Source: Tricharina praecox (Eukaryota). Taken from it: a DNA stretch of 64,000 nt. The notes beneath the pieces are model-generated. The model was not told the DNA's origin. It ran no database searches and worked only from the letters and a program-made list of their open reading frames with translations. Each line of letters opens with the position of its first letter. The first letter of the stretch is position 1. A program made the translations under genes and the position numbers. This document shows, in pieces, positions 1 to 64,000 of this stretch. The stretch spans positions 1,612,001-1,676,000 of the forward strand of contig NW_026250405.1 of NCBI RefSeq assembly GCF_024521635.1. The letters run 5' to 3'.

Positions 1-152
1 GTTACCTACAGACATAGAGTACCAACATAGTACTGGGTCGGTATGGTAGGTAGAGAGGTTGTATGGCAACGGAACCTGTATGCCATGAGAATTTCCGGAC
101 TCTAACTAACCCAATTGGACCTAGACTGATCTCTTAGCGTCCGGAAATTCTC

Positions 153-683
153 ATGGCATACAGGTTCCGTTGCCATACAACCTCTCTAGTACAATACATG
201 CCATCGCACGAGTGCGTTGTGCGACATGTGCGCGACATCACTCTGTCACTCGTTGCCCGGCGTTCTCAAGCTGTGAAATTCGGCCCTTTGGTGCTGGTCA
301 CTGCTGCCACTGCCATTACGATTCTTCGATCATACCTACCGTATCCGCCGCTTGCCGTCGCCTGGCTGGGTTCGCAATCGCCCACCCCGCCACTCGTATG
401 TACGGCAACCCGCACAATCGCTGGCCCATCTGGCACCACCCCCGGCGTCTCCATGACCGAGTTCATGTCCACTACCACCACCACCACCATCACCACCACC
501 TCGGCTCTTGCTACGGAAACCGTTACCTTTACCGTCACCGTTACCGTTACCCATTCCCGCGATCATTCGGAAGTCTACTATGTAGATACGCAAGCGCACA
601 TCCGCTGTGTATCATTCGGCGACTGCCGCGTCTCCAGATTTTCTATCATCGACTCGAGCCGATTGAACTCATCACCTGCTTGA
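153..683 (+). CDS. Possible hypothetical protein with a hydrophobic stretch and a Thr-rich tract (may be a non-coding relic)
   Basis: 176-aa ATG ORF with a hydrophobic segment (PLVLVTAATAITIL) and TTTTTTITTTSALATETVTFTVTVTVT, resembling fungal cell-surface Thr-rich linkers. No domain recognised, and an overlapping ORF of similar length exists. Confidence 0.2.
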   Translation: MAYRFRCHTTSLVQYMPSHECVVRHVRDITLSLVARRSQAVKFGPLVLVTAATAITILRSYLPYPPLAVAWLGSQSPTPPLVCTATRTIAGPSGTTPGVSMTEFMSTTTTTTITTTSALATETVTFTVTVTVTHSRDHSEVYYVDTQAHIRCVSFGDCRVSRFSIIDSSRLNSSPA

Positions 684-1374
684 GTGGACTCATCCCATGG
701 GAGCGATTACTACGTAGCAGTAGTACTGCAGTGGGTGGGTGACCATGCGGGAATCCTTGGTACCGTACGGCGTAGTTTTAAAAGCCTTTTATCGTTCTCC
801 TCGCTCTCGAGGTGCTGGCAGAAATCTGCTGCAGAGATCGCAGAGATGCGGTCTAGGTACTCAGTACTCTACCGATAGGTATCCCCATCGATCATGGGAA
901 CCGGTTTCGGCCACCTCCATTAAAGTCAAGCCATTAGAGATCCACCAAGGGATGGAGAAGCTGGGAATTTTACCGGAAGAATCCTCTGCGAAACGGTTTG
1001 AGATTCGCTCAGAGTTATGCACTGGATCTCACTCGCTCAGTTCACGTGATGCTCGGTGATGCATCTTTTTTTCCGGCTCCCATCCCGCCAGATCTCAAGA
1101 GTGAGCGCAGGTATGTACCGAAACCTCCTGTAATGTTGCACCGATTGCTCGTGGATCGTGAATTCTTGAACGACGCAGTGATACACTGAAGGCTGCTCGT
1201 ACTTATGTAGGAGCTTTTAATTTCACGTTTACGCGCGGGATATCGTTTCGCACCATTTATTGCGACTCCTGGGCCTCTCATTCGGAATTTCGTATATAAT
1301 AGACTAGGTAAACAAAAGGAAAATGCTGAGAAGCGCTGAGCGGACTACACTCCCGATGACACAAAATCGTCTCT

Positions 1375-3498
1375 CTAATAGACACCACAGAGCTCCGGAT
1401 GCGCCGGGTTAGTCAAGCACAGCGTCTGCGCGCTGCTATAAGACGGCCTGAACGGCCCTTCCGCAATTGCAGTCCTGCCCTTGCCAGCACACTGCTTCGC
1501 TCCGCTGAGTGCCATGTTCCTGAATACCGTACCGGATATCACCGAGTATCCAGGGAACATGCCATGGTCGGGGTACTTGTCGGAGATGACCATGGCGCAT
1601 CCGCAGTTTTGGTACACGACACACCAGTTATTGAGGATAGTCACGCCGTCGGCGGCCATTGTTGTGCCGTGACGCACGCAGTTCTTGGCGGGGGTTTGTG
1701 TGGTAATCATGGATACTTTGGAGAGACGTTGGCCTTGAACGGTGATACTGAAAATATGTCAGCGGGCTAAAAACCAGCGGGGACAGGGATGGGTGCTTAC
1801 GAGCCGAATGACCAAAGACAGTCTCTCATATCAGCTACACCACCACCATCGGTTCGTGTCTTGCTACAGGCGATCCTTCCATCGGTCTTGCGGGGAAACT
1901 CGGCAGCTATCAAGGGAGATACGCCGGCGGGGTCGGGAATGGGATCGCCGCCGCACGTGGTTGATGCCTTGTGGTTGATATCAGCTATAGTAACATGAGT
2001 CATTGCACGAAGATGACTTACTCGGATTTGAATGCGGAGTTTGATGGTTGAGGTTCCGAATGGTACTTGACCTCTCAGTGTAATCTCTCCTGCAAGTGCT
2101 ATCAGTACGGGCATCTTCTAGCCACGGGAGGAATCCTGTTACTTACTTGCTAACGGGTTCCGTGGCACGTCAAAGTTGATAAAATTCTTGTCGCAAGAAG
2201 CCCCAGGGCTTGAAGGGGTATTACTCATACTCCACCCAGTGACAGAATCCGAATGTGCCTGGATAGTAGCCCCATCCATAGAGATTCCGTTTGCCGGGCC
2301 AACATGCATCAGAGCGAAGATATTGACGGTAAAGTGGGTTGCTCCCGAAGCGATAGTAATAATTTTGGTGGCGGCGAAATTCCGAAACTTACCGCTCCAG
2401 TCGCAGTTACCGCTAGTGGTGGGTGTCTGGCCCGAATCGGGAATACCACTCGGCTTAGGAACGGCGGTCGAGTTGGGGACACCACTCGACCTTGGAACCG
2501 TGGTGGACTTGGGAGTACCACTCGGCCTAGGAACCGTGGTGGACTTGGAAATAACACTCGACCTTGGAACAGTGGCGGACTCGGGAGTATTACTCGACCT
2601 AGGAACCGTGGTGGACTTGGAAGTACCACTCGACCTAGGAACTGTGGTGGACTTGGAAGTACCACTCGACTTAGGAATGGTGGTGGAATTGGGAATAACA
2701 CTCGATCCAGAAACCGCGGTTGAAGCTGTAGAAAGTAGCTCTATACAGTTGCCGACGGCCTCTTCATCTATTAATTCTTCGTCTGTGCTTGCATCTAGCG
2801 GCGATGGCCCAGGAACTGTGGTGGACTTGGAAACACCACTCGATCTAGGGACCGTGGTGGAACCGGCAATACCACTCGAACTTGGAACCGTGGTGGACTT
2901 AGAAACACCACTCGATCTAGGGACCGTGGTGGACTTGGAAGTACCACTCGACCTTGGAACAGTGGTGGACTTGGGAGTACCGCTCGACTCAGAAACCGTG
3001 GTCGAAGCTGTAGAAAGCATCTCTATACAATTGCCGGCCGCCTCCTCATCTACTAATTCTTCGTCTGTGATTTCAGCTCGTGGCGCTAACCCTGCGACGG
3101 GGAGCGGGGAACCAGGCGAGACGACGATGGGGGGTCTAACTAGTTGTTAGCATGCATCGTCATTCGGAGAAGACCAAGTCCACTCACGATATCGGAGGAA
3201 AATCCGCCGCGGAACAGGACTCCGAGTAAGATGACAACAAATCCGTCGGAATTGGGATTGGAATAGAGCGAGGGAGAATAACTGGCGGGCCTCCTGGGAA
3301 GTTTCCGGCTGTCGGAGCTATGGCAGGTACGGCGATTGTAGGGCTGGGGGCCACCTTCGGGGTTACAGTGGTAATTCCAGATGATTGATCAAGAGGAAAG
3401 GCATGAGTAGTGAGAGAGAGGAACGAGAGTGTGAAGAAGAAAAGAATGTGTGCAGCGGTAGGTGCACCGAAACGGCTACGTGGCGTGAAGGGAATCAT
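1375..3498 (-). CDS. Secreted protein (~635 aa) with Ser/Thr-rich 12-aa tandem repeats, a beta-rich middle domain and a Cys-rich C-terminal domain
   Basis: Five exons join in frame: 3498-3188, 3135-2147, 2089-2022, 1967-1801, 1747-1375. Donors are GTGAGT/GTAAGT/GTAAGT/GTAAGC, with CTAAC/CTGAT/CTGAC branch sites and AG acceptors. N-terminal signal peptide (HILFFFTLSFLSLTTHA-FP); 9 Cys in the last ~150 aa. The model unites four separate ORFs of the track. Confidence 0.8.
2440..3000 (-). repeat. Coding 36-bp minisatellite (STTVPRSSGTSK-like unit) in two blocks
   Basis: Repeating ACCACTCGACCTAGGAACCGTGGTGGACTTGGAAGT-like unit on the + strand. Each of the two arrays is preceded by a TDEEL(V/I)DEEA(A/V)GNCIE(M/L)LSTAST module. 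Confidence 0.9.
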
Positions 3499-4697
3499 TG
3501 TGGAGGTGAGCTGCTGGCTCAACTGGCTTTGTTACGGCGTACAGATCGGTATATACGTACTGCTGGTGGTGTCCTCCATGAGCGGGGCAGCTCTACATAT
3601 GTTAACCGCAGTAGGTTTCCTGCTTCCACAACATCGAGAACAGCTGTGATCGCCTAGCCATTTCCCATAGCCCCTCTAGATCTCTTCGTCCACGAACCTG
3701 ACTCGTAAAGGCATCAGCAGTGGGTTTTCCACTACTAGGGTTCTCTCCATTGCCTCACCGGCGGGAGCAGAATTTCCCGATAGTGGCGGCCCCCGGTCGT
3801 GTGGCATATTGGGCAAGGAGAGAACAACCAGATATCGACGAAAATAAACCTTTGATTGCAGGTAATCAGGGTGAGGCGAACGAGGCGCAGGGCTCCCGGG
3901 TCCCAAAAAAAAGCTAACTGGCGGGGTGGCATTTTGAGACAGAGGGGCAACGACGAATTGCCGTCACAATGTCGGGGCCAGTGACAAGGCGCTGGGGCCA
4001 GGGGCGCGACAAGGCGTAGGTACTATGTGTACAGTATGGACGATCATGATCGCCGGTCAACCAAGGCCAAGCCGGCTTCGGGCCCGGGCCCCTCATGGGT
4101 GCAACAATACGGTATACCTAACAGTCGGCATCCCGGAGCTTCGGCACTATCGTAATTCAATATTCAAACTCCAAGGCAGTAAGGCACTACCATTTCGGCG
4201 TGAGGCTTCGAGTTACAAATTACAATTTGTGGTCATATGCAGCCCTTGGGGGATGCATTGGAGATATCTGTTCAGGCACTCGCGCAGCTACGCCCAGCCA
4301 GATATCAGGCGGTGACGATGTTCCGCAACCCGCCAGCATAGTTCAGGCAGGATGAGATGGTTATGGGTCTTCTAGCAAAGGAGGAAGGGCGAATGGACTG
4401 TAATCTCCGGATACAAGTCGAGCCCCCGGTGTGCATGCATGGGCACCGGAAGCAAGCGTCCCTCAAAAGAAGAGAGCGTCCCTATGTCAGTGAAGAAGAT
4501 ATGGTGGGAAGGAACGTCACAGTGACGAAACAGTGGTGGAATCATATTCTGATTTTATGCGTATATATCAGTCTTTTCCAAATTTCCTATCACAACCGTA
4601 CCCAGATTCTCCAGTGTTTCCTCAGTATATGTATATGTATCGAGTTTGTTTTGTAAACACACAGGTGCTCGTGTATGTACACGGCTACATCGGAAAA

Positions 4698-5510
4698 TCA
4701 AGACAGGATAGTGAAATCTAGCTCTGGTGGCTCTCCCTCTCCAATTTCTGCATAACGCATAAGTATCTCTCCCGAACGTGCACCAATGAAATCGTTCTCG
4801 ATATAACCCTCTAGGAAACGTTCATTTTCAAGATAATATGCTCGTAGACCATGTAGCAAGTCGAGGAATCGTATGCCCGTACACATCTTGCCCGCGTTGT
4901 GAGGGAAGTCTTCGACATATAGCACCAGCGGAGGTTCGCGCTCGTCCTCATCGTCCTCATCGTCGTCTACGCCGTGAGATTCGTCCTCGTCGTTTGGTGC
5001 TTGATCCCCACTTCCATGCTCGGTTCCGCTCTCTTTGCCAGCTAGAGTGGTCTTGCCCCCGACAGAACGGCATACGAGGTGCAGGTATTGAAGACTCGGT
5101 TCTTCCTGCTCGATTATACCAGGATATACCATAGCCTCATGTAGTGGAGGCCAAGAGATGAATTGCATTCTCCACGAAGCTTCCTGGGCTGCCATCGGGC
5201 TGAGGTGTGATGCTGTGGTGAAGTCCGGCGAGTTGACCTCAGATACTTCGAGAGATGGAAACCACCGCAGACGATCGATGACAAACGAATTTAGGATGCG
5301 CGGAGTCTCAGCGACTTCGGCAACTCTGGCGTTGGAGGCGAATATTGCTCGTTGAAGTGGCGGTAGAGTCGTGATCAGTGAGTGCCAGACGGAGCTGACA
5401 CGTTGAAGGCGCAGCAAGTCGCCTTGCGGGAGGAAGCGGAGAATATTGGAAAGCAACTCTGGAGTACTGAGGACTTCTCCCCGCCGACTCTCGGTAGGTT
5501 CGTGGTCCAT
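4698..5510 (-). CDS. F-box domain protein (270 aa, intronless)
   Basis: N-terminal VLSTPELLSNILRFLPQGDLLRLQRVSSVWHSLITTLPPLQRAIF is a typical fungal F-box. The downstream 'EASWRMQFISWPP' resembles the motif that follows the F-box in expanded ascomycete families. Contains an acidic loop. Confidence 0.85.
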   Translation of the reverse strand: MDHEPTESRRGEVLSTPELLSNILRFLPQGDLLRLQRVSSVWHSLITTLPPLQRAIFASNARVAEVAETPRILNSFVIDRLRWFPSLEVSEVNSPDFTTASHLSPMAAQEASWRMQFISWPPLHEAMVYPGIIEQEEPSLQYLHLVCRSVGGKTTLAGKESGTEHGSGDQAPNDEDESHGVDDDEDDEDEREPPLVLYVEDFPHNAGKMCTGIRFLDLLHGLRAYYLENERFLEGYIENDFIGARSGEILMRYAEIGEGEPPELDFTILS

Positions 5511-6304
5511 TCAGCTTGCGGTGCGATAGCGGTCGGGAATGTGTTTGCGATGATGGCGGTGGGGATCAAAAGTGAGAGTGGCTTGAGGTTGGGTGTGAAT
5601 GTCGATAGAATACTCTAAAGTAAGTAGGTAACTTTAGTGCCTTACATCCTACCGATGCAAGCGCCTTGCGAACCCCGCCCGACAATCCTCCACTATAACT
5701 CCTACATGTGAATACCACCTAGGCACCCCCATACAGCCCAGGGCAGTCCATACCGCTCTTTTGCTTGCATCAGTGTCCCCAAGGAATCCACCGACCCTCC
5801 AATAACTGCCGTGTACATCACTATTATGGAAGGCCGAAATTGTCATTCATAGTGCCCACAGTTGCAGGGACGTGGATAGGATCACCGGATCCTGGGAGAT
5901 CTTACTGCAAGGTACCCGCAATTCTGCTCAGCCGAGAGAACCGCCACATACTGCGCATATCATCTGAGTTGTCTCCCTCTCCCACCGTATTACAAGGCAA
6001 CATGCTGATCCTCTATCTTACTGCAGCACGCTTATGTACAGCCAATATGATCGGAGTGGTACTAGACACTAAGGTCTTCAGTGTTGCTCCCATGGTGTGG
6101 CATTGTATCAAGTCATGATGACCCCGTAAACACGATCGCCTCGTTCCGTCTCTGGCCTCTCTACTGATGCAGTGCCTTAGTATGAACCGAACTGATGAGG
6201 AATAGCCGAGCGTATCATCTGCTCCATGGGAACAGTATGTATACCAGCCGCATCGCCGGTTGTGTTTGTAGGAGCACTCTCGCCATCCTCCAATTATCTT
6301 CAAG

Positions 6305-7572
6305 ATGTGGTTCCAAATGCTCTCGCTCTCCTCTTCTCTTCTCCTCCTTTGCGAACTGGCCCTTACTACCGCCGTCAGTTTCGACCGGATTACATCCGTC
6401 GTCAATGGTGCGGCGGAATACTCAGGCACAGCCGTTTCCGTATTCAACCCTCTTCCAACCTTGATGTACAACTGCGACGAGATGCCGGCGATTTGCAAAA
6501 ACGTCGAACAGTACATGAATACCAACAACCTTGCTCCTATGGGAGCCGGCTGGGAGTTCCATTATCACAACAGTCCGGGCAGTAAAGGACATACCAAGAG
6601 AAGAGGCTCCGCTGTTTGTCCAAGTACCTGGGCAAAGAATAGGGTTCCTCAATGCGGCACCGATCCCACGCAACCGAACGTCGTCCCGGGCAACCTTCCT
6701 CCCATCGTCATGGCCAAAACTGCGGCGGGCTTAGGGAAGTTCAATTACGAGATCCCCGACACGACCGGAGCCTCTAGTGGTATGGCATTTACCTGTGACG
6801 AGTTCCCAGCGAGATCGTGAGTGTCCCAAACAGTGCCCCACCTAAGTACCAGATATTTACTTTTTTTTTTGCAGTTGGATTGAAGGGGGAACTGGTCCAC
6901 AAGGCCGAACAACATCGACATACTGCGCGCCCAAACAGGTCTCTTGTGCGGGCACTCAATGGAAGGCTGTGCTGGCTACGAACCCGAATTACCCTGACAC
7001 TGCGAGCGAGCAGGACTGGCAAGGAAGGGCCCACGCTTTCATTGGGGTATGTAATTATGTGGTGGCTTTGCTACTTAGCATACATTGTACTGACTGTGGT
7101 GCTCCCATAGGCTTATGCGGCGGCCAGAAGTGCTGATGTGATGAAATTTCACTTCACTACCACGCGCATGGGCACCAACGCCGTTCGAACCGCTGTTCAG
7201 GTTATTCTACCCCAATACGAAAAGTTAACGACAAAAACTCTTGTGAAAACGACGATCACCTCTACCCTGACCATCGTGGCGAACACGAAAATTGCCCCCG
7301 TGCGTAGAGACAACCAAGATAATGCCAATCCCGCTGCTGAGCCAACAACGAAGACGACGATGGCAACACCGACACCGGCGTCGGCGGCGGGTTTCATGAG
7401 TGCGAAGAACGCTAAATGCAGGGGTGGTTTCTGTGATCACTTGGAGAAAATGATGCGTTCCGCAATTCCTGCGCAACGGCGTCGTGCACGCTCGTTGCCC
7501 GAGACGACGCAAAGGCCGGCGAATGATGATCCTCAGATGCCTGGGTTTGTCGTCGTGGACATCATGGTGTAG
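6305..7572 (+). CDS. Secreted NucA/NucB-type deoxyribonuclease-domain protein (~381 aa)
   Basis: Exons 6305-6816, 6875-7046 and 7111-7572 join in frame (GTGAGT..GCAG; GTATGT..CTGAC..TAG). Signal peptide present. YNCDEMPAICKNV, TCDEFPARS|WIEGG (matching the CDE[YF]PxxSxxEGG family motif) and SEQDWQG; Thr-rich tail. Confidence 0.78.
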
Positions 7573-9570
7573 GTTAGCTCGGACTATTGGGATATTATGG
7601 GTGGTGGCGAGGGGTATTTGTGGCTGGCAAATTGGTACGGAAAGGATGATGTATTGCTTTTTGTTTTGTGATTAGTAGTTAGCTTTTGTACTGCAGTTAT
7701 GTACCGTAAAACCGTCCCGTAAGCCACACCTTAAGGCGACGTCCATCGTACATAGCTGCCTCATAATTCACCTAAAAATCTATTCTGTTTCCGCCTCGAC
7801 TTATCACGTCTTCCCGTTGCTCGGATGTGACATTCAATCGCCTAGGTTGCGGCTACCTAACTAGATTTTCCTTCTCAATCTAGCACAGAAGGCCGATATT
7901 GAGCTGCCTCACAGCACTGATTCCATTCACTGAAAAGGTGAAGAGACTACACCCTCATATCACTGCCTGTCATAACATCCAACCACGCAAATAATGCCTT
8001 CTCATTTTTCGACCAGGGTCCTCTATATGAATCTGCCTTCCTTCCTAACGATTCTCCGGATATCTCAAGATCAGGTACTCTGTTTACTCTGCTTGATCAA
8101 CGACGACGAAGTGATTTCGAACATGCCGGTCCCAGGATTCCCGGAGCCGATCCAAGGCCGCTAAACGCAGATCCGGGGAAGAACGAGGTGGAGAGAGCTT
8201 AGCGGCTGATTAGTCTTTCCATGGTTAGCGTAACTTCACTCATCTGGTCTGTGCTATGTATTTTTCACAACGCACGACTGGAGACGAATCGGCCATTCAA
8301 CAATTATGCGACCAAAGCAAATCCTCAGTAAAACTATTTTGGTAATAACACTACAATATTGCGGGGTGCGTTCTTTTTCTACCCACTTTCTGTCATGTTA
8401 TGTCCATTGTCTTCGTCGCGTCGACGCGTAAGATGCACATTTTTTTCTGCAGAATTGCTGTGACTGGAGAGGGCATCACGTAGTTAACGTGACTTGAAGG
8501 GTAATTATCAGATAACTTTTCAGCCCCAAGGAGGGCATTCTGTGCTTTTGCTCATTCTCCTTCACACTCGGTGACGCTGACTAAAGCGGGCCGGTGTATG
8601 CAATATCCATCCCTTCCAATTCCAATTTCAGTCCAGCTACCGGTACGGGATCCTCAAGGTTTTGCCCCATCAAAAGCCCGAACGCCTTGTGCGTTTCGTC
8701 CTCCGCCCCGACATTTCCGGAAGTTAGATCACCCAGGTATATATACCGGCATCGGATACTTAAATGCCCCTTACACACTCGGATACTCTTCTTCGTGGAA
8801 CCACCGTGTAACCCAACAGTTGAAAATTAATCACCGATTCACCGAGAACACCTTAAAGTTATCGCCTTGTAGTTATTGCATTAATGGTTATAGACGCCAA
8901 TTATACTATGTAGCCGAATACCAGCCCGGATGAATCACTGATTGAGGTAGCATAACGTATGTACATCGGACCACCGAGAAGAAAGGAACAAATTAAAGAA
9001 GGAAGTAGATTCTATATCAGCAAATAAAAATGCCGGTAAACCAATTCCATTGCGACACTCGGATTCGACATTATCAGCTGTTCCCGCGACGCCTGCCTAC
9101 GGGCTATGCTATAAGGTATTATTGATTGCTTGGCCCCACGGCCAGCCCTATGTACATATAGATCTTCAGTGGAGGAGTCATCTGAATATATGTCCTGGTA
9201 GAGTTGGGCGTTGATATATGTCAATGCTCGGTATAAGCATATGCCTACCAATAGATTGAACAGGATGGCCGCGTCCTACGCCGGCGCAGGTACGATAATC
9301 CCCGCATGATAGTCGTGCCTGCGCACTGGTGGGCGCAGCCGCGCAGTAGTGATAGCTTATTTCAAAGTTCCGCAATAGCACGACTTTGGCAGATTAAAAC
9401 TGGCATCGCCGCCGGACAAGGCACGATGAGGCTAGAGTTACAACTGGGGTACTTAAGTATGTACAAGCAGCTTTATATCACCATAAATCATGTCTCTTCG
9501 GCTAGCTCTAGCGGCAGGTTCTCGCAGTTCTTCTTCTTCTTCATCTATGATCTATCCACATCACATCACC

Positions 9571-10147
9571 ATGCTCGCCTTCATATTCGTACATAGCCCT
9601 TCTGGGCGCTACCGCCGGTATCGTAACCTCATCGAACCTTGCGAAGTGTCAGTGGGTAGGCGTGGGTGGTTGCAGTGGACAACATCCGGTTTCGAGGCGC
9701 GATTGCCAGTTTTGCTGCAATGGATGTAACCGCAGTGGGACGGGATGCTGTCCCGCCGGGGCCTTTTGTTTATAGGCTTCGTGCATGTAGATTCTAATGT
9801 GGTTGAAGAGAAGATCCGTGTGGTCTTTGTGGGTTGCAATACATAAGGTCGTATTCACTCGCGGGACTCATTGCAAGTCACTCTTTCCTCCACCTATGCC
9901 AGACGTGTAGCGGGCTGAAGACGTGTGTATTGGCGGATCCCAGAGGCCGCTGAGGAAGATGCAGCAAGCGAGGTGTCCGAGTGGAACTCGGGAGCTAAGG
10001 GAGCGGGAAGAAATGGAGGCGGAGCTGAGGCGAGAGGAGGAGGAGGGGGGTGCTGGGGTTGAGGAGCCGGGATCACCCCCGCTGCTCCTCCCCACACCCA
10101 CCTTCATGGAATCTCCTGGGGAAGAGGCAGGAGGTGAGGCGGAGTAG
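9571..10147 (+). pseudogene. Possible disrupted gene for a small secreted Cys-rich protein
   Basis: One frame reads YIALLGATAGIVTSSNLAKCQWVGVGGCSGQHPVSRRDCQFCCNGCNRSGTGCCPAGAFCL* and continues to 10147 with three internal TAG codons. The nearest ATG (9571, CACCATG) is 1 nt out of frame. Confidence 0.3.
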
Positions 10148-10230
10148 GGAACGGAATTGTCTTGTTCTAGTGTCATATCTTTGGTATGCTCTACTTATGT
10201 AGCTGGAACAGCCCAGGGCGGAGGGCGGGG

Positions 10231-10852
10231 GAAGCCACACCGGGCTGCTCGATGAAAGTTGGGATGGACAGCAGCGAGGAAACGGAGTGTGAACATGTAT
10301 ATTGCCATGATCTAGCTGGTCGCATGCAATCAGAGATTAAACAAAAATCTTACATCGCTTTGGCACTCTGGCAGAAGCGACGTTTATATAAGGAAGATGG
10401 TGGAAATACAGTCTCCTATTATTGGATTATCCTGCAAGGAAAGTAGTAGCCGTGTGCTCTTTGGAGCACCAGTTGATAAATTGCAGAACGCTTCTTCAAT
10501 CACGAAAAAAGCCCCCGCGTGGCCTTGTGACCACGCACCCGGCGGAGGAGGATTAAACACCAATTCAATTTCTAGGGGCTTCCAAGCTACCCATCGGGGT
10601 GACAAAGGTTTTTGTTTTTTGTGTTGGTTCCCCACCACAGTAGAGTAGGTACCAACTTTTGCCAGAGTCTAGCACAGTATATCACTCGATGTGTGAGTGA
10701 TCCCACACGATGCAGAAGTCTTGCATCACTATTTCGAAAGCCACGTCGGGGCGCTCGATGAAAGTTGGGTTGAACAGTGGTGTAGAGCAGGAGTGTAGAT
10801 GTGTTGCCATGATCTAGCTAAATCGCATGTAATCAATGATTAAACAAAAAAA
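10231..10852. repeat. Degenerate ~115-bp direct repeat pair (10231-10348 and 10737-10852)
   Basis: Shared blocks in the same order: AAGCCAC, GCTCGATGAAAGTTGGG, GGAGTGT, TTGCCATGATCTAGCT, TCGCATG, GATTAAACAAAAA. Confidence 0.8.
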
Positions 10853-24995: not shown

Positions 24996-26054
24996 TGCCC
25001 TCCCACACCCCCTCTCTCGTTCTTCTGCCTGCAGAAACACCGGCAACTGCCTTTGCATTAGTGCGTGCAGTCCCTAGACCCAATCCACTACCCTGTCCTG
25101 GTCTTCCCCCCAGTCCGCTCACCTTCGCACCCTAGACACCCTCCACCAGAAACCCACCACCACCGCAGCATCATACATATCGCGGGTAACCCCCCCGAAC
25201 TGTACTACAGGAATTCTCCTGTTCAACAAACCTGCAACACACCACCATCACCACCACCACCTCCACCACCACTACAAACCGCACGAAAGAAGCACAGCCG
25301 GTGTTTGTTACCGCTCACACTCCACCCACCACCCACACTACTCTCCACTCGCAAAGCGGAGGCAATCAAGAATTAAGCACGCCAGAAAGCAACAGGGCTG
25401 GCTGTATATTATTGAAGGAAGAAGGGAGGACAAGAGTGGAAGGGAAGGATTCCATCGGTTTCGGACTGCGGAAAGCAAAAAGTACCTACATACTTTCTGG
25501 CACACCTCTCTCACCACATCTCATAATCCACCGTCATTCCCCTCCCCCTCGTCCGTTCGCTCGCTCGTTCGCCACTTGCACAACAACACCAACTCGGTCT
25601 CCTGTTCCTGTCGAACGACCCTCATTCCCTTACGAACCGTCCCGCTTCCGCTCTTTCGCCGAAAACCGTCCGACTCACCACCCCATCACCCCCCACACGA
25701 ACCGACAAGTCGGCCTGCTCGCATTCTGTACCGACTGTCGACTGCCACTGCCAGTCCCATTCCTGCACCACCCGGTATTTGCTCTTTGATGCTAGCTTCC
25801 GCTACAAAATCAACTCCAGCGCCTACCACCTTGTGAAAGAGAGAAACAACAACAAAAATTAAGAATTAAACAAAAAAGAGGAAAGAACGAAATAAAAGGA
25901 AGTCGAATTCGTGATTCGAAAACGGGAACCCGCACCTTCTGGGATATCAACCGAAACGAATTCGGAATCATCTAGTCACCGCACATAATAGTTGTTACCT
26001 GCACCGGTCATATCCACTTTGCCGTCTTTCCCACCCTTCCGTTCGAAAAGCCAT

Positions 26055-26152
26055 GTGAGTACCCGTGCGAAACGCCATGCACTCTTGCAGGTGTCGCAGG
26101 CAGTGATGTTCTGGCGCTTGTTTTCTGCTCTTTGGCACTGACGTTGTTCTAG
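26055..26152 (+). other. Putative 5'-UTR intron of the RGS gene
   Basis: GTGAGT donor, pyrimidine tract, ACTGAC branch site and TTCTAG acceptor; 98 nt long, ending 336 nt upstream of the ATG. Confidence 0.65.
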
Positions 26153-26488
26153 TTCTCGTCGGAGAATATTAAATTACTTCTAGAGAATTTCCGCATTTCT
26201 TGCAAAAGTCGGCCGATCCCCACAGTTTGCCGATCCCTACCAATCACGTTGACCAAGTGCTGGCCAACGCCAGACCGATCTGCATCCTCCTACTCCCTCA
26301 CCACCAACGACTTAGCTTCACACACACCCACACCCCCCAACCACACCAATCCTGGATCATTTCTGCTTTTTTCTAAGGCCGTGAGAAGGGGATATCTCGT
26401 TTATAACGAACCCCACCCCCCCTACCTACACACCCCATCCCGGTGGTTAATACCCATCAACAACAAAAAAACTCAATAGCATCCAACC

Positions 26489-27607
26489 ATGACAGGACGT
26501 TCCAGATCACGAAGGCCTCCTTCGCTCGACTTGTCGATGTCGTCCCGCGGTTCGTCGCGGTCGGGATCACCTGAACCAGAGAGTGACGACGAGACCTCAC
26601 AGCAGGAGTCTTGCTGCGAAACCATCGACGACCGACCACGGGAAGGCGAACGGATATTCCCATCCGGTCCCTACTGCTTCAAGCAACCCACCCTCGCCGA
26701 CGTACTATCCGACAAAGCACCTCCACCATACTCACTGACGGCATTCATGGCATACCTATCGCAGAACCACTGCCTCGAGACCCTCGAGTTCACCATGGAC
26801 GCCAGCCGGTACCGCAAGCACTACAGCTCGATCGCCTGCCCCAAAGACCGCCAGTCCGCGCCGAGTCAGAAGGATTGCGCCACCGTCCGAAAGCTGTGGC
26901 AGAGGCTCCTGGACGCCTACGTCGTTCCCAATGCGCCCCGCGAGGTCAACCTTCCTTGCAACATTCGCGACCAGATCCTCTCCGTCCCGAACCACCGAAC
27001 ACCACCACCACCAGAAGCACTCGAACCAGCAGTCAAGATCGTTCATGAACTGATGCAGGAGAGCGTGCTTGTTCCATTCCTCAGCGACTGTCAGCAGCAC
27101 CACAACACCTTCGTCTCCGAGTCGAGTTGCCCTACTTCTTGGGGAGGTAACGCGTCGGACGAGAGCCTTTACATGCGCGGCTCCCTGGACGACAGGATGC
27201 TCCGATGCCGTCGCGACAACTCGCCGCCGAGCCCCGTCGACTGCATGTCCAACTCGTACCCGACCATCGCTCCTCCTCGCATCCCACGTACTACCTCGCC
27301 GTTCTCGGCCGCATTGGGCTGGCATCACCATAGCCGCCAGTCATCGAGTCATCAGCCGACAAGCAGCTGGGCTAGTAACGCCAGCGGGGACAGCATGACG
27401 ATGATTGAGGATTCCGGCTCCAGCACTACCAGCTGGGGTAGCCCCATGACACCGCCAACCACGCCGCCTGCTAGCGAGATGACCCGAGGCCATTCACCCA
27501 GGAGCTCCGTCGACAAGGCCGAGAAGGGCTGGAAGCGGGTGACTGGAGGGTTGGGCAGGGGACTCGGATGGGGAAGGAAGAAGCCCGAGCACGGAAGCTA
27601 CTGGTAA
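26489..27607 (+). CDS. rgsA: Regulator of G-protein signalling, RgsA-like (372 aa)
   Basis: PTLADVLSDKAPPPYSLTAFMAYLSQNHCLETLEF...LWQRLLDAYVVPNAPREVNLP...ELMQESVLVPFL is the RGS box of the Aspergillus RgsA-type family. C-terminal PMTPPTTPP motif; good start context (CAACCATG). Confidence 0.92.
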   Translation: MTGRSRSRRPPSLDLSMSSRGSSRSGSPEPESDDETSQQESCCETIDDRPREGERIFPSGPYCFKQPTLADVLSDKAPPPYSLTAFMAYLSQNHCLETLEFTMDASRYRKHYSSIACPKDRQSAPSQKDCATVRKLWQRLLDAYVVPNAPREVNLPCNIRDQILSVPNHRTPPPPEALEPAVKIVHELMQESVLVPFLSDCQQHHNTFVSESSCPTSWGGNASDESLYMRGSLDDRMLRCRRDNSPPSPVDCMSNSYPTIAPPRIPRTTSPFSAALGWHHHSRQSSSHQPTSSWASNASGDSMTMIEDSGSSTTSWGSPMTPPTTPPASEMTRGHSPRSSVDKAEKGWKRVTGGLGRGLGWGRKKPEHGSYW

Positions 27608-29081
27608 ATCATCATCACTATCAACGCCATTACGATCACGATACGAAACATCTTCGAGATTCGGAGTATATATATTTCGACATCAATCCGAATCTCTGTA
27701 CTACTATTACCGAACCCAACATTGTTATTTCCTTGTGACCTCTCTGGGGGAGTTATCAGGACTTTTTTTGCATTTTCATTGGGGATACTGTCCTCTCTTT
27801 CCTTCTCTTTTTTCCTATGTTTCTTCCTGGGGAAGGCTCGTTTGCAGCTTTTGTCTTTTTTTCGGTTTTGTTCGATTCGATTCAATGTCTATGTTTATTC
27901 TCTGGGGGAGTTGGGCACTTTTCAGGGCTCTCTCCCTTATTACCATCTTGTCTCTTTTCTTTTTATTTTCCACTTTGTATGCATCTGTTTGGCGTACTTT
28001 ATCTTTTTTTTGTTTTTTGTATGTGGTCTGCGTGATCGCTTGCTTGCTTGCTTCCTTTCCTTCCAGGCGTACTGGGATCGGAGTTTTGGATATCCTACTT
28101 TTTGTTTGTTTTGTGTTTTTTGTCTGGTGTTCAAAGTCGCGAGTCTATGTTTCTAGGGTGTGGGCGGACTGCGACGGTATATTTTTTTGACAGCAAAACG
28201 GGCTTACTATTTGGGGGATGGAATAGGGAATAGGGAAATGGATATGGATGTGTACTACTTTACTTTTCTTCTACTTCTTCTACTCTTTCTACATTGAAGA
28301 TATAGACTTCTAGGGAATCTGGACGGATATGGATTGGATTTGATTGGGTGGGGATCGGATTGGACTGGATATGGATTGGATGGGGGACTAGCTGGGGGAT
28401 GATGGGCATGGGGCATGGGAGGATGGGTTGGGAAAGGATGGGGAATCGGCGTGTGCATTAGGAATTTATTGGCTTCAAGCTATATAACACTTCACTTCAC
28501 TTCACTTCACTTCGCTTCACTTCGCTTCACTTCACTTCGTTGCTCTCTGTCTCTTTTGTGTTTGATCATTACTCTCCGTGCTGTTTTGAGTTTACGGGAC
28601 TGTGATAGCTGCCATTTCTTGTGGCCTCCGACTCGATGAGGGTGCGATGAGAAATGGAATGCCTACGGAACCTTCTGCTGGTGCTGGTGCTGGTGCTGCT
28701 AGAACATTTTTTTGCCTGTGCTGCTTGTGCTGCTGTTGGAGGATGCTGTTGGAGGACAGTAATGGGGGGATCCGTCCGATAGTGACTGACAGTGACAGTG
28801 ACTGTGGTGGCCAGCGGGAAGTCCGTCAACTCGGATCGGGCAGTATCAATGTATCATACCGTACGTAAGTACACGGCGCCACAAAACCCGTCCGCCGTCC
28901 GACACTGCACTCCGCCGCCACGCTCGCTGTTCGTAGTTCGCAGTTCGAGTCGAGCACGGCCGCGTTGGAATTTGGAAGTAGTACTTACATCATAGGTACC
29001 GTATCAGGCTTCAAGCACGGCCAGAAGATCCGGTACGTACACATGTGGCTTGACCTCCGAGCTCTAGTTAACCTCCGGCTT

Positions 29082-29897
29082 CAACCTCCGAGCCTTGACC
29101 CCCGACCCCCGAGCCACGACCCCCGAGCACACGAGGAACCGGGGCGAGCGAGAGGCAGAGACACCGGAGCGAGCGGGCGGGCGTGGGGCAGAGACATTAG
29201 GTAGGTAGAGACATAGGCAGAGACATAGGCGGAGAGAGGGTAGAGAGGGCACGGACAGTTCTGCACGGGAACGGGATGTGGACGGCCTTCCACGGGAACG
29301 GAATGTGGACTGTACTATAGACTGTAGACCGTGGAGCCTGGAGTCTCGAGGCTTGATTGATTGATTGATCGGTTGATTGCCATTTCCTACAGCTAGCATG
29401 GACATTGGAACCCCAGGTTATGTCCGGTAGAGGTACCTAAAGCATTTGACAAAGCAACTCCACCAAACCCCCCGCAAAACAGAAATGACAGTCCAAATGT
29501 ACTAGGTACTTAGGTAGGTAGTATGTAGCCCTCTTCTTCTCCAAAAGGTGTGTACTTACTTACCTCTACTCGGTACGTACTATGGGGTAGGTACCCTCAA
29601 TATATCTAACCAGTAAGTAAGTAAGCACGGCAAGATGATCCAGTAGGAACCTAAGCAGCTTGCTGCTTGACTTACTTCGCCCTTCGCCCCGACCTCCAAC
29701 CTCCAACCTCCAACCTCCAACCTCCAACCTCCAACCTCCAACCTCCAACCTCCAACCTCCAACCTCCGAGCCCTCTCGGAACCGTCGTCACCGGAGCGAG
29801 CGAGCGTGCGACAGGCAGAGACACAGGCAGAGACACAGGGCAGAGAGAGAGGGCACGGACATACTCTACAGTCCTGCACGGAAACGGGATGTGGAGG
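29082..29897. repeat. Local direct duplication (~29082-29284 and ~29760-29897) with an (ACCTCCA)10 microsatellite at 29692-29767
   Basis: Shared CAACCTCCGAGCC, CACCGGAGCGAGCG, GGCAGAGACA, GAGAGGGCACGGACA and CTGCACGG(G/A)AACGGGATGTGGA blocks. Confidence 0.8.
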
Positions 29898-32800
29898 AGG
29901 CTTGAGTCAAGCTTTTTCCTTTCCTTCCTTCCTTCTTCCTCTTTATTTTATTTATGGTGCCGTTGTTTTAACCTTGCTCGGCTGGCCACCCACTGGCCAC
30001 TGGCGGAGGATGTTTGAACTTTGTGGTATCTATGGAACAACTGCTGGATGGTAACTGCTGGATGGTACTCTATGTATCATAACTACTGGGTGCTTCTGGG
30101 TGCTGCTGTATGCTTCTGGTTGCTGGTGGCGGGTTGCAAGTGATGGCCCATCATCCATGGCCCATCATCCATGGGGGTTAACTATGTATCTACCTGGTAG
30201 GGACGGGTGTTTCAGCGTTTCAGCGTTCAGCTCCTGGAACTGCCATGATCGAGAATCTCGATGCTGGGCTTGGACGGCAGGCAGGCCTTACGTGCATATC
30301 TATGGGAGATACTCTGCGTTCCGCCCGAGGGGAAGCGATCGTACCCTCCCTCCCCCAGCTGCAGTAAAAAGCAGTAAAACGCAGTATGTACAAAATAAGT
30401 AAAAAGCAATGTTTTCAGCTGGTTGGTTGGTTGGTTGGTTGGTTCACTGGTTGGCAGGACAGGCGGGTTGATTGGTCAGGTTTCATCCGCCTTTTTGTTG
30501 GAGAGCTGGAGAAGCGGGGAAAGGTATAGGTACCTAATGTATACCTAATGTCTGCAGCGGATTCCGAGGGAGTTCTAGTTAGAGTACTTACGGCTCCGTG
30601 GAGAAGTTGGCTGTGGCTCTACTAGAGTAGGTATAGGGATTGGAGGAGGGGAGGCTACGGCTGCGGCTGTCATCGTGGGAGTGGGAGTGGGAGTGGGAGT
30701 GGGAGTGGGGATTGTCTGTGGTCTGCAGCCTGCCTGATGCCTACCATAGGTGGTGATGACTGCTACTAGTATTCTCGAGTGGGTGGGTGGGTGAGTGAGT
30801 GAGCGAGTGTTTCCTTCGCGTTTCCATCCCATCCCATCCCATCCATCCCGGGTTTCCAAATTCCACCTACTCGTGGTGGTGGTGGTGGTGGTGGTGGTTC
30901 GAACCCACCCATTCGAACCAAGTTTCGGACGCGGCACGGTAGGTTACGGATACAGGTTTGAGTTTGGGTAGGTCAGACCGAAGGTGAGAAAGTTTGGGTC
31001 GACTGCTCTTGGCTCTTTGCTTTTGCTTTGTTTTTTTGCTTTTGCGTTGCTTTTGGTTATTGCGTTGCTTGTTGGCTGATGGTTTTTTGGCTGATGATCG
31101 GCCTACCTGCCTACATACCGGTCGGAGCGTGAGTGTGAGTGGTTGAATGGCGGCGGTCCGGTTGGGTTTTGGATTTCTTACATACCTACGGGAGGTGTTA
31201 CTGCGGGGAAGGTAGAGAAGAGCTGGTGTGGTGGTGGTGAGGAAAGGAAAAGGAGTCATGGTTGCACTCTCGCAGTCGTCTTGGGTAGGGACGAAAGGCG
31301 AGTACGGTACTACGGTACTCTACTACAGTCTCTCACATGTCCCTGTCCCACCCCTTCTTACTCCTCCTCCTCCTACTCCGCCACCTCCGAGTCCGCGTGG
31401 TGACAAGAGAATAACAATCTACCTGAGTTGCAACATTGGGGGCCGCCGCATAAACCCACCACAGTCTTCACCGGCCAGCCGGCGGATCGCTACTATACTG
31501 TGCTCTAGATACCTAGGGAGATATATCTCACCTCACCTCAGCCAACCAGCCTGTTGGGGGACGTGCATACGAGATCGTCCATGCACCGTATGCGGGTAAG
31601 CTCTGAGAGCGAGCGTTGCACGACCACGGACGGCGCTTGTTCCCCGTACGCTAGAGCCTAGAGTACCGTACTCATCGAGGGGGATGAGCGATGGGTCAAT
31701 ACCTTAGACTACCGATGTCACGCCGCGGAGATCGGTGATGACCCACGGTCCACGGAGGCTGCAACGACGACGACGACGACGACCACCACCACCATCACCA
31801 CCAAGATGACACAAGGCGCGGATGACTGTACGACGGATGTTGGTTCCCTCAGGCGCCAAATTCTCTATTCCTTTCAACATCCAGATGGCAGATCGTAAGG
31901 CTGGCACCTGCCTGCGCCTTCCATGGCCCCGTGCGCTGCGGAAGAGCCGCGCATGTATTCAGGCCTTCCAGGTCTACTCTACATATCGGCAGTCAGCGGG
32001 TGAGGCGAGAGACGGGGTTCTCGACGACAGACAGACAGACCAGGTTGAAGCTGCAGCCTGGAACATTTATTTCTTTCTTTCAGATCGAGGCGTGTCGAAA
32101 ATCACCGAACGATGTGGATTTCCTGGCACCGGGCATCGGCATCCCCGGCTCGAGATCAGATGAGAGATGGGAGATGGGGTGTTTGTGTATGTCTGCTCGT
32201 ATCGCGACTCGCGAGGCGGGCATCGCGAGGCTGGCAGCACAGCACAGACTGCCGACTCTCGCGAGAGAGAGGGAGGCTCCACTTACCTAAGGCACTGGGC
32301 CCCCTGCCTCTAGGCACCTCCGCGGGCGTTATGTAAATTGTTGAGAGAGTGTGAGAGATCACTAGTCATAGCTAACTGACGCTTCAGATCTCACCAGTGA
32401 GTCCTCCAAGTCCTCCATCCTCGCAACTCATGCCACTGCCCATGCCACTGCCCTTCCCCCAATCTTCCAGAGTCGTTTCCACTGCACTACTACCGGTACC
32501 TAGTGTATCTACATGTCTCATCGACTCGACGGTCGGCGAGGTGGCTTCCTTCCTCCAGGCCCTGTCCCTGTCCGTGGCGGCCGGATGTACATACACACGA
32601 TCGGGGTACCGATGTGGAGGGATGCTGGGGCCCTGTCTCTACTAGTCTGTACATGGCCGGATGTGAGAATGAGATCGGCGTGCCGAAGTGGAGGGATGGT
32701 GGGCGGTCGGTCGGTCAGTCGGGCGGTCGGTTGGCCCCCAATGATGGATATGTAGTATGATATGATATGTGTGATCGTTGGGCCCCACGCCGCAAGGCTA

Positions 32801-34097
32801 GGTTGCGATGTGACTGTGATGCCTACTAGTATGTAGAGTAGGCGGATCAGAGTTTGTTGGAGGGAGCAGGAACAGGCGGGCCTAAAGCGATGCTCGATGA
32901 GATCGCTCTGGGGTGGGGGCGGGCCTAGCAGGAGGGGAAGGATGAGGCGGAGGCGGAGGCGGAGGAGGATGATGAGGAGGAGGAGGTAAGAGGCACCGTG
33001 CCCTGCATGGCCGCCGGTGATGGCTGATTGGTGGGTGCGGTATGCACTATACACAGGACTACCGGTATGTACGTGCTAGGTGTGAACACTGAACACTGAA
33101 CAGTGAAGGTTCAAAGAAGGAAAGAAGGTTCTCGCACGAGAGTGTTATTCAACCTGCCGCGAGGAGTACACACCTGCCAGGTATGTACCCATGGTGCTCT
33201 AGAATATACGGAGATCAACCTACGTCTAGTGTCCACATCTCTTCGCCTCCCAGCATCATCACCATCCCCATCCGCATGTCTCTGACCACCAACAACCCAA
33301 ACAGCCCCACGGCCGGCGGTGAAAGAAAAACGGACATACCTACCTACATCTAGCACCGTCTCATCCAACTCGAATCTGACCATACCATGATACCAGTATG
33401 TACGGCAGCTGAAGGACGAGCTCAATGCGGTGTAACGTATTCACCGAAACGCTCAAGATTTAAAAACAGTGTTCCAACTTTTGGCGGTCGTTCTGCAGCG
33501 CCGCCCCGCAGCTCTCTAGATACTAGGTGGTACCCACTTCGGCCCCGATACTCGCATCCGCCGTGCCATCATGACATGCATGCATCCACCGCGTCCCGGG
33601 AACGCTAAAGACCGATCCATCATCTCGAGATTGCGGCCGAGGAGTTGCAGGGAAAAAAAGCCACAGTCGGGCTCGGACTCGGACTCGGACTCTGGCGAGG
33701 TGCTGCCGACGCTGATGACTCTTGTGGCTCTGGAGGCGCCGATGGTGCGATATTCTGTGCCGCGGGATGGATATGCAGGCCCGAAGCAAAGTCAGCTCAC
33801 ATACCTACATACCTACGCGCCACAGGAAGAAGATGACAACTCTTCAGCTGGCATTGGATGGATGAAACACACACTGCAGGCTGCGATTATGTTTTTCGCA
33901 CTGGTTGCAGTCTGCAATCCGCAAATATGTACCTGGTCGAGTTTCTCGTTTACCTAGATGATTGAGCCGCCGTGTACGTACCGGCGACTGATAGCACACG
34001 AGCAAGCACACGAGCAGTTGTTACATACATCTATGATTTCTCAATGTGTCAAGATCATCTTGCTTTCCTTACATATTTACGATAGCAATTTCATTTA

Positions 34098-34141
34098 GAT
34101 GTGTTGATGTGTTGATGTGTTGATGTGTTGATGTGTTGATG
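34098..34141 (+). repeat. (GATGTGTT)5 microsatellite
   Basis: Read directly. Confidence 0.9.
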
Positions 34142-36079
34142 GGATTCGGAGTCATCTTCGCAGGTACCTACCTACATATGCACAATGCACATATGGACAA
34201 TGCGTGGTTGAAACTTGAAACTTGAAACGCGATGACTGTGTTCTCGCACGAAAGCTGAGCCAGAGTTCCTCGGACCCAGAAGTTACACACACACATACGT
34301 CCAGACTCCAGGCTTCAGAGGATGGCGGTGAAAGAAGTAACCATCATTGTGGCACAGCATGTGCTGAGTGCTCACGCCGTGAGGGTAATCTTTGCCATGT
34401 ACTTACATACAAACGATGCAGGGTATGTATAAAGTAAAGTGGAAGATGCCCGAGGGCAGGATCGCCGGCACAGTCTCTCCATCATCGAATGCCTGCTTAT
34501 CTCCATCAGCACGACCCCGGAATAGAGCACATATGTATCTAAATAGCTTTCCCTGAGCCTGAGTGATATCGATGCGTGGGCGTGCCGCGTGAACGTGGTC
34601 CGAGCGTAATCATTCCGCATGATGTATCATGTATCTGAGTACACATGTACGGGAAAGAAGGCGAGTCGTCTTCGTTGTGGGAGGAGGATGAGGAGGAGGA
34701 AGATAAATACCCCTCGTGATACTTTAGTTATTGGCCGCGTGAGTTGAGGATCCAATTACAGTCCCCCCCGCGCCGGCGAGAAGTTGTTGCACCGCATATT
34801 CGCTAGGAGCACACATAAGCCTTGGAGTGTCTGTCCAGTCCAAGAGTACACGACGGCATCCATCATCTGAGTTAGTACTCTGCTCTACTCTAAATTCTCT
34901 AGATAGCAGAGCCTGCTTCTGCAGTAGCCAGTGAAGATGCCCAGAGCCCAGCGGGCTTGGCTGTCGAGTGATGATCCACGTACCCCCGGGGGTCGTTGAG
35001 CCAGCATGGCAGCACCGCCGGAACCGGAACCGGAATTCGAATTTGAATAGGAACTGGCCAGCACCTCCGAGGAGTCGAGGACGATCGGTGGCCCCTGTAT
35101 GGACTAATTGCCGTAGATATGATACCGGATCGGCATGTGAAGGGTGAAGCAACTCGTCGGCAGGGTCTCGCCCGGAAACGACGGTGGCGAAGGATACCAT
35201 ATATCGTATGCAGGTAGCACGTTATCTTCAACTTGTGACCCCGAAACATGTGCTCCTGGTGGTCTGTTTGGAGGCTCAGTTTCAGGGCCGAAGCAAAAAT
35301 GAAAAAAGCAGAATGGAGTGTGCGGTGCGATACACACTGTGTCTCGGTGTGCGGGGAAGCTGCACACAATCCTCGGTCGGAAACCAGCCGTACCGTTTCC
35401 AACGGTATGTACTGATCATAATTAGAGTATTGGCCCGTGCCCCTGGCTACCCTATCTATGAGCGGCTCGGGGGGCGGGGGGAGCCCAATAACTAACCGTC
35501 TTCCCTCCACAGTCAGCGCTCAGCGATTACGGTTCCACGAATAAACACGGATACCCAGTCGAAAGTCGAAACAAGCTCCACGAAGCGCATCACCAGTATC
35601 TACCAGTGTACCACCACCACCACCGCCGTCCGCTCCACTCCGGAAGCGGCAGTAATGCCCAGCCCAGCCCAGGCGGCGTTGGGCAGGGCAGGGTAGGGTC
35701 TCGGGGGTGTCGCACAGTCGCACGACGTTTCCACATTCCACAGTCCACAGTCCAGTCCGAAAGCGCAGCTGGTGTGTGCGTGCCACGGTGACGGCCCGGG
35801 GAAAAATCATGATTCCGCCCCGCCCCGCCCCGAACTTCACCATCATAATTCATGTCACATCCCCACGGAATGATGGAACCGGGGTATCAATATCTCTGGT
35901 TTCTGGTTTTGCTCCAGCACCAGCGTCAGCCCCCTGCATATCGGTGATTACATCTGCTCTGCGGTAATCTATCCCCCCTCCACCCCACCCCCAAAGGTGA
36001 GCAGCCCCCCCCCCCCAAGGAGGTGTGCTCGTTGCCTGCCTTGGTCTTGATCTTGTCACAGGCGCTGACTGACATTGCT

Positions 36080-36766
36080 CATATGGTTGGGGACATCTAG
36101 TGCCGGAGTAAGTGGACATTCGGATCGGGGGAATTAAATCCAAATGCGGTAATACATTAGCATTTATTAAAATTAAAAAAGTTCCAGGCGTCCGCAGCCA
36201 AATGGCCCCGCCGGGAACGAAAATCACAATATCACGGCCAGTTCTTGCCTGTTTTCCAAGGCGCAGATATACAAAGCTCATCGACAGGTTAGTGATAAGT
36301 CAAAATTGTAGTAAATTTGTTGGTAATTATTTCCATTTATTATGTGCATAATCTTCTTCATCAGGGCAATTAGCCACCATTTGCTTGCCAAGACTTCTTA
36401 ATCGGGAACTCAGCCGTGCCAAAACTGGGCTGTGGCAGCCTTGCCCCTGGACATTCCCGGGGCCTCCCATACTAAATCATGTTTCGTCTATTTATTTTGG
36501 ATTTTGGTTGCCACCCAACCACACCCTTTAAAAAAAAAAGGGCGCTGTGTAAATTATCTCCTGCCTCTTCTCTATCGCCGTACTCAGGTGCGAGAGAAAG
36601 CCGTGCACCACCACCACTACCAAATGGTGCTTGATTGGGTGCACCACTTGCCCCTACACCCGAGTACAGAGCTCTTTTTTAAAATTAGGTGGTTGTTGTT
36701 GTCAACTAACCGAACGTCAAAAGTGGGAGTGAAAACACTCCGGATCTAGACGTCCCCAACCATATG
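36080..36766. mobile_element. Non-autonomous DNA transposon (MITE) with 30-bp terminal inverted repeats
   Basis: Left CATATGGTTGGGGACATCTAGTGCCGGAGT (36080-36109) versus reverse complement of the right end CATATGGTTGGGGACGTCTAGATCCGGAGT (36737-36766): 27/30 identical. Interior is more AT-rich and has no transposase ORF. Confidence 0.8.
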
Positions 36767-39700
36767 TACCGTATGTAAGGCGAACGGAAAATGCGATTGA
36801 ACAACTGCCTAGCTGCCTAGGTATTCGAAGCTGGAGGGGTGGGGAGGGTTGAGGAGAGTGGATGATGGAGGGTGGATTCTGCAGGCTGCACAGTGCTGCA
36901 GGCTGCATCTCGCCAGCCAATCAATCCATCGTGATCCGCAGCAGTGCAGCAGCAGTGCAGCAATGCAGCAATGCAGCACTATCCATCCAGCGAGCCAATG
37001 AGTTCGTCACCACAGGCAGGCCGTCCATCGAAATCGCCAATCACAATAAACAGCACCGCACCGCACCGCACCGGCATGCTAGAGTGCCAAGGTACCCAGT
37101 CGTTGACGAGCCACCAAGACGGGAGCCACTTACATACGGTGCAGCCCAGATGCAGGCAGGGCCCGAACTGGATTTTCGGAGTCGCGGCCGAGGACTCGAG
37201 CTGGATGGTTGTGGAAGGTTCGATGCCATGTTTTCCTCCTCTCACCCCACCCCCTTCTCCCAGGGAAATGCAATCAATCGGGGGCAGGGGGAGTACTGTA
37301 CCCGCAGTGTGGCGGATACTGTACCGTACCGGTACATACAACAGTGAACACTCGATGTCATGTGCCATACATACTAGTAGCCTACCGTACATACGGTATC
37401 TACATGATTGCACGCACGCAGCGCTGGCCGACCAAGCCCACACCGGCAACTCTCGGCTTCCAGCGGTATGTAAGCAATGAGATGTGCACAGGCCCGATTG
37501 GAACGGTTCGAATGCTGATGGAAACAGTGTAGCGATACCGATGGAGCCAGCCACGGCCCGCGCCGTTGCGGCTTGGAATGTCCATTGTCCAACGAGAGTA
37601 ACGCCCGCCGCCGAGCCACTTATCCGATGAGGAATACGGTAACTCACTGGCGAGGAGCCAACAGATGATGCATACGGCATCAACCTGCCGGCTGGGAGTG
37701 TATGTACAATACAGTACTCACATGCGACTACACAAGGCTTGGTTAGTCAGTTAAGTGCTGGTCGTCCCCCTCCAGGCTCCCCCCGCTTTTCCGCCTCCGG
37801 TGCCACTGGCGTGCGGCGTGGCGTACGTATGCGCGCCCCAGTCTTCTGGGTACCGTAGTTGTTGGATTCACTGGCGGACAGGCAGAAGATAGCAATTTTT
37901 TGCGAGTCTGATAGGCGTCCACGATGGCGGTGCTAACTAACTAATACCGGTAGGTATCGCTAGCCCCCCATGGCTTAGAATCTTAGATACTCTCGAGATG
38001 GCATTTCGCCAGCCCGATCCTTCACAGCCGGGCCGCGTTGTCACCTGGGCTGGGGCCGGAGCCTGCTCCCCCGCGCGCCCCCGCGTATGGGCTTTCGGAT
38101 TTCCTACATACACACCTGGCGCAAGTTCGGTCTTGTTTGTTAGCCGGCCCCCCTCCCCCGCCTCCGCCTGTACATACTTTACTTTACTATCATATCGCGC
38201 GTGGTGCTGGTGCTGGTACGTACGAAGTAGGTTACGTGGGGCCAATTACTTACCCCAGACTTCGAAAGCGCACACTCCAAGTCTGGGGGTCTGGGGGAGG
38301 AAAGGCTAGGACAACATGTCCTACAAATAGGTATATCTTATCTTCCCTTCCCTCCCCCCCCCCCCCCCCCCCCCCACAGCGCCCCCGCGCAGACTGCAGT
38401 CTGGTACATACGGTCTCGCGGGGTGCCACTGCGCTGTGTTGTACTGTGCTGTGCTGCCTGCTAGGTGACGTACATACCTGCTTACCTGTACAATACATAC
38501 TACATACTACATGTTCTTACAGTTATGTATGTGTGTGTGTAGGTAGACGTAGCGATATAATGCTAAGGGGATGCGTTTCCCGCAGAGACGTCGACGTAGC
38601 ATGAGCAGCAGCAGTGTGGACGTGTAACAGTTACCTGGTGGTGAATCGAGTTGAGTTGAGTGTTCGCATCCTCCCGTCGGAGCTGGCAGTTGCCAGTATG
38701 TACGTCCAGATTGCTAATCGATTCGGCGCAGGAAAAACGACGAATGGAACGTACGTCGTAAACTGCAAGGCTACTAGAGCTACAGCAACGTGCCAGGGAT
38801 TCCGAGCCACCACTACCATCGTCATCATCATCACCGCCGCCGCCGCCGCAATCATCAATCACCATAGACACACGAGAATTCGGAATGATCATATCGCAGT
38901 GTCCAGAGTCCACGCTGTACCACAGCTCCTCTGCACGCTGCACTGGCGATCTCGCAGCGATCTCGCAGCGAGCGAGCTGGTGCGAGCTGGTCCGCACTGC
39001 GCGATGCCGAGGTCGAGGTCGAGGCGTCGTCGAAAGAAACAGATTACGGCAACGGCCCACTGGCACATTACAGTACAGTACAGTACACTGCAGCGTTCTG
39101 TTTGTGTTTGTGTTCCTTCGGGTCTCGATTGATCGCAGCTAGGGAGGGAGGGGGGGGGGGGGGGGAGGGGGGGGGCGATGCCACTCTAGAAACAGAAACA
39201 GCACGGTCACCAGAACACGCGCCCTCAGATCTAGATGGCCATTCATCTCCCCCTCCTGTTCCTCCTCCTCCTCCTCCTCCTCCTCCGAGTTGAGGTTTGC
39301 CACCGCGAGCGAGCGAGCGACGTGATGCTGTGCGCGAATTTCCGTTCTCCTTCCAAGAGCCCAAGTTCCAGTTTCCAGTTTCCCAGCCCATGGTGCCCAC
39401 CCCGCGTCCATCGTGTCATGTCACGGCATGTCATTGGCAGATAATATCTCCAGGTATGTATGTATGTATTGTACAGTATGTACGAGCACATACGGCCACC
39501 AGCGGCCAACCAATGCAGCCAATGCAGTTAGTGGTTGGTGGTTGGTGCGTGTGTGACACGCCTCGGGTTACCACTGGCTCAACTGTATCGATATATACCA
39601 GATAGGTAAGCATCTATCCAATCAATCATCCATCATCCACAAACCCAAACATAGGTCAAGCCTGCACCTGCCACCGTTCTTTTCGATGGATGGGGGTGAC

Positions 39701-40576
39701 TAGGTACTTAGGTAGGCAGCTGTGTGGAAAGAAAAGAAACCGCCCACCCATCCCGCACCAAAATTGAGCTCACGTACGTTTTACTACGCCGGAGGTGACT
39801 TGTACAGCATCGGCAGTAACATATACCGGTATTCAGCGTGGACCGGACGTCACGTCAGGATCAGAAACACACGGTGTACGATGTAGATCACAGATGCGTG
39901 TCCATTCACTCTATAGGGTCCTCTGCAGGGTCTGCAAGCTCTGCTGCTCAAATACCGATGAAATGTTCGAGTTGTTGCTTTTGTGGCGGCGCGGCGGGGA
40001 ATGATCCGACCCGAACACATGATAGCACTCGCTCGTGCTGGACACGTGAGCGGCGAGAAAAGTGATATGTACTCGAGTACAGTACATAAGTACGCTGTAG
40101 GTAGTAAATTGTGAGTGACTCGACCGCTATGTACATACATCTGGAGTGTAGTTAGCCCGGACGTCTTCTCCAATGTTATACACATACCTTATAGTAACTA
40201 TTGAAGATCGTCCCTCTGCCCTTCGCATGATAGGTATGCGCTCTCGGGAGAAGTGCGTAGTTTCTCCCAGGCACGTGGTCATGGAGTGTCTGATCTGTTG
40301 AACATGAGACCGACCGACTAGACTAGACGAACATAAAAGCAGCAGTCGAGAACATTTCAAAGTTGAGCGACCGCCGACCGCATTGGGTGTGCCCGCCATC
40401 ACACCCTGGTCCCGCCATACCGCCGCCTTCCGCTCCCCGCAACACAAAGCCGCCTCTGTCCCCGAATGCCACACGGGTTGGAAAGACTCAGGAGCTGTAC
40501 TAGTACTATGTCTCTTATCTTTTGCCGTGAGAAACAAAACGGCAAAAATGAGACACCTCAGTATCTTATATAGACA

Positions 40577-40656
40577 TGATTCAGCCGGGATTTGAACCCG
40601 GGTCGGGCGCATATTGCGGATGGCAAGCGCCCATGATACCCCTACACTACTGAATC
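40577..40656 (-). tRNA. tRNA with anticodon GCC (nominally Gly), 9-nt intron; copy 1
   Basis: Exact reverse complement of 42340-42419. T5 run about 30 nt downstream. Confidence 0.88.
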
Positions 40657-42339
40657 TGCTGTATGCATCTGATGCATCTAGTGTGATGACAGACGAGAAG
40701 TATACCATCTGAGGCTGCTCGTCCATGCACAGACGGCGTTGTCTCCCTGCCCGCAAGGAAACCAACGAAACCCCCAGCGTGGACAATCCAGCCAGCCAGT
40801 GTATGGCGCAGTGCACATCCGAGCATCGGGACATCCCGGCGCACCACCTCGCCGAACGTTCAGTCTGAGTCCAGACAGACAAACACAGGCTAACTACAGC
40901 ACGGCCGGCCGGCCGACACATCGCAGATCTTCCTCGCACCATTGCGCACATACCATTGGCAGAAAACCTCCGACTGGCTGCGTACATTGCATCTGGAGCC
41001 AGCCACATCCGCTCGCACCACGTCGCCATCAAGGGATTCGGGAAACGAATTTTTCGAACGTCAGAGATGTCTGCAGGATGGGATCGATTGCTCGTATTCC
41101 ACGTCCGGCACCGACGCTAGGTACTGACCGCTGGTAATGGTGGTGGTGGTGGTGGTGATACGGCGATGGGCTCCGGATGCGGTGAGTCCGTGTGTTAAGT
41201 GGCCAACTGCTCTGCCCATGCTGCCCATCCACAGACCAATCAAATATACCTAGGTCCCAGAGTGATGGCTTGTGCAGCTGTACTCTCCATACCTACCGGG
41301 ACGTACTCTAGTTACCTATGCCTCGTCACACTACTACATATCCGGATTCCACAGCTCGAGTCCGTTCACCAAAAAGGAACCCCCCCCCCCACCCGCCGAC
41401 CAAAGGAGTATGATGATACTTCCGAGTGGGTGCAAGGTACCTAATCGCAAAATCTCCTCCATCCTGCGGATGAAGCTATGTACATAGCAACATCGGATGG
41501 ATCCCACCCCAACCGCGCAGTGCGCGCTTAAGATAATATCTTAATATCTCTCTCTAGCATCGTACCGTACCGTAACGTACGTATGCAGGCTCTCGCCCCG
41601 CCCCGCCGCGGTATATATGTACTCGAACATTAGGCACATAAGTAAGCTACAGATACAGATACAGATACAGATACGGATACGGATACGGATACGGATCTTT
41701 GTTCCAGCTGGTGCAACTTGCAGATTAAATTTATATCTACATACTTGAACCGTTGTCTGGTGATGGTGGCGGTGATGGGAGGTTGTGGGCGTGCGCGTGG
41801 ATATGGTGGTGGTGCTGGTGGTGCGCCTTGCAGGACAGTATTTGCCGATAACTAGATACGGCCTGCATTCACGACCCCCCCCCCCCCCCTCGCCGATGAT
41901 GTCGGGCGACGTGGTGCGAGCGGACGTTGCTGGCTCGAGATGCATACCTACTATACGCAGCTAGCCAGCCAGCCAGTCGGAGGTTTTGCAGCCAATGCAG
42001 TGGTCACTGATCCTACGAGGAGGATCTGCGATGCGCCGGCCGGCCGTACGGTGCTGTGTCTGATTGTCTGAACGTTCGGGGAGGTGGTCTTTGGAGTGCC
42101 GGTATACTGTATCCCGAATGCAGATGCGACTCGTGAGGCGCACGGAGTGATTAACTGGCTGGCTGCGGGCGGGCTTGTCCGCCGGTGGGAAGACTGGGTT
42201 TCTGGGCTTGCAGTAAAGCAGTGGAGTGGTGGTTGGGGAGACAGAACGCCGGCCGTGCATGGATGGGTAGGAGGTATAATACATAGGTTGGCTTTTTCAA
42301 CATCTGTTATTGCACTATATGCGAGAAACGCATACACAA

Positions 42340-42419
42340 GATTCAGTAGTGTAGGGGTATCATGGGCGCTTGCCATCCGCAATATGCGCCCGACCCGGGT
42401 TCAAATCCCGGCTGAATCA
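42340..42419 (+). tRNA. tRNA with anticodon GCC (nominally Gly), 9-nt intron at 42376-42384; copy 2
   Basis: Cloverleaf: GATTCAG/CTGAATC acceptor stem plus A73; D arm GTGT-AGGGGTA-TCAT; anticodon stem GGCGC/GCGCC with loop TT-GCC-A^T; intron TCCGCAATA at the canonical 37/38 position; variable loop CGAC; T arm CCGGG-TTCAAAT-CCCGG. Mature body is 71 nt. Confidence 0.88.
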
Positions 42420-42814
42420 TTTCTATATAAGACAGTCAGTGTCTATCTTTTGCTATTGCTATTTTGGTTCCCAGGCAGATTTCAAAGGGTTTATTGCACT
42501 TCACGTGCAGCGTTTTCGACATTTCTACATAGTTGGTTAGGCAGGCAGGTCTTCGGTGGCGCTTCTGTCCCAGCCTCCAGCCTCGGGCGACTTCGAAGTT
42601 TGTTTTTAGATCGCCCCTATATCGAGTCTCGACCGCGAGCGTAAGCATTTTGGAGCAAACTCAATCGTGATATCTCCCCCACACAAATAGCATCCAGTGA
42701 GAACCGTGATGAGTTTGGGGGATCATCGCGACAAAAAGAAACGAAATCATTCTCGCCCTCGATGAATGGGTGGCTTGGAAGTTCCCAGGCACTACGAATC
42801 ACAATCACGTCGGC

Positions 42815-43430
42815 AGGTCTTATGCAGAGGGTTTTTTTCAATTTACAACCCATAACGCTGTGTCAGCCTTCGGGAGTCGAGACTGAAGAACTCTGTTTAC
42901 CTATCCGAGCACCAACTGGAAATATTGCCTCCTGTGCTCGCTGCATGCTATCGAACATACCCCATCGATCATACCATCCGTCAATGGAAATGCGGGCTGA
43001 GCTCTTATTGTCGCGGCGGCGACTCTGGATCTCCTCAATACAAATGTTATTTCTGCTCGTCTACCTACCATATGAAGCCATGTATACAAGTCATAAGCCT
43101 TATGGCAGCCTTGTATGAGGGCGATATTGAAACAACCCCCATGAGTATATTTTTACTTATATTTGTGTATTTTTTTTCTGTAGGGCTTTTCAGAAAATAA
43201 GGCTTAGTCAGGGTTTGCAACTTTTAGGCCATATTGTTGAATATGGCTTCCACAATCTTGAGGGCTGTGAAAATTAGTTGCGACCCATAAGCTTTCTGCA
43301 ACGCCTACTAGCTGCCATGCCTTATGAGTTCATAGGGCTTCCGTAAGGATGCCATAAGGAATTTTCATAAATAAGGGTTCTTGTGATTCTAAGCAATACA
43401 TAATGACCTCTTCTGCACAAGCCTTATCAT
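42815..43430. mobile_element. AT-rich relic with clustered CATAAG/CTTATG motifs and an imperfect inverted repeat (possible decayed DNA-transposon end or foldback element)
   Basis: About 8-9 near-copies of the motif in both orientations. 43074-43110 (GAAGCC..TCATAAG..ATGGCAGC) is inverted relative to 43312-43341. Confidence 0.35.
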
Positions 43431-44246
43431 ACAATACTTATCACTTGTGGATGCTCTTCTTCCGTACCCTCACATACCTAAACCAAGTACTCTCCTTCTC
43501 CGCGGATACCTACGCTTGTACTATATGACTATGTCCGCCGGTTGCTGTACATACCTCCTTCTTCTATAGAACAATTTCATGCTTTTTGTTTAATCATTGA
43601 TTGCATGCGACCTGTCTAGATCATGGCAATGTCTACCCGTACACTTCCCTGTTTCCACGCCGCTGTCCGACTCGACTTTACCGAGTGGCCGATGTGGCTT
43701 TCCCTGCCCTTCGCCCCGGCCTAAGAACAATTTCATGCGTAGGATTAGTTGAGCATCATCAGCTATCACTTCATTGGGCGAGTGATGAAACGTGTACGAT
43801 CCCTAGCAAAACAAAACAAAATAAAACTTGGAACAGAGGCGGCCAGGGGAACCAACCCAACCCAACACCCAAAGCCTTCACCCCCTGGAGCTTACTGGTA
43901 CTTAAATCCTCCTACGCTGGATGAGCGGCCACCAGACTACTATATAGATGACTTCATTAGTATTGAAATAGGCTGATGACAGGGTTCAGCCTTACTGGGC
44001 GATTTTCGTAAATTTCTCATTCTTTCATCGATCCAGCTAACTACTCATTATCACCACAACCACTGGTCGAGACGTTCTCTTTCCATCGAACATGTTTTGA
44101 CATTGTCATCATGATAGTTGTGGTGGTTGGGCCCGTTGGGTGATGAGAAAGAGACCCTCCGACCGTATTCAGCCTCATCCTGGCGGTGCCAAGATCTCAG
44201 CCTATCCCAATACTAATGGAGTCATCTTTATAGGCAGTATCTACTT

Positions 44247-44665
44247 GTATAGAACCACAAGCTCCCTACCTGGATACCTTTTGATCCGGCATTACTCCAT
44301 AGAACCTCACTCGAATCCGCACCTTCGCCCCCAAGGCAAGGGGTGAGAGCGCAGCAGGTTTGGCCATGGCGATAGGGGCCGATGAGGTCAGAGGCCTCCT
44401 GTAACCGGTACCGGCATAGTACTAGTATACGAGAACCGACGCAACGAAAGCTCATGTTTCCGCAAGACAAGGCTCACCCTAGCCTAGAGCTCAATTCAGT
44501 ACTAACAAGTATAGCACCACAAGCTTCCATACCTGGATAACTTTTAATCCGGTATTACTCCATAGAACCTCACTCGAATCCGCACCTTCTCCAAACAAAA
44601 ATGTTTTCCAAGCACCCCCACGATCACTCTCGCCCCCCCTTCGCCCCCAAGGCAAGGGGTGAGAG
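44247..44665 (-). repeat. Dispersed repeat family member: one full unit plus a partial tandem unit
   Basis: 44247-44350 repeats 44510-44665 (TTACTCCATAGAACCTCACTCGAATCCGCACCTTC..GCCCCCAAGGCAAGGGGTGAGAG), the latter having an extra ~50 nt. 44350-44632 is the reverse complement of 62713-62971. Confidence 0.85.
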
Positions 44666-47600
44666 GCGTGGTAAATTACTAAACTCTCCCAAACCCCCAA
44701 AGTGCCCGAGCGGTGGCTAGTGGGATCGAAGCGGCCATGATATATGGGACCGTGCGCGGGCATAGCGGCAGAAGAATTCTTCACGGGGGGCGATTCTTTG
44801 GGACCGTAGAGCACAGCAAAACAGGTACCTGGTAGAGTACTATATGTACATACATAAATACATACGCGGAGCGGCCATAACGCCAGTGCTTCGGATTGAG
44901 TGGAATTCCACATCCCCATGGAAGGAAGCCAGAATGAATGAGTCCCAGATCGCTGGGTGAGGTGTGATTGGCAGCTAATTAATGATCTCTGGTGGACATG
45001 CTCTGGTGAGAGGGTGGTGATCTCGCTGCCACTTCAATAGAGTACCTAGGTAGGTCATAGGTACCCATCGACCTACCCCCCGTATTCCTGCTCGATGTTT
45101 GTGCGGCCCTGTCATTCGATGGTCGTGGGGCGCATGGCCGCAGGGCTCGAGGGTTCGCGCTGCAGATAGAGTACCTATGATGTATGTACTATACGGGAAT
45201 TTTTGGGTCTGCGAATTAGTTATGCATACCTAATTACCTAGGTCACTCAGATTCGGAGGGTTTGCTCTCGTCCAAAAGACAAGGCCGGCGCCATGACCGT
45301 AAATCCACCGTCACAGGTGATGATTTCGGAGCCATGATTTCGACCCTCACCCATCTATGGAGTAATAGAATACCTACATACATACTCACGGCTCGAGCTT
45401 TGACTCTAGAGCTCTTACGGTGAGGATGGCAGTGGCAGTCGGGAGGTAGTTGACCGCAATCCGGCAATACGGAAGCTGTCATGTATCCGATGGGCTGATA
45501 GGTACATCATTCTTTACTATAGGGTGAGGCCGATTTCAATCCGACGGATTGTGCGCGGCCAGCTAGCCGTTGGTCATCCAGCACCAACCAGGTACCTACA
45601 TGATTATGTGTACTATAGGCGAGGTGAATCAACGTTGTGATGTGTTGGATCGCATCGCAGGATAACTATGTAACTACCAGTGCGGATGTGTCTCTCTGCG
45701 CACGCAATCACAATCTCGCCATTCGCACGGCAAGTTATTGCCGACTAGCGGAGCCGGCCCTTCAAGCCCGCGGAAGCGGGAGTGTTGAACGGCGCGCCCG
45801 TAGAGTGTAGAACCGGTAGATGGTAGATACTCCTCCTCATTCTCCTTCTTCTCCTGAATTGAGCATTCACGATTCACACCGCGTACCGGGTGCACGTGTA
45901 GAGTAGGTAGGTACATAGTTAGGTAGGTACATAGCTCTCATAGTAGTTGTGTAGATACTTTCCTGTACCGGGCGTGATTGACAACTATATGCAACAGGGC
46001 CCTCCGGAGTCTGCAGGGACGGACCTGCATGCTACTATTTCTCCATTGCGTAAATGTCAACTCGGTCGAGGGTGGAGGGGGGAGGCTTGTCGAAAGATCA
46101 GCGTCTACTAGGTAGTAAGCAAATCTCTCTGCGCACGAGTGGGGGATCAGCGGGCTGGACCACCGAATCAGTGTAGCATCCTCCGAACGTTGGTTGTTTC
46201 ATCTGGTTTTGGGCTTTTCTTTCTTTTCAACTTCGCCATCATACACAGGATAATACATACCACAATGGCTCGTATGATGATAAGCTTTTACCCTACTGGA
46301 GGTAAAGGGAGTGAAGTTATACATAAGGATATTTTATACCCTCCACCCCCCCGGGGTGGGCGTAGTGGGAACGCCGTCGAGTACCTATCTATCGGTGAAA
46401 GGAAAGTCAGGTGACGGCCCGTTTAAGGCGCGAAGGAGTGAAGCTGGGTGATGCCTGCCTTTAAGGGTTCCTGGCCTTCCCTCCCCGTTCACGCGTACTA
46501 AAATACCTACATAGCGTCTCCGAACGACCGATAGTTAGAGCAGTCTACGGGAAGAAGAAAAAGAGCCCTTTACCAAACGGTCGTCCGCAAATCGCACCGT
46601 GCCGTGCCCCAGGGGCCAGTAAACAGAGACTTCCGAGTTTGGCAATTATGAACCGTGGATGTATTAGTGCCGTACCTTAATTCTCACAGTTATGAAGCTC
46701 GAAGGAGCTGGTGGTGGCAGCGGCAGCGGCGGCGGCGCCGGAGAAGGGCATTCCCCGAGAAAAAAATGAAAACCTGGGGAGCCGGTATCGATAATCGGCG
46801 AACCTCTACCGTCTATATCTGTATATCTGTACCTATCATGCCAACAGTAAGCAACACACTCTGAAAGTGGAGTGATGATGCAACTTACTACCTATGGTCT
46901 TCTGCCTACCTATCTCAACACATTCCGAAACATCCATTCCCCTTCCTGGTTATCGAGATTGAAGATGGTCGTTGACAATTGCTTCTTGCCGATGGTGGGC
47001 AGCTACCTATCCGCATCCGTAGCAGTAGCTTCGGCTCCAAAGCTCTCTGAGAAATTTGTTTGCAACATGTTCGGGGGTTTTCGGTAGAATAAAATGTTTC
47101 TTTCGACTAGAAGTTTAGCGGGGGTTGTTTCCCTGCAGGCCGCCAGTGGCCACCAGACGCGTACATAGGTAAAATAGACATGGGACAACTAGTTATCGTC
47201 AGCTTGTTGGTCTTTGCTCGATCCCTGGCTCAGCCAAACCAAGGATCCTCTGCGTATTCAGCATCCCCGCCCCTCGGTTGTCGTGCCGTACATATGTGCG
47301 TTGCTGTTTGGATTGCTTTTTGGGTTGCGATGGCGGTGGTGGTGGTGATGGACTGGTGGTGGTGGTGTGGTCTCGGCTTCGCTTCAGACGGGGCAGGTGT
47401 CGGTCAGGCATCTAGGATTCTCGCTGTGCAAGCAAACCCTGCCGGAATGGGCTGCCAATTCACGCTTCAGCACTCGACCGACAGTGGAGGGCACGTGGGG
47501 TCACTTTGTTTGCCCCTGTCCGGCCAGAGCTTGTTTTTTGTCGGCGGCGCTCCATTGAGGCTGCTGAATGGAGCATGTAAATGTGCAAAGACACAACGCT

Positions 47601-50600
47601 CGTCATTGGACTTGAAGGCCCCTGCGATTCCAATGCGACCCAAAACAGAAACAAAAAAAGAAAAGAAAAGACCCGCATAACGGAGAAATTGGCCGGTATT
47701 CGAGAACCATGGGTCCACAGATGGGACTGACTGAGTTTGTCGGCGCACGGGTGTTTTCGAGTACTCGGAATACCTTCTTCCTACCCAGTTATGCATACCG
47801 TGGGGTCGACTCCAAGTATGGAGAAATTGTTCTCAGGGTTCGAATTCGTCGATTGGGAACGGGGTCCGCAGGACTGGAAAAGGGGGGATGGGGGCGCTTA
47901 CACTAGGTATTCCTCCGTAGTAAGTACTCTATCGAGAACTTCAGGAAGGAGGCGAGGATTGGGTGTCGCGATGTGCCGAGGTACATAGGCTATGTACCTA
48001 CTCTAGAGTCTACATACCGTCCTCGTACCTATTTCAGCAGACCAGCCGGACTGCGCGAGTGTAGATCAAACGGTAGAGCAAATTACACCGCTGCTGAGAC
48101 GGCCGCGGTCGGCGGCGAGGAGTCGATACATGGCAGGTGCGTATGATACCGGTACCTACCCCATTCTCAAGGAACTCAGCCAGAAGTTTTCGAGCTCGCA
48201 TACGGTAGATATTGTACATGACCCCGACGTCATACGTACCCGCGACACAGGACACAGCGCGCCAAAATTATATCGGCGGCACGGGTGCATGTGCGTGCGT
48301 GCAAACGCCGCCCTCGACCTCGACCTTTCAGCTCCGATCAGATCTGGCCGGGTGAGTGAGCACGGCCGTGCGATCACGCAGAGTACAATACATTCTCTAC
48401 AGTACACGCCCCTTGAACCTACATGCATACCGTCGACCCCGTTTACTACTTACCTATATGTAGTACCTATAGGTACAGTAGTATAATATTAGCGGAGAAT
48501 CATTCCGATCCAGCTCCACCACATGCCCGACATGCGATTTCCATCCCTTTCTCTCCGTGTGTGGTTGCAAGTGCTCGCGATTTCCGACGCACTCCGGATC
48601 GCGATGCGTACGAGTCCACGGTATTTCGGTGCCTTACTTCGCACATGGCGGTGGTTCTTCGGCTCGGATGGTGTCACGACGGGATGGCGGTGGCGGCGGC
48701 GGCGGTGACGGCTGTGGTATGTAGTGGTGGTGGTGGTGGTGGTGGTGGTGGTGGTGGAACATGCATCCTCGTTACTAGTAGATAACCTTTTTATGCCCCG
48801 AAGCGGCACTTCCGGAACATACCGTCATACATACCGTCCCTTTTCCCTCCATCCCTCCCTCCCGCGCCGCGGTGGCGGACGGAACGGTCCGTAAGACGTC
48901 CCACCCCCTTGCGCCTGTGCCCGAATCACCTCCATACGGGCAATACTGTACAATACACTGTTACTATACCTACCACACACGATGTGCTCCCCTGAGCTGT
49001 GCAAAGCGGGGCGAAGAGACATGCATGCATGCAGGAGGAATCCAGAATCCATCGTGGGCGTTCGCAACGCGACGCGCGCGAGCACCGGCAACAGCAGCTA
49101 TGATCGGGGTACCTATTCTTCACGTTCCGGCTGCCACAGTGCTGGAGATGAGCGATCTCGGGCCCACGATGGAGGGGATCTGGGTAGGTAGGGAGGGACT
49201 CTATAGTATAGTACTCTGCCATATGGATAATGGGGGCCGCGGCGATGATGGCGTGGTGGATAAAGTAGATGGTTAGATATGTAGATACTTGTGGCATGAC
49301 GAGTGCCGTATGATATGTAGATATAGAGTAGAGTACATCGTATCCGTGCCCCTCCGCATGCATAGCATTCTCCTCGCGAGCAAGCAAAATGCAAACGCAA
49401 ATGCGAATGTAAATGCAGGCCGCTATACTCTATAGTAGAGTGCCGTACAATGCATTCATGCAGCATACTCTACTCAATATGTACCGTAGTTACCAACAGC
49501 CAAACAACCGCAAGCGCCAAACAACCCCTTCCGCGCCGCGCCGCCGCCGCCGCCGCAACTGTGCATCATAATTACAGTGTAGAGTATGTTCCATTGGGAA
49601 TTCCGTCTAGAATCCCATCGCACGACTGCTCTAGTAGTAGTAGCCATGTCCCCCATAGGGCCCATACGGTACCGTAGCGTATGCAATTCCCCATCTCCAG
49701 TGTCCATCCGGTGAGACAGTCCTCGGTGCCGACCGAACGTCCATCCCCACCGAATGCCTATCCCACCAACCACCGATCGGCGCCAACGAGCCACGATCAC
49801 CGACCACCGAGCGAAGGAAAACCTCGGCACGTAGGGGAATATCTTGCATCTTGCATCTTGCATCCTACACATCTACCAAGTATGTATCTACATAAACATA
49901 CAGTTCGAAGAGGCTGGATGCGGTAACTATAGTAATGGACAAGATTGGTCTGTGTGTGTGTGTGGGAGGAAGGGTGGGCTTGAGACATGGCGGGGCGGAC
50001 ACGGGAACCTGGTGCTACTCTACGATGTAGATAGATGTGTGATAGCCTTCATTCCTTCCACCTCGACCACCTCGACGTAGTTAAGTGCTGACTGACTGAA
50101 GCCTCAAGGGAGGAAGCGGGAGAGAAGCGAACTGCCGGCCACATACCTGCCTGCCTGAGTACCTGGGTACCTTGGTGCTTACTTGGTTACCTACTTGGTT
50201 ATATGTCGCCAGGGTAGTTCACATATGGGCATAGTCTAGTATCTACACATGGGGGAGAAACATCTACTACTACTACTACTAGTAGTAGAGCATGTACGGT
50301 ACATCTTCAAGCCCTGGTAATTGCAGCAGAATGGATACCCTACATACATACCAGTATTTGCCGTGTGGAGAAAGAAAATTCAGATCGGAACAAGTATCCA
50401 GAAGTTGAAAGGTCATGTTTCTATTTGCATCATACATGACCATCACACTCTATATGGGATTTTATGTATTTACTTGCGCTAGACTACTCCAGAGGATCGA
50501 CTCATGCCATGCCATGCCATGCGATGGTCACCAGTTGCTCGTATGTAAGTGCAAAAACATATTGGTTTTTTGGTTTTTGGGATTTTGTTTCCAGCTGCCC

Positions 50601-52234
50601 AGCAATTGTGCCGTCCGGCGGGTGTCGACTCGAGTGAAGTGCAGACTGTGCAGTGCAGTCGCGGCACAGATGGTTTACTCTGGTTAGGCCCCCTCGAAGC
50701 GGGCTGGAGAGAGTGAGAGAGCGCGGAAGAAATTCACAAACGACACTGGCTTACTTACATAACTTACTTCGCAGTGCAGGAAGCAGTGGGAATATGATCC
50801 GTTCGAGGTGGCTGCGTTGCGTCCCGGTACCGTATATGCTATACTATACGAAAGCAAGGCGAAGAAGAAAAAAAAAGCCAGTCAGCCAGTCAGTCAGCCA
50901 GCCAATGGTCCGTGTTGTTCGATTGACCGGGCACGATACGATGTAGAATACTAACAGTTGGTGGAAAATTTCTCGCTGCAGCCATGTATTGTACTCTGCA
51001 TACCTATCGGTGTATCGGTGAAAGAGAATGACGCCATGCAGAACTGAATGAGTGAGACCTGTGGATCCCATCCCATTCCAGAATCTCTCTCTCCTCTCTC
51101 TCTTACCCTCTCCTCTCTTGCCGGTGCGATCCGAGTACCGTAAGCCAGGTAGTTAATGGCGGTTACTTGATTAGTTACCGTAAGCGGGCTAGCTCGCGTG
51201 TTATTGTTGTTTTTGATGTTGTTGGGGCGTGGGGTTCCGTTTCTCGCCTCCTTGAGTGCTCGGATGATTTCGATTTCGAATTTTGTTTGTTTGTTTGGCA
51301 GAGGTTGAACTGCGGTTTTCGTTTATCCGGCTCCAGAGCCGCATAGTTGCCGTACTATATTCGTTTATGTAGGGAGCGGATTATTTCTCCTTCAGCCAGA
51401 GTATGTATAGTACAGTACATACCACTTGGTACGTATGCTACCAGGTACCTGGAAGGAAAAAAAAAGTCCTCATGCAGTGCAGTGCAGTGCGGTGCGGCGC
51501 GGTGCGCGCGAAGGTTTCGGCATCTTTATGTATGTTTAATACCGTAGTGCATCCGCGAACTTGAACCCGGATATGCAGGGAGAATCCTTTTGTATATAGT
51601 CATCCGTATGTAGGTATGTAGATATGCTTATGTGCATAGATAAATACTCTATGTATGTATGTGCATCTAGGGGGCTTCGTTCCGAGCGCCTCGCCTCGCC
51701 CTGGGGCCGTAGATATGTGTGGAGTATGTGTGGAGTACTTGGGGTAGATATGTGGAGTAGGTATGCTCCACCGATCGGGATGGGTAGCTATCTGGTACCG
51801 TATCTGGTAGATGAAGACATGCGGCGACGATGGATATAATTGAACCAGCGATTACTGTGCAAAGTAAGGAAGTACAATATCTACATAATTACATAGCGAA
51901 GCCACGGGTTTGGCCGGATTTGACTGGCCTGCGCTGGACTGGCCTGGTGTCCACTGGCCGGCGGCCGGCCCGGATCGCAACTGGACCAACACCCAGGACC
52001 AACATCCGGGACCAACATCCAGGATTCCAGGGACGATTGGCGATATGTAGAGTACAGAAGCTCGAGCGCTTGATCGATTCTCTTCAGGGACAAGGAAGGG
52101 GAATCGTAGATATCGTATCGTCGGCCCATCGGGCTACCTATGTATGTAAAGATAAGTCCACAAGTTACTCATTGAGAGGACGTGAGTATGATATGTATTT
52201 CGGTAATCCGATAAACTCGCTCCTTTTCTCTCAA

Positions 52235-52297
52235 CTGCGACTGCGACTGCGACTGCGACTGCGACTGCGACTGCGACTGCGACTGCGACTGCGACTG
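52235..52297 (+). repeat. (CTGCGA)10 microsatellite
   Basis: Ten perfect hexamers. Confidence 0.95.
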
Positions 52298-55200
52298 GAG
52301 AGAAGGGGGGATAAAAAATAAAAAAAATACAAGCTGCAGGAAGATCCAACATACTGGGTCGGGACTGGGTAAATCTGCAGCTACATACAGAACGTGACTT
52401 GAGGTGCATCCTACCTACCTAGCTTGCATTGCAGGCTGCAGGTGAGAAGTTAGAACACCTACGGTGAGGCAGCAAATGTTGGTATGATATGTAGGAATGC
52501 AACAAGGGGGTGGAGATGGTGATGGCGATGTATTGTATCTACACAGCTTCACTTGTATGTAGAGTACCCTCTCTATGCTTACTGGTAACTAACGACTAAT
52601 ACATCAGGAGTTCATGAGATTATGGCGCCGAGAAAGCACTCGCCTCCTGCGACTTGTGTACCTGCATCCTTCAAAGTTCAGCTGTATCTTTGGCCGACGC
52701 AGCCATTCCAGCATGTATTCTGGTACAAGGCATTTCCTGAGGCCTCCCGCAACTCGGGGTAGATAAAAGTAGATGTCCCCTCCCCTAGGTCCTCTAGCTG
52801 ACCAGTTATTGGCCTCGGACAGGGATACGACATGATGCTCATCGGACGTTGTTGGATCGTGAACGAGTTCTGCTTTTTATCGTCGCTAGCGATCGATTCG
52901 CCTTCAACGCTCATGATAGGATGGATAGGATGGATAGTATGGATAGGATGGATATGTAAGATGGAGGGGGGGAGGAGGGGGGGCGAGGAGGAGCTCGCGA
53001 GTGCCGGTCGGGGACGAGAGTGGGGCGGTTGGTGTTTGTGAGCGTCTGATGTTCGCTGCGATTGGACGTTCGTTGCAGTTGTTGTTTCCTCCTTCACCGG
53101 TGCGGTGTTATCGACGGTGGGACGCCAATCATGCTCCACTCGGATGAACCGATTCGAGTCGCCCGACGACATACCTAGCTGAGGACGAGGTAGAGTACTA
53201 GTATGGTACCAGCGCTCCCTGGAGGAGTATCTTGTTAGCATGTAGCTGCTCGTACCCACCATATGGATCCACAGATGGGTGGTTGTACGTACTCGACGGG
53301 AATTGGCGAGGAAAGCAAAGGACGTTTCTGTCAGCTTGCCACTAGCGTGGAGGCACTACGGAGATGGAAAAGGACGAGAAGGAGAAGCAAAAGAGGCGAT
53401 GATGGGGGAGGGGGCTGGCTGGCTGGCTGGCTGTGTTGTGCCACCATCATGGCCTGAGCAATCTCCATTGGGACTCGAGAACAGTAGACCGAAGGGCTTC
53501 CACGGAGCGCGAAACTTCCACCTGTCGCGGTCAACGTTCGGCATCATCATCATCGGAGCAGAAGCATCATCGTCAGACCACTATGTAGAGTACCGGTTTG
53601 CACGTATTCCTAGCCGCGACGATGACGCCGGTGCCTACTGTGGAGTGGAGAATCGTCTTCTCTTCTGGCTCCAGCCCAGAACCGCCCCGACCAGGCAGAA
53701 AGGACTCTGGAGAGCCAAGCGAACGAAACGAGCGGTTGGCTGTGCCTAGCGGGGCAGAGCTTCGGGGTCCTCGTTCTAAAGTTGTTCCCCTGAACGACGG
53801 TTAGTTAGCTAGCACAACCAGACTAACGAACTAACATGGCCAGGATCCCGGTAACTAACGTAAGACCCTTTTGGGTTCACACCGCAGAACAGAACTTGAG
53901 CGTGTCTCCAACACCGTGGGATCTCGACCCTATGGCCCCCTTCCCTCCCTATGCCTTCCCCACACATCCCATTGCCATCTCTCCCCTTTACTCACCTGTA
54001 GAGTAGTACCATCCTTCCAATTGATCCTTCGATGGCGCCGAGATGTTCGAGGCGAGAATCAAGGGTATGTATTCACGCATGCATATCAATATCTGGGCCC
54101 GAATGGTTGGGCATTGCCTCGTCGGATGGACGGACGGGCACGCACGAACGGACGATGCGAAGCGCACGGTAGTTGTTTGCATGGACACACAGTCCGGACC
54201 GCGGGCGGGAACGGTACGTAACTGCCCTTTCACTTTTTTGCTCGACAGAGCCAAGCGGAAGTGAGGAAGGGGGAGAGGCAAAGCCAGGGCAGTGCAAAGG
54301 TTGGACCGTTGGTTGGTTGGTTGATTGGTTGGTTGGTTGGTTGGGTCGGATCTTCAGGAACCGTGTCTGGAATTCCGCAAGTGAAACGTGAAACCGAAGG
54401 CACACGGTGGACGCGGACTCGAGTGAGTCCTCATCGGCGAATGGCTTCTGGTTGTATAGGTATTATAGAGCACCGTGGTACCCATGGGAAATACTCAATT
54501 TGACCTGCGTCCGTAGACATGTGCAGAGTAACTACGCACCTCTGTATAGATACTAATACTATAGCAATAGTACAGGGCGTCCGTCATCGTGCCGACGAAC
54601 TCGGGTCCCGTTGCAGTGTTGCAGAATTCGTCTTCTCCGTCTTCTTTTTCCGGTTTCTTCGTCTCCTTGGTTGTCTCCTTGGTGGTCTTTCTTTCGGGAT
54701 GTTCGTCCTCTCCTCCTCCTCGCTGGTCTGGCTGGCTGGTGTCTTGGGGTGCGGCGGACGACTCGTATCGGTCTAGCACGCTGCCCAGTGTCCCAGGCTA
54801 AACTCAGAGTGGCCATAGCAGCGTCCTCTCGCCATCTCTCGTTCATCCATCACATCTGAGGGCGAACTTGACTTGGTCGACGGACACTCCCCCCCCCCAG
54901 CCCTTCCTCCCCCCGGTCCGTGCTTGCTTGGATGCTTGCCCGCCCTGGAGCTGCATCCCTGCTTGTCTGTTCCGCCCCTGCAACACACGCAGGCGGAGAG
55001 AGAGGTAATGCAATAATAATTCCAATAATTAACTTGGGCACATCCCTCCATTAATATTGTCATTCGAGTCCCACCTGCAGATAGCCCGTGCATCTCTCCT
55101 CCTCCTCCTCCTGCTTCCTCCTCCCACTCCTCCACCTCTACCTCTAGAGTACTCTACCTACCCTCCCTCCCACCCGCCCACCCCCCAATAGGTAGACGCC

Positions 55201-56199
55201 CCTCCCCGCCCTTCTGCATCCTAACCGCCCGACCCATCCCCCAATCCGTCGTTGTCTCGTCCTCGAAGGAATCCGATCTTCCTCTCCGACTCCGACTGCA
55301 ACTCCAACTTCAACTTCAACTCCATCCCTATACACGCATCACCTACTCGACACGACTCTTACGACGAACGAAGCTTGATACCTCGTGGCCACTGGTTGGG
55401 CCGATCCCGTCGCTCTTTCGTCAACTCGATCCCGCTCAATCGCTCGCGAACCGCATCTCACATTCCCCACTTTAGCTTCCGTAGCAGAGACTCAATCCGT
55501 GGAAGCGCTGGGAGGATATCTGGTTGTCATATTTTCAGGTGGTTGGACTACTGCCCGCATTTGCTACACACGACGACGTTGGGGAACCTGAGTTATCGTG
55601 CTTCGGGAAGGGAACACTGACACCATCACCCATCGCCTTCGCTGCTGCTGCCGCCTGCACGATTCCGGTACTCCCACCCGTCAAATTGCCACACTCTCGT
55701 GCACGACTCCACGCTTCGGATCGCATAGACGGCCGTCGCAACGCGAGATAACTTTGCTCTCAACGGGTACCCGCGTCATCATCGTCGTCGTCCGCATTGG
55801 ATTTTTCGCTTCCGTTTGGAAACTTGCCTTCGTAGTGTGCTTGTTAACAAGTCCGTGGGCACACACCAGAAAAGGAAAAAGGAAAAAGAAACTGGTTCAT
55901 TGGAACCGGGGTGGAGACATTGCTCTCGAGTCAACCCAGGCCTGTCCGCTGTCGTCGTGTGAATACCCCTCGGTGCCCGCGGGCGAAAAAAATAAAAATA
56001 AAAATAAAGCTGTGGTATGCGATGATTCTCCGATGAGGTGGTGGAGGGACCAGGAGAAGGTCCGTCCTATATTTTTGTGTATCACGGGAAGCTTACGAAC
56101 CACTGGGGACAAAAGCAGCATCTAGTGTCGTCTCCACTCGGCCCTTGCTACGAATGACCAGTTGCTCGATTGTCGATTTCGAAGTCGACGCCCAATAAA

Positions 56200-59100
56200 A
56201 TGGACGATACATCCCAACCATCACAGCGTACCAGCATTTACGTTGTTGCGCCTCTGCGGATCGAAAAAGGGAAGAGGAGTACGAGCATCACATCACGAGG
56301 CTCGGGCTCACAGAAGTCGAGACCTCGCAGTCGCAACCACTCGCACAACCGTTCCGCCGGCGGTCATTCACATTCTTCCTCAAATCAACAGATCACCCCT
56401 CCTCCTTCACCACATCCACCTTATGGATCATACACGGACCCAGAGATGTCGCCAGAGTTCCATCCTTTCCTACGAGCGTTCTATCCATTCCACCCCACAT
56501 ATTCGAGCAATTCGACAACAGTAACATTACCACTTAATGCCGGGGATGTTATTCTGGTGCATAGTGTGCATACCAACGGATGGGCCGATGGCACCATGTT
56601 GAGTTCTGGCGCGCGAGGATGGCTACCGACGAATTATTGCGAATCGTACGAGGCGATTCACATTCGAGCGTTGCTGAAGGGATGCTTGGAGTTGTTTGAG
56701 CAGTTCCGTGCAGGCTCGGTCAATCAGATCGCTGTCACTGGCATCCTGGCCGGTGTGAGGCATTTGCTGGTACGTGCACTCAATCTATTTGTTACCAAAA
56801 TATACCCCCCCCCCCCCCCCTCCCCGAGAAACGGATCGACGGATGAATGGACGAAAAATTAATAAATTTGCTGTGAGCAGGAATCAACCGAATGCCTCAC
56901 GCGCGAGGCAGACATTGTGAGATCCAACGATGCGATCCGAAAAGCTCGCAAAGTGGTGCTTAACGAGCTCTCCGGACTGGTCAAGACTGCCAAGAAAATC
57001 AACAGCAAGTGCGGGGATGATGTCGTTGACGAATTGATCCTGCGGAGCTTCAAGATCGTCGTGCGCGGGGTTCGTTTCCTAGACGTATGGTACGACCAGT
57101 ACGAAATCACGGAGAGCTGTGCGGGCGATTTCGACGAAGATGATTACCTGAACGACAATTCAGTTCCGCCCACACCTCCGTGTGATTCGCTCGCTTCCCG
57201 ATCGTCGAGCACGGCTGGGTCGGACGCCAATGCTGGCGGCTATTTTAGTCCGCAGTCTGCAGACCGCGACCAGATTCGCTATACCCCGACTCGCCGAGTA
57301 GCCAGTGTGAAGACAGAATCCCATCCTCTACCGTCCACACCTTATACTCCGGCCCCACGTGCCAATGCGGACGAACATCTACGTCCGCAGAGTATCGAAC
57401 TTGCGTCCCCGCAGCAGGTCTATGCGCTGGCACGACTCAACACCACGCATGATGTATTACTATCTTATCTAGGATCATATATCGGTCGTATCCACTTGCA
57501 GGCGCGGTTTACACCCCAACTGCAACTCACACAACAACAGTCGGTTGCCGCAGCCCGTGATCTCCTTGCTGTCGTGGAGGCCGTTTACGCACGCGATCCC
57601 CGGGCTGGAGCTCTCGAGACAGCGAAGGAGGCTCTTTACCAACGAATCTCCTCGTTAATTTCGGCCACCAGAGAGGTTGTTTCGAATCGGACGGAGGAAG
57701 ACATGGGCGAGGACGAAGATGGAATCTTGATTCCAGATGGGGGAAGGAGTTTAGTGGAAGCCGCCACTGGGTGTGTCCGGGGGGCGGGAGAGTGTGTTGC
57801 GAAGTCGAAGTTCGCGATTGAGCGGATTGGCGACTTTGTCTTGGAACCAGCAGCGCTCAACATTGGTCTAGGTATAACTACCGACCCAGTGGAGGCGGAA
57901 GATGCCTTGGTGCCAGCTTGCGAAACACAACAAGAAGAAGTAGCTGCTGATGCGCCCACGCAAGAAGAAATCGATCGAGACCTTATGCCCCCTCCCCCAA
58001 CACCCGACAAGATTCCTCCACCACTACCACCCAAAGACTCGCCCGCACCGCCGCAAAAAGACTCCCCACCACTACTCCCACTCAAGGACTCCCCACCACT
58101 ACTCCCACGCAAAGATACATCACTACTACCACCCAAAGAAATCACACCACTTTCGCTCGCTTCGACCACACCCGCATTAACCGTAGATACTAGTGTGCGA
58201 TCGTCAATAACATCATCATCGACGGTTGCTCCATCTTCGCCCGTCGCTGCCGTGCAGCAGCCCACCGCCTCGCGACGGTCGTCTACCGCTTCGTCGCTTT
58301 CACCTCCTATGCTCAATGTTTCACCCTCGAACATCCAAGGTGAATACTGCGTGGAAACCATCCGAAAATCCTTCAACAAAAGCGTTCGGGCCGATAGCAT
58401 CGGTGCCGAATCTCTCGCAGCAACAGATTCTACCGGGGTCAACAGCGTCCGGGGATCCGAATTTAGCATTGTTTCACAGACGTCAACGAGAGCAACCACA
58501 CCCGAGCCTCTTTCCTCTACAAGCATCGACACCCCGATTCTCTCCACCGAGCTGGCGCTGCTCGGAAGCAGTCAAGTTTCCCTTGCTAGTGGCTCCGGCA
58601 GCGAATACCTGTCGGAGTCGCATGCAGAGGACTTGACATTTAATAAAGACGGGCAGATCACCGGTGGTACCCTTCCAGCCTTAGTGGAAAGGATGACCGT
58701 GCACAACTCTACTCCCGATGCGGTCTTCGTTGCGACGTTCTACCTCACCTTCCGACTATTCACGACCCCTCGCGACTTTGCCGAGGCATTGGTGGACCGC
58801 TTCGACACCGTGGGGTCGGCACCGGGTGCCACCCCTGTCCGACTCCGCGTCTACAACGTTTTCAAGGGCTGGTTGGAGTCGCATTGGCGAAACAGTGTCG
58901 ATGGCGATGCACTCGAAATCATCATATCATTCGCAGGCATGCGACTGAAGGAAGTGTTGCCTGGAGCTGCCAAGCGACTGCTCGAGCTTGCCGAGAAAGC
59001 CGCCTCCGTCGACGGACCCCTGGTTCCTCGCCTGGTTTCGGGCATGGGCAAGACCACCTCTTCGTCCACCACCTACAGCGTGCCCGAGACGCCCATCCTG

Positions 59101-60107
59101 ACTCCTGTCATCACAAGGAGCCAGCTCAATGCCCTCAAGGGTGCCCTCGGGCCTAACGGGGTGCCAGTGAGCATTCTCGATTTCGACCCGTTGGAGTTGG
59201 CGAGACAACTCACCCTCAAGGAGTCACGGATGTTTTGTTCGATATTGCCTGAAGAGTTGATTGCCCAGGAATGGACTAAGAAGAGTGGATCATTGGCTCA
59301 GAACGTGTTGGCAATGTCGTCGCTTTCTACCGACTTGGCACATCTCGTTGCCGAAACCATCCTCGACGTCCCAGACACCAAGAAACGTGCGGTGGTGATC
59401 AAACACTGGATCAAGATCGCCGACCGATGTCTGGAACTCAACAACTACGACTCCTTGATGGCTATCATGTGCACGCTGAATGCGTCCACGATCTTGCGAC
59501 TCAAGAAGACGTGGGAGCTGGTTTCGTTCAAGACAAAGCAAGTTCTGGAGCATTTGAGGTCGGTGATTGATGTTTCGAAGAACCATGCCGTGCTCCGCGC
59601 ACGGCTACGGAGTCATGTACCGCCTTGCTTGCCGTTCCTTGGAACCTATCTGACCGATGTATGTCCCATCTCACTGCTATATTGAAGGATTAAACTAACA
59701 TGCTCCAGCTTACCTTTGTGGACGTCGGAAACCCTTCCAAGAGACCCTTGTCTATCGACGGGTCGACCAAGCAGCTCATCAACTTCGACAAGCACATCAA
59801 GACTGCACGGATCATCTCGGAACTCCAACGATTCCAGATTCCATACCGGATCCAGGAAATCCCTGAGATGCAGAGCTGGATCGACCAGCAGATCGACCGG
59901 GTCCACAATTCGAAGGCGGCCGATGTTCAGCACCTTTACCGACGATCGTTGCTCTTGGAACCCCGCGAAACCCAGACCCAGAGGCCGACAAATACCCCCG
60001 AAGTCCAGACTCCGCCCCCACCGCCTCCGCAGGTAATCCCGAAGGAACACTCCGCAAAGTCGGATCTGTTCGCGTGGGCACATGTGTTTAGAGCTCCCGT
60101 AAATTAA
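56200..60107 (+). CDS. bud5: Bud5/Cdc25-family Ras guanine-nucleotide exchange factor with N-terminal SH3, REM and RasGEF domains (~1248 aa)
   Basis: Exons 56200-56769, 56881-59658 and 59709-60107 join in frame. SH3: FLRAFYPF...VHSVHTNGWADG...RGWLPTNY. REM: GGTLPALVERMT...FYLTFRLFTTP...VRLRVYNVFKGWLESHW. RasGEF: FDPLELARQLTLKE...LNNYDSLMAI...PCLPFLGTYLTD|LTFVDVGN...LINFDK. The Bud5 rather than Cdc25 assignment is my judgement from the motifs. Confidence 0.9.
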
Positions 60108-62288
60108 GGTTTTGCGGGGTTTCGCACGTCCTGGGTAGCCGTCTCTTACTTTCCACTCTTGCTCTTGTGTTGTACGAGTCATCTTTAGTCTTTCTTGTCG
60201 AAGCGGAAAAATGACGGGATGCTTTCTTACGGGGATATTTTTTTCGGGGTTCCAGGTGTTATCCTTTGGTCACTATTACTCTCTTATTATATTCTTGTCT
60301 CATCCTTTATTTCTTTACCATGGGACACCTTGGTGTCTTTTTTCTCCTCTTTTTCTAGCAGTTTCTTTTTTGGGTTGGGGGAGTTTTTGTGTTGCGTTTT
60401 TTTTGTTTCTTTCTGATCTCTTATGTGTTTTATGGTGCATGGGGAACGGGTCTGGGGTTTGATTTTTTGATTTTTTTGATTTTTGATTTCATGTTAGTTT
60501 CGATTGAGGACGACGGGGACGGGGATGGCGACGGGGAAAGGGAACGGGAATGGAACGAGGGACATCTTTCTTCTTCTTCTTTACACTTTTACATATTTAT
60601 TTTACTTGCTCATCTAGCGTTTTTGAGTTTTGATTAGGTGGCAGCCGGGCGGGCGGGCAGGCTTTGTGTATAAAATTTGGGGCGGGGCGGGCGGGTTGGG
60701 GTCGGGGACGGGGGGGAGGTGGGGGAAGTTCATGTCTTATCTTTTCGTCTAGGAGTTTTTCCGTTTCTACTTTGGGGGGGTTTTCAGTTTCTACTTGGGG
60801 GGTTTCTACTGGGGAGGGGTTTGGGGAAGGGGGGTTGTCTTTTCCGGTTTCTTGTTTCTTGTTTCTTGCTTTTATATACCTATCACGTGGCCTCCCCCCT
60901 CTATGCATACCCTCTACCCGCCCTAGAATTAGTACCTATTATCTGTCTGTGTCTGTCAGTCTCTGTGTCTGTCGTGTTTTTGATGTTTGAGATACCCCCG
61001 GTTTTTGATGCGATGCTGTGTATGCGTGTTGATGCGAGTTCATGCTTGGTTGATGCGGGTTGATGCCTCTACTTAGTTACTTGGTTATGTGGATGTTATA
61101 AAAGTTTCGGATGATGGATGATGGATGGATGGGGGTGAAGGGGAGGGAAGGGGAGGGAAGGAAATGGAGTGGGATAAATGGAATGGAATAAGAGAAGAAT
61201 AAGAGAGGATTCATATCATACTGGTGAAAATGAATGGGATAATTGGGATTGTAAATGATGTTTATTGTTTGGGCTTTGAGCTTTGGGTCTACAGACTACA
61301 AGTGGATACCTGTGAGCGGAGGGGCAGCCTGGGGGATCGTCTGTGGAATTATCTTTGTCCTTGGAGTTGAAGTTGTTGGGAGGATGCTGATCTGCCAGTA
61401 TATGATACTACTCAGTACCTGGTAGTAGGTGCTGTACATTCAACTCGAGATCCAGGCGAAGAACTCAAGGGCGGGCGGGCTGGTGGGGAATGAGACCCAT
61501 GTGCATTGTGTGTGGCAAGACACCCACCATCACCCGCGGATCAAGACCAAAGCCACAACCGCAGTAGGCCCTAACTACAGGGGGGATCGTCGAGTATCTA
61601 AGCGTATGTACATAGCGGGTATGTACATAAGCATCATGCACGGGTAAGCCACGGGTAAGCCACGGTTCCTAGTAGATATATGTATTAAGCGATGCGGACG
61701 CGTTGCAGTTGGCAAACCCTGGTCCTTGAACCTGCGAGTACATGTGTAGCTGAGATCCCGGGTTACACTGTGGCCCTACTGCGGCGCTGGGGTTCTGGGG
61801 TTCTGGGGTCTACTGTGGCTCTGTGGCTTTGGGGTTCTGGGGTTCTGGATCGAAGGGAAATGGAAGTGGTTAGTAGATTCGTAGCTTGGTATGGAAGGGC
61901 GATGATCGATCGTGAATGGAAATTTGCAGTTTTGCATCGTGGTTGGGGGGATTGTCTGGTTCTCGGAGTTGTGTCTATGTACCGTAGATTTTTAGTCCTT
62001 GGTTTAATCTCGCTGTCTGGGCGTGAGTGTCGTTTCCCTCGCCTTCTGCAGCCTGCGGGCTGATCACTTTGAAGCGTGGGATTCGGTAGCCAAGTTGGAT
62101 GGTGGGGGTATTCCTCGGGTTGAAGTTCCAACTTCTCGGGAACGATCATGTTGCCAGCCCTCTTTGGGTACATAATGTATGTACGTACCTAATCTGTGCT
62201 ATATCCCGCGCTCTTCGCAGACTTCACCATAAGTTTGAGCTACCGCACCCCCCGCCCCCGTTTATCAAACCACATTCCCACGTACCGT

Positions 62289-62576
62289 ATGCCAGCCCCT
62301 ACCACCACTACCACAACTGGCACTCCCAACCGCAACCCCACCGCCCTCAGCGTGCACGAAGCCGCGGCCCGCTTCTTTGCCGCGCGGGGGATCGACTGGC
62401 GCGGACTCGGATTTAAGTACACCCGGAGCCAGCGGGTACTCCGCATCTTTGCCACCGCTGACGACCCCGACGTTGTCCGCGCGTGTGCGGAGCTGCGGAG
62501 GAAGCTTGAGCGCTGTGAGCTCGAGATCGAGGTTATGCTCATTGTTGCGAGGAGCTGTGCGAGGGGTAGTGCTTAG
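62289..62576 (+). CDS. Small hypothetical protein (95 aa)
   Basis: ATG at 62289. GC-rich third positions and protein-like composition (SVHEAAARFFAARGIDWRGLGFKY...DPDVVRACAELRRKLERCELEIE). No family recognised. Confidence 0.45.
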   Translation: MPAPTTTTTTGTPNRNPTALSVHEAAARFFAARGIDWRGLGFKYTRSQRVLRIFATADDPDVVRACAELRRKLERCELEIEVMLIVARSCARGSA

Positions 62577-62712
62577 CGGTGGTGACAGCATGCCATGCAA
62601 CTCGGACCGGATGTTCTATCGAAACCAGGCTCTCGAGCGAGTTGCACTTTTATACCTGGCTGTTGAGGTTGGCGCTTGAATTGACTTGACAATATGTGAT
62701 TGAAGGTTCACA

Positions 62713-62971
62713 CGAGGGTGCTCGTGGGGGTGCTTGGAAACCATTTTTAATTCGAGAAGGTGCGGATTCGAGTGAGGTTCCATGGAGTAATGCCGGATTA
62801 AAAGTTATCCAGATACTATGAAGCTTGTGGTGCTATAGCTGTTAGTCTTGCCATTGGAAACGTGAGCTTTTGTTGGGTTGGTTCTCGTATACATACTAGC
62901 ACTGGTACTGGTTAGAGGCAGGAGGCCTCTGACCTCATCGGTCCCCAAAGCCATAGGTGAACTTGCTCCGC
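62713..62971 (+). repeat. Dispersed repeat family member (same family as 44247-44665)
   Basis: CGTGGGGGTGCTTGGAAA, GAGAAGGTGCGGATTCGAGTGAGGTTC, GGTTCTCGTATAC and CAGGAGGCCTCTGACCTCATCGG are shared with the reverse complement of 44350-44632. Confidence 0.85.
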
Positions 62972-63298
62972 CAGAGTCTGTAGTAAGTGGCATAAACATA
63001 GCCAGAAGGCTGAATGGGCTTTGGATTATATTGCTCTGGCTCGCAGTGATTCACTCTGTTTACCGTTCTTTCAATCCAGGGAAACGTGAGAATAAGTTGG
63101 TCACAAAGCATCACTCAGTCTCGAGTCCCGAGGATGCCAAGCCCCACCCAGTCTCGGGTCCCTAGAATGCCAAGCCCCACGCTAGCATTGAACTCTAGCG
63201 GCTAGGGCAACACGACAAGGTGAACCATCACGTCCTCGGCGGGGGGGAGCAATATCGCGTGGGAGAATGTCAGAGCTCTCAGACCTACAACAGTGATC

Positions 63299-64000
63299 AT
63301 GCCGAGTCCCACGCTTCCGCTCGACACATACAGGAAGCTCTTTCGCAAATGCATCTTGCACCGAACACCCGTCGATAGGGTATGAATCTCCCCACGCAGT
63401 TGTTTTGAGAGATGAACTCGAATGGAGGCCTAACGTTTCCGGCGGTCCGCAATGTAGTTCGAGGGTTACTTCCACCAGCTGCTGTCGCGCTCCCCGATTC
63501 CGCCCACGGCCATCGCCTCTACGGCCCTCGAGCCCGAGCTGACGTCCAATGCCTCGGACCCGCTCCACCTCCAGTACGTGAGCCGCCTCGTCGAGCGCGA
63601 CATCGTCAGTCTCGCCAACATCCTGGTCGCGCTGCTGCAGACGTCCGCCGCGAAATCGCTCACCACCTCGGCTACCACGTCCCCCGAGGCCGCGTTCAAA
63701 CACCTGCGCGGCAGGGAATTGCTCGAGCAGGATGTGTTCCTGGTGTTGGCGCTTCTCCTGCGCGGCCAGAAGAAGCCGCGGTCGCCCGAGAGTGTGTGGT
63801 CGGCGGTGCAGGCCATGAGCGATTGGATGGAGGCGGTGATGGCGGCTTCCGGTGCGGGCATCCTGAGCAGTGGTGATGGTGCCGCCGAGGGGATCACCGA
63901 GGTGTCGATGGCACAGGATCAGTCGAGCAAGCTTCGGCTCGAGGCGCTGGGCGAATTGATCATTGCGCTGGGGGCGAACGAACAGGCGGCCAAGATCTTG
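63299..64000 (+). CDS. med5: Mediator complex subunit Med5 (Nut1), 5' part; runs off the window
   Basis: Exon 63299-63379 (MPSPTLPLDTYRKLFRKCILHRTPVDR), intron 63380-63457 (GTATGA..CTAAC..TAG), then an open frame to the end (FEGYFHQLLSRSPIPPTAIASTALEP...DPLHLQYVSRLVERDIVSLANILVALL...AMSDWM). This matches my recollection of the Pezizomycotina Med5 N-terminus. Absent from the ORF track because it has no stop in the window. Confidence 0.72.

Follow-up and report, generated by a model that had tools for sequence, protein, structure and literature searches.

The locus described here raises a simple question: how did two tRNA genes that are identical down to their introns come to point away from each other in a gene-poor interval of the Tricharina praecox genome, and does the patchy similarity upstream of them mark anything beyond their common origin? 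The window that we analysed, meaning the whole stretch of DNA, is 64,000 nt long. The reading that we favour, with a probability of roughly three in four, is an old local inverted duplication of a tDNA, in which selection holds the two genes, the flanks drift and the islands of similarity are remnants of decay.

The inverted tRNA-Gly(GCC) gene pair

Both genes were called as tRNA-Gly(GCC) by ARAGORN, with the anticodon gcc at gene letter 33, and both matched the Rfam tRNA family RF00005, each copy scoring 50.6 bits over model positions 1-71 of 71, where the gathering score is 29. A script comparison, letter by letter, found all 80 nt to be the same in the two copies, including the 9-nt intron (100%), which bears out the preliminary description of identical intron-bearing genes pointing apart. 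The features of the pair are as follows:

40523..41027, minus strand: arm A, holding the gene with some 370 nt of its 5' and some 54 nt of its 3' flank (blastn; alignments)
40544..40548, minus strand: likely Pol III terminator, TTTTT at +29, the first run of at least four T past copy A
40577..40656, minus strand: tRNA-Gly(GCC) copy A, 80 nt including the 9-nt intron (ARAGORN; Rfam RF00005; identity to copy B)
40612..40620, minus strand: intron of copy A, at letters 37-45 of the gene, which separates positions 37 and 38 of the tRNA (Rfam alignment insertion)
41028..41904, no strand: spacer of 877 nt, without arm-to-arm homology and rich in microsatellites (TGG, TACAGA and C runs)
41461..41502, no strand: small imperfect palindrome of 34 nt, 79%, at the pair's centre of symmetry (E 8e-5 within the spacer)
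41905..42477, plus strand: arm B, holding the gene with some 435 nt of its 5' and some 58 nt of its 3' flank (blastn; alignments)
42340..42419, plus strand: tRNA-Gly(GCC) copy B, 80 nt including the 9-nt intron (ARAGORN; Rfam RF00005)
42376..42384, plus strand: intron of copy B (Rfam alignment insertion; fold)
42448..42451, plus strand: likely Pol III terminator, TTTT at +29, the first run of at least four T past copy B

The arms were aligned by blastn (40523-41027 against 42477-41905) over 596 columns at 67% identity (E 4e-59), so that homology reaches both flanks of this same-isoacceptor pair. Their G+C content of 53-54% is the same as that of the surroundings, and blastn found no third copy of an arm within the 64-kb window. 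The locus had been called an imperfect palindrome; the inverted arms are indeed present, but the word is a loose one, as 877 nt of unrelated spacer lie between them and the genes themselves are separated by 1683 nt (40656 to 42340). The small central palindrome at 41461-41502 may have survived from the original junction or may be due to chance, and no further collinear match of the kind that a decayed full palindrome would leave was found in the spacer beyond these 34 nt.

Both copies are probably active genes, judging from their sequence, because they retain what a type-2 Pol III gene needs: an intact cloverleaf with its D- and T-arm sequences, followed by a T-run at +29. Scored by eye, the D-arm fits the A box consensus at 9/11 letters and the T-arm the B box consensus at 10/11. 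Copy B has a further T-run at +43. At the majority of the 55 other loci with this tRNA (see below), the first T-run follows the gene by no more than about 12 nt, as opposed to +29 in the pair. The A/T-rich acceptor stem seemed odd for a glycine tRNA, and we considered whether the tRNA itself is unusual; the same stem is present at 55/55 of the other loci, and we rejected the idea.

Library and assembly errors can in general yield inverted duplications, through a fold-back or a chimeric join. Here, however, divergence between the arms amounts to 24-33% and indels are numerous, which is beyond any fold-back product, and a Logan contig of 1668 nt from run X1 spans 40697 to 42365 with four other letters and three gaps (X1 is possibly the same sample as the window, and hence not independent support for the assembly). 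Contigs from runs X2 and X3, which represent close strains that differ by 1-4%, match parts of both arms and of the spacer, and other Logan contigs tie each gene to its own outer flank. The inverted structure is thus probably not an assembly artefact, and a join of either artefactual kind is hardly conceivable.

A transposon with long inverted ends was also considered and rejected: the window holds no other copy, the depth of the flanks in X1 equals single-copy depth, a target duplication is not clearly visible, and Pfam found no transposase or reverse-transcriptase domain. An apparent dispersed repeat at 40300-40475, matched by many short contigs at 80-90% likeness, was set aside as a C-rich stretch seen at an 80% threshold, without a second copy in the window.

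Divergence of the upstream flanks

When only the upstream flanks are aligned, with gaps allowed, identity is 76.4% over 348 ungapped columns, and 16 gaps account for 110 columns. Four islands of higher similarity stand out:

40988-41027 and 41905-41944: island of 40 nt, 93%
40906-40936 and 42016-42046: island of 31 nt, 90%
40843-40863 and 42068-42088: island of 21 nt, 95%
40963-40980 and 41970-41987: island identical at 18/18 letters

The flanks had been described as decayed to short conserved islands. The islands exist, but the flanks do not consist of islands only, the homology between them being nearly continuous. Neutral simulations (150 replicates) matched to the identity and indels of the flanks gave an identity of 0.746, compared with 0.764 observed, and 109 gap columns compared with 110, although the simulated alignments carried fewer gaps than the real one (13.0 versus 16). 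A longest run of at least 20 letters arose in 34/150 of these replicates, the best 40-column window was equalled in 42/150, and the numbers of letters in runs of at least 15 and at least 10 were equalled in 27/150 and 36/150, respectively. For the same four statistics, a first set of simulations gave 27, 30, 14 and 19 of 150. The islands are therefore not beyond neutral decay: between 27 and 42 of the 150 matched replicates are as clustered as the flanks themselves, an outcome fixed in advance as counting against the view that the islands are unexpected.

The decay is nevertheless not quite uniform along the flank. Identity is 82.9% over the distal 228 ungapped columns, compared with 64.2% over the proximal 120, and a change point of this kind is seldom simulated (11/150 and 5/150 replicates); Fisher's test gives P = 1.7e-4 for the split, which was picked post hoc. 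In orthologous loci from metagenomes, the 5' flank within 100 nt of the gene differs 1.6x more than the region at 100-400 nt (56/1789 versus 100/5152, P 0.005). The flanks of active tRNA genes have been described as mutating faster, around gene bodies that are strongly conserved (Thornlow et al., 2018, PMC6130373). In keeping with that account, the gene body is invariant in our pair and the flank adjoining it is the most diverged part, and the metagenome orthologues are more diverged on the 5' than on the 3' side. Unlike the effect reported in that paper, which lies within about 20-40 nt of the gene in animals and Arabidopsis, the weakly conserved zone here reaches to about 150 nt upstream, and it is seen between two paralogous arms rather than between species. 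Among the strain variants listed, about 1/16 falls in an island, too few for power on constraint.

With its diverged duplicate of about 0.5 kb, the locus resembles the RIP-mutated duplications of filamentous ascomycetes. In contrast to RIP repeats, transitions are not dominant among the differences in the upstream flank (54 transitions, 69 transversions), and the G+C content matches that of the surroundings. From these counts we see no signature of RIP, and a C-to-T bias is absent from the flank differences. Taken on its own terms, the divergence of the upstream flanks looks like ordinary neutral decay.

Identity of the genes and of their intron

The exons of this tRNA are shared by 55 loci in metagenome contigs, which we read from their flanks and introns as about 23 distinct ones. 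The pattern-matched core is identical across the 55 loci by construction; the 3' acceptor strand, which lay outside the search pattern, is identical in 55/55, and the 24-nt 5' part in 50/55. These counts agree with the strong constraint that had been proposed for both genes, and the tRNA is an ordinary multicopy gene family under strong selection. Many identical dispersed copies had been named as the mark of such a family, and this is part of what we found, as the loci have the same exons but not the same intron. Among the 55 loci there are 27 intron variants of 9-18 nt, each distinct locus having its own; the intron of our pair is not among the 27, and the exact gene core including this intron had 0 matches in the metagenome contigs. 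In X1, depth over the tRNA bins is 81-94, compared with 7.3 over the flanks.

The intron itself is defined by the Rfam alignment, in which 11 letters directly after the anticodon stand against 2 in the model, that is, a 9-nt insertion; a T follows the intron in all 27 variants at other loci, which fixes position 38. Among Logan contigs, other copies in runs X1 and X3 have the window sequence except at 40612-40620 (the intron of copy A), and a copy in run X5 has it except at 42376-42384 (the intron of copy B). In the minimum-energy fold, intron letters 4-7 pair with loop positions 32-35. Eukaryotic tRNA introns pair with the anticodon loop by a rule set out by Phizicky and Hopper (2023; PMC10275265), and the introns of our pair resemble the canonical ones, as characterized there and by Yoshihisa (2014; PMC4090602), in their position (37/38) and in the complementarity of letters 4-7 to the loop, with the antepenultimate A opposite U32. 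At 9 nt they are shorter than the range of 14-60 nt that these accounts quote for budding yeast. The literature searched for tRNA-Gly introns of fungi, and for tRNA pairs in inverted layout in filamentous fungi, returned nothing specific.

Whether the unchanged intron points to gene conversion depends on how fast it would otherwise have changed. Conversion from arm to arm could keep gene and intron identical while the flanks had become too diverged to join in, and the layout (inverted copies 1.7 kb apart) would permit it within the chromosome. The intron is the same at 9/9 letters beside flanks of 64-76% identity, for which simple descent would leave it unchanged with P 0.018-0.089; in orthologous locus pairs it changes at about the rate of the flanks (3/221 versus 230/13949); and this pair alone shares an intron, about 23 other loci each differing. 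At the proximal-flank rate the chance of descent is 0.018, but at the distal-flank rate it is 0.18, and 4/9 intron letters are held by pairing. Perfect identity also ends at -2/-3 and +2 of the gene, and there is no reason for a conversion tract to end at gene borders; these borders therefore look like the footprint of selection on the gene, not like a conversion tract. Among strain variants at alignable positions, 4/7 equal the other arm, which is no excess over the roughly 0.42 per site that would be seen if conversion played no part (P 0.33). Finally, the tandem pair L001/L002 has near-identical introns (one letter inserted) with little flank homology left (172 columns, 81%), and introns can therefore outlast their flanks without an inverted layout. 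The earlier argument from the unchanged intron to conversion is thus weak, and we regard conversion as unlikely; occasional conversion, though possible, is not needed. Under the duplication that we favour, the intron would be unchanged because it has only 9 nt, 4 of them paired with the anticodon loop.

The distal flank, the interval and the ageing of the pair

The better preservation of the distal flank (from about -150 to -435) could also mean that it is a co-duplicated functional unit, a promoter or enhancer or an ncRNA, selected in both arms. Besides the gradient itself (82.9% versus 64.2%), a CCAAT motif follows the 18/18 island in both arms, the 21-nt island is 21/21 in the X2 and X3 strains, its lone mismatch reading there as in the other arm, and one contig matches part of the flank:

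42057..42252, no strand: stretch upstream of copy B, identical to a 196-nt contig from run X5 (the RNA label of the run is the tool's guess)

That contig is confined to one arm, however, the clustering of matches lies inside the neutral range, and the gradient has a simpler cause in faster mutation beside active tRNA genes (PMC6130373). The suggestion of a co-duplicated ncRNA or shared regulatory element found no support in our searches: no Rfam family other than tRNA reached its gathering score, the distal flank showed no excess fold stability over shuffles (z +1.36 and +0.10), and the islands were found at none of the 55 other loci carrying tRNA-Gly. Predicted pairs change on both sides in 3/37 cases (two sequences compared). 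We consider a selected unit in the distal flank highly improbable.

Protein-coding arms were rejected as well. The three differences in the 40-nt island share one codon position, where they would be silent, yet the other islands are off-frame, the indels break every frame and Pfam finds nothing. The long ORFs that cross the arms are not coding, as the lengths of the indels in the arm alignment are mostly not multiples of three; G+C by codon position shows no coding-like pattern in these ORFs, and is a poor separator of coding from non-coding sequence in this window.

The pair lies between two genes whose products have recognizable domains:

26480-27607: neighbour with an RGS domain
56158-59685: neighbour with SH3, RasGEF_N and RasGEF domains

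Stop-to-stop ORFs of at least 110 aa number 61 between 28.2 and 56.1 kb, and 0/61 reach a Pfam curated cut-off, so that the gene desert reported earlier is confirmed as far as Pfam-detectable coding goes. In yeasts, tDNAs and TFIIIC sites act as barriers, and the divergent pair might likewise form a chromatin boundary of the TFIIIC/Pol III type that keeps the regulatory domain of the RGS gene apart from that of the RasGEF gene. Two intact tRNA genes near the middle (40.5-42.5 kb) of about 28 kb without Pfam-detectable coding would suit such a role, with a resemblance to yeast boundaries of position only, the genes lying between two gene domains. Duplication alone fully explains the pair, however, and ARAGORN, whose bacterial mode misses or misreads intron-bearing genes, called a single gene at 21 of 25 other loci (3 of these 21 as tRNA-Gly), a second gene at none and nothing at 4. 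A boundary is in our view very unlikely. It seems equally doubtful that the distal flank would be a duplicated Pol II promoter or short ncRNA unit, traced by the contig at 42057-42252, which together with both Pol III genes would organise the centre of the 28-kb interval.

We therefore return to the local duplication, under which the two identical genes owe their opposite directions to a single reversed copying of a unit of about 0.55 kb. This unit comprised about 370-435 bp of 5' flank, an ordinary nuclear intron-bearing tRNA-Gly(GCC) gene and, including the T-run, about 55 bp of 3' flank, and its copy came to lie about 0.9 kb away. The flanks would then have drifted apart through substitutions and many small indels, while purifying selection, presumably the same that fixes the tRNA at dispersed loci, would have kept both genes letter-perfect. 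The islands would be the longer runs of matches left by this decay and not separate functional elements. Of this account, our data show directly the duplication, the identity of the genes, the multicopy family and the absence of excess clustering, and from these we deduce the selection, the activity of both copies and the neutrality of the flanks. Local duplication is an accepted source of same-type tDNA pairs, as set out for eukaryotic genomes by Bermudez-Santana et al. (2010; PMC2888827), and ours resembles those described there in having the same amino acid, antiparallel neighbours and flank homology that marks a local duplication. Its gap of 1683 nt exceeds the limit used there for a cluster (<1000 nt), and it is divergent, unlike most of those pairs, which are parallel.

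In summary, the locus has little significance beyond annotation, but it shows neatly what becomes of an inverted tDNA duplicate over time, as selection freezes the gene body, the intron goes along with it and the flanks break up into island-like runs of matches. Islands seen in two copies should be set against neutral simulations that include indels before any regulatory label is attached to them. As a side result, the analysis yields a small catalogue of this glycine tRNA family, in which the exons are constant over about 23 loci and the short intron is specific to the locus.

The tRNA pair and its inverted arms

The two tRNA-Gly(GCC) genes of the window, here called copies A and B, are detected by both ARAGORN and the Rfam tRNA model, which matches each copy end to end (50.6 bits, gathering score 29); apart from them, Rfam has no match at gathering score over the whole 64-kb window. 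The copies are identical in all 80 letters. In the Rfam alignment 11 letters stand directly 3' of the anticodon where the model has 2, giving a 9-nt insertion, and a T directly follows the intron in all 27 intron variants from other loci, so that the intron occupies gene letters 37-45 and separates tRNA positions 37 and 38.

Features of the pair and its surroundings
26480-27607: RGS-domain ORF (Pfam)
40577-40656, minus strand: tRNA-Gly(GCC) gene, copy A (ARAGORN, Rfam tRNA model)
40612-40620, minus strand: intron of copy A (9-nt Rfam insertion and invariant T)
41461-41502: 34-nt imperfect palindrome at the symmetry centre of the pair
42340-42419, plus strand: tRNA-Gly(GCC) gene, copy B (ARAGORN, Rfam tRNA model)
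42376-42384, plus strand: intron of copy B (same basis)
56158-59685: SH3/RasGEF_N/RasGEF gene (Pfam)

The minimum-energy fold pairs intron letters 4-7 with loop positions 32-35, in agreement with the pairing rule that PMC10275265 describes for eukaryotic tRNA introns. The first run of at least four T lies at +29 in both copies.

The arms (40523-41027 against 42477-41905) align over 596 columns with 67% identity (E 4e-59). No third arm copy exists within the 64-kb window, the two sides do not align beyond the outer arm ends, and the 877-nt spacer holds no arm-to-arm homology apart from the palindrome. The inverted structure is real, since a single Logan contig from sequencing run X1, possibly the window's own sample, spans 40697-42365 with four letters different and three gaps, further Logan contigs link copies A and B to their respective outer flanks, and close strains with 1-4% differences (runs X2 and X3) cover parts of both arms and the spacer. 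ARAGORN, Rfam, letter comparison and arm alignment thus bear out the preliminary description of identical intron-containing tRNA genes on inverted arms.

The pair lies near the middle of a stretch of about 28 kb (28200-56100) with a G+C content of about 50-58% and many microsatellites and G or C runs. We found no transposon domains in it, and none of the 61 ORFs of at least 110 aa between the RGS ORF and the RasGEF gene reached a Pfam curated cut-off. Intergenic DNA of this length would be unusual in a filamentous fungus, if the organism is one. A TFIIIC boundary function of the pair between its two neighbours, raised in the preliminary description, is a hypothesis of low probability. The gene earlier named bud5 carries SH3, RasGEF_N and RasGEF domains, an architecture presumably more like that of Cdc25-type Ras exchange factors. 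Two G-rich and CTC-rich hairpin-like stretches (38284-38372 and 39142-39290) gave sub-threshold matches to several microRNA precursor models (best 41.5 bits, gathering score 97), most likely low-complexity artefacts.

The same gene at other loci

The gene core with the window's exact intron has no match in metagenome contigs, and a search of them that left the intron free at 6-30 nt finds the core at 55 loci; judging from flanks and introns, these probably represent about 23 distinct loci, many present in two or three samples. Counted outside the search pattern itself, the 3' acceptor strand is the same as in the window in 55/55 loci and the 24-nt 5' part in 50/55, with one substitution in three and deletions in two. 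The introns fall into 27 variants of 9-18 nt, none of them the window's. Among the runs that contain DNA of the window, X1 (record 6), X3 (record 18) and a further run, X5 (record 32), also have copies whose exons are the same but whose intron and flanks differ, and depth in X1 is 81-94 in the tRNA bins against 7.3 in the arms. The A/T-rich acceptor stem, which had seemed odd for glycine, is therefore the normal form of a multicopy gene, and the idea of a special tRNA was dropped. Within 3 kb of 25 of the 55 loci ARAGORN found no second tRNA gene, which is weak evidence, as its bacterial mode misreads or misses intron-bearing genes and left 4 of the 25 loci without any gene call.

One locus seen three times (L018, L030 and L045; about 2960-3100) has the intron nearest to the window's, two letters different, a late T-run (T5 at about +27), a 3' flank weakly alignable to the window's (about 83% over 127-133 columns, gene included) and a partial copy of the tRNA 5' end directly upstream of the gene. 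This locus is a candidate for the closest relative, in another organism, of the window's pair.

Decay of the upstream flanks

In the first global arm alignment the upstream flanks had the appearance of islands amid noise, which the preliminary description read as possible regulatory elements or a possible co-duplicated ncRNA. Aligned alone, they show near-continuous homology, with 76.4% identity over 348 ungapped columns, 16 gaps that take up 110 columns, and match runs no longer than 20. We simulated neutral decay as two descendants of the arm B flank, with uniform substitutions and indels of the observed length spectrum, and re-aligned them with the same MAFFT settings.

Replicates, of 150, reaching or exceeding the observed value (best-matched setting, identity 0.746 and 109 gap columns; then one in which both indel frequency and identity were lower)
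Longest match run: 34; 27
Best 40-column window: 42; 30
Letters in runs of at least 15: 27; 14
Letters in runs of at least 10: 36; 19

Because simulated values often reach the observed ones, the clustering of flank matches is within neutral expectation; the islands look unusual only in settings with identity clearly under the observed. Clustering of this kind, no stronger than neutral decay predicts, is what the preliminary description had named first among its grounds for refutation. No Rfam family fits the flanks, the distal flank shows no excess fold stability against shuffles (z +1.36 and +0.10), and in this comparison of two sequences only 3 of the 37 predicted pairs are altered on both sides. 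No islands were found in the 55 other loci; of 129 blastn matches there, the 15 that fall beyond the tRNA are confined to TGG or C runs (E at least 1.4). A regulatory or ncRNA role for the islands is thus unsupported. Repeat-induced point mutation (RIP) was ruled out (54 transitions against 69 transversions, G+C like the surroundings), as were coding arms (ORFs of 329 and 190 aa), since the gaps mostly break every frame and Pfam gives no match.

Flank decay is slightly uneven: identity is 82.9% in the distal 228 ungapped columns and 64.2% in the proximal 120 (Fisher P 1.7e-4, with the split picked after seeing the data), a change point reached in 11/150 and 5/150 simulations. Mutation is reported to be raised beside active tRNA genes (PMC6130373), and in metagenome orthologous locus pairs differences are 1.6 times as frequent in the first 100 nt of 5' flank as at 100-400 nt (56/1789 against 100/5152, P 0.005), with no such gradient in the 3' flank. 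Raised mutation next to tRNA genes is a simple cause that explains the gradient only in part, because the published effect is limited to a few tens of nucleotides (PMC6130373).

A 196-nt contig of X5, a run whose RNA label is a guess, equals 42057-42252, upstream of copy B, with zero differences. Elsewhere in the 2.4-kb region X5 has nothing at that likeness; what it does have is a further tRNA copy whose intron differs, and pieces of 38-69 nt at 40302-40426 with 3-7 letters different. We treat this match as a lead and do not count it as evidence for transcription.

Intron identity and local duplication

The unchanged intron had been taken to favour either an intron function or arm-to-arm gene conversion, which would keep gene and intron identical. 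Counted over 18 orthologous pairs, 3 of 221 letters differ in the intron and position 38 taken together, and 230 of 13949 in the flanks out to 400 nt, so that intron and flank rates are about equal. The chance that 9/9 intron letters stay unchanged by descent alone is 0.018, 0.089 or 0.18 at proximal, overall or distal flank identity. The two lower values speak weakly for conversion, and the probability of descent rises if the four paired intron letters are kept by selection. Perfect identity, however, stops at mismatches at positions -2/-3 and +2 relative to the gene, as expected from selection acting on the gene. Of seven strain variants in alignable parts of the arms, four match the opposite arm; without conversion the expected share is about 0.42 per site (P 0.33). 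Moreover, the introns of the tandem pair L001/L002 are still the same but for one inserted letter, although only 172 columns of homology, at 81%, survive. Conversion is thus possible but not needed, and is unproven. In arm A of the X3 strain, three differences from the window within 16 nt (40802, 40805 and 40817) are all as in arm B; this small cluster could stem from changes that arose recently in the lineage of the window, or from patchy conversion over very short tracts.

The pair is a same-type, divergent tDNA pair from local duplication, real but ordinary. Local duplication of such pairs is widely documented (PMC2888827), although the window's gap of 1683 nt exceeds the 1-kb cluster rule of that survey. 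Tandem pairs of the same tRNA gene occur at L001/L002 and L053/L054 at distances of 3.4 and 3.8 kb; their introns are similar and flank homology is almost gone. Local duplication of this tRNA-Gly gene recurs in other genomes.
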